A DNA stretch of 54,914 nt from Pseudomonadota bacterium (GTDB taxonomy: Bacteria; Bdellovibrionota_C; UBA2361; OMII01), in the NCBI GenBank assembly GCA_027485595.1, contig JAIXQT010000048.1:1-54914 (forward strand), read 5' to 3'. Under the pieces are notes generated by a model. The model worked only from the letters and a program-made list of their open reading frames with translations, was not told the DNA's origin and did not search any database. The position numbers and the translations under genes were made by a program. Positions 1 to 54,914 of this stretch are shown piece by piece (position 1 is the stretch's first letter; each line of letters begins with the position of its first letter).

Positions 1-27
1 CAGTATCAGCACGTTAAGAAACTTCAT
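1..27 (-). CDS. 5' end (partial) of a tandem paralog of the adjacent FGE/SUMF1-domain secreted protein; runs off the window edge
   Basis: Minus strand from ATG at 27 reads MKFLNVLIL, versus MRFLNVLIL at the start of 174..1736; upstream DNA 1-67 is nearly identical to 1710-1776. Confidence 0.75.
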
Positions 28-156
28 TATAAGAATATCGGCTGCATGGTGAATTAGCTCAAGGGGTTTTGAGGTCATGTGGGGTCGACGAGATTGGGGC
101 GACCAGGATCCCACTTCGCTCCGCTACGAGGGACAAGCTGGTCGGCCTCCCGTGCC
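1..156. repeat. Duplicated start and upstream region of the FGE paralogs, copy A (copy B at 1710-1905)
   Basis: 1-67 matches 1710-1776; 55-108 matches about 1830-1884; 139-156 matches about 1886-1905, with indels between the blocks. Confidence 0.85.
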
Positions 157-173
157 CCCCAATTCCAAATCCC

Positions 174-1736
174 CTACGGCGCAGAACGCACACCGCGACC
201 ACCACGTTCCTGGTGGCGATTCCATAAACGCTGTGATGCGTTACTGCGGTCAGAGAGCCGCCCCAAACTCCAGGATTGTTGCCATGCCCCTCCACGGAAG
301 CCGATAGCGGGTGCCCCACCACCATTTGGCCACGTCGTGACATCTGCATCGCCACCGGAGGTCAGTACCCCGTTGCCGTGTTTTGCGCCATTAAAGGCTC
401 TCCCCTCGGATCTCCCCACAGACACGGTGCGCTCAAAGACATTCCCACACAGATCCATAGCTCCATAGTACCCTGCGCCAGACGCTATCCGGGTAGCGTC
501 CCCATAAGCCATCGCGCCTACACGCATCGGACCTAGAACTCCAGCGGAGTTACCGAAGACGCAGTTAGCCGCCGCGCTTGGTGCCTCATTCGGCAGTCCT
601 GCGTTGCTTACTCCGGTCGCGCCCGTTATCGAGGTACTCCCCCACGCGTATTCACCAGAGACCGCTCGATAGGGTCCACGTCCAGCTTTCTCAAACTCCA
701 ATTCGCTCATGGGGCGTAAGCCCGCCCAATCGAGGTACGCGGATACATCCGCCCATGAGATATAGTTCATGGCGACGGAAGCATATGTCGCTCCGCCCCC
801 TTGATCAGGCAACGTGGCATCGCCACTGGTCCAGCTAACGTTATTTCGATTGGTCAGGTTGTCGGTGTTCTTTCCAAGGGCACCCGATGAGGTGATATCT
901 CTTGTACTCTTCTGTGTCGTGGTTAGCGTATTAAAGAAAGCCACCCACTGAGATTGAGAGATCTCTCCCTTCATCATGTAGAACTTCTGATACCCCTTCG
1001 GAAATTCAGCGGGAATGGTGAAGACCGCCCCAGTTATATCCTCAGTCTCTTGGCTGGTGGTCACGTAGCGATACTCACTATTCGTCTCTCCAACCCCGGT
1101 GCCAGATCCCGCCTGAGCCCCGGTTGTTATCGCCGACTCGCTCCCGATGTACCACGGATCATTGTCGCTACTCCCCTGCCGAAACGACGCTGTTGATGTC
1201 GCGTTATCGCCAGCGAAGAATGCTCCCGTCGGCACGTACAACATCTCTATCGCAAACACCCGGATGTCGATCGTGTCATTCACGCCAACTCCGTCCTGTG
1301 TGTACTTCCAATTCAGTGAGAAGCCTGTCTTTGAAAACGTTCCGACGCCATCGGTGCTTCGATAGATGAAAACGCCAACACCTGGATTGGTAGAAATGTT
1401 AAACGAGGTGCTCGTGTCGACTAACCCCAAATCCAATGAGGCACCAGAAGGTACGGTGTGTCCTGTGTCGGTTAAACTTGCGTGCGCCCAGTTACCGCCG
1501 TTCTTACGAAACTTTACAAACACCCACGCAGCGTCCCAATTGTTCGGAGCGGGAGCGCCCGGGTCGGTTGATCGCCACGAGTTGCTCCACGAGATATCGA
1601 AATTAATCGGGGCAGTGCCCGTGCTGGCGTCGCGGGTGCCTACACTTGTGTTGGTCACGTTGATTCCGCCACATACGCCGTCGGAGGCGAATAGCACCAT
1701 CGCGGCAAGCAGTATCAGCACGTTCAGAAACCTCAT
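174..1736 (-). CDS. Secreted formylglycine-generating enzyme (FGE/SUMF1, C-type lectin fold) domain protein
   Basis: Signal peptide; N-terminal WSNSWR..NNWDAAWVFVKF motif; FGE motifs GLRPMSELEFEKA, YYGAMDLCGNVFE, FRGGAW, GGRGVR. Confidence 0.8.
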   Translation of the reverse strand: MRFLNVLILLAAMVLFASDGVCGGINVTNTSVGTRDASTGTAPINFDISWSNSWRSTDPGAPAPNNWDAAWVFVKFRKNGGNWAHASLTDTGHTVPSGASLDLGLVDTSTSFNISTNPGVGVFIYRSTDGVGTFSKTGFSLNWKYTQDGVGVNDTIDIRVFAIEMLYVPTGAFFAGDNATSTASFRQGSSDNDPWYIGSESAITTGAQAGSGTGVGETNSEYRYVTTSQETEDITGAVFTIPAEFPKGYQKFYMMKGEISQSQWVAFFNTLTTTQKSTRDITSSGALGKNTDNLTNRNNVSWTSGDATLPDQGGGATYASVAMNYISWADVSAYLDWAGLRPMSELEFEKAGRGPYRAVSGEYAWGSTSITGATGVSNAGLPNEAPSAAANCVFGNSAGVLGPMRVGAMAYGDATRIASGAGYYGAMDLCGNVFERTVSVGRSEGRAFNGAKHGNGVLTSGGDADVTTWPNGGGAPAIGFRGGAWQQSWSLGRLSDRSNASQRLWNRHQERGGRGVRSAP

Positions 1737-1914
1737 GATGAGAATATCGGCTGCATGATGAATTAGCTCAAGGGGTTGTTATAAGCTCGGAATCACGAGA
1801 CTTTTCGGTTATTTTCCGCCCTCCAGGGCTTAGCTCAAGGAGTTTTGAGATCATGTGCGGTCCGCGAGATTTCGGCGACCAGGAATGGTCGCCCTCCCGC
1901 GTGCCAACCCGAGA

Positions 1915-2036
1915 TCCGGAGGGCCTGTCTCCTGACAGGCCGGAATGACGGCTACCGTTTCAGATCGCGATATAGGTCGCGGCACAATTTGATGCATGAA
2001 TACATACCCGGCCCGTCGGGAGACGGGCCCTCCGGG
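1915..2036. repeat. Pair of inverted REP-like palindromic elements (GTCAT/CATAC-CCGGCCYGTC-RGGA-GACRGGCC-CTCCGG)
   Basis: 1915-1950 (minus orientation) and 2003-2036 (plus); same element recurs at 10777-10810, 10969-11002 and 11027-11055; stems show compensatory T/C and A/G changes. Confidence 0.8.
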
Positions 2037-2137
2037 TGTGTTAAAGGCCACCTGAAATCCGCGGTGCTACCCGTCGACTGAGAGGCAGTCAGCTTACCTC
2101 GCGCAACAACGGGTCCGCACACCCCGGATGGGTCGGG

Positions 2138-3610
2138 TTAAAGGTCGCGTGGCGCGTGCCCGGTCTCATCTATCACATCGATAACTTGATCAGTTCCAAG
2201 CGCGTCATCCCAACCACCACCGAGCGCTTTAAAGAGCTGCACGAGCGAGTTGAGCACATTCGTCTCGCTCGACACGAGTTCAACTTGCGCGAGAAGGGCT
2301 ACTCGTTGCGCGTCCAGCACAGGGAGTAGATCAATGAGACCGTTCTCGTACTGCGTACGAGCGATAGCGACCGCCTTGCTGCTCTGATCAACGCTCACTT
2401 TAAGATAGTCGCGACGTTGCTTCGCCGCGGTAAAACGAGCAAGAGCGCCTTCGGTCTCCTCAAGCGCCAATAAAATAGATTGCTCGTATCGAGCGAGTTG
2501 CTCAGCAGTGAGAGCCTCGGCTTGATCGACCTGTGCGAGAACTCGACCAAGATTGAATGCTGGCCACGAAATGGTAGGGATCATATTCCATGCGTCGTTA
2601 TCACCTGAGGTAAGCTCAGGAACCGTCGGCGCTTGAAGAGAGATCGAACCGTTAAAGGTTATTTTCGGAAAAAGATCACCCTGAGCAACGCCGATGTTGG
2701 CGGTAGCCGCCGCGAGTTGACGCTCAACGGCTCGAATATCAGGACGTCGCTTGAGGAGCGCGGCGGGATCGCCAAGCTTCACAGGACCTGAGTAGGTAGG
2801 AAGCGCCCCCTTCGTGGAGAGCAACGCAACAAGTTCCTGTGGCTGACGGCCGGTCAAAACACCCAATCGGTAGATAGCTCCCTTCTCCTGTGCTTCGAAG
2901 GGAGGGATCGCCGCCATGGTGTTCATGTACTGCGCTCGAGATCGCACCACGTCGAACTCAGTTGATTGCCCCCCCTTGAAGAGAGCCTGGGCGACCTTCA
3001 CAACTTGCTCCTGAGTCTGCGCGTTCTCTTGCGCGACCTCTTTCTGGTGTTGCGCGCCACGAAGCTCAATGTAATTACGCGCTACCTCGCTGACTAAGAT
3101 ACGAATAGCGTCTTGTAGACCCGCGACAGAGGCGTCTATCTGCGCGTCTTGCGCCTCAACACTTCGGCGAACGCGACCAAAGATATCCAGCTCCCATACC
3201 GCGTCAAAGCCCGTAGAGAAGTAATCATTGTTTATGTGCGATTTGCCGGTTTGAATGGCTCCACCCGCGAAGGTCGATGTTGGCACGTGCGTGTTCGTGT
3301 ACTGTCCGTCGGAGGTGATCGTCGGGAAGAGATTCAAGAAGGTCTGATTGTAGAGCGCTCGCGATTGATTGACCCGAGCGATAGCGCCCTGGAGGTCATT
3401 GTTATTACGAACCGCGTCGCTGACCAACTGCGTAAGGATAGGATCGTTAAAGTTACTCCACCATCTCTCAAGAGATATCTCCTCTGGAGTGGGCTGGCCA
3501 TCTTCGAGAAACTGCTTGGGAAGTGTGGTATCAGGCGTGACGTAGTCAGGCCCTACGGCGCACCCCGCGCACATGAATGCCACTACCACTGCCGAAAACT
3601 TCCTATTCAT
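2138..3610 (-). CDS. Outer membrane efflux lipoprotein, NodT/OprM/TolC family
   Basis: Lipobox CAGCAVGPDY; WWSNFNDPIL, WELDIFGR, LLKRRPDIRAVE and LFKALGGGW motifs. Confidence 0.95.
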   Translation of the reverse strand: MNRKFSAVVVAFMCAGCAVGPDYVTPDTTLPKQFLEDGQPTPEEISLERWWSNFNDPILTQLVSDAVRNNNDLQGAIARVNQSRALYNQTFLNLFPTITSDGQYTNTHVPTSTFAGGAIQTGKSHINNDYFSTGFDAVWELDIFGRVRRSVEAQDAQIDASVAGLQDAIRILVSEVARNYIELRGAQHQKEVAQENAQTQEQVVKVAQALFKGGQSTEFDVVRSRAQYMNTMAAIPPFEAQEKGAIYRLGVLTGRQPQELVALLSTKGALPTYSGPVKLGDPAALLKRRPDIRAVERQLAAATANIGVAQGDLFPKITFNGSISLQAPTVPELTSGDNDAWNMIPTISWPAFNLGRVLAQVDQAEALTAEQLARYEQSILLALEETEGALARFTAAKQRRDYLKVSVDQSSKAVAIARTQYENGLIDLLPVLDAQRVALLAQVELVSSETNVLNSLVQLFKALGGGWDDALGTDQVIDVIDETGHAPRDL

Positions 3611-3724
3611 CCTAGTATCCTTACTGACGAGCTCCTCTACATTCCCACACTCATTTCGAGGTGGGAAGGGATCAATGTCGCCTCACTGCTGTGCCTCTCA
3701 CTTCCATCGGGGACCTTTGCGCGC

Positions 3725-6700
3725 CTACTGAGCGACGCGGGTTACATGCCCAGGAAACTCCCCGTGTTCATGTCGCGCCACCACGACATTTGCCGCGGCT
3801 ACTCGCTTTGTTCGACCACCGATCAGGGTATAAAACACCGGCACAGCGAAGAGGGTGAAGACGGTTCCTAGGATCATTCCGCTCACGAGCATGATTCCGA
3901 TGCTGTTACGGGCCCCCGCCCCAGGTCCCGAGGCGATAACGAGCGGGAAGTGGCCCACGACGGTTGCCACCGTTGTCATGAGGATCGGGCGAAGACGGGT
4001 CGTCGCCGCCTGAATGGCTGCCTCAAACCTTTCAACCCCCTCAGCCTGTAACCTGTTGGCGAACTCTACGATCAAGATTCCGTTCTTGGCTACCAGCCCC
4101 ACAAGGGTCACCAGCCCCACCTGCGAATAGATGTTCAGAGAGGTAAACCCAAGAAAAACGAATAGGAGCGCTCCAGCGAGCGCGAGCGGCACAGAGCCCG
4201 CTAAAATGATAAGCGGATCGATAAAGCTCTCAAACTGCGCCGCAAGAACGAGGAAGATAACGATCAGCGCGAGCACCAGGGTGCCCGTCATCGAATCTCC
4301 CTCTTTACGAAGCTGCCTGGACTCTCCGGCGTAGTCGGTAACATACCCAGCAGGCAATATCTCCTGAGCTTTATCCTCAAGAACCTTTAACCCATCATTA
4401 ATCGACACACCGGGAACTATCGCGCCACGAATCTTCGCTGAGTTGAGCTGCTGAAATCGGTTCAACTGCCGCGGCTCGGTTGTGCTCTTGAGAGACGCGA
4501 CCGTCGCCAAGGGGATGAGCTTGCCTTGAGGCCCACGGATATGAAGCTCAAGGAGCTGCTCCGGTGTCAGTCTATCGCCACGCTGAACTTGAGGGATGAC
4601 CTTGTAGCTTCTTCCCTGAATAGAGAAGCGATTGACGTAGTTTCCACCAAGAAAGAGGGAGAGATCCTGACCGATACTAGCGAGTGAAAGCCCCATCGTG
4701 TTGGCCTTATCCCGGTCGATATCGATCTCAGCTTGCGGGATATCGAATTGAAGATCGGTGTCGGCGAACATGAATTTTCCGCTTTGGAACGCCGTCCCAA
4801 CTAATTGATTCGCGTACGTTACAAGCTCTCGCGGCTCCGCTGTCGAAGAGATAACGAACTCCACCGGAAAGTCACTTCCACCAGGCAGCGAGGGTTTTGT
4901 CGTTACGATTACTCGAGCACCCGGAACCTGCGCGACCTTTCCCCACAACTCCGGCTCCATCTCGAAGATCGAACGGGTACGCTCTGCCCACGGCTTCGTC
5001 ACGAGACCTGAGAATCCACCTCCTGGACTCGTAAGTTGAAACGCTCCCTTATACTCGGGGAAGGACGCGTAGGCCTTGAATATCTCGTTCGTCGGGGTCT
5101 CAAGTTGCTCAAGGGTTGAATTCGGAGGTCCCTGCACGATACCAAAGAGCACGCCTTGGTCCTCTTTTGGAGCGAGCTCCTTCATCGCGAAGAGATAGAA
5201 CGGCACTATGAGAAGAGAGATCCACAACGCCGAGGCAACCACCGAGGGGCGATACCGCAGTACCACACGCAACCACGCTTCGTACTTAGCTCGTAGCCAC
5301 TCCAAACGAGCGTCGATTCTCTGTTTAAAAGCGCTGTCAGCGTGAGCCTTCTTTACCAGCCGAGAGGACATCATAGGTGAGAGGGTCAACGCGACGATCC
5401 CTGAGAAAATAACAGCTCCAGCGAGGGTAAACGCGAACTCCTTAAAGAGAGCGCCCGTTAACCCACCCTGAATACCGATCGGAGCGTACACCGCGGCGAG
5501 CGTGATGGTCATAGCGATAGTCGGACCAACCAGCTCCCGCGCCGCTTTGAGCGCCGCAGGTATCGGATCCATCCCCTCGTTCACATGCCGCTCGACGTTC
5601 TCAAGCATCACGATCGCGTCATCTACTACGAGACCAACGGCGAGAACGATGGCGAGAAGGGTCAGGAGGTTAATCGTAAACCCAAGAGCCAGCATCACTA
5701 TCGCCGCTCCCACGAGAGAGAGCGGAATAGCCACAACTGGCACGAATACGGCTCGAAACGAACCGATAAAGAGGAAGATAACCAGCACAACGATAGCGAT
5801 CGTCTCCGTGAGAGTTTTAAGTACCTCTTGAATAGAATCGCGGATGTACTTCGTCGCGTCGTATGGAACGGTTATCGTCGCTCCTGAGGGGAGATTGGAC
5901 TCGATCTGAGGAAGAACTTTTCGAACTCGGTCAATCACATCAAGCGAGTTCGCGTTGGGGAGTACCCACACGCCCATGAATATCGCAGCCTGTCCGTTAA
6001 ACCGAACATCCTCATCGTAACTCTCTGCGCCCAGGGTAACGTCAGCGATCTCCTCAAGCCGAACGATGCGATCCCCCTGTTGCCGAACGACGAGTTTGCT
6101 GAACTCTTCTGGAGTTTTAAGATCGGTATTCGCGATGAGATTTACCGAAACAAGGGATCCCTTCGTCGCGCCCACCGCGGAGAGAAAGTTATTATTCGCG
6201 AGAGCTTGGCGCACCTCGGTCGCGCTAATGCCGAGCGCGGCCATCTTGTCAGGGTCGAGCCAGATACGCATCGCGAAGACGCGACCTCCGAGGATATCAG
6301 CGCGCTGAACTCCGGATACCGCTGTTATCTGTGGCTGCACTACCCGTGTGAGGTAATCCGTAATCTGATTCTGCGTCATGTCCTTAGCGGAGAAGCCGAT
6401 GTACATCGAGGCGAATCGATTATCGCTCGTCTCGACGTTGATCACTGGAACCTCAGCCTCTGGGGGGAGATCGTTTCGAACCTGGGCGACCTTAGATTGG
6501 ATCTGCGTGAGTGCGGCGTTTACATCGTAGTTAAGACGGAGATGCGCCGTAATCTCACTGAGTCCCTGCCTGCTCGCTGACTCGATGTAGTCGATACCAT
6601 CAGCGCTCGCGATAACTCGCTCAAGAGGTGTAGAGATATATCCCCGAACAAGCTCCGCTGGCGCGCCGACGTAGGCCGTTTTAACAGTTACGACCGACAT

Positions 6701-6823
6701 ATCGCTCTTTGGATACTGTCGGACGTTGAGCTTCTCGAGAGCGGTATAGCCACCGATGAGAATCATCAAGTTCAAGCAGATGGCGAGAACCGGACGTTTG
6801 ATAAAGGTATCTGTAAACTTCAT
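3725..6823 (-). CDS. RND efflux transporter permease (AcrB/MexI/MexW-like)
   Basis: 1032 aa; FIKRPVLA, GLVVDDAIVMLENV, AKNGILIVEFA and RLRPILMT motifs. Confidence 0.97.
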   Translation of the reverse strand: MKFTDTFIKRPVLAICLNLMILIGGYTALEKLNVRQYPKSDMSVVTVKTAYVGAPAELVRGYISTPLERVIASADGIDYIESASRQGLSEITAHLRLNYDVNAALTQIQSKVAQVRNDLPPEAEVPVINVETSDNRFASMYIGFSAKDMTQNQITDYLTRVVQPQITAVSGVQRADILGGRVFAMRIWLDPDKMAALGISATEVRQALANNNFLSAVGATKGSLVSVNLIANTDLKTPEEFSKLVVRQQGDRIVRLEEIADVTLGAESYDEDVRFNGQAAIFMGVWVLPNANSLDVIDRVRKVLPQIESNLPSGATITVPYDATKYIRDSIQEVLKTLTETIAIVVLVIFLFIGSFRAVFVPVVAIPLSLVGAAIVMLALGFTINLLTLLAIVLAVGLVVDDAIVMLENVERHVNEGMDPIPAALKAARELVGPTIAMTITLAAVYAPIGIQGGLTGALFKEFAFTLAGAVIFSGIVALTLSPMMSSRLVKKAHADSAFKQRIDARLEWLRAKYEAWLRVVLRYRPSVVASALWISLLIVPFYLFAMKELAPKEDQGVLFGIVQGPPNSTLEQLETPTNEIFKAYASFPEYKGAFQLTSPGGGFSGLVTKPWAERTRSIFEMEPELWGKVAQVPGARVIVTTKPSLPGGSDFPVEFVISSTAEPRELVTYANQLVGTAFQSGKFMFADTDLQFDIPQAEIDIDRDKANTMGLSLASIGQDLSLFLGGNYVNRFSIQGRSYKVIPQVQRGDRLTPEQLLELHIRGPQGKLIPLATVASLKSTTEPRQLNRFQQLNSAKIRGAIVPGVSINDGLKVLEDKAQEILPAGYVTDYAGESRQLRKEGDSMTGTLVLALIVIFLVLAAQFESFIDPLIILAGSVPLALAGALLFVFLGFTSLNIYSQVGLVTLVGLVAKNGILIVEFANRLQAEGVERFEAAIQAATTRLRPILMTTVATVVGHFPLVIASGPGAGARNSIGIMLVSGMILGTVFTLFAVPVFYTLIGGRTKRVAAANVVVARHEHGEFPGHVTRVAQ

Positions 6824-6838
6824 GGAGCGAGGCCCTCG

Positions 6839-7966
6839 TTATCTATTCTCGACCTTCGGTTCAAGGGAGAGCGGGGGCGTTCCCTCTTGTTTGATCTGAA
6901 TCTGCGCCCCAGGACGCAACTTGAAAGCGCCGGTCGCGACGATCTCATCACCCTCGGTAAGTCCCTTGATCACCGCGACGTAATCACCACGAGAGCGCCC
7001 GAGCTGAACTATCTGCTGTCGTACCGTTGTACTCTCTTTCCCCTCAGCGTCTTTCTTTCGCTCAACAACGTACACAGAGTTGCCATACGGGGCGTAGGTG
7101 ACGCTCACGGACGGAATGACGAGAATCGAAACCGCGTTTCCGATCTCGAAATGAACTGAGCCGAACATTCCAGGAAGGATCTCCTCTTGAGGATTTTGAA
7201 CGGTCGCTTGCACCGAGATCGTGCGAAGCACCTCATCGATATTCGGATTGATAGCGGTTACATCTCCCGTAAAGGTTCGATCAGGGAAGGCATCGACACG
7301 AACTGAAACATCTGTGTTTGTGGAGAGCTGTGGAGCCAACTGCTGCGGAACCGAGAAGTTAAAGTAAATTGGATTGATCGAATACAACGGAACGAGCGCA
7401 GCGCCAGCGTTAACAAAGCTTCCGACGTTCACCGTTCTAATCCCCGCGCGCCCATCGAACGGCGCCACGATCGTCTTTCGCTCTATAGCCGCTTTGATGG
7501 ACTGAACCTCAGACTCACTTTGACGAACCTTTGATTGAGCGTCCTCGAGGGTAGAGAGGGCGAGCGCGCTCTGTCCTCGCAGTGTCCTCGCGCGCTCAAG
7601 GTTTTGCTTAGTTAACTCTAAACGGGCGAGCGCGCCTTTAAGATTCGCGTCTTCCACGGAGTGATCGATCTCTATGAGGAGATCTCCTGCCTTGACCCTC
7701 GCTCCGGAATCAAAGCGAACAGCTACAACGTTACCGGACTCCTTAGCGCTCAACGTAGCACCTTGGATCGAAACAAAGGATCCAACCGTATCAAAACTCT
7801 CGCGCCACTCAGCCTTGGTTACCGTTATGGTCGTCACAGCCTCAGGAGGGGGAGAGAAACTCGCGTACTCGGCGATAGCTCGTTGGATCTGTGTAGCTTT
7901 CACGACACCCAGAAAGGCGGTGAGGATAAAGACCACGATACACGTGATACCGAGCTGCTTCTTCAT
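6839..7966 (-). CDS. RND efflux periplasmic adaptor (membrane fusion protein)
   Basis: N-terminal TM; lipoyl/hairpin motifs GARVKAGDLL, IVAPFDG, LPGMF; first gene of the MFP-RND-OMF operon. Confidence 0.95.
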   Translation of the reverse strand: MKKQLGITCIVVFILTAFLGVVKATQIQRAIAEYASFSPPPEAVTTITVTKAEWRESFDTVGSFVSIQGATLSAKESGNVVAVRFDSGARVKAGDLLIEIDHSVEDANLKGALARLELTKQNLERARTLRGQSALALSTLEDAQSKVRQSESEVQSIKAAIERKTIVAPFDGRAGIRTVNVGSFVNAGAALVPLYSINPIYFNFSVPQQLAPQLSTNTDVSVRVDAFPDRTFTGDVTAINPNIDEVLRTISVQATVQNPQEEILPGMFGSVHFEIGNAVSILVIPSVSVTYAPYGNSVYVVERKKDAEGKESTTVRQQIVQLGRSRGDYVAVIKGLTEGDEIVATGAFKLRPGAQIQIKQEGTPPLSLEPKVENR

Positions 7967-8203
7967 AGGGAGATCACCTTTGTAGGAATAGTAGGAGCGT
8001 GGGCAGTGTAACCGTCAGAGGGCTGTTTTGTATACGGCACAGCCAGTTAGATTGCTGTGTAGAAGCATCAACAAAGAGAGGAGGGTCTCTTCATATGGTG
8101 GGCTCGCGCCACCGGCCGAGCTCCCCCACATTAGAGGTGCGGGAGAGTTCATCATCACAAGAGAAACATCGTCCCAGACCAAGTCTCACACAGGGGTAAG
8201 CGC

Positions 8204-8222
8204 TTCCCACACGTTATCCACA
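8204..8222 (+). promoter_or_regulatory. DnaA-box-containing motif (TTATCCACA at 8214-8222); left arm of a 19-bp inverted repeat
   Basis: Exact consensus DnaA box; the arm is an 18/19 reverse complement of 8463-8481. Confidence 0.45.
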
Positions 8223-8268
8223 CCCCCTCCGGACAACTTTTTGAACCCTTTGTAGCAACTTCGGCATT

Positions 8269-8287
8269 TATTTCTACTATAGAAATA
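8269..8287. promoter_or_regulatory. Candidate operator palindrome upstream of imuA (TATTTCTA-cta-TAGAAATA)
   Basis: Perfect 8-bp arms ending 36 bp upstream of the imuA ATG; a second CTAGAA..TTCTAG dyad lies at 8290-8313. Confidence 0.4.
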
Positions 8288-8322
8288 GACTAGAATACAG
8301 AAGAGTCTTCTAGGGAAAGTTC

Positions 8323-9225
8323 ATGAGAACCATACTATATAGCAATAGATTCAAAGAGTTAGAAGAGCCCGCAGGGCACTCGTGCGCAACGCCCCCAGCA
8401 GAGGTCCGTAGCCTTAACGAGCTCATCTCGGAAGGAATCGTGTGGCAGGGGGAATCCACACCTGTGGATAACTTGTGGGAAACGTGTTCACAGCAACCTC
8501 ACCGACAGCGAAGCGAGGTCATTCCGTTTAATGTTCAGGAGATCGACGGGGCGCTCTCGGTCGGCGGGCTCGCCTGTGGAGCGCTCCACGAGTTCTACTA
8601 CAGGGACCCGTCACGCAATGTCGAAACGAGCGTCGCTATCCCTACCCTTCTCGCCCGTAACGCTATCGACGCCTACTACACCTCCCCTACGAGCGCCTGG
8701 GATAAGGTCGCTTCCGGCGCGCCGCCCTTCTTTATCGCCTGGATAGGACGTCGTTCGTGGCCAACCCCCTTCTCTCTACCTCAGCGGCTTCTTTCATCCT
8801 GCCTCTTTATTGATCCCCCCAACGATAAGCTCACCTTGTGGGCCATCGAAACCGCACTCAGGTCTCCACTTATTAAACTTGTTATCGCCGACTCTCCTCG
8901 GCTCCCCCTCAAGACAACGAGAAGGTTATCACTACGAGCGCACGCGAACGGAACAACCGCCATCCTCCTTCGTTCGCTACAAGACCTCTCGATGCCGAGT
9001 AGTAGCGCCACCAAGTGGGTGCTCTCTCCCCTACCCTCCTCTGGCATTCATCCAACCTGGAACCTCACCCTTGAACGAAGCAAGGGGGGTGCGGTTCCCA
9101 ACACATCGTGGGCGATCAGCTTAAAGAACGATTATGAAGATAGAGAGACGTTATCTCTGCGCGTACTTCCCCGAGTGGTCGATACAGATCACAAAGAGAA
9201 GTTTAAAGTTCAGAGGTTTGGATAA
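8323..9225 (+). CDS. imuA: ImuA, RecA/SulA-like mutagenesis cassette protein
   Basis: IDGALSVGGLACGALHE, LWAIETALRS, RRLSLRAH, SSSATKW motifs; directly upstream of and overlapping imuB. Confidence 0.85.
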   Translation: MRTILYSNRFKELEEPAGHSCATPPAEVRSLNELISEGIVWQGESTPVDNLWETCSQQPHRQRSEVIPFNVQEIDGALSVGGLACGALHEFYYRDPSRNVETSVAIPTLLARNAIDAYYTSPTSAWDKVASGAPPFFIAWIGRRSWPTPFSLPQRLLSSCLFIDPPNDKLTLWAIETALRSPLIKLVIADSPRLPLKTTRRLSLRAHANGTTAILLRSLQDLSMPSSSATKWVLSPLPSSGIHPTWNLTLERSKGGAVPNTSWAISLKNDYEDRETLSLRVLPRVVDTDHKEKFKVQRFG

Positions 9226-10726
9226 ACCCAGCGCGGTGCTTCTCACCAGCACCGTCGCGAATCACCTCGTGGTGTCACGATGCTGCGCGTCGGCGATACA
9301 TGCTGGCGTGCGTCCTGGTATGGCGCTTCCGCTCGCCGTTGCCTTCTCTCCTGGCGCCTACGTAGAGCCGTTTGATCCGGTGAGAGATTGTCGCGCGCTC
9401 TACAAATTAGCCGTGCGATGTTTGGAGTTCTCGCCTCTCGTTGGTCTCGACCACGAACTCTTTGTTGGGCGCTCACAGGGAACGCTTCAGGACGTGAGTC
9501 CACTTCACTATGGGATAACGATAGACCTCACCGGCACCGAAAAACTTCACGGAGATATCACGAAGCTTGCGCTCCATATTTATAGTTTTTTTAAAGGAAC
9601 CGCAGCTATCGCCATCGCTCCAACCCTTGGCGCCGCGTGGGCTCTCTCTCGATACTCAGTTGTAGGAGCCCCTCGCATCGTTATGAATAAACAAGAGGTC
9701 ATTCCCGCGCTCTCACCACTTCCCCTTGCGGCGCTCCGCATCCCTACGAGCTCCCTCGATCTACTTCGTGATGTAGGAATGACAACGATAGGAGACCTCA
9801 CCTACCTTCCCCGTTACACTATGGCGCAACGCTTCGGAAAGTTTGTGACCTACCGACTTGAGCAAGCGTTCGGAGATAGCGAGGAGCGGCTCCATACTGT
9901 TGAGGAAACAAAACGATACAACGCCTCACGTATCTTTGAGCCACCACTCACCCATCGCAAAAGCATCGTTATCTCTATCCACAGCCTCTTCCAATCTGTC
10001 ATCAATAACCTTAAAGCTAACAAACGCTCCGCAAAATACTTTCATCTCGCTATTCAAGACACGACAAAGGCCGTTATCTACCGAGAGTTTTCGCTCGCGT
10101 CGGCGACCGATGACATAGGACATCTGACCACTATTATCGAGCCGATTATTGATGGAATGAACTTCTCTGGAGAGATTCGAGAGATAGCGATTACCGCTCG
10201 ACAGATTGAGGCGACCCGCTCGGAACAAAAGAGTCTATCGCCCTCTCCTCATAAAGACGAACCTGACTCACGCGAGAAGAAGGAGCTTTTAAACACCTTC
10301 AGCGTGCGCATCGGCAAAGAGCGCCTCCTCTTCGCAAAGCTCAATCAATCGTACATCCCCGAGAAATCATTCTCGTATCACAGCGCGAGTGACGCGGCGA
10401 ACACTATGAACGTTCACGAAGCGATTCCTCACTATACGCTCCATGAACGCCCCTCCCACCTCCTCGCTACGCCAGAGGAGATCACAACTATCTCGATGCT
10501 TCCCGATAAGCCGCCCTCTTTTATTCAGTGGAGGGGGAAGAAACTTAAAATTCTTACCGGTATCGGCCCCGAACGGATATCACCCGAATGGTGGGGCGGC
10601 AACCTCGCCAAAGAAACAGGGGTCACACGGGATTATTTTAAAGTTCAAGATGAGTGTGGTCGATGGTTGTGGGTCTTTCGAGACCAGTCAACGCATACCT
10701 GGTTTCTGCATGGGATGTGGGTATGA
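9134..10726 (+). CDS. imuB: ImuB, catalytically inactive Y-family polymerase homolog
   Basis: AGVRPGMAL, FSPLVG, LSPLPLAALR motifs; C-terminal GPERISPEWW and RDYFKVQDECGRWLWVFR..WFLHG signature. Confidence 0.93.
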   Translation: MKIERRYLCAYFPEWSIQITKRSLKFRGLDKPSAVLLTSTVANHLVVSRCCASAIHAGVRPGMALPLAVAFSPGAYVEPFDPVRDCRALYKLAVRCLEFSPLVGLDHELFVGRSQGTLQDVSPLHYGITIDLTGTEKLHGDITKLALHIYSFFKGTAAIAIAPTLGAAWALSRYSVVGAPRIVMNKQEVIPALSPLPLAALRIPTSSLDLLRDVGMTTIGDLTYLPRYTMAQRFGKFVTYRLEQAFGDSEERLHTVEETKRYNASRIFEPPLTHRKSIVISIHSLFQSVINNLKANKRSAKYFHLAIQDTTKAVIYREFSLASATDDIGHLTTIIEPIIDGMNFSGEIREIAITARQIEATRSEQKSLSPSPHKDEPDSREKKELLNTFSVRIGKERLLFAKLNQSYIPEKSFSYHSASDAANTMNVHEAIPHYTLHERPSHLLATPEEITTISMLPDKPPSFIQWRGKKLKILTGIGPERISPEWWGGNLAKETGVTRDYFKVQDECGRWLWVFRDQSTHTWFLHGMWV

Positions 10727-11118
10727 GAATGAATCGGCACGTCACCGTCATCGCGATCCAATGCGGAATGCTCGATCATACCCGGCCTGTCAGGAGACAG
10801 GCCCTCCGGATAATAAATAGCACCGCGCACATAACCCGGAGGTCCCGTCCCGCCTACACCGAACTCCAAGTCGCCAGTAACTTCTCCTTCCTCCGAGGAG
10901 CAAGCCATCCACACGAACTCGTCTGGCAAGCGGCGCAACTCGACTATAAAGTGATCGGAATATTCGATCATACCCGGCCTGTCAGGAGACAGGCCCTCCG
11001 GATAATAAATAGCACCGCGCACATAACCCGGAGGGCCCGTCTCCCGACGGGCCGGCATCGCGACCGTAATGACGTTACGCAACGGCGCTTCCAACTACTA
11101 TTACAGGGACCAACATGA
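10723..11118 (+). CDS. Possible 131-aa linker ORF built from the repeats and the dnaE2 N-terminal copy
   Basis: ATG overlaps the imuB stop (ATGA 10723-10726) and its TGA overlaps the dnaE2 start (ATGA 11115-11118); open throughout. Confidence 0.3.
   Translation: MRMNRHVTVIAIQCGMLDHTRPVRRQALRIINSTAHITRRSRPAYTELQVASNFSFLRGASHPHELVWQAAQLDYKVIGIFDHTRPVRRQALRIINSTAHITRRARLPTGRHRDRNDVTQRRFQLLLQGPT
10772..11034 (+). repeat. 71-bp perfect direct repeat (10772-10842 and 10964-11034, period 192) containing a REP-like hairpin and flanking a copy of the dnaE2 5' end
   Basis: TCGATCATACCCGGCCTGTCAGGAGACAGGCCCTCCGGATAATAAATAGCACCGCGCACATAACCCGGAGG occurs twice; the spacer 10843-10959 matches 11121-11237. 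Confidence 0.95.
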
Positions 11119-14100
11119 CCTCACGTCCCGCCTACACCGAACTCCAAGTAGCCAGCAACTTCTCCTTTCTCCGAGGAGCAAGCCATCCACACGAACTCGT
11201 CTGGCAGGCGGCACAACTCGGTTACAAAGCGATAGGACTGACCGATTACAACACCCTCTCTGGAATCGTACGGGGACACGCTGCGGCGCAGGAGGCTGGA
11301 ATACAATTTCTTGTGGGATGCCGCGTTGAGATAGATTTCACTGGGATGTGCAAACACCCATTAAGCGCGCGGGTACCGCAGTATCATCGAAGCTCCCTCC
11401 TCATCTATCCAAAAGACAGAACCGCGTACGGAACCCTCTGCCAGCTCCTTACCAACGGCAAACGCGATGTCTCAAAGAATGACTTCTTTTTAAACCTAGC
11501 GGACTTTCTTCCCGTTCAGCAGTCATTCGCGACGATCATCGTACCGCCATTCTTTCAAACCCTCTTTCACCATATCGATTATCAAGAGAACGCAAGCGAG
11601 CAGAAAACACGGGCGGAGATATTCTTTGAGTTCTGTAGTATTTTAAAGGAGAACTCCCTCGATCCCGCGCTTCTCTCACTCGCGCTCACCTCAAACTACA
11701 GTCCCCTTAATCCACACCTTTTCCACAAGGCGCTCTCACTCGCCAAAACATTAAACATAGCGCCGGTAGCGACCAACGACGTGCACTACCACACCCCAGA
11801 CCGAAAGCCCCTTCAAGACGCGGTGACCTGCATTCGAGAAAAGTGCACCCTGCAACAAGCAGGCTTTCGTCTCTTTCAGAATGGGGAGCGATATCTTAAA
11901 ACTCCAGAAGAGATGGCGCGGCTCTTTAGAGAGCTTCCACACGCAATATCGCGGACGCAAACGATCACCGAGATCGCTTCATCATTCTCTCTCTCTCAAC
12001 TCACCTATACCTATCCTGATGAGATCTGCCCCAATCAACTCTCTCCCTATGACTACCTTCAGCAGGAAGTCACGAAGGGAGCGCGTCGCCACTATCCAGC
12101 GGGGGTGCCTGACCATGTCACACAAGCGCTTGAGGAGGAGCTCGTTCTCATTCATGAGCTTGAGTACGAGAAATATTTCCTTACCTGCTACGACATCGTA
12201 ACCTTCGCTCGAGAACGAGGTATTCTGTGCCAGGGACGGGGCGCCGCCGCTAACTCGGTCGTGTGCTATTGCTTAGGCATCACCTCTGTGGACCCGACCA
12301 AGATAGATCTCCTCTTCGCGCGCTTCGTCAGTAAGGAGCGAAGGGAACCTCCTGACATCGATATCGACTTCGAGCACGAGCGACGAGAGGAGGTCATTCA
12401 GTATATCTACGGAAAATACGGAAGGCACAGAGCCGCTATCGCAGCGGAGGTGGTCACCTATCAAGCGCGCAGTGCTGTGCGCGAGATAGGAAAAGCGCTC
12501 GGGCTCTCACTTGAGATAGTCGACAAGCTCGCCAAAGGTGTTCATCGATGGACCGGCTGCGCCATCACCGCCGATTCCCTTCGCGAGATAGGGCTCGACC
12601 CGTTTGACTCAACCGTTCAAAACTCGTTGATACTCGCGAACGAGCTGGTGGGATTCCCTCGACACCTCTCGCAACACGTTGGGGGATTCATCATCTCGAA
12701 CACCCCTTTGTGTGAGATCGTGCCGATAATTAACGCCGGCATGGAGAGTCGCACCATCATCGAATGGGATAAGAACGATATCGAGGAGCTTGGGATGCTC
12801 AAAATCGATATCCTTGCCCTTGGGATGCTCACCTGTATCCGCAAAGCGTTCGACCTCATTAACGCTCGGAGGGGCGAACAACTTGAACTTCATTCGATCC
12901 CCCAAGAGGACCCGGCCGTGTATGAGATGCTCTCTCGCTCAGATAGCGTCGGTGTATTCCAAGTTGAGTCGCGCGCACAGATGTCGATGCTTCCCCGACT
13001 TAAGCCCAGATGCTTCTACGACCTTGTGATTGAGGTAGCTATCGTTCGTCCCGGCCCAATTCAGGGAAATATGGTGCATCCCTTTTTAAAGCGGAGAAAC
13101 GGCTACGAGAAGCCGTACTATCCTGACGCCCGTGTTGAACGAATCCTGGGTAAGACCCTCGGCGTGCCTATCTTTCAAGAACAAGCCATGCGCCTCGCGA
13201 TTACGCTCGCGAACTTTACCCCGGGAGAAGCCGAGCAACTTCGTCGCGCGATGGCAGCATGGAAAACGCACAAGGGAGTGATAGAGAACTTTAAAGAAAA
13301 GATAGTGCGGGGGATGCTTGCGAACGGCTACACGACAGAATTTGCGGAAACGTGTCTCAATCAAATAAAAGGATTTAGCGAGTACGGCTTTCCCGAATCA
13401 CACGCAGCTTCCTTCGCGCTCCTTGTATACGCGTCAGCGTGGATTAAACGACACTATCCAGCTGAGTTCGCGTGCGCTCTCCTTAATAGTCAACCGATGG
13501 GATTCTATGCGCCCTCTCAGATCGTTCAAGACGCGCAGCGTCACGGGGTACAATTCTCACCTATCGATGCCAACCGAAGTAGTTGGGACTGCGCGATGTC
13601 GTATCCCGGTAACGGCTGTGGTGAAGTACGACTGGGACTCAGGCTTATCTCAGGACTTAGGCGTGACCACGCCGAGGCTATCGCTGACTCCGTTGAACAA
13701 ACCGGAGAGTTCAGTTCTATCGACTCCCTCTGGGCACGAGATATTAAAGTATCGAAATCTACCCTACGAACCTTGGCGAAAGCAGACGCCTTTGGTTCCG
13801 TTGAACTTACCCGCCGTCCCGCGCACTGGAACATCAGCGCGCTCGCCCCCCAACCTGCACCGATGGACGCGCTCTTTACGAAGCGCTCCTCTGGACATGA
13901 AAGGGCGCTTCCAACACCAACCGCGCAACGAGATATGTTCGATGACTACGCTACAACCGGTTTGTCCTTAAAGGCGCACCCACTAATGTTTCTCCGTGAG
14001 TACCTCTCGCACAAAAAGGCATACGCATCCGAGCGCCTTCAATCAAAACACGGGATACGGATAGGAACTCGTGTCACAACCGCGGGACTCGTTATCGCGA

Positions 14101-14351
14101 GGCAGCGACCGGGGACAGCGAAAGGAGTTGTCTTTATTACCCTTGAGGATGAAACCGGAACTACCAACCTCATTATTCGTCCCGCTCTCTTTGAGGCGAA
14201 TCAAACGACCACGATGCGAAGCTCAATTATTCTCGCCGAGGGGAAGCTGGAGCGGATAGGTGACGTTGTCTACCTCGACGTCGAACGGCTTGAACCCCTT
14301 GACCGAATGTTAGTGGAGCGCCCGCAGTCGGCGGCGCCGTATGCGTGTTAG
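11115..14351 (+). CDS. dnaE2: Error-prone DNA polymerase DnaE2 (ImuC)
   Basis: PHP start YTELQVASNFSFLRGASHP; CQGRGAAANS, PPDIDIDFEH, FPRHLSQHVGG, GFSEYGFPESHAASFA; OB-fold RQRPGTAKGVVFITLEDETG. Confidence 0.97.
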   Translation: MTSRPAYTELQVASNFSFLRGASHPHELVWQAAQLGYKAIGLTDYNTLSGIVRGHAAAQEAGIQFLVGCRVEIDFTGMCKHPLSARVPQYHRSSLLIYPKDRTAYGTLCQLLTNGKRDVSKNDFFLNLADFLPVQQSFATIIVPPFFQTLFHHIDYQENASEQKTRAEIFFEFCSILKENSLDPALLSLALTSNYSPLNPHLFHKALSLAKTLNIAPVATNDVHYHTPDRKPLQDAVTCIREKCTLQQAGFRLFQNGERYLKTPEEMARLFRELPHAISRTQTITEIASSFSLSQLTYTYPDEICPNQLSPYDYLQQEVTKGARRHYPAGVPDHVTQALEEELVLIHELEYEKYFLTCYDIVTFARERGILCQGRGAAANSVVCYCLGITSVDPTKIDLLFARFVSKERREPPDIDIDFEHERREEVIQYIYGKYGRHRAAIAAEVVTYQARSAVREIGKALGLSLEIVDKLAKGVHRWTGCAITADSLREIGLDPFDSTVQNSLILANELVGFPRHLSQHVGGFIISNTPLCEIVPIINAGMESRTIIEWDKNDIEELGMLKIDILALGMLTCIRKAFDLINARRGEQLELHSIPQEDPAVYEMLSRSDSVGVFQVESRAQMSMLPRLKPRCFYDLVIEVAIVRPGPIQGNMVHPFLKRRNGYEKPYYPDARVERILGKTLGVPIFQEQAMRLAITLANFTPGEAEQLRRAMAAWKTHKGVIENFKEKIVRGMLANGYTTEFAETCLNQIKGFSEYGFPESHAASFALLVYASAWIKRHYPAEFACALLNSQPMGFYAPSQIVQDAQRHGVQFSPIDANRSSWDCAMSYPGNGCGEVRLGLRLISGLRRDHAEAIADSVEQTGEFSSIDSLWARDIKVSKSTLRTLAKADAFGSVELTRRPAHWNISALAPQPAPMDALFTKRSSGHERALPTPTAQRDMFDDYATTGLSLKAHPLMFLREYLSHKKAYASERLQSKHGIRIGTRVTTAGLVIARQRPGTAKGVVFITLEDETGTTNLIIRPALFEANQTTTMRSSIILAEGKLERIGDVVYLDVERLEPLDRMLVERPQSAAPYAC

Positions 14352-14522
14352 CAGGGTCAATGTCACGGCGCTTCATACGTCTCGCCCCCAATCAACCAAG
14401 TCTGCGGTGAGCACCCCTGAGATAAACACTCGTATAAACAGCACCTTGGACCACCTCGGTTGTGTAAGCCCCCCAAAGCGCATACAACTATCCTTCCAGC
14501 GAAACTCGGTTGAGAGAGAAGT

Positions 14523-15503
14523 ATGATTTCAAGCACGAGAGATAGTACCCCTCGTAGTCCTGGGGACGTTCCGCAGGGCGATGAGACGGCCCCCGCCCCT
14601 TTGAATACCCACACCAACATGAACAGGAGAGCGTTCTTTCGCTCTCTCGCAGGTCGGTCTGCTGATCTCGGCATGGCGGGGGTTGCCGCGTCGTGTGGTT
14701 TTGCGAGTGTTGATTGCGCTACGACTCTGGGGTCGATCTTTACATTAGAGGACGACATGAGAAAAGAGCCGGTGACCAAGCTGGCCCAAGAAAACTCGCG
14801 TACCTCATATTTTACCGTCAAGCATCCAAACGGCGCTATCATCGATGTGATTGGGCTCAAACACACCGAAGAACACTATGCGCTCTGCAAAGATACCCTT
14901 ACCCAGCGAGTGGCGCCCGCGGATATCGTACTATGTGAGCAAGGAGATTTCTTTAAAAAGAACTTTCGCGATCCTGCTGAGGCGAGAGGCAAAATATCCG
15001 CTCCCGTTGAGGGAATCTTTACGAATCTCAAGGGAGGCGTGTGCTTGAGCCTAGCCCTCTGGGTATGTGCATTCAAAGTGTTTGATCATCTCAAGCGAGG
15101 GATCTACTTTTTGACGACGGCGTTGCGTCGTAATAACAGCAGACGGCTTGCCCCGGAACACACCGTCAAACGGCGCGCGGCGTTGAAAGATGCGCTGAAA
15201 ATGTTCACGTATCTCTATGTGGGACTTGGTGGTGGACAGTCCTTGGCAGACCGCACGCAAAACCAACACTTCATGCTGGCAGACGTAAGTCCACTTAAGG
15301 ATGGTCGAAGCATGAAGATGTGGGCCAACGCATTAACCTGGGCGGAGAGGAACCCGGGCGCTCGAATAGCTGTTGTCGTCGGAGATGGTCATGCGCGAGC
15401 GATACGGTTCTACACTTCAACACCCGACGGCCGAATCGCATTTGCCATCAAAAATCCGATCTACAATGTGGCGCATTTGAATTGCTTGGATTTTACGACG
15501 TAG
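14523..15503 (+). CDS. TraB/PrgY/GumN (TIKI-like) fold membrane protein; likely start at 14619 with a twin-arginine motif
   Basis: IDVIGLKH...ADIVLCE, DGRSMKM and IAVVVGDGHA resemble TraB-family motifs; MNRRAFF at 14619. Confidence 0.5.
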   Translation: MISSTRDSTPRSPGDVPQGDETAPAPLNTHTNMNRRAFFRSLAGRSADLGMAGVAASCGFASVDCATTLGSIFTLEDDMRKEPVTKLAQENSRTSYFTVKHPNGAIIDVIGLKHTEEHYALCKDTLTQRVAPADIVLCEQGDFFKKNFRDPAEARGKISAPVEGIFTNLKGGVCLSLALWVCAFKVFDHLKRGIYFLTTALRRNNSRRLAPEHTVKRRAALKDALKMFTYLYVGLGGGQSLADRTQNQHFMLADVSPLKDGRSMKMWANALTWAERNPGARIAVVVGDGHARAIRFYTSTPDGRIAFAIKNPIYNVAHLNCLDFTT

Positions 15504-15854
15504 CGCACTTTTTCTATGAGAGAGCGTGTGCCGGGGATTGTTATCTGAAGTAATTTGCGCGGTATTTTCCACGGCAAACTCTTTCTACCGTTCTCACAAG
15601 CCTCACACGCGCCCCCGAAAAAACACGGCCCATGCGCTCTGCGAAGTAACCTAATAGCCTTACTCGTATGCCTGTCCTATCCAACGGTCTACGAGCATTG
15701 GCCAGCGCACCGACACTTCAGAGTCTCCATCGAATGATGGTCGATCGCCCTCCGGCAGCACTGTATTCATTTCAATTTATTCCATGTAGTAGCTTCCGCT
15801 ATTTCTCTCAGAGCTAGCAGGGTGCTCTCCTCCGAGAGAAATAGTCATGGTGCG

Positions 15855-16571
15855 TTATTTTCTTGGTATCTTTATCGTTTCTGAGATAACTGAGAATCCG
15901 TTCTGTGAGGAGCCTACCACGTAGATGATTCCATACGACCGGCGCACCACTTGCGCTGGTAGTTTCACCCGCTTAGCCGAGCGAGGCTCAAGTGAAACGG
16001 CATACCGTACCGAGGTCGCGCCAAGCACCATGTCTGTTGTCTCCTGACCATTTCGAATAGTCGCGACCGACGTAGGCAATCTAGCTCCACGCTCGCTGAG
16101 TGACACTCGCACCCGAACCGCCCCAGTTTTAGCCAGGTGTCGAACCACTACGCCGGGCTGTACAATTGAGGCTCCAGTATTCTGGAAGACAGCGAGCTGG
16201 GGCGTGCCCTTGCTTGAGAGACTAGCGACGAGGGAGAACTTCTCTTTTTCCGCTGCCTGAGAGATCGTCACGCTCTTCTCGATTACCGGAGTCCCCGCAC
16301 AACTTCCTGTGGCCACAAATACACGAACCGTGTAGTCGCCAGCACCGAGCTCAACCTTGGTTGATTGCTTAAATGTAACTCCCTTGAGAGCGCAGGCTCC
16401 GTTTACTGATATATCCACGGGAAGCTCTTCGGCTAACCCAAGGTCCTTTCCATTGATACCATGGATAACGCGAACATCGGCTGCCATTGCGTGATGCGCA
16501 GCCCCAAACAGCACCGTCACCGCCAAAACCAGATATTTAATTTGTTTCATATACTTACCTTTCATTTTCAC
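15855..16571 (-). CDS. Secreted DUF4397-domain protein
   Basis: Signal peptide ending AMA; VRVIHG..PVDISVNG..LKGVTF and VVRHLAK repeats typical of DUF4397. Confidence 0.7.
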   Translation of the reverse strand: MKMKGKYMKQIKYLVLAVTVLFGAAHHAMAADVRVIHGINGKDLGLAEELPVDISVNGACALKGVTFKQSTKVELGAGDYTVRVFVATGSCAGTPVIEKSVTISQAAEKEKFSLVASLSSKGTPQLAVFQNTGASIVQPGVVVRHLAKTGAVRVRVSLSERGARLPTSVATIRNGQETTDMVLGATSVRYAVSLEPRSAKRVKLPAQVVRRSYGIIYVVGSSQNGFSVISETIKIPRK

Positions 16572-16591
16572 ACTATATCGAGCAAAACACT

Positions 16592-16667
16592 ATATACTGT
16601 TATTTTATAGCAGTATATTAAAGGATCCCCTTTCTCCTTGTCAATAAATACTGTAAAATATTGACAG
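16592..16667. promoter_or_regulatory. Divergent promoter region with two CTG-N11-CAG palindromic operator candidates and back-to-back TTGACA -35 hexamers
   Basis: ATATACTG-N11-CAGTATAT at 16592-16618; CTGT-N9-ACAG at 16651-16667; TTGACA on minus at 16639-16644 with TAATAT 18 bp downstream; TTGACA on plus at 16661-16666. Confidence 0.55.
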
Positions 16668-16701
16668 GTAAGCGTAGTGCTTAAGATTTAAGGTATTCGT
16701 T

Positions 16702-17550
16702 TTGAGCTCTTTTGATCCCCCCGCATACATTCGAGCACTTCTGCGGCCCCTTGTACGGTGGTGTCTTAAGAGAGGAGTCCGTTCGAGTCAGGTTGAAGAG
16801 ATACTCCGCGAGTCCTTTGTTCATGAGGCGCAGCACGAGATTCACGAAGCTCAGGGCGCGTTCAGCGTCAGTAAGGTGAGCGTGATGACCGGACTACACC
16901 GTAGCGAGGTGTCACGTTTACTTACCGGCGAACGACCCGACCGAGCAGCGCACGATATCTTGAATCGAGTTCTCGGATTGTGGGCATCTTCAAAGCGGTA
17001 TCGAACAGCCGAGGGCGATCCGAGAGACTTAACGCACGAGGGACTTTCAAGCGAATTCGCTCGACTCGTAGCCGACGTCAGCAAGGAAGTTACCCATTAT
17101 CCGATCCTCTTTGAGCTTGAGAGGATCGGCGCTATCGAATACGTTGGGAATCTCGTACGATTAAGAGTGCAGGAATACACCCCTCGGGAGGATCACCAGT
17201 ACGGACTAGACCTGCTCAGTCTGGATGCAGGGGACCTTGCGTCAGCGATCGAGGCTAACGTTGCAAATCGAGACAGAGACCCGAACCTCCATTTGCGCAC
17301 GGCGTACGACAATATAGATCCGAACGCTCTTCCTGAAATCAGGAGGTGGATCCTAAAACAGGGAGCTGAGTTCCAGTCCCGAATGCGCGAATATCTCGCT
17401 ACATTCGACAGAGACTCAGCGGGAACAGTTGAAGAATTCGGCGAGAGAGCTCGGGTAGCCGTGACGAGTTTTTCATACGCGGAGCCTATTCAGGCGCCGA
17501 AAGCGATAGTGCCACGAAAGAGAGGGAGAAAGCGATGCACGCCACAATAG
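16702..17550 (+). CDS. DUF6502-family HTH protein, putative transcriptional regulator
   Basis: LLRPLVRWCLKRGV, SVSKVSVMTGLHRSEVSRL and RVLGLW motifs. Confidence 0.75.
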   Translation: MSSFDPPAYIRALLRPLVRWCLKRGVRSSQVEEILRESFVHEAQHEIHEAQGAFSVSKVSVMTGLHRSEVSRLLTGERPDRAAHDILNRVLGLWASSKRYRTAEGDPRDLTHEGLSSEFARLVADVSKEVTHYPILFELERIGAIEYVGNLVRLRVQEYTPREDHQYGLDLLSLDAGDLASAIEANVANRDRDPNLHLRTAYDNIDPNALPEIRRWILKQGAEFQSRMREYLATFDRDSAGTVEEFGERARVAVTSFSYAEPIQAPKAIVPRKRGRKRCTPQ

Positions 17551-18245
17551 CTCACTATGGAGCGAAACTATTTGCGCTAACGCTCATCACGTTTACCATC
17601 GCGTCGTGCGGAGGAGGCACCACAGGCACCTCATCTACCGACTCAGTGAAATTCGCGGGATACGCTGAGCAGGCGAACGGAACTCGCGCGCCCTTCCTCT
17701 CCATGACCGTCTCGTCAGGAATCTCGGGAGAGGATCTCGAAAACTCAGGCACGGATGCGGATGGTGATTTCGCTATGACGTTGCCTTCGAGCGAGAGCTC
17801 CTTGGTGATAGATGTCAATGGAGTTGGAAGCACCACGATGCGGCGCCTTCAGCAGGGACCAGGAACTCTGTCGACGAAGTTAGCGGCCACCGACGAGGGA
17901 ATTCAATCGGAATTACAGTTTGAGGCGCAAGTCAGTGAACAGAACCTCTGTTCAAGTCTTTCGGCGTCCGGCGATGAGCTAACTGTGGTTGCCTATGAGG
18001 ACCAAGTACCGTGTCCCGCTACCCTCACCATCGCCTCGAAAGAGCTTACCTTGGGTAACTTTGAGGGCGCGGTCGTGGCGAGATGCGCTGGCGCAAACAG
18101 CACCCTTACAACAGCACGGGCCGATGCCGCCGGTAATGTAACCCTCGATCTGAGCGCTGCGCTCACAGCAGGATGCAGTGAAATACAAATTGTAGTGTCT
18201 CATCCTCAGGCCCCTGGGCTTGAGAGCGTCTTTTACGTGAAATGA
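17535..18245 (+). CDS. Hypothetical lipoprotein
   Basis: Lipobox IASC followed by GGGTTGTSS linker; overlaps the upstream DUF6502 gene. Confidence 0.7.
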   Translation: MHATIAHYGAKLFALTLITFTIASCGGGTTGTSSTDSVKFAGYAEQANGTRAPFLSMTVSSGISGEDLENSGTDADGDFAMTLPSSESSLVIDVNGVGSTTMRRLQQGPGTLSTKLAATDEGIQSELQFEAQVSEQNLCSSLSASGDELTVVAYEDQVPCPATLTIASKELTLGNFEGAVVARCAGANSTLTTARADAAGNVTLDLSAALTAGCSEIQIVVSHPQAPGLESVFYVK

Positions 18246-19159
18246 TACGTGACACTACGCGCCTCCGAGGCAGGAGAGGCGCTCTCCCGCTTTCCTTCGA
18301 GGAACGCAGTAACGTGGTCGCTTGAACGAGTCTGCCGGTTTATACGGAATACAGCACCCGCTGATTGTAGTTTAAAAACTGGAATACCTCCCAAAAAGGT
18401 CTTGTCGACCATAACGCCCTACCCTCTCGCGTTGGTTAGGTAGACGGTGCTCATTGTGTTCACGATCTCGCCATGAATCTACATTCGGATTTCGGCCGCA
18501 TCGGTATCGTACCATACCTTAACCCAATCCTTCTGGGTAACCCTGCGTCCTTGGGAGAATCTTTCTTAGCACCCAGGAAATAGGAGAGGGATCCGGCCCG
18601 AGCCGGCCGAAACCTATTCCTGCCTTAGGCCAAGGTTGACCAAGAGAATGCCTCTTCTTCGCGGCAGTCATACAGCCCATCAATAACGCAAGCGGCTGCC
18701 GGCGTGATTTTCCTGCTTTCCGTATGCGCTTTTCCAGTCCGCACGAGCCAACCCTGCTCAGCTGCATTTACGTCCGCTCGGCTATTGGAGCCTCCCCATT
18801 TCTCTCGGAGACCGCCCGGTACAAAAACGCACGCTGTCTGATTTTGAATCGCATCGGTAGATCTCAAAATTAGACACACGCACCTCAATCCTTTGGCAGC
18901 TAATTTCGGTGCGAGTTCGCAGCTTGTATGTTTGGAAAACATAGAGATTGCCATCTCAGTTCAGCATCCACAAGATCTCAACGTCTTCAACTCTCCGAAT
19001 TCGTTAAAACAGAGAGATGCTTTTAAAGCACCCTAATCTAGGGGTCCTTAACGCGCAGTCCCTGAGAGAGCTTGCTGAGGTTTACTAAAATGGAATTCGA
19101 GAATAATGGTATTCAGTCAGGTGTGAACATTGTAAAGTGAAATTCAAGCGAGATGAATT

Positions 19160-20254
19160 GTGGCTGTTGCCCCTTTGTCGGAAACCGCCATGCGACCGAA
19201 GGTGCGTTGTCTAGTATATCTTTTATATGTTGCCGGGGTGGTGGAGATCGCTCTTCGCATCATAGCACCCGAAATCCCCAATTTTGTAGGTAGATTTCAC
19301 TCAGATACCTGGTACCGACTGGAGTTAATTCGCTCCGCCTCCAATAGCGCAAGGCGTAGCGAGCTACAATCGGGTGTTTTTGGAAGGGGTCAATATCATC
19401 CAATTCTTGGTTGGTCGCTGCGACCCGGACTTGCTGAGGAACAAGTACCCGGAAGATATTCAGTTACCACCAATTCACGAGGCTTGAGAGGGAGTGTCGA
19501 GTACCCCTACGAGAGAAATCCAATCACAAAGAGAATAGTAGCAATTGGAGATTCGTTTACCTTCGGCGATGAGGTGAGCGATGGCGAGAGCTACCCGGCG
19601 CAGCTCGCAACTATGATGCCTTCAACAGAGGTCATAAATTCGGGGGTCAACGGATATGGACATGACCAGATACTTCTATCTCTCAAGCATGAGACGAGGA
19701 AGTATTCGCCCGATATAATAGTTCTCGGTTTTGTCGAGAGCGACATGTCGCGAAACCTGTTGCGAATGATGCATTATCCAAAGCCGAAATATGAGTTTTC
19801 TTCTGGGGCCTTGAAATTGATTAATATACCAGTTCCGACGTTCGCGGCTCTCTACGATCAGGAGGTATACAGGTCAAAGATTCTTGACGTAATCCGGCTT
19901 ATCCAGGACTCGGTCAGATTGAAATACTTCAGCACCGCGTACAGGGAGGAGCGCAATGAAATAACGGCAAGGATTTTAGATGAGATGGTTCAAGAAATAC
20001 GGGAAGTCGGCGCAAAGCCGGTTTTTGTCTATATTTTTACGCCGGCGTCCATCCCCCACATGCGGCGTACGTCAAAGCTGGCATCCGAGGATTTTTTTCA
20101 TAGCTTTTGCAATACCCGCCAAGTTAAGTGTATTTCCACCCGGCCATACTTTGAGGGAGCACTAGCGATGGGCACCCAATTAAAGCAGGAGGGGCATTGG
20201 GATGTCGTAGGCAACCGGATTATTGCTCAGGCTGTCTACGAAACTCTTCGCTGA
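19160..20254 (+). CDS. SGNH/GDSL hydrolase-fold protein (putative polysaccharide O-acetyltransferase/esterase)
   Basis: N-terminal TM; TNSRGLRG, IVAIGDSFTFG, VINSGVNGYG and C-terminal EGHW..GN motifs. Confidence 0.85.
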   Translation: MAVAPLSETAMRPKVRCLVYLLYVAGVVEIALRIIAPEIPNFVGRFHSDTWYRLELIRSASNSARRSELQSGVFGRGQYHPILGWSLRPGLAEEQVPGRYSVTTNSRGLRGSVEYPYERNPITKRIVAIGDSFTFGDEVSDGESYPAQLATMMPSTEVINSGVNGYGHDQILLSLKHETRKYSPDIIVLGFVESDMSRNLLRMMHYPKPKYEFSSGALKLINIPVPTFAALYDQEVYRSKILDVIRLIQDSVRLKYFSTAYREERNEITARILDEMVQEIREVGAKPVFVYIFTPASIPHMRRTSKLASEDFFHSFCNTRQVKCISTRPYFEGALAMGTQLKQEGHWDVVGNRIIAQAVYETLR

Positions 20255-20443
20255 CCCCTTACAAGCAGCAGACGGCATCACTACAATCATATATGCGCTA
20301 AGTTGGCAGCTGAACCCGCCCCGCCGCCCTCAACTTTAACGAGGGGCCCACAATACGCTGATAAAATTGACCAGCCATCTTACCCGTAGTAGAAAGAATG
20401 CCGGGCGTGCCCATTATATAGCCATTATCAGAGTGGAGAGGTC

Positions 20444-20626
20444 ATGCGAAAGAATTGGAGAGAACTTATTTGTAGCGAGCGTGGCGTAAGCCTCGTTGAG
20501 TATGCTCTGCTCGTAGCCCTCATCGCACTCCTCGTTTTTGTCGGCGTTCGCACCTTGGGGCTGACCGTTTCTCGACAACTCGGTTCTGTCGGTACAGCTA
20601 TTCAAGGGGCCCCCGAACCATATTAA
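20444..20626 (+). CDS. flp: Flp family type IVb pilin
   Basis: 60 aa; ERG/VSLVEYALLVALIAL prepilin cleavage and Flp motif; GGAGAGG RBS. Confidence 0.9.
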   Translation: MRKNWRELICSERGVSLVEYALLVALIALLVFVGVRTLGLTVSRQLGSVGTAIQGAPEPY

Positions 20627-20730
20627 TCCCCCGCATACGCGCCGAAGATTGGGGGAGTGCTCGGCTATATTTTATGACTCCTCAAAAAACGCACTGCAAC
20701 ACTTTCTTCTTTTACGGGTAAAGAGCCTCC

Positions 20731-21948
20731 ATGGGCGCGCTACCAACCGCCACTTCTCTACAGGGTACTGAGCCTAGACCTATACCAAGAGTTGTCATGG
20801 TGGCCGCCACGCCATTCTTTGCGGATAGGGGCTGTCACATCCGGATATACAACGAAATTAAGTATCTTCAGAGATTGGGATACGACGTCGAGTTGATTAC
20901 GTACCACGTGGGACGTAACCTGGGAGAGGTCAAAGCCCATCGAATTTCAACTTGCACGCGTTACGCTAATTTTCTGCCTGGCGCGTCATGGCACAAGATA
21001 TATTTAGATTTTCTCCTTCTGATAAAGGTAGTGACCCACTTCATAAAGAGACCACCAGCGATAATTCATGCGCACCTGTATGAGGGACTCCTTGTGGCGT
21101 GGATCGCAAAAATTGTGACCCTATCAAAAGCACCAATAATTTTTGATTGTCAGGGCAGTCTTGCAGACGAGATGTACAGCTATCACCTGACAAAGTATCC
21201 CGGGAGCCGAGCCCTTTATACGCTTTTTTGCTTCCTAGAGCGGCTCTTGCTCTTACTGCCTCATTTTATTTTATGCAGCTCACAGCGTAGCCAATCTACC
21301 CTCACTAGTCGGTATGGAACTGATGCCGAAAAGATGTCGCTAGTGCCCGACGGATTCGATCCTGAGCTAACCCTCAGCACTAAGGATTCCGACGTAATCA
21401 AGCTACGGCGATCCATCGGGGTCCCAGATGAAAACTTTGTGGTTCTCTACAGTGGAACGCTCTCGCGCGCAAAGGGCGTTCACCACCTTCTGGACCTTGT
21501 GCCCCAGGCTGTTAAAGCAAATGAGCGGATAACTTTTATTTTTATAGGTTACGGAGATTTGCTGGACGAGTATCGGAACGCCCTATCTCTGTATGTGCAA
21601 ACAGGTAACGTAATATTCACAGGACAGATATCATACTTCGATCTACCTACATACTTTTCTATAGCGGCTCTGGCTGTTGACCCCAAACACTCCAGCACGG
21701 AGTCTTCCGCTAAAATGACCCTTTACCTTTCTGCTTCCTTACCTGTCGTTTGCCTAGAAAGCCCGAACCAAGATCTCGAGCCTTATGTTACGAAGCTGAG
21801 CTCGATGGACGAAATACTGCCATTAATCCGTGCGGGGGCCTTACCTAAGGAGCCCAGAAGAACCTTCAATCTCACCTCCTATTCCTGGGAAGTTTTGGCA
21901 GAGAAAATTTCAACTACGTATCTAAAACTACTTCGGAAAACTACCTAA
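20731..21948 (+). CDS. Glycosyltransferase family 4 (GT-B)
   Basis: TPFFADRGCHIRI, IIHAHLYEG, VLYSGTLSRAKGV and YSWE motifs. Confidence 0.9.
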   Translation: MGALPTATSLQGTEPRPIPRVVMVAATPFFADRGCHIRIYNEIKYLQRLGYDVELITYHVGRNLGEVKAHRISTCTRYANFLPGASWHKIYLDFLLLIKVVTHFIKRPPAIIHAHLYEGLLVAWIAKIVTLSKAPIIFDCQGSLADEMYSYHLTKYPGSRALYTLFCFLERLLLLLPHFILCSSQRSQSTLTSRYGTDAEKMSLVPDGFDPELTLSTKDSDVIKLRRSIGVPDENFVVLYSGTLSRAKGVHHLLDLVPQAVKANERITFIFIGYGDLLDEYRNALSLYVQTGNVIFTGQISYFDLPTYFSIAALAVDPKHSSTESSAKMTLYLSASLPVVCLESPNQDLEPYVTKLSSMDEILPLIRAGALPKEPRRTFNLTSYSWEVLAEKISTTYLKLLRKTT

Positions 21949-21971
21949 TTCCCAAGAGAAAGCTGTTTCGT

Positions 21972-23531
21972 CTACGACATTTTTCTAACGAAGATAGAAA
22001 CGTAGTCGTCTTTAAACTCCTCCGAGTAGCTTTTGTGCACCTCTGCCTCCACAGTCTTCCACAGAGACAATCGAGTGTGATGATCCAAAACCACAACGTC
22101 GGGAGGATGGAGCACAAATTCAGCTAAAATGTCGGCGCGAGAAGGGCCTCCATACATCTGGTAGACCATACTGTCTCGCTCATATGCCATAGGACGAGTG
22201 AGTGTGAGAAATTGGTCAAGATTATTTTCAGTCGCAAATACCAAATTCCCGGCAAGTAAGGTGGAGCTGGATGTCACGGCGCGCTTTACCACTTCATTAG
22301 CTCTTGAAAAGCTGGCGCCTGGTATACCACTTCCGATAAGCCCTCCTAGTGTGGATGTGTGCAAGCTGGTACGTCGGATATCGCTCGGCATACGGACTTG
22401 AAGGTACGGCAGGCTTGAGGTTATCAAGACAACCATCATTAAGGCGCGCGTGTAATACCTCTGAAATAACGAGGAAGTCGAGAAGGTTGACAGTGAAAAT
22501 GCGAGAACACATAGGATCGGTATAAATTCAGATCCATAGGAGAGGAAAAAAGCCCTTTTCGTTGCGTAGTATAGGTAGAAGAGCGAAACGCTCGCCAACC
22601 AGCACAGTTCAGGATAGGTGGTGCATACTTTTGATGGATTCTTACGTTGAAGAAACAATGGAGCAATAAGCGGCGCCAGGCATAGAAGGAAAAATTTCAC
22701 CATCACGGTAGAATCAACCACTGCCTCTTTGACTTTAACGTGCGCAATTCCGAACAGCAACATGACGGCTTGTTTGAGGCCAATGTAGGACCCGAAATAT
22801 CCTAACACCACCGCCGAGACAGCAAGCCCTCCTAAAGAGATCATGACAAGCGTTTTCCACCGCCTTGAGAGGACAAGGTACGCACATAGAGTCGCGATAA
22901 AAATACAATTTATCTCTCGTGCAAAAACAGAGGCGGCCATAAGCGCGCCCGCAAAAGCCTGATTAGCGTTTTTCGCGGACCGAATGAAGTAACATGCGGC
23001 TACAACACATAGAATGCTGATATTGGTGGTATTTACCACCGCTTTTGTAAGAAAAAAGGCGGGGTTTAAGAAGCAGGCAAGGCTCGCAAGTGCTGCGATG
23101 CGAGGCTCTTGATAAAGTCGTACTATCTTATAGACAAAGAATAATGTGCCACATACAAGAAGGAGATTAATCGACTTCAGTGCGACCAAGCTACTTCCGA
23201 AAAACTTAAAAAACCCCACCAGCATAAAGATTAGGGTGGGAGCTCTGCTTACAAAATCCCGAAGGGGAACAAACCCTCGGTCAATAAGCTGTGCCTCATA
23301 GATGTAGCTGCCTTCGTCGTTACCAACATACGAGAAGGACAGGCGGACAAATAGGTACAAGGCCGTGGCTGCTGTGAGGCCAGCGGTGACATATATTGAG
23401 AAGTCGATCCGTCTTTCGTACTTTTCTAGGAAGGCGAACACCGCCCCTGGTAGGAGTCGTTTGTGAAGCAGCGTCGCCACGAAAGCTCCGACACCAAGAG
23501 AGATTAGATTCGCCCAATAAATCATTTGCAT
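21972..23531 (-). CDS. GT-C fold glycosyltransferase (ArnT/PMT-like), multi-TM
   Basis: NDEGSYIYEA..G.VPLRDF..RAP loop after the first TM; many TM segments; C-terminal PDVVVLD domain. Confidence 0.8.
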   Translation of the reverse strand: MQMIYWANLISLGVGAFVATLLHKRLLPGAVFAFLEKYERRIDFSIYVTAGLTAATALYLFVRLSFSYVGNDEGSYIYEAQLIDRGFVPLRDFVSRAPTLIFMLVGFFKFFGSSLVALKSINLLLVCGTLFFVYKIVRLYQEPRIAALASLACFLNPAFFLTKAVVNTTNISILCVVAACYFIRSAKNANQAFAGALMAASVFAREINCIFIATLCAYLVLSRRWKTLVMISLGGLAVSAVVLGYFGSYIGLKQAVMLLFGIAHVKVKEAVVDSTVMVKFFLLCLAPLIAPLFLQRKNPSKVCTTYPELCWLASVSLFYLYYATKRAFFLSYGSEFIPILCVLAFSLSTFSTSSLFQRYYTRALMMVVLITSSLPYLQVRMPSDIRRTSLHTSTLGGLIGSGIPGASFSRANEVVKRAVTSSSTLLAGNLVFATENNLDQFLTLTRPMAYERDSMVYQMYGGPSRADILAEFVLHPPDVVVLDHHTRLSLWKTVEAEVHKSYSEEFKDDYVSIFVRKMS

Positions 23532-24254
23532 AAGTCACCTTCCACTGTGAAACACTTCTACGCAGAAGTTGAATTTGAGACACTATATCGGGTGGGAGGG
23601 GCTAAGTTCAACCGGACAAAGAATTGCTATACGTAAAGAAAGAGGGGGGTTGGCTGGTTATGATCAGAAAAGCTACGCCTCTCCCTTGACCGAATGCCAC
23701 CCGAGCTCCACTACCCTATTCATAAGGCTCTTTATTGCCGCGTAGAATGGGCAAATCGGCCCTTGGTCCGCACTATGCCTCATGTTCTCAAATACATCGC
23801 TTGACCTGACGACTTGACCGGCCATCAGGTATCGCAATGGTCTTGGAGCCCGTTTAAATGTCTCAGCTCCAACGCTGAGCCCGCCACGGTCGGCACACTC
23901 TGCCGAGGATGTGTTAAGAGTAGTCGTGTCCGCGGAGAGCAACGACGACTCTCTGCTCTCAATCGAGTCTGCGCGGATTCCTTGAGGGACAATCTCCCGT
24001 ACAGAGCTGTTACCAGCTAGCAGTTCACATTATTCGCCCTCTGCACCTGTTTTGGCGTATCACTAATGATAATCTCAACTACAGCTCGAAAACCCAGAGT
24101 ATACGCCTCAACTGCTCTAGCCTCGCTGCCGTTCAGTGTCTAAGTAATCGAAACGCACAAGCGGGGAGCCCTGCGCATCTTCACGACTTCTTCTACCACG
24201 CTGACAAATGGTATCCGAGGGAGCTCTTTCGAATCTCAACTGGAATTCGGCTGC

Positions 24255-24950
24255 TTACTCCATGTAGTAGCTTACACGAGTAACGACTCGCACCCGTTTC
24301 TGCACTGTCCCCGCGTCATCGTAATCGAGCCCAGGAGCGCTAATCGTAAAGAGCCCCTGTGAAGCGGATTTTATACCCCCAAGCTTGGCGCCAGAATCCC
24401 GAGCGAAGCTCTCGGCGGCCTCACGAGCACCCTTTGTCGCTGTGACGAGCATCGCGGGTTTTAAAGTATTGAGGTCAGTAAAGGTATACTTCGGATACAC
24501 CGTCTCAAGAATAACCCCTTTTGCGAGTAGCTGGTCCGACTTTTGCGAGAGATCCTGAACCTTGGCTACCTCATTCGTGAATATCTGCACGCCGGTGCGT
24601 GCGGTGTAGCGCCCCATCTGGTTGGCTTCATAGGATGTTCGGTTTTGTGCGTTATCGAGAATGACGACTGGCACTCTCTGTATTGATTTCACGGGAACAC
24701 CTTGCGCCACAAGGAACTCCTCGATCGCCTTTTGATTCGCCTCAACCTGGGGGCTTAGCTCTTTGATAGTAGCGGCTGTAACCGCAAACCGAAGATCGAG
24801 TGTCGCCTCATTCGCGGTGACGATTCGCTCATCGAGCCCCCGCACCTCCACCACCTGATCCATCTTTCGAAAGGTGATGATCCCGTTTCCGACAAACCAA
24901 CCACCGATTGCGATACCGAGCGCGAGAACTACCGAGTGAATGAGTTTCAT
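24255..24950 (-). CDS. SIMPL (DUF541) domain protein
   Basis: VEVRGLDERIV.A, YTFTDLNTLKPAML..AT..AREAAE.FA.DSG.KLG.IKSASQGLFTI, KRVRVVT; ATG 24950 has a GAAGG RBS. Confidence 0.88.
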   Translation of the reverse strand: MKLIHSVVLALGIAIGGWFVGNGIITFRKMDQVVEVRGLDERIVTANEATLDLRFAVTAATIKELSPQVEANQKAIEEFLVAQGVPVKSIQRVPVVILDNAQNRTSYEANQMGRYTARTGVQIFTNEVAKVQDLSQKSDQLLAKGVILETVYPKYTFTDLNTLKPAMLVTATKGAREAAESFARDSGAKLGGIKSASQGLFTISAPGLDYDDAGTVQKRVRVVTRVSYYME

Positions 24951-25087
24951 AGAGGTCACCTTCCGTACGAGAGAGACGAATGACACGATCGCATATTCAG
25001 GGGTGCAAGCGCCATTTATTAAAGTGAAGGAAAGGGAGGGAGAGAACTCTTTGAAAAACATCAAAAAGAACCTCCGCTCCGTTTTGG

Positions 25088-26416
25088 TCACACGATCAAG
25101 CCAGCGATGATAGCTGTCATGAACGTGCTACAGGTGCCGCCAACGAGTGCCAAAAGGCCCAAGCGAGCGATATCACCACGGCGATTCGGCATAAGCGCAC
25201 CCATGCCGCCGACTAATACCCCGATCGATCCGATGTTAGCAAAGCCACACAGAGCATAGCTCAGGATAATCTTCGTGCGTTCGGTCAGTTCCTGTACGGG
25301 CACTCCGTCCATGAGAGGTTTCCCGTGTAGGTAATCCCCCATATGAGCGTAGGCAACGAACTCGTTTAAGATCGTCTTCTCCCCCAAGAGCTTTCCAGCA
25401 ACCATGCAATCCTGTGATGGAATGCCTAGCAGCCACGCAACAGGCGCGAAGACGTATCCCAGAAGCTCTTGGAAGGTATCGATGTGATTAAGGCTATACC
25501 CCGTCATATTGGCTGCCCAGTGACAGAGCCAACCCCACATCGAGTTTCCTAGAGCCACCAATGCGATTGCGCACAGGAGCTGCGCCGCGATGTTGAGAGC
25601 AAGGGTCAAGCCCTCACTCGCTCCACGCGTCGCGGCATCGATCACGTTCGCGTCGATACGCACGAAGTGCGCGTCGATATTGCCGGCCGTTTCCGGAACC
25701 TCTTCCTCGGGAAGGAGAATCTTTGCCAACACCAGGGACGCTGGCGCTGACATGATACTTCCTGCGATGAGGTGTCCGGCGATATCCGGAAATGTGTCGG
25801 ACAGCATACTCACGTACGCCGCCAACACTCCTCCGGCGATGTTCGCCATTCCTCCAATCATCACAGCGAGGATCTCGCTGCGTGTCATCTTCTCTAAGTA
25901 AGGCCTGATAAGAAGCGGAGCTTCCGTCTGCCCAACGAAGATATTAGCCGCCGCCGACAGTGACTCAGCGCCACTTGTCTTAAGCGTCTTCTTCATCAGG
26001 AGAGCCATCCAATACACGATGCGATGCATAAGACCGACGTGGTATAGGATAGCCATCAAACACGAGAAGAAGATGACTGAGGGAAGGACCGCAAACGCGA
26101 AAGACGCACCCAACCGGATAAGACCTCCGGTTTTCGTGTCTTGCGCGTCCGTGACCGAAATCGACTGCTCCGTGAGACCACCAAAGAGAAAGCTCGCGCC
26201 CTCCTTGGACTGACTCATAAGCGCGTCGAATCCGTCGTTTAAATAGTCGAAGGTCGCTCTGCCAGGAACGGTCTTCAACACGATACATGCAAGAATGAGT
26301 TGGATGCCGATGCCGTAGGCTACGAGCTTCCAATCGATCTTGCTACGATTCCGTGAGAGGCCATAGCAAAACGCTATGACCGCGCACAGACCTACTAGTC
26401 CGATGTACTGGTTCAT
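25088..26416 (-). CDS. nupC: Concentrative nucleoside transporter, NupC/CNT family
   Basis: FAFAVLPSVIFFS, SGAESLSAAANIFVGQTEAPLLIRPYL, ILNEFVAY and YALCGFAN motifs. Confidence 0.93.
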   Translation of the reverse strand: MNQYIGLVGLCAVIAFCYGLSRNRSKIDWKLVAYGIGIQLILACIVLKTVPGRATFDYLNDGFDALMSQSKEGASFLFGGLTEQSISVTDAQDTKTGGLIRLGASFAFAVLPSVIFFSCLMAILYHVGLMHRIVYWMALLMKKTLKTSGAESLSAAANIFVGQTEAPLLIRPYLEKMTRSEILAVMIGGMANIAGGVLAAYVSMLSDTFPDIAGHLIAGSIMSAPASLVLAKILLPEEEVPETAGNIDAHFVRIDANVIDAATRGASEGLTLALNIAAQLLCAIALVALGNSMWGWLCHWAANMTGYSLNHIDTFQELLGYVFAPVAWLLGIPSQDCMVAGKLLGEKTILNEFVAYAHMGDYLHGKPLMDGVPVQELTERTKIILSYALCGFANIGSIGVLVGGMGALMPNRRGDIARLGLLALVGGTCSTFMTAIIAGLIV

Positions 26417-26696
26417 GTGTGTAACGGGTTTTCTTTCTATTGTTCTGCTTCTTCCACACCGCTCCGGGCGATGGGGAGTTCGCACAAAACCTTTTTGTTG
26501 AGTTCTCTACCCGTATGAAATTGTGGCTATGAGATCGTCCTCCTGGAGCGACTCATGGAGTAGAACTATAGGGGAGCGCGCCCCACTTATGCTAGCAAAC
26601 GCCAGAGGGAGACCGCCGCCGCGCGGAGTATCCTGGCATTATCGAATTGCATGAGGCTGTTTCTGCCGTTTTCTGACTATTAGGGAGGGTGGCTAC

Positions 26697-28172
26697 TTAC
26701 CGACCGAACCGGTCAGTAAGCGCGTTTTCCAGGGACTGAGGCAGCCCACCGAAGGAGCCGTTTGACATCACCACGATGACGTCGTTGGTTCCGAGGTGCG
26801 CGAGAAGAAACTCTTCAATCGCCTTTGGATCGGGGAGAACACGTGATGACGTGCCCCCCTCCCCTATCTTGGCGCTCAACGTCTCAACATCAAGCAACTC
26901 CTGATTAGCGTCGATCTCGCGCGAGGCAACCTGACACAGCACCACTTCATCTGCGCTCTTAAAGGCAGAGACGTACGGATCCTGAAATACCTTACGGCGA
27001 CTCGTATTCGAGCGAGGCTCAAATATACCCCATATCTTTCTGCCGCGAAAAGCTTCTCGAATACCTGAGAGCGTTTCGCGAACCGCTGTTGGATGATGTG
27101 CGAAATCCTCGATAAGCGTTAGTCCGTGTTTATCGTACCGCACCTCTTGTCGACGCTTTACAGATTTAAAGGAAGCGACCGCTTCAGATGCCTTCTCAAG
27201 GGAATAGCCACCCATCATCGCAACGATAACCGCGACAAGAGCGTTTTTCGCGTTGTACACACCGGTCATCGGAATCGAAAAGGTGAACTCGCCGTGTGTT
27301 TCACTGCGGGCAGTAACGCGTTGAGAGAGGCCAACCTGCTCTCGTCGAACGATTGCGATATCAGCATCAGGGGAGCTTCCGAACGTTACAAGCCGACTCG
27401 CGACCTTGCCCCTTAGTTCCTCCACAAGATTCTTCACATGTGGATAATCGACACAGCACAGCACGATACCGTGCGGCGGCATCTTCATTACCATCTCGCG
27501 AAACACAGAGATGATACTCTCCACATTCGGATAGATATCTGCGTGATCATACTCGATAGCGTTAATGACGCAGATTTCGGGATGATAGAACGCGAACTTC
27601 GGCACCTTCGCGAAAAAGGCGCTGTCATACTCATCGCCCTCGACAACGCTGTACGCACCGCTACCGCGCGCGAGGCTCATCGGAAGGTCCTGCGCTATTC
27701 CGCCTACAAAATAGCTCGGGTCTCCCCCTAACTTTAAAAGTGTCGATGCGACGAGAGCCGTCGTTGTTGATTTACCGTGCGTACCGGTCACAACGATGGA
27801 GCGTTTCCCCTCGATAATCGTCTCATGCAACATCCGTGGGAAGCAGGTATAGGGTAGATTTCGCTCCTCAACGACCGTTACCTCAACGTTCTCGTAGCTC
27901 ACGGCGTTACCGATAACCACGAGGTCAACCAACGCGGGAACGTTCGTAGCAGCATAGCCCTTAAACAGGGTGACCGATGAATTCCGCAAAAAGCTCCCCA
28001 TCGGCTCATAGAAGTCCTTGTCACTTCCCGAAACGAGGAACCCCTGCTTGGTCAGCTCAACAGCGAGCTGCGCCATCGCAACGCCGGCGACCCCGATGAC
28101 GTGAATCCTGCTGCCTTTTGGAAGGGAGGAAAGGGAGGTGACATTGTCGATTGAGAAGTGGCTTTTCGGCAT
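26697..28172 (-). CDS. mpl: Murein peptide ligase (UDP-MurNAc:L-Ala-D-Glu-mDAP ligase)
   Basis: IHVIGVAGVAM, VTGTHGKSTT, VVEGDEYDSAFF.K.PKF, IEYDHADIY, EDFAHHPTA, FEPRSNT, MSNGSFGG. Confidence 0.92.
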   Translation of the reverse strand: MPKSHFSIDNVTSLSSLPKGSRIHVIGVAGVAMAQLAVELTKQGFLVSGSDKDFYEPMGSFLRNSSVTLFKGYAATNVPALVDLVVIGNAVSYENVEVTVVEERNLPYTCFPRMLHETIIEGKRSIVVTGTHGKSTTTALVASTLLKLGGDPSYFVGGIAQDLPMSLARGSGAYSVVEGDEYDSAFFAKVPKFAFYHPEICVINAIEYDHADIYPNVESIISVFREMVMKMPPHGIVLCCVDYPHVKNLVEELRGKVASRLVTFGSSPDADIAIVRREQVGLSQRVTARSETHGEFTFSIPMTGVYNAKNALVAVIVAMMGGYSLEKASEAVASFKSVKRRQEVRYDKHGLTLIEDFAHHPTAVRETLSGIREAFRGRKIWGIFEPRSNTSRRKVFQDPYVSAFKSADEVVLCQVASREIDANQELLDVETLSAKIGEGGTSSRVLPDPKAIEEFLLAHLGTNDVIVVMSNGSFGGLPQSLENALTDRFGR

Positions 28173-28181
28173 AGTACCTTC

Positions 28182-28577
28182 CTACCACTTCAAGCGCTTG
28201 GCTATTTCGGAAATATCTTTGACCTGAGCGTAGGTGCCGCGAGCCTCGTTAACCTTGTGCATCACCTGATCCTTGAGGTTGGGGTTGTAATGAACCACCC
28301 CATAACCAATACCCGCGACAACCCCGATAAGAAGCACGCAGACCAGGGTAACCTGTCGCAAGGCCGCTGATGCCGAGACAAAGAGTGCATACGGAACGCT
28401 CCCCACGATAGTGAAAACGAGGAGCGCAAAAAGCCACAGAATCTTTCCACCGCGACCGAGGAGTGATGTGCCACACACCTCTACAAAAGCCCATATCGGC
28501 TGTACCAATAGGATAAAGAGAAGGGTCGGAACTAGGACAAGAGCGCACCCCGCCAGGATGATAAGGGCTGTGGTCAT
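28182..28577 (-). CDS. Hypothetical membrane protein (PLDc_N-like TM hairpin)
   Basis: Several hydrophobic segments, KILWLFALLVFTIVGSVPY; AAGGAG RBS before ATG 28577. Confidence 0.6.
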   Translation of the reverse strand: MTTALIILAGCALVLVPTLLFILLVQPIWAFVEVCGTSLLGRGGKILWLFALLVFTIVGSVPYALFVSASAALRQVTLVCVLLIGVVAGIGYGVVHYNPNLKDQVMHKVNEARGTYAQVKDISEIAKRLKW

Positions 28578-28802
28578 ATGAGACTCCTTCTCGCGTAAGG
28601 GATATAGCGAAAATACTAGCGCATATGAGCCGAAGAGGAAAAGTCGGTGTTGTATCGACACAAACAGCCCGAGTACAAGGGGGTTGAGCACCTCATGAGC
28701 TCCCAATCCTCTTTCAACAGAGGTCTGTCACACTTCGTGTTTCCGACGCGGAGAGCCGACCTGACCGACCTTGCGTAGTTTCCGTACCAACCCTTCTACG
28801 GT

Positions 28803-29309
28803 ATGATCATCGGCATGAACACCCTCGTTGGCATCGTTTCTGACACCCATGAAGACGTCCGAATGATCGTGAAGGCGGTGAAGGTTTTCAAAGAACGCTC
28901 GCCTTCACTCATTATTCACTGTGGTGATATTATATCGCCTCCGGTGCTGGAGCGGTTCGCGGGACTCCCGCTCAAGCTCGTTTTCGGAAACAACGATGGA
29001 GAGCGCTCAGGATTAAAGAAGAAGTGCGGAGAGCTCGGATTCTCCGAGATAGATGACACCCTCATTTTTGAGCACGCGGGTAAGATATTTTTCGTAAACC
29101 ACGGAACGAGCGCTCGTGTAATCGACGAGGCGGTGACCACTCAACAGTATGATTATGTGCTGCATGGGCACACGCACATCCCGAGAGATGAAGTGATAGG
29201 ACGGACGAGAGTTATCAACCCCGGAGCGCTTTTTTCGGCCGACAGCTACACTATCGCGTTCCTACAACCGGAGACCGGTGTGGTTGAGTTCGTTGAGCTT
29301 CCAGAGTAA
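28803..29309 (+). CDS. Metallophosphoesterase, YfcE/MJ0936 family
   Basis: SDTH, IHCGD, FGNND, HG, HGHTH and INPG motifs. Confidence 0.92.
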   Translation: MIIGMNTLVGIVSDTHEDVRMIVKAVKVFKERSPSLIIHCGDIISPPVLERFAGLPLKLVFGNNDGERSGLKKKCGELGFSEIDDTLIFEHAGKIFFVNHGTSARVIDEAVTTQQYDYVLHGHTHIPRDEVIGRTRVINPGALFSADSYTIAFLQPETGVVEFVELPE

Positions 29310-29320
29310 GTACGTCCCCA

Positions 29321-29364
29321 TATAGCAAAGCGGCGTCTGGGTTTCCCCACACGCCGCTTCTATA
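29321..29364. terminator. Hairpin between convergent genes; probable bidirectional terminator
   Basis: AAGCGGCGT (29328-29336) pairs with ACGCCGCTT (29351-29359), extended by TATAG/CTATA. Confidence 0.6.
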
Positions 29365-29382
29365 ATCAGCAACTTTTTTCTA

Positions 29383-29769
29383 TTAGTGATGCGCCGAAGC
29401 TTTCGGAGCCGCTGGTGCCGATTCCTGTTGTCCTTGAGCGCCGAATGGAAGCGGATGAGAACGGAACGGATCGTCAGTAAAGATGCCGCCGATCATGATC
29501 GCAAGCAGGATGAAAGGTATCAGGATGTAGGTCCAAATGATCCGGTTCTCGTATTTGCCGTGCATGAAGATAGCGATAACAAGGCTCGCCTTCACTGATG
29601 CGATTACGAGGGCGCCTACGATATTCCACTTTCCAAGGTCGACTTGAGCGGCGAGCACCGTGATTACGGTGAGCACAAGAAGAGCTATGAGAACCTTGAG
29701 GAAGGTGCTCTCAGGAACTACGTGACCGATCTCCTCGTGGCCGTGCGAATGTGAGTTTGAATGTGCCAT
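29383..29769 (-). CDS. ctaF: Cytochrome c oxidase subunit IV
   Basis: LIALLVLTVITV, IASVKASLVIAIFMH; last gene of the cox operon. Confidence 0.9.
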   Translation of the reverse strand: MAHSNSHSHGHEEIGHVVPESTFLKVLIALLVLTVITVLAAQVDLGKWNIVGALVIASVKASLVIAIFMHGKYENRIIWTYILIPFILLAIMIGGIFTDDPFRSHPLPFGAQGQQESAPAAPKASAHH

Positions 29770-29787
29770 GTCTTAAATCTCCTAGTG

Positions 29788-30450
29788 CTATCCAACCAAG
29801 TAGAGGAGTGGGAAGAGGTAGATCCAGATGAGGTCTACCAAGTGCCAGTAGAGAGCGCCAAGCTCAACTGGGGTGTAATACTTTCCGGAAAACCGGTTGT
29901 TCATCGCTGGGCGAACTCCGTACCAGTACAGGAGACCCATACCGATGACGACGTGAAGAGCGTGAAGCCCTGACATGCAGAAGTAGAGACCCAGGAAGTT
30001 CTTATAGTGGTAGAAGTCTGAGTTCCACACGAATGGGAACATTCCGTGGTGAGCCTTCTCGGAGTACTCGTATCCCTTCACGAGAAGGAAGATAAATCCG
30101 GAGACGATGCTAATTCCGAAGTTCTTCACAACTCCGGCGTTATCTCCCTTTTGAGCCTTTGTTACGGCGACCGCGGCGGTGAAGCTCGAGATAAGGAGTA
30201 TTACGGTATTAAACCCACCTGCCCAAAGGTTAAGGTGCTTGCTCGCGTCATGGAACTCCGCCAAATGGTAGTACCGCATGACTGCAAAGCTGCAGAACAG
30301 CACGGCGAAAAGGAGAATTTCGGTTCCCAGGAAGAGCCACATACCGAGCTTTGCTGCTCCGTACGCCGTCGGCGTATCCATATGATGAATATGGGGTGGC
30401 TCCCCTGGGGGTACGTTGTGATCAACGATTGGATGGGCGACTGCACTCAT
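29788..30450 (-). CDS. ctaE: Cytochrome c oxidase subunit III
   Basis: GMWLFLGTEILLF, NTVILLISS, SGLHALHV and LYWHLVDLIWIYLFPLLY motifs. Confidence 0.95.
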   Translation of the reverse strand: MSAVAHPIVDHNVPPGEPPHIHHMDTPTAYGAAKLGMWLFLGTEILLFAVLFCSFAVMRYYHLAEFHDASKHLNLWAGGFNTVILLISSFTAAVAVTKAQKGDNAGVVKNFGISIVSGFIFLLVKGYEYSEKAHHGMFPFVWNSDFYHYKNFLGLYFCMSGLHALHVVIGMGLLYWYGVRPAMNNRFSGKYYTPVELGALYWHLVDLIWIYLFPLLYLVG

Positions 30451-30486
30451 AACATCCCTGTTAAATAGTAAACCTTTCTTAATCTC

Positions 30487-32112
30487 TTAGTGGCCACGTC
30501 CTGTAGGCGTTCCGTAATTGTACGGCTCCTCGGTCACAACCGGGATCTCCGCGAAGTTCTCGTGGATAGGAGGTGACTGAGTCTGCCACTCTAAGCCATG
30601 AGAGTTGTACGGATTGCGCGGAGCCTTCACCTTCCCGAAAAGAGCGGTGTAGAGAAGGTTCGCAAGCGCAAAGGTGTAACCAAATCCGTTGAGGTACGCT
30701 CCAATGGTGGAGATGGTGTGCAACGTTTGGTACTCAGCTGGATAATCGTAATACCGACGAGGCATGCCATCCATTCCGAGCATGAACTGCGGAATGAAGG
30801 TGAGGTTGAATCCGAAGAAGAGCGCTGCGAACGCGAACTTCGAAACGGTCTCGTTGTACATCTTGCCCGTCATCTTCGGGAACCAGAAGTGAAGCGCTGC
30901 GATAAGTCCGATTACCGCTCCTCCCTGAATGGTGTAGTGGAAGTGCGCCACAACGAAATACGTATCGTGGTAGTACACGTCAACTCCAAGCATCGCGAGA
31001 TAGATACCGGTTGTTCCCGCTACCATGAAGAGGAACACGAACGCCATCGCGTAGAGCATCGGCGTCTTGAAGGAGATCGACCCCTTGTACATCGTGCTCA
31101 CCCAGTTGAACACCTTGATGGCGGTTGGGATAGCTACGAGGAAGGTAACGATCGAGAAGAACTTAGCGGAGAAGTCTGAAATACCCGCTACGAACATGTG
31201 GTGAGCCCACACGATGAATCCTACTCCCGCGATAGCCATCGAGGAGATAACGACCAACTTGTATCCGAAGAGTGGCTTACGGGAGAACACTGGAATGATC
31301 TCGCCGACAACTCCGAAGGCCGGAAGCACCATGATGTATACTACTGGGTGAGAGTAGAACCAGAACAGATGCTCCATAAGAACGGGGTCGCCGCCCTTGG
31401 AAGGGTCGAAGATTCCCGCGCCGAACCATCGCTCAGCGATGATAAGGAGAAGTGTCATTCCTACTACCGGTGTTGCAACGGTTTGAATAACCGCTGTAGC
31501 GTACGAAGCCCAGATGAACACTGGTAGTCGCATCCAGGTCATTCCAGGAGCCCGAAGCTGGTGGATCGTAACGATGAAGTTAAGTCCGGTAAGGATCGAG
31601 GAGAAACCGAGCACGAAAGCCGCGAAAACCATCAAACTTACGGAGGTTCCGGTCGTGGTGCTGTATGGAGCGTAGAAGGTCCATCCGGTATCAATCGGGT
31701 TGAACATCGCAACTGCCCCGATAAGGGCTCCGACCACATACACATAGTAACTGAGGAGGTTAAGACGGGGGAACGCCACGTCCTTCGCTCCAATCATAAG
31801 AGGAATCAGGAAGTTTCCAAGGGTCGCTGGAATACCCGGTACGACGAAGAGGAAGATCATGAACACACCGTGCATCGTGAAGAGGACGTTGTAGGTGTGA
31901 GGGTCCGTAATGATCGTTGGTCCTGCGAACGCCAACTCCGTTCTAACCAAGAGAGCGGCAACGCCACCCGCAAGGAAGAAGAGGAGAATGGTGAAGAGGT
32001 ATAAGAAGCAGATGCGCTTGTGGTCAGTGGATGTGAGCCATGACCAGATGCCCTTCTGCCAATTGAGGTAGTTTAACTCCTCGTTTACTGCTGCTGATGC
32101 GTGCGCTGCCAT
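30487..32112 (-). CDS. ctaD: Cytochrome c oxidase subunit I, type A2
   Basis: TDHKRI, TMHG, GWTFY, FWFYSHPVVY (A2 YS motif), VWAHHMF, HDTYFVVAHFHY, GMPRRY. Confidence 0.97.
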   Translation of the reverse strand: MAAHASAAVNEELNYLNWQKGIWSWLTSTDHKRICFLYLFTILLFFLAGGVAALLVRTELAFAGPTIITDPHTYNVLFTMHGVFMIFLFVVPGIPATLGNFLIPLMIGAKDVAFPRLNLLSYYVYVVGALIGAVAMFNPIDTGWTFYAPYSTTTGTSVSLMVFAAFVLGFSSILTGLNFIVTIHQLRAPGMTWMRLPVFIWASYATAVIQTVATPVVGMTLLLIIAERWFGAGIFDPSKGGDPVLMEHLFWFYSHPVVYIMVLPAFGVVGEIIPVFSRKPLFGYKLVVISSMAIAGVGFIVWAHHMFVAGISDFSAKFFSIVTFLVAIPTAIKVFNWVSTMYKGSISFKTPMLYAMAFVFLFMVAGTTGIYLAMLGVDVYYHDTYFVVAHFHYTIQGGAVIGLIAALHFWFPKMTGKMYNETVSKFAFAALFFGFNLTFIPQFMLGMDGMPRRYYDYPAEYQTLHTISTIGAYLNGFGYTFALANLLYTALFGKVKAPRNPYNSHGLEWQTQSPPIHENFAEIPVVTEEPYNYGTPTGRGH

Positions 32113-32124
32113 AGTTACTACCCT

Positions 32125-33429
32125 TTATTTGAGCGTCTTTAAGTACTCAGTGATATCCGCCACGTCTTGATCCGAGAGCTTACCCTCGTACATAGCCGGC
32201 ATGACAGGACCATATCCTTGAACGATCTTAGCCGCAGGCTTATAGATCGACTCTTTGATGTACGCGTCGTCAACGGTAACTTCGCTACCATCGCTGATCT
32301 TCTCCTTACGTCCGTAGAGACCCTTAAATGATGGCCCAACCATCGCGGAGCCGTCGATGCTATGACACGTCGCACACATGTTCCCAGCGTCGTTGACGAG
32401 GGCCTTTCCTCGCTCTGCCGGCGTCATACCAGCTGTAGAAGCTGCGCTCTTCTTTGGAAGCGCCGGAGCAACCTCAACTTTTTGAGTGCCATCGAGCGTC
32501 TTCATGAACTCGATGAGACCAGTGATATCGTCATCAGAGAGCTGGCCCTGGTAGCTAGGCATACCCATCGCTGGATAGCCTTGAACCACTTTCGCCTGCG
32601 GCTGAAGAATAGACTCACGAATGTAGTTCTCATCAACCTTATAGGTCGAGCCATCTGCGAGCTTACCTTCCTTTCCGAAGATCTTAAGCCACGAAGGACC
32701 TACTCGCTGAGAACCATCCAAGCTGTGGCACGTTACGCACTGCTTAGAGACGTAGAGCTCTTTGCCACGATCCGATGGTTTGAGGGACGCGAGCTTACGA
32801 GCCTCGCTGTCATCAGCGAGCCATCGCTCGAACTCAGCCTTAGGAAGCACCTTGAGGCGAGCCAACATCTTGGAGTGCTCGTTTCCGCAGTACTCGGTGC
32901 AGAACACTTGGAAATCTCCGGTCTGGATGGGACGGAACCACTCGTAGGTGTAGCGGCCTGGAATCACGTCCGCTTTGGTTCTCATCACTGGAACGAAGAA
33001 GGAGTGAAGAACATCCTTAGCGGTCATGACGAGCTTAACCGGCTCGTCAACAGGAACAACAAGCTCGCCGGTTGTTTTCTTTCCGTTCTTGTAGGTGAAA
33101 TCCCACGCCCACTTACGACCTGTAACATTGATCTCCATCGCGTTCGCTGGAGGAGTGCGCAGCGCCACGAAGGAATCGTATCCAAGCCACGCGACCCAGA
33201 TACAGACGAGCGTTGGAAAGACCGTCCAGATAATCTCGAGGGTGTTATTTCCTTCAATTCGAGGGGTCTCGTGGTCCTTGCCATCACGTTGACGGTAGAT
33301 CACGGCGAAGTACAACATCACGCCAACGATCGCTACCGTACAAATGACGGAGAGAATCGTTACTACGTCATGGGCGTAATCTACCTTGTGTGCAAAGTCA
33401 GATCCTTGCTGTCCTAACAATCCCAACAT
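32125..33429 (-). CDS. ctaC: Cytochrome c oxidase subunit II with two fused C-terminal cytochrome c domains
   Basis: DVLHSF; CuA motif CTEYCGNEHSKM; heme motifs CVTCH and CATCH. Confidence 0.95.
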   Translation of the reverse strand: MLGLLGQQGSDFAHKVDYAHDVVTILSVICTVAIVGVMLYFAVIYRQRDGKDHETPRIEGNNTLEIIWTVFPTLVCIWVAWLGYDSFVALRTPPANAMEINVTGRKWAWDFTYKNGKKTTGELVVPVDEPVKLVMTAKDVLHSFFVPVMRTKADVIPGRYTYEWFRPIQTGDFQVFCTEYCGNEHSKMLARLKVLPKAEFERWLADDSEARKLASLKPSDRGKELYVSKQCVTCHSLDGSQRVGPSWLKIFGKEGKLADGSTYKVDENYIRESILQPQAKVVQGYPAMGMPSYQGQLSDDDITGLIEFMKTLDGTQKVEVAPALPKKSAASTAGMTPAERGKALVNDAGNMCATCHSIDGSAMVGPSFKGLYGRKEKISDGSEVTVDDAYIKESIYKPAAKIVQGYGPVMPAMYEGKLSDQDVADITEYLKTLK

Positions 33430-33471
33430 ACCAGTCTCTTTCGTTACTCCAAAAAAATCCTTCCGGTCTCT

Positions 33472-34443
33472 CTAACTTACTGCCGAACCTCGGCGATTCC
33501 TGACAAAGAAATAGTAGACGAGACCGAGACCGATGAGCGTAAGTGCGCCGCCAACTCGAAGCAATCCTCGAACCGCCCACGTGTATCTACCTTTGACGGC
33601 ATCAAATCGGAAGCAGTAGAGCAAAAAATGATCTATAGCGGTACCGATGCCACCTTTAGAGGCTTCGACTAACGAGAGGCGCACATCCCACGAGGGGAAC
33701 ATTATCCCGGTGAAATATTGCGAGATGAGGCCGCTCGAGGTCAATATCATAACCGCCGCCGAGTGCGCAAAATCTACTCCATCTTTCGCGAACTTAAACC
33801 CCAGTTCGTTCATGAGCGCCGATACGTTCTCCGGCGTTCCCACTAGGTAGTGTATCGCGCCGCTCCCCGCGAGAGCATCTCCCTCCAATCGCGCGTTAAA
33901 TTTATCCATCACCGCTTTGGCGTTTGCGGGGGTCTCAGTTGGATCAAACCCCACCACGAGAACCGAGTAATCGTTGGATAGCTTCAACGGAAGCTCATTT
34001 AGAAGGTCATAGACTCCGTTCAGGAGGAGGCCACACAAGCGAGGACATTTATAATACACGGGAGCGATAACGATGGGCTTCCCCGGAAGTGCAAAATCCT
34101 TGAGTGGCTTCGCAACGCCGTTACTATCCGTGAAGGGTCGATTAAGATCAACCTGAGCCCCTAATTGCGTAAAGATACCAACATCTTGCGCGGCCATAGC
34201 CCCAGGATCTTCAATCGCCTGCGCCCTCATCGGAGCGAGGATTGCTGCGCAGCAGCACAAAACCACAAAGAGGATGGTGCGTCTGGCGTATGCAGAGAGG
34301 ATGGGGCCATAGATTGCCATGGTCTGCCAATCATCAGTCAAATCCAAAATCTTTTCAACCAACTGCCCCTCCTCTCGGCTCTTTATACCCAACATAACTA
34401 TCGCCAAACCATCATTACCCACACACCAACAAATGCTTGACAT
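33472..34443 (-). CDS. SCO family copper chaperone (true start probably downstream, e.g. 34320)
   Basis: YYKCPRLCGL CxxxC motif, FAHSAA, IDHFLLYCFRFD; C-terminal TM; upstream of ctaC. Confidence 0.9.
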   Translation of the reverse strand: MSSICWCVGNDGLAIVMLGIKSREEGQLVEKILDLTDDWQTMAIYGPILSAYARRTILFVVLCCCAAILAPMRAQAIEDPGAMAAQDVGIFTQLGAQVDLNRPFTDSNGVAKPLKDFALPGKPIVIAPVYYKCPRLCGLLLNGVYDLLNELPLKLSNDYSVLVVGFDPTETPANAKAVMDKFNARLEGDALAGSGAIHYLVGTPENVSALMNELGFKFAKDGVDFAHSAAVMILTSSGLISQYFTGIMFPSWDVRLSLVEASKGGIGTAIDHFLLYCFRFDAVKGRYTWAVRGLLRVGGALTLIGLGLVYYFFVRNRRGSAVS

Positions 34444-34470
34444 GCATAACTGCCATTAGTACCCTCCCAA

Positions 34471-34499
34471 CTATAGTTGAGTAACTTTATCAACTATAG
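34471..34499. promoter_or_regulatory. Palindromic operator candidate between the divergent sco-cox operon and the DtxR/MntR gene
   Basis: CTATAGTTGA-N9-TCAACTATAG, perfect 10-bp arms. Confidence 0.55.
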
Positions 34500-34565
34500 A
34501 TCTCCACGAAACCATGCCCCTCTGGCCCAACCAGCGCTGAGGGACCGTAGTGAAGAGGTAAGGTA

Positions 34566-34970
34566 ATGGATATTTGGAAGAAGTTCGAAGAGAACAATAT
34601 TACCCACAGTGCCGCTCATCACCTTCTCGCGATCCTTGAGCTACGAGAGAAGCGGGGATACGCCCGTGTAACAGACGTCGCTCGGGAGCTTAACATCACC
34701 ACGGGAAGCGCCTCCATCAACTTAAAGTCTCTCAAGGCTAAGAACCTTATTCTTGAGGACGAGAATAAATTTCTCGCGCTTTCTGAGGCGGGCGAAGCCG
34801 TCGCTCGGGCTGTGCTCATGAGAAAGAATATCTTGTACGATTTTTTGGCGAATATACTCAACGTACGACCAGAGCAAGCTGAGATAGACTCGTGCAAAAC
34901 GGAGCATCTGATCAGCGCCGAAACGGCGAAGAAGCTCCAGGAGTTCATCGAGGGATATCGCAAGAAGTAG
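34566..34970 (+). CDS. DtxR/MntR family metal-dependent transcriptional regulator
   Basis: GYARVTDVARELNITTGSAS HTH; AEIDSCKTEHLIS metal-binding motif. Confidence 0.9.
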   Translation: MDIWKKFEENNITHSAAHHLLAILELREKRGYARVTDVARELNITTGSASINLKSLKAKNLILEDENKFLALSEAGEAVARAVLMRKNILYDFLANILNVRPEQAEIDSCKTEHLISAETAKKLQEFIEGYRKK

Positions 34971-35011
34971 TCGGTTGCCGTTTTGAAACCTTAAGGATAA
35001 GACCACACACC

Positions 35012-35443
35012 ATGAAAGCCACTCTCAAGGAAGCGCTCAAAAGCGCGATGAAAGCTCAAGACAAGTTGCGACTTGAAACTATCCGTTCAGTGCTCAGTGA
35101 GATGCAGTACGAAGAGATGCAAAAATCCGTTGATGAGCTCGGAGCTACTGAGAGTCTTCAAATCGTGCAACGTGAGGTCAAGAAACGCCAAGAGGCGATT
35201 CAATTTGAAGAGCAAGCGGGCCGAGCTGAGCAGAAAGCTAAACTTGAGGCTGAGATCGCCATTCTCGAGGAATTCCTGCCCAAACAACTCTCGGCTGACG
35301 ATCTTGAGAAGATCATCGTGACCTTGAAGGAGAGCACCCCAGGACTCGCGCTCAACGTTGTCATGAAGCACCTCAAGGACAACTACGCCGGCCAATACGA
35401 TGGCAAGAGCGCAAGCGAGATCGCAAAGCGCGTTGTAGGGTAA
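35012..35443 (+). CDS. GatB/YqeY domain protein
   Basis: LKSAMKAQDKLRLETIR, EIAILEEFLPKQLS, GQYDGK motifs. Confidence 0.93.
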   Translation: MKATLKEALKSAMKAQDKLRLETIRSVLSEMQYEEMQKSVDELGATESLQIVQREVKKRQEAIQFEEQAGRAEQKAKLEAEIAILEEFLPKQLSADDLEKIIVTLKESTPGLALNVVMKHLKDNYAGQYDGKSASEIAKRVVG

Positions 35444-35448
35444 CCACC

Positions 35449-36822
35449 TTGAAACCTCCAACCTTTTGCGTGGAAAGTGTCCTCCCCCACTCTCCAACGG
35501 AGGTTTTCGCCTGGCACACGCGAACCGGCGCCTTTGAGCGATTCAATCCTCCGTGGCGTCCCGTCCGGGTGATTCAGCCTCCTGAGTCTCTCCGTGACGG
35601 TTCTCCGGTCCACATCAAGATACCAGTGCTGGGTCCACTCGGCATCTCTTGGAGGCTCATTCATCGGGAATACCGTGAGAACGAGCAGTTTTGTGACGAG
35701 CAGGTGCGGGGTCCCTTTCGATCGTGGAAGCACTACCACCGCTTCATCGCGAACAACGAACGATCGTGCTGCATGCGCGACGAGATACACTTCGCTCTTC
35801 CCTATGGTATCGCTTTGGCGAAACCGCTCGTTATCCGAGAGCTGAATCGTCTATTTCGATACCGTCACATGATTCTACAGAATGACTTGGACCTGCACGC
35901 GCGCTTCAAAGACGCTCCTCGTAAGACCATCTTGGTAAGCGGCTCCTCCGGATTCATAGGATCAGCGCTGTGCGCATTCCTCTCAACCGCTGGCCACACC
36001 GTTCGGCGGCTTGTTCGTCATCCCACTCGCCATCCTGAGGAGAGGAGTTGGGATCCAGATCGACACGTGCTCGATCCTTCTGTGTTTGAGGGAGTGGATG
36101 TCGTGATTCATCTCGGCGGAGAGAGCCTCGTCGGGCATCGATGGACCCCAGAGTATAAGCGCAGGATCCTTGAGAGCCGCACAAAGTCATCCGCGCTGCT
36201 CTGCAAAACTATCGCCCAACTAGAGCGTAGGCCTGCGGTTGTGATTATGGCCTCCGCGATAGGCTACTACGGCGATACGGGAGAAACAGTTGCCGATGAA
36301 CGGTCACCTGCAGGATCCGGCTTTCTTGCTGAGACATGCAAAGCCTGGGAGGCAAGCGCTCGAGACAATCTCCTCGAGTCAACGAGACTGGTTCACATTC
36401 GGATCGGCACCGTTCTCAACGCTGCCGGCGGCGCTCTTAAACAGATGCTCCCAGTTTTTAAACTTGGCGCGGGGGGCGTGCTCGGCACTGGACGCCAGTA
36501 CATGAGCTGGATAGCGCTTCAAGATCTCCTCGGAATCTTTGAGCACGCGATCTACACATCGTCGATGCGTGGGGCGTTTAACGCCGTGGCGCCAGAGCCT
36601 GTAACAAATAGAGAATTCACAAAGACCCTTGGCAAGATCTTGCGAAGGCCCACCATCGCTCCAGCGCCCGCCGCTATATTGCGATTGATGTTCGGCGAAG
36701 TGGCTGACGCGGTGCTCCTTGCGAGTTGTCGAGTGGCTCCGCGAGCATTGGTTGATTCAGGCTACACCTATATCCTTCCGCACCTTGAAGAGGCGCTACG
36801 TTGCGAGTGCGGGGAGTTTTAG
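35449..36822 (+). CDS. TIGR01777 family NAD-dependent epimerase/oxidoreductase with N-terminal SRPBCC domain
   Basis: VFAWH..GAFER, FCDEQVRGPFRSWKHYHRF; ILVSGSSGFIG, SAIGYYG, GRQYMSWIALQD. Confidence 0.9.
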   Translation: MKPPTFCVESVLPHSPTEVFAWHTRTGAFERFNPPWRPVRVIQPPESLRDGSPVHIKIPVLGPLGISWRLIHREYRENEQFCDEQVRGPFRSWKHYHRFIANNERSCCMRDEIHFALPYGIALAKPLVIRELNRLFRYRHMILQNDLDLHARFKDAPRKTILVSGSSGFIGSALCAFLSTAGHTVRRLVRHPTRHPEERSWDPDRHVLDPSVFEGVDVVIHLGGESLVGHRWTPEYKRRILESRTKSSALLCKTIAQLERRPAVVIMASAIGYYGDTGETVADERSPAGSGFLAETCKAWEASARDNLLESTRLVHIRIGTVLNAAGGALKQMLPVFKLGAGGVLGTGRQYMSWIALQDLLGIFEHAIYTSSMRGAFNAVAPEPVTNREFTKTLGKILRRPTIAPAPAAILRLMFGEVADAVLLASCRVAPRALVDSGYTYILPHLEEALRCECGEF

Positions 36823-37039
36823 ACTTCCGTCGAGGATCTGGTTTTACTCAATAGGAGTTCGAAACGATCGCGTTTCATGCCATCGCCGATCCGTTGATCT
36901 ACCTCACTCGACGTACACACCGGATAGGCCTCAAAGAGAGGACCGCCTTAACCGGCTGCGATTATGAGGAATTAATTGTGGTTGAGGTGGAGATGCGAGG
37001 TGCCGTACCCTGTTACTGACACGTAACGTGTTTGATCGC

Positions 37040-37070
37040 CGGATCTGCACAATACCTATGTTATACGTCC
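37040..37070 (+). mobile_element. attI-like cassette entry site 1 (core GTTATAC at 37060-37066)
   Basis: GTTATACGTCC is the exact 11-bp reverse complement of the cassette end GGACGTATAAC (37530-37540); upstream motif shared with 39941-39964; no attC hairpin precedes it. Confidence 0.55.
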
Positions 37071-37071
37071 G

Positions 37072-37539
37072 ATGAAATCGCAAGAATTGATAGCGCTCCT
37101 CGAGGCAACTTTCACTGAAAGATCGTTGGGCGATGGCATGTCGCAGAGGCGAGCGCACGAAATTGACGACCTGCGAATTCCCTTTGCTCCAGGCTTCACA
37201 CGGACTGAAGACGATATTACCGATGACTGGCGGAGAGTATCCGCCGTAGATCCATCCTGCTTTTATGATTATGACGACAAAGGCTGGAGATATTACCTTC
37301 CCGCCGCTTTGCGAAATTACCTATTGGCAGGAGAAGACAGCTTAGACCACGATCTGAAATTCTTATTATTGCCGGAAGAGAGCGAGTGGTCACCAAACGA
37401 TTTTGTAGAGAGAGTCGGCTTAAATGATACTCAAGCAAAATGTATTGCCAGAATCCTTCAGCATTTTAGCTCGGATTTAGATGAGAAGGAGCAGCAGCAA
37501 TTGGCAAAATGGATTGAAGCCTATGGAAAGGACGTATAA
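37072..37539 (+). CDS. Gene cassette, DUF6714-like hypothetical protein
   Basis: LGDGMS..AHEIDD, YDDKGWRYYLPA motifs; the TAA stop forms part of the attC inverse core. Confidence 0.65.
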   Translation: MKSQELIALLEATFTERSLGDGMSQRRAHEIDDLRIPFAPGFTRTEDDITDDWRRVSAVDPSCFYDYDDKGWRYYLPAALRNYLLAGEDSLDHDLKFLLLPEESEWSPNDFVERVGLNDTQAKCIARILQHFSSDLDEKEQQQLAKWIEAYGKDV

Positions 37540-37618
37540 CCAACACTAGCTGCGGAGCGGACAAGCAGCTAAACTTAATTGGAGTGGCGGCGACCGCTCG
37601 CAGTAGTGAACATTAAGG
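37534..37618 (+). mobile_element. attC site 1 (core degenerate, ATTAAGG)
   Basis: GTATAAC-caaca-CTAGCTGCGGAGCGG...CCGCTCGCAGTAG imperfect inverted repeat; same type as 40650-40734. Confidence 0.65.
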
Positions 37619-37725
37619 ACGGCATTCTTGCGGTGCGTTAGGTGGCATGAACGTGGCATGCCCAAGACGTACCTGGAGTTACAAGTACAAAGTTAATTAA
37701 GGCCTTCCGCTTGCGGCCCTAATCG

Positions 37726-37923
37726 TCATGCTGCAACCGTCTCGTAGGAAAAGTCTAGCTTACCCTCGGCTTGCTTGGCGTGCTCGATAGTCAATCCGAC
37801 TACCTTACCGTCTTTATCGAGCTCTAGGAGCACGTTGTCGTTTAGCTCCTCAGTTTGAGCAGGCTCTCTATCGCTTAATTCTATATAAAGAGTATCTGTG
37901 TCCTCGAAATATCTGACTTTCAT
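37726..37923 (-). CDS. DUF2283 (YuzE-like) putative antitoxin
   Basis: MKVRYFEDTDTLYIEL...LELDKDGKVVGLTIEHA. Confidence 0.85.
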   Translation of the reverse strand: MKVRYFEDTDTLYIELSDREPAQTEELNDNVLLELDKDGKVVGLTIEHAKQAEGKLDFSYETVAA

Positions 37924-37928
37924 GCATC

Positions 37929-38165
37929 CTACTCCTTAAACTTTCGGTCGAAAAACGCGTTATGAACGGTTTCGCCGTCCTCTAGAAGAACAACTCTGAG
38001 ATATCTGTTCTCAGCTTCATGCACCTTGCCCCATAGTCTTATTCTACCATCATCCTGAGTTACTCTTCTACTTGGATTTCTCATAACCTCTCGAATCCAC
38101 TCATCTTGAATGGCTTCACGGTCAGGAAGGGAGCGGCGAAATTGGAAGTATTTAGTTGCTTTCAT
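37929..38165 (-). CDS. DUF4258-like putative toxin (RelE/BrnT-like), paired with DUF2283
   Basis: EWIREVMRNP..QDDGRIRLWG..RYLRVVLLEDGETVHNAFFDR; 5 bp from its partner. Confidence 0.75.
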   Translation of the reverse strand: MKATKYFQFRRSLPDREAIQDEWIREVMRNPSRRVTQDDGRIRLWGKVHEAENRYLRVVLLEDGETVHNAFFDRKFKE

Positions 38166-38206
38166 TGGACTTTCAGGGCAGCTTTTTCAATATGTTAGCA
38201 GCCGAT

Positions 38207-38300
38207 GCATAACAAATAACTCCACCAGATTGTCGCGCATGCATTACATCATGGTATGAGCTACGGTCAGCTGCGACAACCGGTGATTTGGACGTTATTC
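38207..38300 (+). mobile_element. attC site 2
   Basis: GCATAAC...GTTATTC cores; arms CTCCACCAGATTGTCGC / GCGACAACCGGTGAT with extra bases in the left arm. Confidence 0.8.
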
Positions 38301-38301
38301 C

Positions 38302-38820
38302 CTAGAAGCCGATCCTCCTTTTCTTCTGTTCAGTCGGCTTCTCAAGTTGTGCGATTAGAAATCGAATCTCTTGCAACTCCTGCTCGTGCTCCGCGAACCC
38401 CTGGGCGAGTCGTTTCTCGATGTCTTGCAGTTGCCGCTTTAGCTCTCCGTGTTCGGCAAGCATCGTCCTCATACGAATAAAGGTGCGTACGACGATAATA
38501 CTCGCATGAATCGCGACCTTGCTGCTTAGCACGTTAGCGGCCATGACGGCGCCGTGCTCGGTGAACACATACGGTCGATAACGACGCCCTCCTTTCGGCC
38601 CATTTGAGGTCGCAATTTGCGACCTCAAACTCGCAACTTCTTGAAAGTCCAGTTGAAACATAAAGTCGTCAGGGAAGCGATCACGGTTTCGCTTAACCTG
38701 CTCATTCAGCCGCTTTGTTGAGGCCCCATACAGTCGAGCAAGGTCTTGGTCGAGAATCACCCGCTGTCCTCGAATGGTGAAGATGGTGCCCTCAATACTG
38801 GTGAATGTGTCTTGTTCCAT
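38302..38820 (-). CDS. ORF6N domain DNA-binding protein, copy 1 (intact), antisense cassette
   Basis: IRGQRVILDQDLARLYG..TKRLNEQVKRN.DRFPDDFMFQL, PYVFTEHGAVMAA; C-terminal coiled coil ending KKRRIGF. Confidence 0.9.
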   Translation of the reverse strand: MEQDTFTSIEGTIFTIRGQRVILDQDLARLYGASTKRLNEQVKRNRDRFPDDFMFQLDFQEVASLRSQIATSNGPKGGRRYRPYVFTEHGAVMAANVLSSKVAIHASIIVVRTFIRMRTMLAEHGELKRQLQDIEKRLAQGFAEHEQELQEIRFLIAQLEKPTEQKKRRIGF

Positions 38821-38870
38821 GGAGGTCTACTCGAAAGTGCGCAGTGGAAGTTGCGTGGTCGCGGACAAAG

Positions 38871-38926
38871 GGATAACAATTAAAGCCAGCGCAGCGCTCT
38901 GGGCCCGCTGCTTATCACCGTTATCC
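38871..38926 (+). mobile_element. attC site 3 (short, 56 bp)
   Basis: GGATAAC-aatta-AAGCCAGCG...CGCTGCTT-atcacc-GTTATCC; one extra C in the left arm. Confidence 0.8.
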
Positions 38927-39478
38927 TTTTCTACCGAATCCAATCGGTTTTTTTGAACTTGGCGGCGGTAGATCCATCAGTTATTGAATCGCAAAGCGGA
39001 CAGCTTGTAGTTCATCCTCAGTATCGTGAAATCCTCGAGCGACTCGCTCCTCCAGTCGTTCTAGTCGCAATTTCAACTCGCGATGTTCAGAGATAATCTC
39101 GCGAGCGTGAATGAAAGCTCTGACAACTAGGATGCTTGTCTCGATTGCAACCCTACTATTAAGGACCGTCGCGGCCATAATCGCCCCGTGCTCTGTAAAA
39201 ACAAGCGGTAAGATACCCGAAAATTTGAGCTTTTGAAGGTGGTCGCACTTTGCGACCACCTCGTCCGTTTTGGCTTTCGTTAATTGCAGGACGAAGTCAG
39301 TTGGAAAGCGCTCACTATTTCGCCTCACCTGCTCTTTGAGACGTTTTGTCTTTACGCCGTAAAGCTCCGCCAAATCTGAGTCAATTATTACTCTATGCCC
39401 ACGAATCAGCATGATATGTGGGCGGGCGGCTTAATGGCTTTGTTGAACAATCTGATTTTGTGCTTTTGGTTTGTTCAT
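38921..39478 (-). pseudogene. ORF6N domain gene copy 2; in-frame TAA at 38981-38983 and 39431-39433 (open segment 38981..39412)
   Basis: Reading past the 38981 stop gives LMDLPPPSSKKPIGFGRKG*, matching copy 3 (CAA there, TAA here); in-frame ATG at 39478. Confidence 0.75.
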
Positions 39479-39930
39479 ATCTCTGTGGGGCTTCGTCCGG
39501 TTTTGAATATCTGGCGGTCAGTCGCGCTAGAGGGGGCACGTCTGGCATGACTGCGAAAATTTCAGGCACGCTCATATCTCAGGGATGCCGCGTGCCATCG
39601 AAGCAGTGGAATCGGCGGATCCTGAGAAGATACCGGTTCTCGGTTGTGTGGCTAAGTTGCCGCAATCGAATCACCAATCTAACAAAATCAAATAACACCT
39701 TAGGCGGCTGTGTTGAGCCCATGCCTATATATCGATGTCTCTCGAGAGAAGTTGCGGCTAGTACTTTCGGCCCTAGATGCGCGGATCGGCACAGCTACAT
39801 TGATTCGGTGTAGATACACAGGTCCTAAGATAAGGTCCTTTTCGCCTCTATCTCCCGATATTACTGATCAATCTTATAAGTTGAGCGGCAGAAGAGGGGG
39901 ATGATATTATTCGGAAGGTAGGTCGACCGT

Positions 39931-39971
39931 CCTAGATGGGCGGATCGGCACAATACTATGTTATGCATCAC
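39931..39971 (+). mobile_element. attI-like cassette entry site 2 (core GTTATGC at 39960-39966)
   Basis: GTTATGCATCAC is the exact 12-bp reverse complement of 40645-40656; CGGATCKGCACAATAC(C)TATGTTAT shared with site 1; 21/22 direct repeat at 39772-39793. Confidence 0.55.
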
Positions 39972-39979
39972 GAGGAGCC

Positions 39980-40648
39980 ATGAAGCATTTTGCCGCCCTA
40001 ATACTTGCAGCCGCTTTCCCGATCTCCGCGTTTGCCGGGTCCGGGTCGTACATCGTCATAGTGGGTCGCGGCACGCCGTCGGTGTCAGTTACCCAGCAAA
40101 TGTCGGCCGACTACGTCGGAATACCGGTTACGATCAGGGGCAGCGCTAAGGATGCAGCCAAGCGGCTCGACGACATCGTGCGGGCCAGATCAATGCTCGA
40201 AGATGCCGTCAAGAAGACTGGCACTCTGGAAGTGCAGTGGGTCAATAGTTCATTTTCGGCCGAAGCGGGCAGGTCTTTCAGTAAACTCTCGAGCTCGAGC
40301 TACGGGGCGGACTCGCAATCACAATTGTTTATCCTCGGTAAGGTATCCGAACCTTGCGGGACGCTACAGGTCGTCCGGAAAATCATTGCAGTGATTGCGG
40401 GAGTTCCACCCATTGATGATGTTGGTATTTCCACTGGAGAATCCTCTCTGGGTGTCGTGGATCCTGAGCAGTATCGCGGGAACTTAATTACTCTCATCAA
40501 TGAAGAGGCTGCTCGGTTGAAATCGGGATTTCGCGGCGTCGCGCAGATCGAAGTTTCCGGTCTCGAGGCTCCGATTGCTGTCGTGCAAAAGAATGACTGC
40601 GAAGTATCTCTCTTTCTTCCGTATCGACTCAGCCTGACGAAGGAGTGA
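39980..40648 (+). CDS. Gene cassette, secreted hypothetical protein (weak SIMPL-like resemblance)
   Basis: GAGGAG RBS; signal peptide ending AFA; bounded by a GTT core and an attC. Confidence 0.7.
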   Translation: MKHFAALILAAAFPISAFAGSGSYIVIVGRGTPSVSVTQQMSADYVGIPVTIRGSAKDAAKRLDDIVRARSMLEDAVKKTGTLEVQWVNSSFSAEAGRSFSKLSSSSYGADSQSQLFILGKVSEPCGTLQVVRKIIAVIAGVPPIDDVGISTGESSLGVVDPEQYRGNLITLINEEAARLKSGFRGVAQIEVSGLEAPIAVVQKNDCEVSLFLPYRLSLTKE

Positions 40649-40649
40649 T

Positions 40650-40734
40650 GCATAACAAACATTAGCTGCGGAGCGGTCCAGTAGCCGAGATGAATGAAAC
40701 CGCGGTGGCCGCCCGCAGTAATTAAACGTTATGC
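40650..40734 (+). mobile_element. attC site 4
   Basis: GCATAAC-aaaca-TTAGCTGCGGAGCGG...CCGCCCGCAGTAA-ttaaac-GTTATGC; perfect complementary cores and two extra bases in the left arm. Confidence 0.88.
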
Positions 40735-41132
40735 TTTTATAACGAATCCAATCGGTTTTTTTGAACTTGGCGGCGGTAGATCCATCAGTTGTTGAATAGC
40801 AAAGCGAACAGCTCGTAGTTCATCCTCAGTATCGTGAAATCCTCGTGCCACTCGATCCTCCAGTCGTTCTAATCGCAACTTCAACTCACGGTGTTCAGAG
40901 ATTATCTCTCGAGCGTGAATGAAAGCTCTTACAACCAGAATGCTTGTCTCAATCGCCACTCGACTGTTCAGAACGGTTGCGGCCATGATAGCTCCGTGTT
41001 CCGTAAAAGCGAGCGGTAAGGTGCCTGAAAATTTGAGCTTGCGGAGGTGGTCGCAAATTGCGACCACCTCGTCCATTTCAGCTTTCGTCAATTCCAAGAC
41101 GAAATCGGCCGGAAAACGCTCACTATTTCGTT
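40729..41132 (-). pseudogene. ORF6N domain gene copy 3, 5'-truncated
   Basis: Closely similar to copy 2 from RNSERFPADFVL onward; homology stops abruptly at about 41132. Confidence 0.8.
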
Positions 41133-41464
41133 GTTCTGGATCCGAGCAGAAAAATGCCGCAGCCGCTGAGGCACTTGGTATTACAGCTCAAGCATATTCC
41201 AGTAACAGAAAATGCCCTTTTTGTGCCGAGTACGTTAAAGCAGAGGCGCGCGTATGTAGATTTTGTCAGAAAGACCTCCCTCGATTAGATGCATCGAGGA
41301 GTGAGCTCTCCGAAATACGGACCGACATGGATCGGAATCAGGCTCATGCCGATGAGCAGAAACCACTCTTAGATCGACTTGGTGTAGAGCAGAGAGACGG
41401 ATTGTTCTATTACCACGGCAAAGGCTACCACAGTTTATCCGACATCCCATTTGGCAAGAAATAA
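41133..41464 (+). pseudogene. 3' fragment of a zinc-ribbon (UPF0547-like) protein gene
   Basis: RKCPFCAEYVKAEARVCRFCQKDL; no independent 5' end, fused back-to-back to truncated ORF6N copy 3. Confidence 0.65.
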
Positions 41465-41474
41465 TGGGGACGCA

Positions 41475-41963
41475 CTAAAATCCGATCCTTCTCTTGGGTG
41501 GCACCGGTGTCGCTTCGCTCATTAGCTGCCGGGTCGCGTCGAAAACGACCTTGAATTGCGCATCATAGTTTTGCTCGAGACGGTTCAATCGGCCGGTCAA
41601 CTCTGCATTTGAGGCGACAAGTTGTCGAAGTTTGACAAATGCTCTTATGACTTGGATGTTTATCTCGACTGCACGCTCGCTCCGCAGCACACTTGAGAGC
41701 ATAGCGACGCCATGTTCGGTGAATGCGTACGGGGCTGTTCGCCGTCATCCTCGCCCCTTTGAGGTCACAATTTGTGACCTCAAAGCTGTAAACTCCTGAA
41801 AGGATAACTGAAACATAAAATCAGGGGGAAATCGCTTAATGTTTCGTTGAACAGCTTGGACGAGGGCCTTGGTCTCAACTTAATAGAGCGCTGCTAGATC
41901 TTGATCCAGCATCACCCGCTCCTCTCGGATAATTTAAATGAGAGATTCAATTCGATCGGTCAC
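41475..41963 (-). pseudogene. ORF6N domain gene copy 4 with three in-frame stop codons
   Basis: From GTG 41963 (GGAG RBS): [51 protein letters not shown]...[24 protein letters not shown]...PKRRIGF; 489 nt, frame intact. Confidence 0.85.
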
Positions 41964-42019
41964 GGTAGCTTCTCCAAATAATGGAGATATCGGGAGATCT
42001 ACGAAAATGTTTCGTCATA

Positions 42020-42070
42020 GGCTAACAAGGGTATCAAGCGGAGGCGAGAACGCCCCGGTCATGCCCCCTG
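42020..42070 (+). mobile_element. Degenerate attC (left half intact, core lost)
   Basis: GGCTAAC-aaggg-TATCAAGCGG is a typical left end; right side CCGGTCATGCCCC lacks GTT. Confidence 0.4.
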
Positions 42071-42210
42071 GCACACCCTACTTTTTGAGGATAGGCGATC
42101 CGATAAAGTAGGGTGCACCAAAGGCCTTGGGGATTTTTAGTTTGAGGTTCGTGTACGGTCACGTTCTCGAGCACGTTAACGAGGGAGAATAGGAGGTTTG
42201 CCTCGCGTCC

Positions 42211-43116
42211 CTAGGTCTCCACAACCCGAGTAACGATACCACATATCCTGTTCTCCTTGGATTCTCCGAGAATCAAGAGATCCTGGTCGATCTCTCCAAA
42301 GGTGTAGGCCCGTATCGACGTAAGGTTCTCCTGAAGGACGCGACGGAGTGTATCAAAGCGCTTTGCACGCGCGCGCTCTGCCGCGTCGCTATCCACTAAC
42401 GCCGTTGAGACCCACCCAAAGAGCTGATTTATCGACCTCACAGTGCTTGGCACCGCAGGTGGCTCCCCAAGTTGCCTCTGCATCTGCGCCTTGGTAAGGG
42501 GCCAGAGGCGAGTCTTTGTAAAACACACTACCTCTATCGGAAAATCAGACTCGCTCATCCACTGAAGCCCCTCGATAGCGGGGGAAATGGCCTTTACCAC
42601 TGGGATGTTTCCATAGTCAGGGATGCCCCGAGCTATCCAGCGCTCAACCGCGATCCTGGCATCAGAGGTGAGCGGCTCACGAGCAGCCCACAGGGATAGC
42701 TCATGGGCACGAACCGGATTCGGCTTAGAACCGAGTATGGAGAGCAAGAGACCAGCATCCCCTTCGGTCAATCTCTGGGCTCCGCGCATCTCACGCAGCC
42801 AAGCAGAGGTAAGGCGAAACGCCTCAACCCTACGCACGGGTATTGACTTAGCGCTCTCGGCATTCGTTGAGTTCGCGAGCCATAGATCGGCCGCTGATTG
42901 CGCCTCAGGGCTCAAGGAGCGGCGTGCCTTGAACAAAGCCGCGCGAGCGAACTCCGCTTCCTGCTTTGTCATCCCCGGGCCATCCACCTCAAAAGCCGCT
43001 AAGATGAGCTGCATCTCCCGCTTTGAGACCGTGCGTTCGACATCAAGACTCCCCGGAGAGCGCGCGAAGCTCAGCAGGAGTGAAAAGAGAGTAGTGACGG
43101 TGAATATGGTATTCAT
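42211..43116 (-). CDS. Secreted protein with C-terminal nuclease A inhibitor (NuiA)-like domain
   Basis: Hydrophobic N-terminus; EGLQWMSESDFPIEV, RFDTLRRVLQENL, GEIDQDLLILG and terminal GIVTRVVET match the NuiA pattern. Confidence 0.7.
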   Translation of the reverse strand: MNTIFTVTTLFSLLLSFARSPGSLDVERTVSKREMQLILAAFEVDGPGMTKQEAEFARAALFKARRSLSPEAQSAADLWLANSTNAESAKSIPVRRVEAFRLTSAWLREMRGAQRLTEGDAGLLLSILGSKPNPVRAHELSLWAAREPLTSDARIAVERWIARGIPDYGNIPVVKAISPAIEGLQWMSESDFPIEVVCFTKTRLWPLTKAQMQRQLGEPPAVPSTVRSINQLFGWVSTALVDSDAAERARAKRFDTLRRVLQENLTSIRAYTFGEIDQDLLILGESKENRICGIVTRVVET

Positions 43117-43258
43117 AAGGGACTCCGAAGATTACTAACCGGGTGATGGCTGACTATCGGTAGCGCGCGGCGAAAGTTGCGCGGTCTTTATGAAATTTTC
43201 CCTACTTAAGAACGAAATCGAGGTCTCCGCTCCCTTCTCGCTAGCATAAGAGCTCTTC

Positions 43259-43630
43259 TTAGTTCCTGGTGCCAGGCTCCTTCGAACAGAAGCGGATATA
43301 CCAAATAAACCGGGTCTTTTCGTATGATTGAGAAAAGTAGCCTGGCACCAGAAAGAAAAACCGGTGGTCATTTGCGCAAGCCATCCTATCTTCGCGCGAG
43401 GCGGCCTTGAGAAGTTGCGCACAGCCGTATCTAGTAATGGCTGCCCAGTAGTTGACGAAATCGTTACCACCGATAGTTTGCCGATGCGCTATGCTCAAGG
43501 GGAGCTAGTAACGGTCATTTCAGTTAGACCGCTCTTGGCAGAGGCCATTAAACGTATTTCCAGCGGTCAAGCCGCTAGCCTTAGGGAGCGACAGGGGGTT
43601 TGTGGCGAACTAGACCAGGGGGTGAGGTAG
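43259..43630 (+). pseudogene. C-terminal fragment of ribose-phosphate pyrophosphokinase (Prs-like)
   Basis: VVICASHPIF, VDEIVTTDSLP, VISVRPLLAEAIKRISSG; N-terminal domain absent, in-frame TGA upstream. Confidence 0.65.
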
Positions 43631-43639
43631 ACCTATCAC

Positions 43640-44317
43640 TCAGCGTGGAGATTGATACAAGAGAGCCGCTATCTTCTCCATGGAAATGTCATCCACTGAG
43701 CGTACAAGGAGATCTGCCGGCCACGCATTGGTGGTGTCCGTCACAATACCGATACAACGCATCCCCGCCCTCCCAGCACCTACTAATCCGTTATATCCGT
43801 CCTCTATCACCAGGCAATCTTGCGCTTCCATAGAAAGCCGCGACGCTGCCTCTAGAAAGACATCAGGAGCTGGCTTTCCATGCGGCACCTCTTCGGATGA
43901 CACTACTACTTCAAAGGAATCACGGAGTACGGGGTGACTTATTACCTGATGTATAAAATGTAACGGAGCGCCGGACGCCACCGCCAGCCTATAGCCACAT
44001 GCGATGGCCTCACCGAGAAGACGCTCAATATTTGGTATCAGCGGAATGCCTTGCTCAATCTTCTTATTAAGAATTCGCCATTTGAGCTGCTCAACATCGT
44101 TCACGAACGTCGGTGACACACCATGATTTTCGAGGATATCCGAGAACATCTCCCGGTCAGGAACCCCGGAGTAGCGAATCGTCAATTCATGAGCGATGCA
44201 GGTAATACCGAATCGGGCTAAAGCCTCCACCTCTGATTCGGAATGCAGGCGCTGGGTGTCCGAGATGACACCGTCCATGTCAAATATAATCGCCTTGTCA
44301 GCGCAGTCCTTTGTCAT
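43640..44317 (-). CDS. HAD family phosphatase (beta-PGM/CbbY-like)
   Basis: IIFDMDGVISDT, LAVASG, GKPAPDVF, CLVIEDG..GL motifs. Confidence 0.92.
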   Translation of the reverse strand: MTKDCADKAIIFDMDGVISDTQRLHSESEVEALARFGITCIAHELTIRYSGVPDREMFSDILENHGVSPTFVNDVEQLKWRILNKKIEQGIPLIPNIERLLGEAIACGYRLAVASGAPLHFIHQVISHPVLRDSFEVVVSSEEVPHGKPAPDVFLEAASRLSMEAQDCLVIEDGYNGLVGAGRAGMRCIGIVTDTTNAWPADLLVRSVDDISMEKIAALLYQSPR

Positions 44318-44586
44318 GGCAGGAGCCCCGTTAGTTCATCAGTTGAAGGCGGCTCGATTCCCTCAAGCAACGCACCGTTGGTTTCAAACATTGCGCGATA
44401 AAATGACGCAAATCCCAACGTGAACTCCCTGACAAGCTGACGTTGTTTTTTATCTTGAACCAACTCTCGGTTGACCTTGGTAACCATATAATCCCGAAGG
44501 CCGACTCGATTCGCCTGGGCAAAATGAACCAGGTGATATTGAGCCTGCGCTACCTCAAAAGCTTGGGCCACGTCATGAGGACCCAC
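44314..44586 (-). CDS. Hypothetical protein, probably the 3' remnant of a longer gene
   Basis: Stop overlaps the HAD start (ATGA); no clear RBS or family motif. Confidence 0.35.
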   Translation of the reverse strand: MGPHDVAQAFEVAQAQYHLVHFAQANRVGLRDYMVTKVNRELVQDKKQRQLVREFTLGFASFYRAMFETNGALLEGIEPPSTDELTGLLP

Positions 44587-44985
44587 AATCTCAATATCAA
44601 AATCAAATTCACGAGGACTACAACACCAACCTATAAATGTGTTTGGTCCCCATCGGTCTCCGAAAACAATACCCCGTTCGTGCGCTTAACGTAAGTGTTG
44701 AAAGACGGCGTACACTGACTCCAGACGGGAAATGTGTGTCAGTCATGACTATCTGCCTTTTCCTTGTTGCAGCCCGCTATGAGCGACTTTCCTTTCTAGC
44801 CCGTCGACTTGTGCAGGTGTCCGTGCGTCTTGAGATGGCAACTTCGGGCGTCAGAAAGTGGGGCAAAGGGGACGGGACCCTTTCCGCCTTTCATTGCCGC
44901 ATTTATCAATCCGTCGCTACTATCCGCGACTTTGAAATAAGCTTTCCATGCTACGTTTTCCCAACGACAGGGAGAGGACTACATC

Positions 44986-45219
44986 ATGAATACACAAAAA
45001 ACGCTCTCAGCAACTCCTGCTCCAATCGGGCAAGATAGCGACATCTACGGACTTTGGTCCGATATGTTAGAGCCCTCACCTCGTTACACGCCAGCGCCTC
45101 CCGTATCTGTCGGTGCAGCAAACACCTCAACGGAACCCAATAACGATAGGCACCCTCTCGGAGAGCTTCGCCTACCAAAAAGGAAGGCTCGGATAGGTTT
45201 CAATACGTTGCTAGATTAG
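44986..45219 (+). CDS. Small hypothetical protein with a basic-RIGF motif near the C-terminus
   Basis: GGGAGAGG RBS; low-complexity body; ends PKRKARIGFNTLLD. Confidence 0.5.
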   Translation: MNTQKTLSATPAPIGQDSDIYGLWSDMLEPSPRYTPAPPVSVGAANTSTEPNNDRHPLGELRLPKRKARIGFNTLLD

Positions 45220-45305
45220 TCGATTGTGCGGAGTAACTACGTCCGTCACCATGTATCGCTCAAGGGAGATAAAGAGAAGCATAACCCTCTCCTTGTGGGA
45301 ACCGT

Positions 45306-46532
45306 TTACTTAGCGCTTGAACCGAGTGCTACCAACACCGACACCCGACGTTCGGAGCGAGATATCTTGATGGCTTTTGCGGGAGAAACGGAAACAAACT
45401 CGCCGCCAACATCTTTTTGATACCGAGCCTTTATCATCTCCCGATAACACTCATAGAATTCGGTCGACTCATCCTGAGAATCCCACTCACTCGTCCACGA
45501 GACGAATCTCTTAGCGCTCTCTCCCTTAAAGATTATAACTCTATCCCTTCGCCACCCTTCAGCGCATGCGGCGCCCCTGTGCTTGGATGATAAGGCGGTA
45601 CCTAGGAGCGCAGAGACCGCGAACTCTCCCACCGTATCGGCGTAGATCGGGGAAGCCTTTTCAACGGGGCGCTCTACATCCTCACGAGGAAGCTGCTCTG
45701 GAATGAACGAGCGATTTACATACTGCTCTGGATGGAGAACCTCCCGAGATGTCGTAGGTGGATGAGAAAAGGCAGCGTTTATCGCCGACATCCCACCAAA
45801 CCTTTGCACGTGGCGAACAAACGTAAGCCCATCAAGGTAGGGAAACAGCAGGATTCGTTCCAAGGTTTCGGGAATCTTCGCGGCGGACTCTGGAAAGGTG
45901 ACCTCTGAAAGACCTTTTGAAGACCTACTCGATCTTCCGGTCATAAAATCCTGCATGATTGCGGTAGCGTCCCCCTCAACGAGTGCCGCACGGGCCATGA
46001 GCTCGTCACTCTCTCGCTCCTTAGGATCAAGAAAGTGAGAGAGCCCGAACTTCTGATCCTGCAACGCGTGGGTGAGCTCATGCACAGCGACCGGACCTTG
46101 AAGGTTTTCCGGCATAGAATCGAGCATCACGAACTCCTTCCTGTCAGGATCGTAGTAGCCACCGATCTGCTGCACATACGCCTGCACGATCTCTTTCTCG
46201 TAGGGGTAGTCATCCGGCACGATCCCAAGCGCTTGGTACCAGAGCTGTTCCATCGCCAAGGTCTCTTGCGGAAACTTTTCCGCTATATTCTTTCGGAGAA
46301 ATATCTCGATCTCTCCACGAGAGCGAATAACACACGGAACCGAGGCGTGAGGAGCAAGGGAACGGAGCTTGCCCGCCTCAAGAAGCGCCCGCTCGGTCAC
46401 AGCGCACATGCTTGGCTCCGCGACAGCGTGCGGGCCCGACACGAGACACAACGCGGTTACCACAAAGAACTGTGCGCGGACGACACGCGTAAGGATCCCC
46501 AGCGAGCTGTTGAATATGTACCTCGAAACCAT
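45306..46532 (-). CDS. Secreted/membrane putative zinc metallopeptidase-like protein
   Basis: QIGGYYDP, VAVHELTHALQDQKF (HExxH), ARAALVEGDAT, LFPYLDG, PPTTSREVLHPE. Confidence 0.75.
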   Translation of the reverse strand: MVSRYIFNSSLGILTRVVRAQFFVVTALCLVSGPHAVAEPSMCAVTERALLEAGKLRSLAPHASVPCVIRSRGEIEIFLRKNIAEKFPQETLAMEQLWYQALGIVPDDYPYEKEIVQAYVQQIGGYYDPDRKEFVMLDSMPENLQGPVAVHELTHALQDQKFGLSHFLDPKERESDELMARAALVEGDATAIMQDFMTGRSSRSSKGLSEVTFPESAAKIPETLERILLFPYLDGLTFVRHVQRFGGMSAINAAFSHPPTTSREVLHPEQYVNRSFIPEQLPREDVERPVEKASPIYADTVGEFAVSALLGTALSSKHRGAACAEGWRRDRVIIFKGESAKRFVSWTSEWDSQDESTEFYECYREMIKARYQKDVGGEFVSVSPAKAIKISRSERRVSVLVALGSSAK

Positions 46533-46612
46533 GCTCGTTACTTTTCGTTTTTAGCTCGTAAAATCACCTCGAATCGTTGCGGCGAGCACTCTTCGCGAGT
46601 TAGATTGCGCAC

Positions 46613-49600
46613 ATGTCGTCTCGCTCTAAACTCACCATTCGACAGGCCCGAGAGAACAACCTTAAAGCTCTCAACCTCGACTTACCGCACGATACCTTCG
46701 TCGGGATAACCGGACTCTCCGGCTCGGGAAAATCTTCCCTCGCTTTCGACACTATATACGCTGAGGGACAACGGCGGTACATCGAAACCTTCTCTCCCTA
46801 CACTCGGCAATTCTTCGACAAGGTAAAGCGTCCCAAGGTCGACCTGATCGAGAACGTTCGTCCCGCCATCGCGATTCAGCAACGCACGCGGATTGTAAAC
46901 TCGCGCTCGACCGTCGGGTCGATGACCGACATTAACGATTTCTTAAAGATCGTATGGAGCAACGTCGCGACACCAGTATGCCCCGAGTGCGGACTTGAGC
47001 TCTCGCGTTGGGACGCCTCCTCTCTGACCTCACTCCTTGCCAAGTGGATTGAGACCAAGAAGGAGTCGACCTTCCTCCTTGGGCTCAAGGTCCAAAACTC
47101 CAAGGAGGTCCTGGAGCGACTTCAGATGCTCGGATACTCCCGCTACTTCGAAAAGAAAAAGGGTAATCTCGAAAACCTTGAGGAGACCCCACCCCTCAAG
47201 AAGCTTAAAGAGGTCTCAATCATTCTTGATAGGTGCTCCAGCTCATCGTTTACTCCGGAGAGAGTTCGAGAGTCACTCGAACAGTGCTTTGCGCTTGGCA
47301 ATGGCACTGTTGAGGTAACTGAGGTCAGGACTCGCGCTGCCCGTCCCTGGCTTCGCATTCCCGTCTCAGGAACCGCGCACGACCCTCACCAGCGGTACGA
47401 GACGCACATCTTCAAAAACACCTTCCACTGCGGAGACGGCGAGGTCTCTATCGAACGTCCCCGTCCTTCCCTCTTCTCCTACAACCATCCGATCGGAGCA
47501 TGCCCGGAGTGTAACGGGTTCGGCAAAGTGCTCGTTATTGATCCTCACAAATGCGTACCTGATCACAGCAAATCCATAGCCAGTTACGCGGTTGAGTGCT
47601 GGAAAGGCCCCTCGGCGTCGGATGAACATCGAAGACTCCTCTCATTTTGCAAGAGTGAGGGGATCCCGATCGACGCGCCCTGGGGATCGCTATCAACAGA
47701 GCAACACGATCAGATCTTCAACCACAAATCTCGAACATACATCGGTATCAACCCTTGGTTTCAGTGGCTTGAGAAAAAGAAATACAAGATGCACGTCAGA
47801 GTCTTCCTTGCTCGATATCGCGGGCAGGTTGACTGCACGGTGTGTGGAGGGACGCGGCTCAAATCGGATGCGCTCGCGTATAAGATAGATGGGAAGACGA
47901 TCGCCGAGGTTTCCTCAATGCCTCTCGATGAACTCTCACCTTGGTTTTCCTCGCTTCAAAAATCGCTCAAGGAAGCGAAAAAGCTACCTCGGCAATTAGC
48001 TGAGGTATTTAAAAACATCTCAAGTCGGCTCGACTACCTTATTTCTCTTGGGCTCCCCTACCTCGCCCTCGACCGACTCTCTCGAACACTCTCAGGTGGA
48101 GAAACGCAGCGCGTCAATCTCGTATCCGCCGTTGGCAGCAACCTTATCTCCACCCACTTTGTACTCGATGAACCATCCGTGGGGCTTCACGCTCGGGACA
48201 CCGAGCAGCTTATCAAAGCTTTGCACGACCTGACGGAGCGGGGAAATTCCCTCACGGTTGTAGAACACGATCCTGACTGTCTCGAAGCCGCCGATACGAT
48301 TCTTGAACTTGGCCCGGAAGCTGGTGAAAAAGGTGGGGAGGTTACCTTCTGCGGACCGCAAGAGGAGTGGCCTGGATTGGGCATGCGCCCGTTCGACCTC
48401 AACGACACCCCGCCGCTGTTCGCGAAGCGACTTGAGATTCGAAACGCCCGCAACAGAAACTTAAAATCACTCTCGGTAGACATTCCTCTCGAATCCTTCG
48501 TCTGCCTTACTGGCGTATCCGGTAGTGGCAAGAGCTCACTTCTAAAAGAGGTAATTGAGAACGCGTACGAACTCTACACCGGGGTCATTCCGGGCGAGAG
48601 CACAGTCGATGCTCAGGTGACAGGATTCCAGCATGTTCGGCAGGTTCTTCTCATCGATCAATCGCCGCTCTCAAAAACCCCGCGCGCAAACATCGCGACC
48701 TACACAAAGATGTGGGACCGTGTCCGAGATCTATTAGCCTCTACCGATGAAGCTAAAGGCCGAGGGCTCACGAAATCATCTTTCTCCTTCAACGTGGCGG
48801 GTGGCCGGTGCCCGGCGTGCGAAGGAGCCGGGTTCATTCGCGAAGACATGCAGTTCTTGAGCGATGTCTTCATGGAGTGCGAATCGTGTCTCGGGATGCG
48901 CTTCCAGGCCTCAGTTCTTGAAGTAAAGTATAGCGGACGAAACGTACATGAGATCCTCTCGATGAGCGTTGACGCCTGCCGAGATTTTTTCGAGAAAGAC
49001 CTCCTCATCTCAAGCGTGTGTCGAGTGCTCTCACAGCTTGGTCTTGGACACATAACCCTAGGGCACCCACTGAGCGATCTCTCTGGTGGCGAGGCGCAGC
49101 GATTAAAGCTCGTTCCCCACATTATGGAAGGTGCACGGGGAACCTCACTTTTCCTTTTCGACGAGCCAACCACCGGACTCCACGTTCGGGATGTCGAGCG
49201 CTTGATAGAGCTCTTCCACTACCTTAGACTGCAGGGGCACTCCATTCTGTGCGTTGAACACAACCTCCGCCTCATCGCTGCCGCGGAGTGGCTGATCGAC
49301 CTTGGGCCAGAAGGTGGCGCCAAAGGTGGAGAAATTATTAAAGCTGGGACACCCGCTGAATTCGTCAGAGACCCCCTTGGCGCGACGGGTCGCAAGAGCC
49401 TTACCGCGCATTACCTGGCACAGTTCGCTGAGCAGTACGCTCGTCCTCACAAGGCCCGGACAACGAAAGCAAAAGCCCGACGAGGCAAGCGCTCTCCAAA
49501 AGCGCCGGCTACTCACATCCATATCCGAGGAGCCAAGGAGCACAATCTTAAAGATATCAACGTCTCGATTCCGCTTAACTCTCTGATCACTCTCACGGGC

Positions 49601-51997
49601 GTCTCGGGGTCTGGCAAGTCGACCATCGCGAAGGACATCCTCTACGCTGAAGGGCAACGACGATACCTCGACTGCCTCTCCCCCTACGCTCGCCAATTCA
49701 TCAAAGAGCTTAAAAAACCAGCCATCGACGACATCTCGCACGTTCAACCTACGATCTGTGTTTACCAACACACCTTTCAGCCCTCCGCGCTCTCAACCGT
49801 GTCGACCATGAGCGAGGTATACAACTTCCTTCGGCTACTCTTCGCTAAGATCGGAATTCAGTACTGCCCAGACCACCCAGAGGAGTCGATCTCACCACTT
49901 TCAGCGGAGCAGATTGCGCAGCACATTAAGTCCTCCTATTCCGGAAGTATCCGCCTTTTGGCGCCAGTCATTAACAACAAGAAGGGAAACCACCGCGCCG
50001 TGTTTCAGCGAGCGATCGAAACGGAGATCTCTGAGGTTCGAGTCGACGACGTTATAGCGCCCCCCTCAAAGTTCGCTGATGAAGGGCTCGCCAAAACGAA
50101 GATTCACTCGATCGATTTCGTGACAGCGCGATTTAACGCTAAGACCATGCCGGTTGACCTTATTACCGAAGGGGTACAACAAGCACTCAGTATCGGTGGC
50201 GGTACGGTCGTCGTGCTTGGGCCCTCTGGCGAGCGAGTGTTTAGCTCTGAGCGAACATGTCGAATCTGCCAACGCGGTTTCTTTAAACCTGACCCCGAGG
50301 ACCTCTCCTTTAACTCCCGACGTGGTCGGTGTCCGAAGTGCGATGGATACGGGACCGTTCGCACTAAGGCATGCCCAACCTGCCAGGGCGCTCGCATTAA
50401 CGAGATCGGCCGAAACATTCGGCTTCTCGATAAAAATATCTTTGAACTTACAGCGCTCTCCTCTGTTGAACTACGCAAGGCGCTCAAGAAGATCTCAGCG
50501 GATACTGCACTCTCCTTTATCGCGGATCCGATCGTTCAGGAGCTCAACGGCAAACTCGATACCCTCACCCACCTCGGACTTGATCATCTTTCACTGAATC
50601 GTGAGTGCGCTACGCTCTCAAATGGAGAGCTGCAACGCCTGCGCCTCGGTACCGCTATCGGCTCCCCGCTCTGTGGCGTTACCTATATTTTCGATGAGCC
50701 AAGCGCGGGGCTTCATCCGGCTGACAACAAGCGGCTCCTTGGAAAGCTCGTTGAGCTCAAAGACCGCGGAAACACGGTCATCCAAATTGAGCACGAGATC
50801 GATAACATTCGAGCGGCTGAGGAGATTATCGATGTAGGCCCCGGGGCGGGAACCCATGGGGGAGAGATCGTATTCCAAGGTTCTGTGCATGAAGCCGTTA
50901 CTTCCAAGAAGTCACTCACAGGACTGGCACTCACTCGGGAACTCCAGATTAAAAATGAAGCCCTCAAATCCGAAGAAAAACTAACGATTCGTGGCGCGAC
51001 CAAGAACAACCTCAAATCCCTCAACGTTACCGTTCCTCTGAGAAGTCTCGTCACCGTCGCCGGCGTTTCGGGCGCTGGAAAGAGCTCTCTCGTGCACGGT
51101 GTGATAGGAGAGGCCCTCGATGGAGGAGCCGATAAGAAGGGCGCATTCGATGGTCGTCACGGTTCCGTTGAAACCTCTGTAAAGATCGACAGGTTCCTTA
51201 TTGTCGACCAACAGCCGATCGGAAAGACCTCACGCTCAACACCCGCGTCATACCTTGGCATTTGGGATGAGATCCGCAAGGTCTTCGCTGAAACGCTTGA
51301 GGCGAAATCCCGCGGCTGGGGCCCTAGCTTCTTCTCGCATAATACCGGTAAGGGGCGATGCCCAACGTGCAAGGGACAAGGACAACTGACCCTTGAAATG
51401 AGCTTCCTCGCTGAAGCTAAGGTGGAGTGCGAAAGCTGTATGGGAAGTCGATTCACTCCGGAGGCGGACACGGTGAAATTCCGAGACCTCTCAATAAGCC
51501 GCTCCCTTCAGCTTACCTTTGATGAGGCTCGCACGTTTTTTATTAACCACCGAAAGATTCATCAGGTATGCAAGCTCGCCTGCGACCTGGGACTTGGGTA
51601 CCTCACCCTCGGGCAGCCATCATCCACACTGTCAGGTGGAGAGAGTCAGCGATTAAAGCTTGTCTCCGAGCTTCATCAGTCACGCAAAGGCCACACCCTC
51701 TACATCCTCGACGAGCCGACAACGGGACTACACCGTCTTGATGTCGACCTCTTACTGAAGGGTCTGCACGCCCTGGTAGACCAAGGCAATTCAGTAATCG
51801 TGATCGAACATGACGCTGACATGATCACTCAATCTGATTGGGTCATTGAGCTCGGTCCAGAGGCCGGTGAAGGTGGAGGTACAGTCATTTACGAGGGCGC
51901 ACCACACGGTTTGCTCAAAGCTCACACACCGTGGTGCGCGGCACTCAAGGAGCGGGTCGCAATGCACTCCGAACTCCTCGCGGACCGCGCAGCGTAG
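46613..51997 (+). CDS. uvrA: Excinuclease ABC subunit A, double-length (tandem-fused) UvrA
   Basis: 1794 aa; four Walker A motifs ([36 protein letters not shown]), four LSxGE signatures, two YAEGQRRY starts, zinc-finger CxxC pairs. Confidence 0.96.
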
Positions 51998-52002
51998 TCG
52001 GA

Positions 52003-52866
52003 CTATTTTCCGCCGGGATAGCCGTTAACGCGCTGACGGGTGCGAGTCGCTTTCAAACATACCCCGTATATCTCTCCACCGTTGGTGAGATCCCAGGTAT
52101 GCTTCCCTCCCTTTAAAACATTCTTGATTCGAATGAGGGAGAGTCCGTACCCCATATATCCAACATATTTCACGACTGGAATCTTAACGGACGCGACGAT
52201 CTGTCCCGCCCTCCAGGTGTTCTTGGTCACAAACTCGTTACCGTAGCCAACCGTATTCATCAGCAGGATCGGCTCGCCAAAATACTTACCATCAGAGGAT
52301 GGCTTAATTGACGCGACAGGCTTTCGAGAGAACTTCTGCTCCTTAACAGCGATCTGAATCGAGAAGATTCTGTCGTACAACGCGGGGTCAACTCCGGAGA
52401 GATCGAGCTTAATCTGCGCTACGTAGCGATCGGTTTTTTTACCACACGCATCTTTCGTAAGATGGAACCAGGGAGCTATGTATCCGTAGTACGGACTGTA
52501 CGAAGATGCTGTAACAAAACTTTCAGTAGGCTCATTTACGCCATATGAGCGCATACCGTACGACGTAATCGTTGGATGATTGGTCGCCAGAGCGGTCGCC
52601 GCGTCAAGGCTACCAATAAAACCACCCCTCGCCGTTCCGCGAATGCCAACCGGCCCCGAGATATTCATCTGCACGGCGTTCGACATATTTCCGGTCGAAA
52701 CAAAGAAGACTGATATGGTTTTGAGACCGCGCTGGTCTGGGCCTAAACTGATCTCATACTGCTTCCCATCGGGAACGATCTCATAGGGAGCCAGCTCCTG
52801 AGCGACAGCTGCGGTCCCACTAACGAGGAGAGAAGTCAAAAGCGATAGGATTGTACGAACGTTCAT
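52003..52866 (-). CDS. Secreted hypothetical protein
   Basis: Signal peptide ending AVA-Q; 287 aa; no recognised family. Confidence 0.7.
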   Translation of the reverse strand: MNVRTILSLLTSLLVSGTAAVAQELAPYEIVPDGKQYEISLGPDQRGLKTISVFFVSTGNMSNAVQMNISGPVGIRGTARGGFIGSLDAATALATNHPTITSYGMRSYGVNEPTESFVTASSYSPYYGYIAPWFHLTKDACGKKTDRYVAQIKLDLSGVDPALYDRIFSIQIAVKEQKFSRKPVASIKPSSDGKYFGEPILLMNTVGYGNEFVTKNTWRAGQIVASVKIPVVKYVGYMGYGLSLIRIKNVLKGGKHTWDLTNGGEIYGVCLKATRTRQRVNGYPGGK

Positions 52867-53089
52867 GCCAGATACCTCTCTAGAAAATCTTCTGGAAGAG
52901 TTATGAAGAGAACAGCTTCGTATGTGACATGACTGTTTCAGCTAGCCGAAGTTCTTGACGAGATGTGCGTGTTCGACTGACGCAGAGGGGTGAAGCCGTC
53001 CTGGGGCCGGCAAAAAGCTAGTCGTATCAACACTCTACAAAAACCCTCCACCGAACTGAAGCACGAGAGACGTTTAGCCAGATACGGGG

Positions 53090-53434
53090 GTGTACACGGT
53101 TTTTAAAGTTTTTATGACGGCACATCCTCCATCATGTATGTTCGACGCCCTCTCAAAGCTTGAGAAAGCCGTGGAGGCCGCTGCCCGATCCATTACATCC
53201 GCAAGCGTTCAAGACCACGCGGTTCTGAACAGAATCTCGTCTTACAAAGAGATAATCAGAAGACAACACTCGTTACTGGGGGACCTCAAGCGAGCCTCAT
53301 CCCGCGAAGACTGGAAGGAGGTCTCTCGCATCACGAGCCTCGTACATGGGTCATCCCTCATGATTAAGGTAGATGTCGGTTTTCTGCTCTCTCACCTTAA
53401 ATCTCGAACTCCAGCTTCCAGCGCTCGCTCATAG
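53090..53434 (+). CDS. Hypothetical helical protein (start uncertain)
   Basis: Coherent amphipathic-helix ORF filling the gap between genes. Confidence 0.55.
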   Translation: MYTVFKVFMTAHPPSCMFDALSKLEKAVEAAARSITSASVQDHAVLNRISSYKEIIRRQHSLLGDLKRASSREDWKEVSRITSLVHGSSLMIKVDVGFLLSHLKSRTPASSARS

Positions 53435-53648
53435 CACTTCCGTACCCCTAAGACTTCAGAGGGGGCCACCTACATTCACCGTCACCGGCCTGAGGTTTGG
53501 ACATCGGCTGTAGGTATTTCGCTTGTCGAGAGCCCCTTCGAGGATTATGTAGGAGGGAGCGCACTGTCGACCCAAATGTTGTTGGAGCTCCGTCGACACT
53601 GTCAGACAGGTTCGTTTGGATACATCGCAGACTCCCAGAGGTACATTC

Positions 53649-54221
53649 ATGCCAAGCAATTGCTGGATTCAAAAGCTACTTTTCACCATCTCCATCGGAC
53701 TCGCTCCTGTCGCTCTATCGGGATGCGTCACCTCAACATCGCATCACAATCCAAATATGCGAGGGCTCCAGGAGGTCATCCAGACAGAATTCCCCACCGT
53801 TCAGGGCCCGCGCCAAAGCCTTGCAGCATATAGCGGAAAGATTGTGATGCTTCACTTTTTCGCGTCGTGGTGCTCGGACTGTATCGGTGAAGCGCCATCC
53901 CTTTCAAACCTCGACGCCGCTCTGAGAGGGTCGGATTTTCAAATAGTCGGGATAGCTATCGATGCCGACCCTTTCGAAACAGGCAGTTTTGTTTCCCGAT
54001 TCAAAATTCCATTTCCAGTTATCATTGATACCCAAGGAGAGTTGAAACAATACTTCTCTGTTAAAGATGTTCCGACCACGATCTTCCTTGATCGGATGGG
54101 AGTGCCGGTAACTTTCCAGGATCCTGAGACCGGGACAGCGACCGCGAAACTAAGCGGAGCTCGACGGTGGGATACAACGAAGCCGGTGGAAATGATCGCG
54201 GGTATGATTGAGGCACGGTAG
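53649..54221 (+). CDS. TlpA/ResA family thiol-disulfide oxidoreductase, probable lipoprotein
   Basis: LSGC lipobox; GKIVMLHFFASWCSDCIGE CxxC; VPTTIFLD cis-Pro motif. Confidence 0.9.
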   Translation: MPSNCWIQKLLFTISIGLAPVALSGCVTSTSHHNPNMRGLQEVIQTEFPTVQGPRQSLAAYSGKIVMLHFFASWCSDCIGEAPSLSNLDAALRGSDFQIVGIAIDADPFETGSFVSRFKIPFPVIIDTQGELKQYFSVKDVPTTIFLDRMGVPVTFQDPETGTATAKLSGARRWDTTKPVEMIAGMIEAR

Positions 54222-54290
54222 CGCCCCTTCCGGGTAACGAAGAACGAATTCCTCGAACACGCTCTTCCGACGTCTCCTCGCATCAGACTA

Positions 54291-54767
54291 CTAACGACGG
54301 AACGGCTCGAAGAGCTCTAGAGCCGTTTGAAACACGCTCTCTGGGTCGCTCTTGGGATGGTGGAATATGAAGATCTTTTGACACCCACTCGAGGCTATCG
54401 GCAATGCAAGCTCCGCCACAGGAGGAACACCTCGCGGAGCTTCTTGATCGGTCCTCGATTGAGTAATCTGCTCACCGGCGTGATGAAGTCCATCAAACAG
54501 AAGCCACTTTCCTTCCCGGGATCGAATGAGCATCATGACGCTATCGCCCAACTCATACCCCAATCCATTATGATTCTCACCCCACGAGCTCCCAACTCCA
54601 GGCACAAGACTTTGGGATGGATCGGCTATCCCCATCCCCTCATCAGAGACCATGCACATAAGGAACCGCTGAGGCCGCTCCGACCGATCCAGGCAGGCAA
54701 ACTCCTTTAGAAAGATAGCTCCGGGCGCGAAGCACACACTCCCACTCGGTGGAATGTGAGGTATCAC
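54291..54767 (-). CDS. Hypothetical protein
   Basis: 158-aa ORF with a GGGAGG RBS-like sequence upstream; no recognised motifs. Confidence 0.45.
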   Translation of the reverse strand: MIPHIPPSGSVCFAPGAIFLKEFACLDRSERPQRFLMCMVSDEGMGIADPSQSLVPGVGSSWGENHNGLGYELGDSVMMLIRSREGKWLLFDGLHHAGEQITQSRTDQEAPRGVPPVAELALPIASSGCQKIFIFHHPKSDPESVFQTALELFEPFRR

Positions 54768-54914
54768 CCTCCCATGCTGCGCTACGTTGCGCGATGCTTC
54801 GGTTATCGCTGAGGACGCCGTAGAGACGGAGTCGCTCGAGAGGTAGTCAGGAAATTCAGCGGCAAGGGCTTGGCGGTTATAGACAGCTCCCGGAACGCCT
54901 CGCCATCCGGCGTC

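Follow-up and report, generated by a model that had tools for sequence, protein, structure and literature searches.

An intragenic palindrome conserved as DNA in ORF6N genes is a probable operator for the proteins that they encode

A long palindrome lies inside each of the four ORF6N (PF10543) genes or gene remnants, all on the minus strand, of a 54,914-nucleotide stretch of DNA (the window; contig JAIXQT010000048.1 of assembly GCA_027485595.1) from a Pseudomonadota bacterium. Across the family the palindrome is conserved at the nucleotide level, its two arms change in a compensatory manner, its bases covary with a predicted recognition helix of the encoded protein, and further copies occur in non-coding DNA upstream of the start codon. 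Taken together with structural modelling, these sequence data make it rather probable that the palindrome is an operator, set within the coding sequence of its own predicted binding protein. The preliminary description of this DNA had offered three mechanisms, namely an operator within the gene of its own DNA-binding protein, a hairpin or recombination signal, and a site of template switching between the arms. The helix covariation and the upstream non-coding copies favour the operator; the other two ideas explain neither observation and may hold as side effects.

Table 1 ORF6N copies, their palindromes and the predicted recognition helix of copy 1 in the window
Feature	Position	Strand	Palindrome	Remarks
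ORF6N copy 1	38302-38820	minus		intact, 172 aa; PF10543 E 9.6e-36, 122.4 bits
Copy 1 palindrome	38603-38629 (arms 38603-38615 / 38617-38629)		TTTGAGGTCGCAA-N-TTGCGACCTCAAA	13-nt perfect arms, 1-nt centre; PWM 30.4 bits
Copy 1 codons of residues 35-45 (TKRLNEQVKRN)	38686-38718	minus		predicted recognition helix; helix 35-44 in AF2 model
ORF6N copy 2	38981-39412	minus		class B, 143 aa; PF10543 E 1.1e-25, 90.2 bits
Copy 2 palindrome	39237-39261 (arms 39237-39247 / 39251-39261)		AGGTGGTCGCA-NNN-TGCGACCACCT	11-nt arms, 3-nt centre; PWM 22.9 bits
ORF6N copy 3	40729-41133	minus		class B; N-terminally truncated, HMM positions 33-86 only
Copy 3 palindrome	41044-41070 (arms 41044-41056 / 41058-41070)		GAGGTGGTCGCAA-N-TTGCGACCACCTC	read as EVVAICDHL; PWM 31.6 bits
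ORF6N copy 4	~41475-41960	minus		class A pseudogene; one TGA and two TAA in frame, inside the domain match
Copy 4 palindrome	41757-41785 (arms 41757-41770 / 41772-41785)		CTTTGAGGTCACAA-N-TTGTGACCTCAAAG	14-nt arms; PWM 27.8 bits

An inverted-repeat search recovered perfect arms at exactly the four positions reported earlier (Table 1), and the two reading frames were also as described: copies 1 and 4 read LRSQI(A/V)TS and copies 2 and 3 read VVA(K/I)CDHL, a one-base shift of the GGTCRCA core. The palindrome of copy 1, whose PWM score ranks among the top sites genome-wide, encodes residues ~64-72 (S-LRSQIATS), and the copy 2 palindrome, whose frame is shifted by one base from that of copy 1, reads EVVAKCDHL. 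Copies 1 and 2 exceed the PF10543 gathering cut-off of 27.8 bits; copy 2 is without the C-terminal IGF tail because a stop codon replaces the Gln of copy 3. The copy 3 fragment keeps the full C-terminal tail and has no recognition helix, scoring 21 bits when searched as an ORF and 41.2 bits when the genome was searched, and its arms (13 nt, perfect) are nested in a longer 28-nt, 75% repeat. Copy 4 gives 115.7 bits when read through its stops, and its palindrome is an A·T variant at ±4 that is matched with its own helix sequence.

All seven ORF6N genes of the source genome contain the palindrome, and these make up seven of the 39 perfect palindromes (arms ≥11, loop ≤3) in the whole 3.57 Mb; the PWM scan of the same genome gave no strong site beyond them, all matches above 14.8 bits being ORF6N sites. 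In a sample of 160 relatives that spans many phyla, 158 have nine or more Watson-Crick pairs among the 12 of the arms; ten or more are found in 77/80 loci from genomes and 75/80 from metagenomes, and the palindrome is lost in a single gene (L156). The family core is (A/T)GGTCGCAA-N-TTGCGACC(T/A), with an AT-rich centre and a total length of 23-33 bp; in every member the palindrome lies ~200 nt into the ORF, between the motifs FxFQL and FTEHG. The dyad read in two frames extends to the whole set, with 85 class A genes (LRSQIATS, frame 0) and 75 class B genes (EVVANCDHL, frame 1); class A DNA read in +1, with 3 nt more in each arm, gives the class B peptide. The family comprises about 15,000 clusters (50% identity) at E 1e-10 or better. 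No palindrome with arms ≥7 was found in the antirepressor gene of Lactococcus phage 98101, whose ORF6N N-terminus is 27% identical, and the palindrome thus marks the solitary subfamily with ORF6N, long helix and RRIGF tail and not all of PF10543.

Constraint on the DNA was evaluated in 80 relatives picked by peptide patterns outside the palindrome, using within-gene permutations of synonymous codons. Perfect arms of at least 10 nt were observed in 48/80 genes as compared with 0.19% of the shuffles, and in 44/80 genes the observed arm was unreached by any of 300 shuffles. Codon usage at the site departs extremely from that in the remainder of each gene: Gln codons split 72 : 3 between CAA and CAG at the site versus 240 : 322 elsewhere, Ile is ATT in 38/38 versus 275/754, and Leu is TTG in 54/63 versus 238/1196. 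Moreover, an amino-acid replacement in one arm is tracked by a synonymous codon in the opposite arm. In class A the arm codons are (TCG,GCG) in 47 genes and (TCA,GTG) in 21, with (TCG,GTG) and (TCA,GCG) in none; in class B they are (GCA,TGC) in 53 and (ACA,TGT) in 18, with the discordant (GCA,TGT) in two. The compensatory changes claimed from four copies are seen as codon covariation in both classes. The dyad is kept while the peptide varies, which supports the earlier proposal that selection acts at the level of the nucleic acid.

Covariation between the arm bases at ±4, ±5, ±7 and ±8 and residues 36, 37, 40 and 41 (copy 1 numbering) is nearly deterministic. Pair ±4 gave normalised mutual information of 0.74 and 0.71 with residues 37 and 40, respectively, pair ±5 covaries with residue 40, and pairs ±7 and ±8 with residue 36; the pattern was replicated separately in class A and class B, with all other columns at background. 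R37 accompanies G·C in 103 genes and non-R37 accompanies A·T in 40, while E40 accompanies G·C in 97 genes and A·T in none, and K/R40 accompanies C·G in nine. A tree built without the helix and central columns (FastTree, from a short alignment) provided 10 supported independent pairs, in which residue 37 changed in the same way in 10/10 and residue 40 scored 9.8, with 0 in the opposite direction; among 32 control columns the top score was 2.4. Applied to hold-out genes, which belong to one phylum, many to one genus, and are therefore not independent, the rule gave the correct ±4 pair in 32/32; it also fits 6/6 copies in the source genome, where paralogues bear different site variants. In the AF2 model the four residues have i, i+1, i+4, i+5 spacing and lie on one face of helix 35-44. 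Because the helix codons are only ~80 nt from the palindrome and the class A/B label switches 21 times on the flank tree, block co-inheritance in a mosaic family could inflate the association, although the control columns between helix and palindrome, 46 and 47 among them, argue otherwise. By covariation and hold-out prediction, the site thus appears to match the specificity of the predicted DNA-reading residues.

Further palindromes of the same type are present around these genes, 62 in the 160 loci versus 1.8 expected. Forty-one of them, in 35/160 loci, precede the intragenic site by 215-450 bp, and truncated upstream gene fragments account for just three of the extra sites. By the PWM scan, 44/154 loci, versus 1.0 expected, have a site shortly before the start codon, in some cases as arrays of 2-4 and in some abutting the RBS or the ATG. 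For instance, L056 has two full 25-27-bp palindromes, the last ending 16 nt before the ATG, and L144 has four, the last ending 8 nt before the ATG. The same scan detected no upstream site in 110/154 loci, nor any in the source genome. Upstream and intragenic sites agree at ±4 in 23/34 clear cases, and the upstream sites are therefore not strictly cognate.

Structural modelling of copy 1 (AF2, mean pLDDT 83) suggested an N-terminal helix-turn-helix-like domain, a long C-terminal helix of 60 residues, which is probably a coiled coil, and a basic KKRRIGF tail. The segment encoded by the palindrome spans the last part of helix 59-68 and the first residues of a low-confidence loop, 69-83. Fold matches are weak (Foldseek best E 0.025, to a Dachshund/Ski winged-helix-like domain; VIA Z ≤6.1), and the 'recognition helix' is therefore assigned from secondary structure and periodicity and not from a solved homologue. 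Copy 1 also matches three PADLOC profiles of PDC-S05 (E 2.3e-52, 2.4e-50 and 2.2e-35), as does copy 2. In the accessible text of its source, PDC-S05 is a candidate defined by genomic association, and a representative, said to carry a Virulence_RhuM domain, lowered plating of T7 and T5 in E. coli B ~1000-fold (bioRxiv 10.1101/2024.09.26.614923). A Pfam search did not find this domain in copy 1, and the accessible parts of the literature on ORF6N and PDC-S05 yielded no mention of the palindrome. The genes are solitary and chromosomal, with unrelated housekeeping genes as neighbours, and no neighbour recurs (top family 4/78 upstream and 3/78 downstream). The Pfam matches of the locus proteins included no ParB, Rep, partner ATPase or helicase loader, and the sole protein that accompanies the site is the one its gene encodes. 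The family spans many phyla; it is rare on plasmids (25/72,556 records) and phages (10/50,697 records).

As an operator, the palindrome would probably serve autoregulation. We infer from sequence and model that the protein binds its own gene as a dimer with a regulatory outcome: two subunits would read the two arms symmetrically, and the second HTH helix would contact ±4 to ±8 with one face (residues 36, 37, 40 and 41 in copy 1), which would explain why the arms change jointly and the helix changes to match. The site would occupy a stretch encoding a poorly ordered loop that tolerates whatever peptide the DNA imposes, so that two reading-frame versions, LRSQIATS... and EVVANCDHL..., could arise. 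Being intragenic in all members and promoter-proximal as well in the 44/154 loci, the site seems placed to interfere with transcription of its own gene, and the most likely role would be autogenous control of a solitary, horizontally mobile gene via an intragenic roadblock. In ~29% of loci the intragenic site would cooperate with 1-4 promoter-proximal copies through promoter occlusion or looping; given the loci with no detected upstream site, control of most genes would rest on the roadblock alone. An intragenic roadblock by itself usually gives weak repression. Roadblock autoregulation has a precedent in LacI at O3, according to the available text of PMC3711431.

It is also conceivable, if unlikely, that the protein binds its own site in a role other than regulation, such as nucleation, a centromere-like or origin-like function, or docking of a defence protein until infection, comparable to parS inside spo0J and ori-lambda inside the O gene. 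The helix covariation and the upstream arrays fit such a role equally well, the only strong sites in the source genome are the genes themselves, and the site variants of paralogues resemble incompatibility or immunity groups. The PDC-S05 match and the phage protection cited above point the same way, although, as far as the available text of that report goes, the phage-assayed protein may fall outside the palindrome subfamily. Such roles sit poorly with solitary chromosomal genes amid housekeeping genes, the scarcity on plasmids and phages and the lack of any ParB, Rep or ATPase partner found at the loci, and where upstream arrays reach right up to the start codon, they resemble repression sites of the classical kind.

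A folded structure, either a DNA hairpin or cruciform or an mRNA stem-loop, acting in recombination or mobilisation of a ~600-bp cassette, in shuffling of N- and C-terminal halves or in mRNA processing, seems slightly less probable again. Perfect arms, compensatory changes and an AT-rich centre would suit it, and so would several further observations. Tandem arrays are common, the class label switches repeatedly on the flank tree, and the ~600-bp unit that holds the C155 copy has a 92% identical counterpart in another genome, in a different context. In eleven of the 150 top-ranking representatives, a split or duplication falls precisely at the palindrome. L211 and L217 have deletions from its 3' edge to the C-terminal tail, L216 has a 128-nt MITE-like insertion 15 nt downstream of it, and four truncated copies end at residues 56-65, though this clustering of breakpoints is a biased count because the truncated copies were chosen for a partial domain match. 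Pairing alone, however, fails to predict covariation with amino acids encoded 80 nt upstream or the same palindrome in arrays before the start codon, and the 72:3 preference for CAA falls at position -1, a base that is unpairable in a hairpin with a 1-nt centre. The 71 non-Watson-Crick pairs within ±13 (15 G/T, 31 A/C and 25 other) display no G·U enrichment on the transcribed sense, and cmscan of 38200-42100 returned no Rfam match at E up to 1. Least probable of all, and by our estimate improbable, is an old quasi-palindrome without function, which template switching between the arms during replication would keep perfect and which would be tolerated as part of a loop-encoding segment. The available texts of PMC5941160 and PMC8794818 report that this process perfects imperfect inverted repeats and gives multi-base compensatory changes; the palindrome also persists in the pseudogene and the truncated gene of the window, and its encoded segment is modelled with low confidence. 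Template switching may contribute to arm symmetry, but it maintains complementarity and not sequence, yet the core is common to both frame classes and many phyla. Nor would it account for the helix covariation, the upstream non-coding copies, the concentration of long perfect palindromes of the genome in one family or the near absence of loss among the 160 genes.

The closest parallels to a self-recognised operator are the intragenic auxiliary operators lac O2 in lacZ, lac O3 at the end of lacI and gal OI in galE. In those and here a palindrome for an HTH repressor of two or four subunits (both binding and oligomerisation being predicted here) lies inside transcribed coding sequence and is sometimes partnered by a promoter-proximal site a few hundred base pairs away. 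Unlike in lac and gal, the intragenic site is near-universal and the promoter site optional, the site is in the middle of the putative repressor's own ORF, the fold is ORF6N and not LacI/GalR, and the sequence is kept across phyla and in two frames, where it dictates a 'motif' of the protein family. Cis sites within the gene of their binder are also known as parS in spo0J/parB, the ori-lambda iterons in gene O and the pT181 origin in repC, and the site-bearing DNA of lambda O encodes an inter-domain linker, much as the ORF6N palindrome encodes a low-confidence loop in the model. In these systems, too, a dyad-symmetric site is inseparable from its DNA-binding protein, by prediction in our case, and specificities diverge among relatives. 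In contrast, ORF6N loci are without nearby replication or partition machinery and ParB/Rep domains, and the chromosomal, solitary genes have a single site and not an iteron array with an AT-rich region. With the ORF6N and KilA-N/Bro-N-like domains of phage antirepressors the link is the strong PF10543 match of copies 1 and 2. Coding palindromes attributed to template switching likewise combine perfect inverted repeats with concerted arms, but in the available texts (PMC6649704, PMC5941160, PMC8794818) these are mutational or lineage-specific, whereas the ORF6N palindrome is short, family-wide and covaries with a predicted DNA-binding helix. If the palindrome is indeed the gene's own operator, the 'conserved peptide motif' of this family would be the shadow of a DNA signal.

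The four ORF6N (PF10543) genes or remnants of the window are located on the minus strand at 38.3-42.0 kb. A repeat search recovered the palindromes between their FxFQL and FTEHG motifs exactly where the preliminary description had placed them, as perfect inverted repeats with arms of 13, 11, 13 and 14 nt (copies 1-4, respectively) separated by 1 or 3 central nucleotides. Its reading in two frames was equally exact, with copies 1 and 4 giving LRSQI(A/V)TS and copies 2 and 3 giving EVVA(K/I)CDHL from a common GGTCRCA core that is one base out of register; the two frames are referred to below as class A (LRSQIATS) and class B (EVVANCDHL). The surroundings of the array, flanked by small accessory genes at 37072-38165 and 42211-43116, look like a small accessory-gene island, and replacement of one segment in two other sequencing runs indicates that the middle of the array varies between populations. 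The imperfect inverted repeat between copies 2 and 1 is not a palindrome of the family type; it may be a terminator or the site of another protein.

Features of the ORF6N array and its surroundings in the window
Feature	Position	Strand	Remarks
DUF6714 gene	37072-37539
DUF2283 gene	37726-37923		adjoins a 78-aa ORF of no family
301-aa protein			C-terminal NuiA nuclease-inhibitor-like domain; among the accessory genes flanking the array
ORF6N copy 1	38302-38820	minus	intact, 172 aa
Imperfect 25-nt inverted repeat	38867-38930		72% complementary, 14-nt spacer; between copy 2 end and copy 1 start
ORF6N copy 2	38981-39412	minus	stop in place of the Gln of copy 3; without C-terminal tail
Variable segment	39964-41475		841 other letters in its place in contigs of freshwater/lake runs X3 and X5
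222-aa secreted-looking ORF	39980-40648		within the variable segment
ORF6N copy 3	40729-41133	minus	N-terminus missing
Zinc-ribbon ORF	40919-41464		within the variable segment, alongside ORF6N copy 3
ORF6N copy 4	about 41475-41960	minus	three in-frame stops

The assembly as a whole (3.57 Mb, 286 contigs) contains seven PF10543 matches. In the three genes beyond the window, the same codons again form a perfect palindrome, with inner arms that are different yet complementary (...GGTGCCAA-N-TTGGCACC..., ...GATCACAA-N-TTGTGATC... and ...GATCCCAA-N-TTGGGATC...), and the four intact copies of the genome share only 47-48% protein identity. Seven of the 39 perfect palindromes found genome-wide (arms of at least 11 nt, loop of at most 3 nt) are the ORF6N sites. 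Additional target sites in this genome were ruled out by a weight-matrix scan, which gave no match above 14.8 bits beyond the seven genes and no upstream site, and by a search that revealed no further perfect copy of the palindromes. Contigs of the same genome outside the window harbour, in at least 28 places (for example C133:22802, C152:8102 and C67:8104), a dispersed repeat about 115 nt long that has conserved ends (AAAAACCGGAGG... ...CACCACCCTGCTA) and contains internal hairpins; several of its copies hold a perfect palindrome, TTGGCTCCAAC-N3-GTTGGAGCCAA, with arms of 11-13 nt, and the element looks like a MITE or REP-type element.

The palindrome proved to be a property of the whole family. 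Relatives were collected using peptide patterns outside the palindrome, with one genome per species, and the best 80 of 596 confirmed relatives span Acidobacteriota, Planctomycetota, Bacteroidota, Omnitrophota, Elusimicrobiota, candidate-phyla-radiation bacteria, Proteobacteria and others. The dyad is present at the same place in all 80, with 12 of 12 Watson-Crick pairs in 36 genes, 11 in 27, 10 in 14, 9 in 2 and 8 in 1. A second sample of 80 further loci, drawn from metagenome contigs with a class B alignment and patterns again outside the palindrome, gave 72 loci in the shifted frame and eight in the first frame, with 12 of 12 pairs in 38, 11 in 23, 10 in 14 and 9 in 4, locus L156 alone being without a dyad. 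The family is large, with 29,523 clusters at 50% identity (E ≤0.001; 15,392 at E ≤1e-10), and its domain occurs in 66 of 124 sampled genomes of the window's phylum, in up to nine copies that are often in tandem. At three loci (L053, L064 and L087) the loop contains the palindrome peptide two or three times in frame, and 11 of the 150 best protein representatives are split at the palindrome, of which six inspected (P0003, P0025, P0035, P0053, P0099 and P0115) carry repeats such as LRSQFATS...LRSQIATS; these repeated peptides are probably tandem intragenic operators.

The proposal of the preliminary description that selection acts on the nucleic acid was borne out by comparison with codon-shuffled controls, in which perfect arms of at least 10 nt occurred in 0.19% of within-gene synonymous-codon permutations, against 48 of the 80 genes, and in 44 of the 80 the observed arm was not reached by any of 300 permutations. 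Codon usage at the site departs sharply from that elsewhere in the same genes: Gln is encoded by CAA and CAG in a ratio of 72:3 (240:322 elsewhere), Ile by ATT in 38 of 38 cases (275 of 754), Phe by TTT in 28 of 28 (323 of 621), Leu by TTG in 54 of 63 (238 of 1196) and Arg by AGR in 48 of 51 (292 of 1188). The compensatory changes described for the window were likewise recovered across the family, as synonymous codons in one arm follow amino acid replacements in the opposite arm. In class A, the Ser codon and the opposite Ala/Val codon combine as (TCG,GCG) in 47 genes and (TCA,GTG) in 21, and never as (TCG,GTG) or (TCA,GCG); in class B, Ala/Thr and Cys combine as (GCA,TGC) in 53 and (ACA,TGT) in 18, with two discordant, and Val/Ile and Asp as (GTC,GAC) in 63 and (ATC,GAT) in 6, with one discordant. 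When the tree was restricted to the flanking protein parts, the pair at arm position ±4 from the centre changed state at least 21 times; of the 10 independent contrasts with support, nine had the second arm following the first, one had no difference and none went the opposite way.

The class B peptide, EV-V-ANCD-H-L, is obtained when class A DNA is read at +1 (GAG GTC GCA AAT TGC GAC CTC, EVANCDL) and three bases are added per arm, so that the two classes share the DNA and not the peptide. The class label itself changed 21 times on the flanking-part tree, N-terminal identity in a MAFFT alignment is 0.66 both between the classes and within class A, and the N-terminal part of copy 1 is 92% identical to that of a class B gene (L134), which suggests from these comparisons that the central segment may have been exchanged as a module among family members.

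An AlphaFold2 model of copy 1 (77-row alignment, mean pLDDT 83) predicts a β-hairpin (residues 13-23), a helix-turn-helix (HTH) formed by helices 24-31 and 35-44, a strand (54-56), a helix (59-68), a low-confidence loop (69-83, with pLDDT below 50 at 72-76), a further strand (84-86), a helix (88-98) and a long helix (101-160). In this model the palindrome codons specify residues about 64-72, where a helix ends and the loop begins. Three homodimer prediction runs for copy 1 scored 0.71, 0.18 and 0.13. Foldseek gave no match in the PDB at E ≤0.001, the best being the winged-helix-like Dachshund/Ski DHD (E 0.025); the best score of a wide VIA-align search (Z 6.1) and its weak matches to pSK1 Par (Z 4.8) and the N-terminal DNA-binding domain of P1 ParA (Z 5.0) were all below the level called meaningful. 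A sequence-profile search of the PDB returned coiled-coil noise only, and no NCBIfam family was matched.

Covariation was scanned between every protein column outside the central segment and every arm position. Residues 37 and 40 predict the ±4 pair almost completely, with a normalised mutual information of 0.74 and 0.71 (0.38 for residue 41). The ±5 pair tracks residue 40 and the ±7 and ±8 pairs track residue 36; the remaining columns stayed at background, and separate analyses of the 85 class A and the 75 class B genes recovered the same column-arm pairs. With their i, i+1, i+4, i+5 spacing, residues 36, 37, 40 and 41 lie together on one side of the second HTH helix, the predicted recognition helix. 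At ±4, Arg37 occurs with G·C in 103 genes and a non-Arg residue (V, A, Q, S and others) with A·T in 40; Glu40 accompanies G·C in 97 genes and never A·T, and Gln40 accompanies A·T in 40 and G·C in six, of which the five with intact arm symmetry all have TTGCAA sites and the helix RLNQQ. Lys or Arg at position 40 is found with C·G (TTCCAA or TGCCAA) in nine genes, and at ±7 Lys36 occurs with G·C in 114 genes and Arg36 with A·T in 13. Arg and Lys commonly prefer guanine, and these helix-base pairings agree with that preference.

Shared ancestry was taken into account with a tree from which the helix columns and the central ones had been left out, and which offered 10 supported independent ±4 contrasts. 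Residue 37 changed in the same direction as the ±4 pair in 10 of these, residue 40 in 9.8 (none opposite) and residue 41 in 7.3, compared to 2.4 for the best of 32 control columns, among them columns 46 and 47, located between helix and palindrome. A simple rule for ±4, in which Arg37 gives G·C and otherwise Gln40 gives A·T and Lys/Arg40 gives C·G, was right for every one of the 32 genes in a hold-out set, 29 loci from the phylum of the window that were picked by Pfam score only, and fits all six copies of the window's genome that keep the helix.

Sites of the same type are also found in front of the genes. A generic dyad scan of 160 loci detected 62 extra family-type dyads, compared to 1.8 expected from shuffles, and 41 of them, in 35 loci, are located 215-450 bp upstream of the intragenic site, about 250 bp or less before the start codon; a truncated upstream ORF6N fragment explains only three upstream sites. 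In a weight-matrix scan (at least 8 bits), an upstream site was found in 44 of 154 loci against 1.0 by shuffles, and in seven of 142 in the downstream control. One locus (L056) has two full palindromes of 25-27 bp ending 16 nt before the ATG, another (L144) has four at 38-43 bp spacing, of which the last stops 8 nt short of the ATG, and L156, the only gene without an internal dyad, retains its upstream site. A strict cognate match between upstream and intragenic sites was not seen, as 23 of 34 clear cases are concordant at ±4 and 11 are discordant.

The 71 non-Watson-Crick pairs within ±13 comprise 15 G/T, 31 A/C and 25 others, so that G/T is not in excess and no wobble tolerance is seen on the sense strand; an Rfam scan of the region gave nothing at E up to 1; and position -1, the third base of the Gln codon, is A in 72 of 75 Gln codons although it is unpairable across a 1-nt centre. 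Together these observations favour a signal in duplex DNA over a folded RNA. Arm symmetry at variable positions had suggested a hairpin or template switch as the main reading; both were dropped as such in view of the helix covariation and the upstream sites. Template switching between palindrome arms (PMC5941160 and PMC8794818) may contribute to their identity, but cannot explain the helix covariation or the upstream copies. Inversion at the dyad centre, which the preliminary description had suggested looking for, was not supported, as no inversion or joint was found in contigs of four runs from freshwater/lake DNA metagenomes. Logan unitigs of several runs stop or overlap exactly at palindromes (38602-38631 and 41755-41813 of the window); this was taken for a de Bruijn-graph assembly effect of perfect dyads and not for biology, and calls for caution among users of such contigs.

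Conservation across so many phyla can be due only to a factor borne by the gene or to some property common to all DNA, and the covariation with the HTH helix indicates that the travelling factor is the gene's own product. We therefore consider it reasonably probable that the palindrome serves as cognate operator to an ORF6N protein acting as a dimer, for which autogenous control would be the most likely role; binding, oligomeric state and regulatory effect are here inferred. The intragenic site may act as a roadblock to the gene's own transcription, assisted by promoter-proximal copies in about 29% of loci, and an operator within loop-coding DNA would make regulator and site inseparable by horizontal transfer. 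In either frame the operator sequence would write part of the protein, perhaps a loop next to the DNA. A recognition code in which R37 or K/R40 goes with guanine, E40 with cytosine and V/A37 plus Q40 with A·T could yield orthogonal paralogues in one genome, and a bound or hairpin-prone site might be a breakpoint hotspot that promotes shuffling of N- and C-terminal modules and tandem arrays in a candidate anti-phage family. The joint reading, a portable gene with an internal operator cassette, an operator-written peptide, an evolvable code with orthogonal paralogues and possibly a breakpoint hotspot, is offered tentatively, and we regard it as rather unlikely to hold in all these parts at once.

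The genes stand alone in their genomic context. At 78 loci, the longest ORFs next to them proved to be housekeeping genes unrelated to one another, and a conserved operon partner was ruled out, with the commonest neighbour families found at only four of 78 loci upstream and three of 78 downstream. Relatives are rare in phage records (10 of 50,697) and plasmid records (25 of 72,556), and the palindrome is absent from a distant phage antirepressor whose N-terminus is of ORF6N type. One copy of the window's genome, on contig C155, lies in a unit of about 600 bp that is 92% identical to a unit in a different context in another genome of the genus; no clean empty-site comparison was obtained for it, its upstream flank being itself variable within the genus. 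Among truncated copies in the phylum sample, four end just before the palindrome (residues 56-65) and others just after. Two independent remnants (L211 in G045:C40 and L217 in G121:C315) have a deletion from just after the palindrome to just before the codons of the C-terminal K(R/K)xxGF tail, and a third locus (L216, G023:C59, about 265-395) is interrupted by a MITE-like 128-nt insertion with terminal inverted repeats (CAATGTCATTAA...TTAATGACATTG), 15 nt past the palindrome in the codons of the GRGG loop. The palindrome site thus looks fragile, which is a lead and not a count, since the copies were picked for a partial match.

Family proteins match PDC-S05, a candidate phage-defence gene in PADLOC. 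A PDC-S05 representative, described as RhuM-domain-bearing in a preprint, is reported there to give about 1000-fold protection against T7 and T5 (bioRxiv 10.1101/2024.09.26.614923). Literature searches on ORF6N and PDC-S05 brought up no mechanism for PDC-S05, and those on ORF6N, PDC-S05 and KilA-N coding palindromes did not bring up the feature. Operators are known as a kind; what is unusual is the universal position within the regulator's own ORF, the survival through a frame change, a family motif dictated by DNA and a simple predictive code.

If the operator reading is true, the Pfam-level peptides LRSQIxTS and VVANCDHL would be imposed by a DNA signal and not by protein function, a caution for motif-based annotation. 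The family would combine large size with a directly testable amino-acid-to-base code, and its natural orthogonal variants, each a protein of about 170 aa with a 27-bp site, would be suited to studies of specificity evolution and as compact regulator-operator parts. A DNA target for the PDC-S05 family would be the first experimental handle on this defence candidate, and the layout, which has a universal operator within the ORF of its regulator and an optional one at the promoter, leads one to ask how single mobile genes gain context-independent control.
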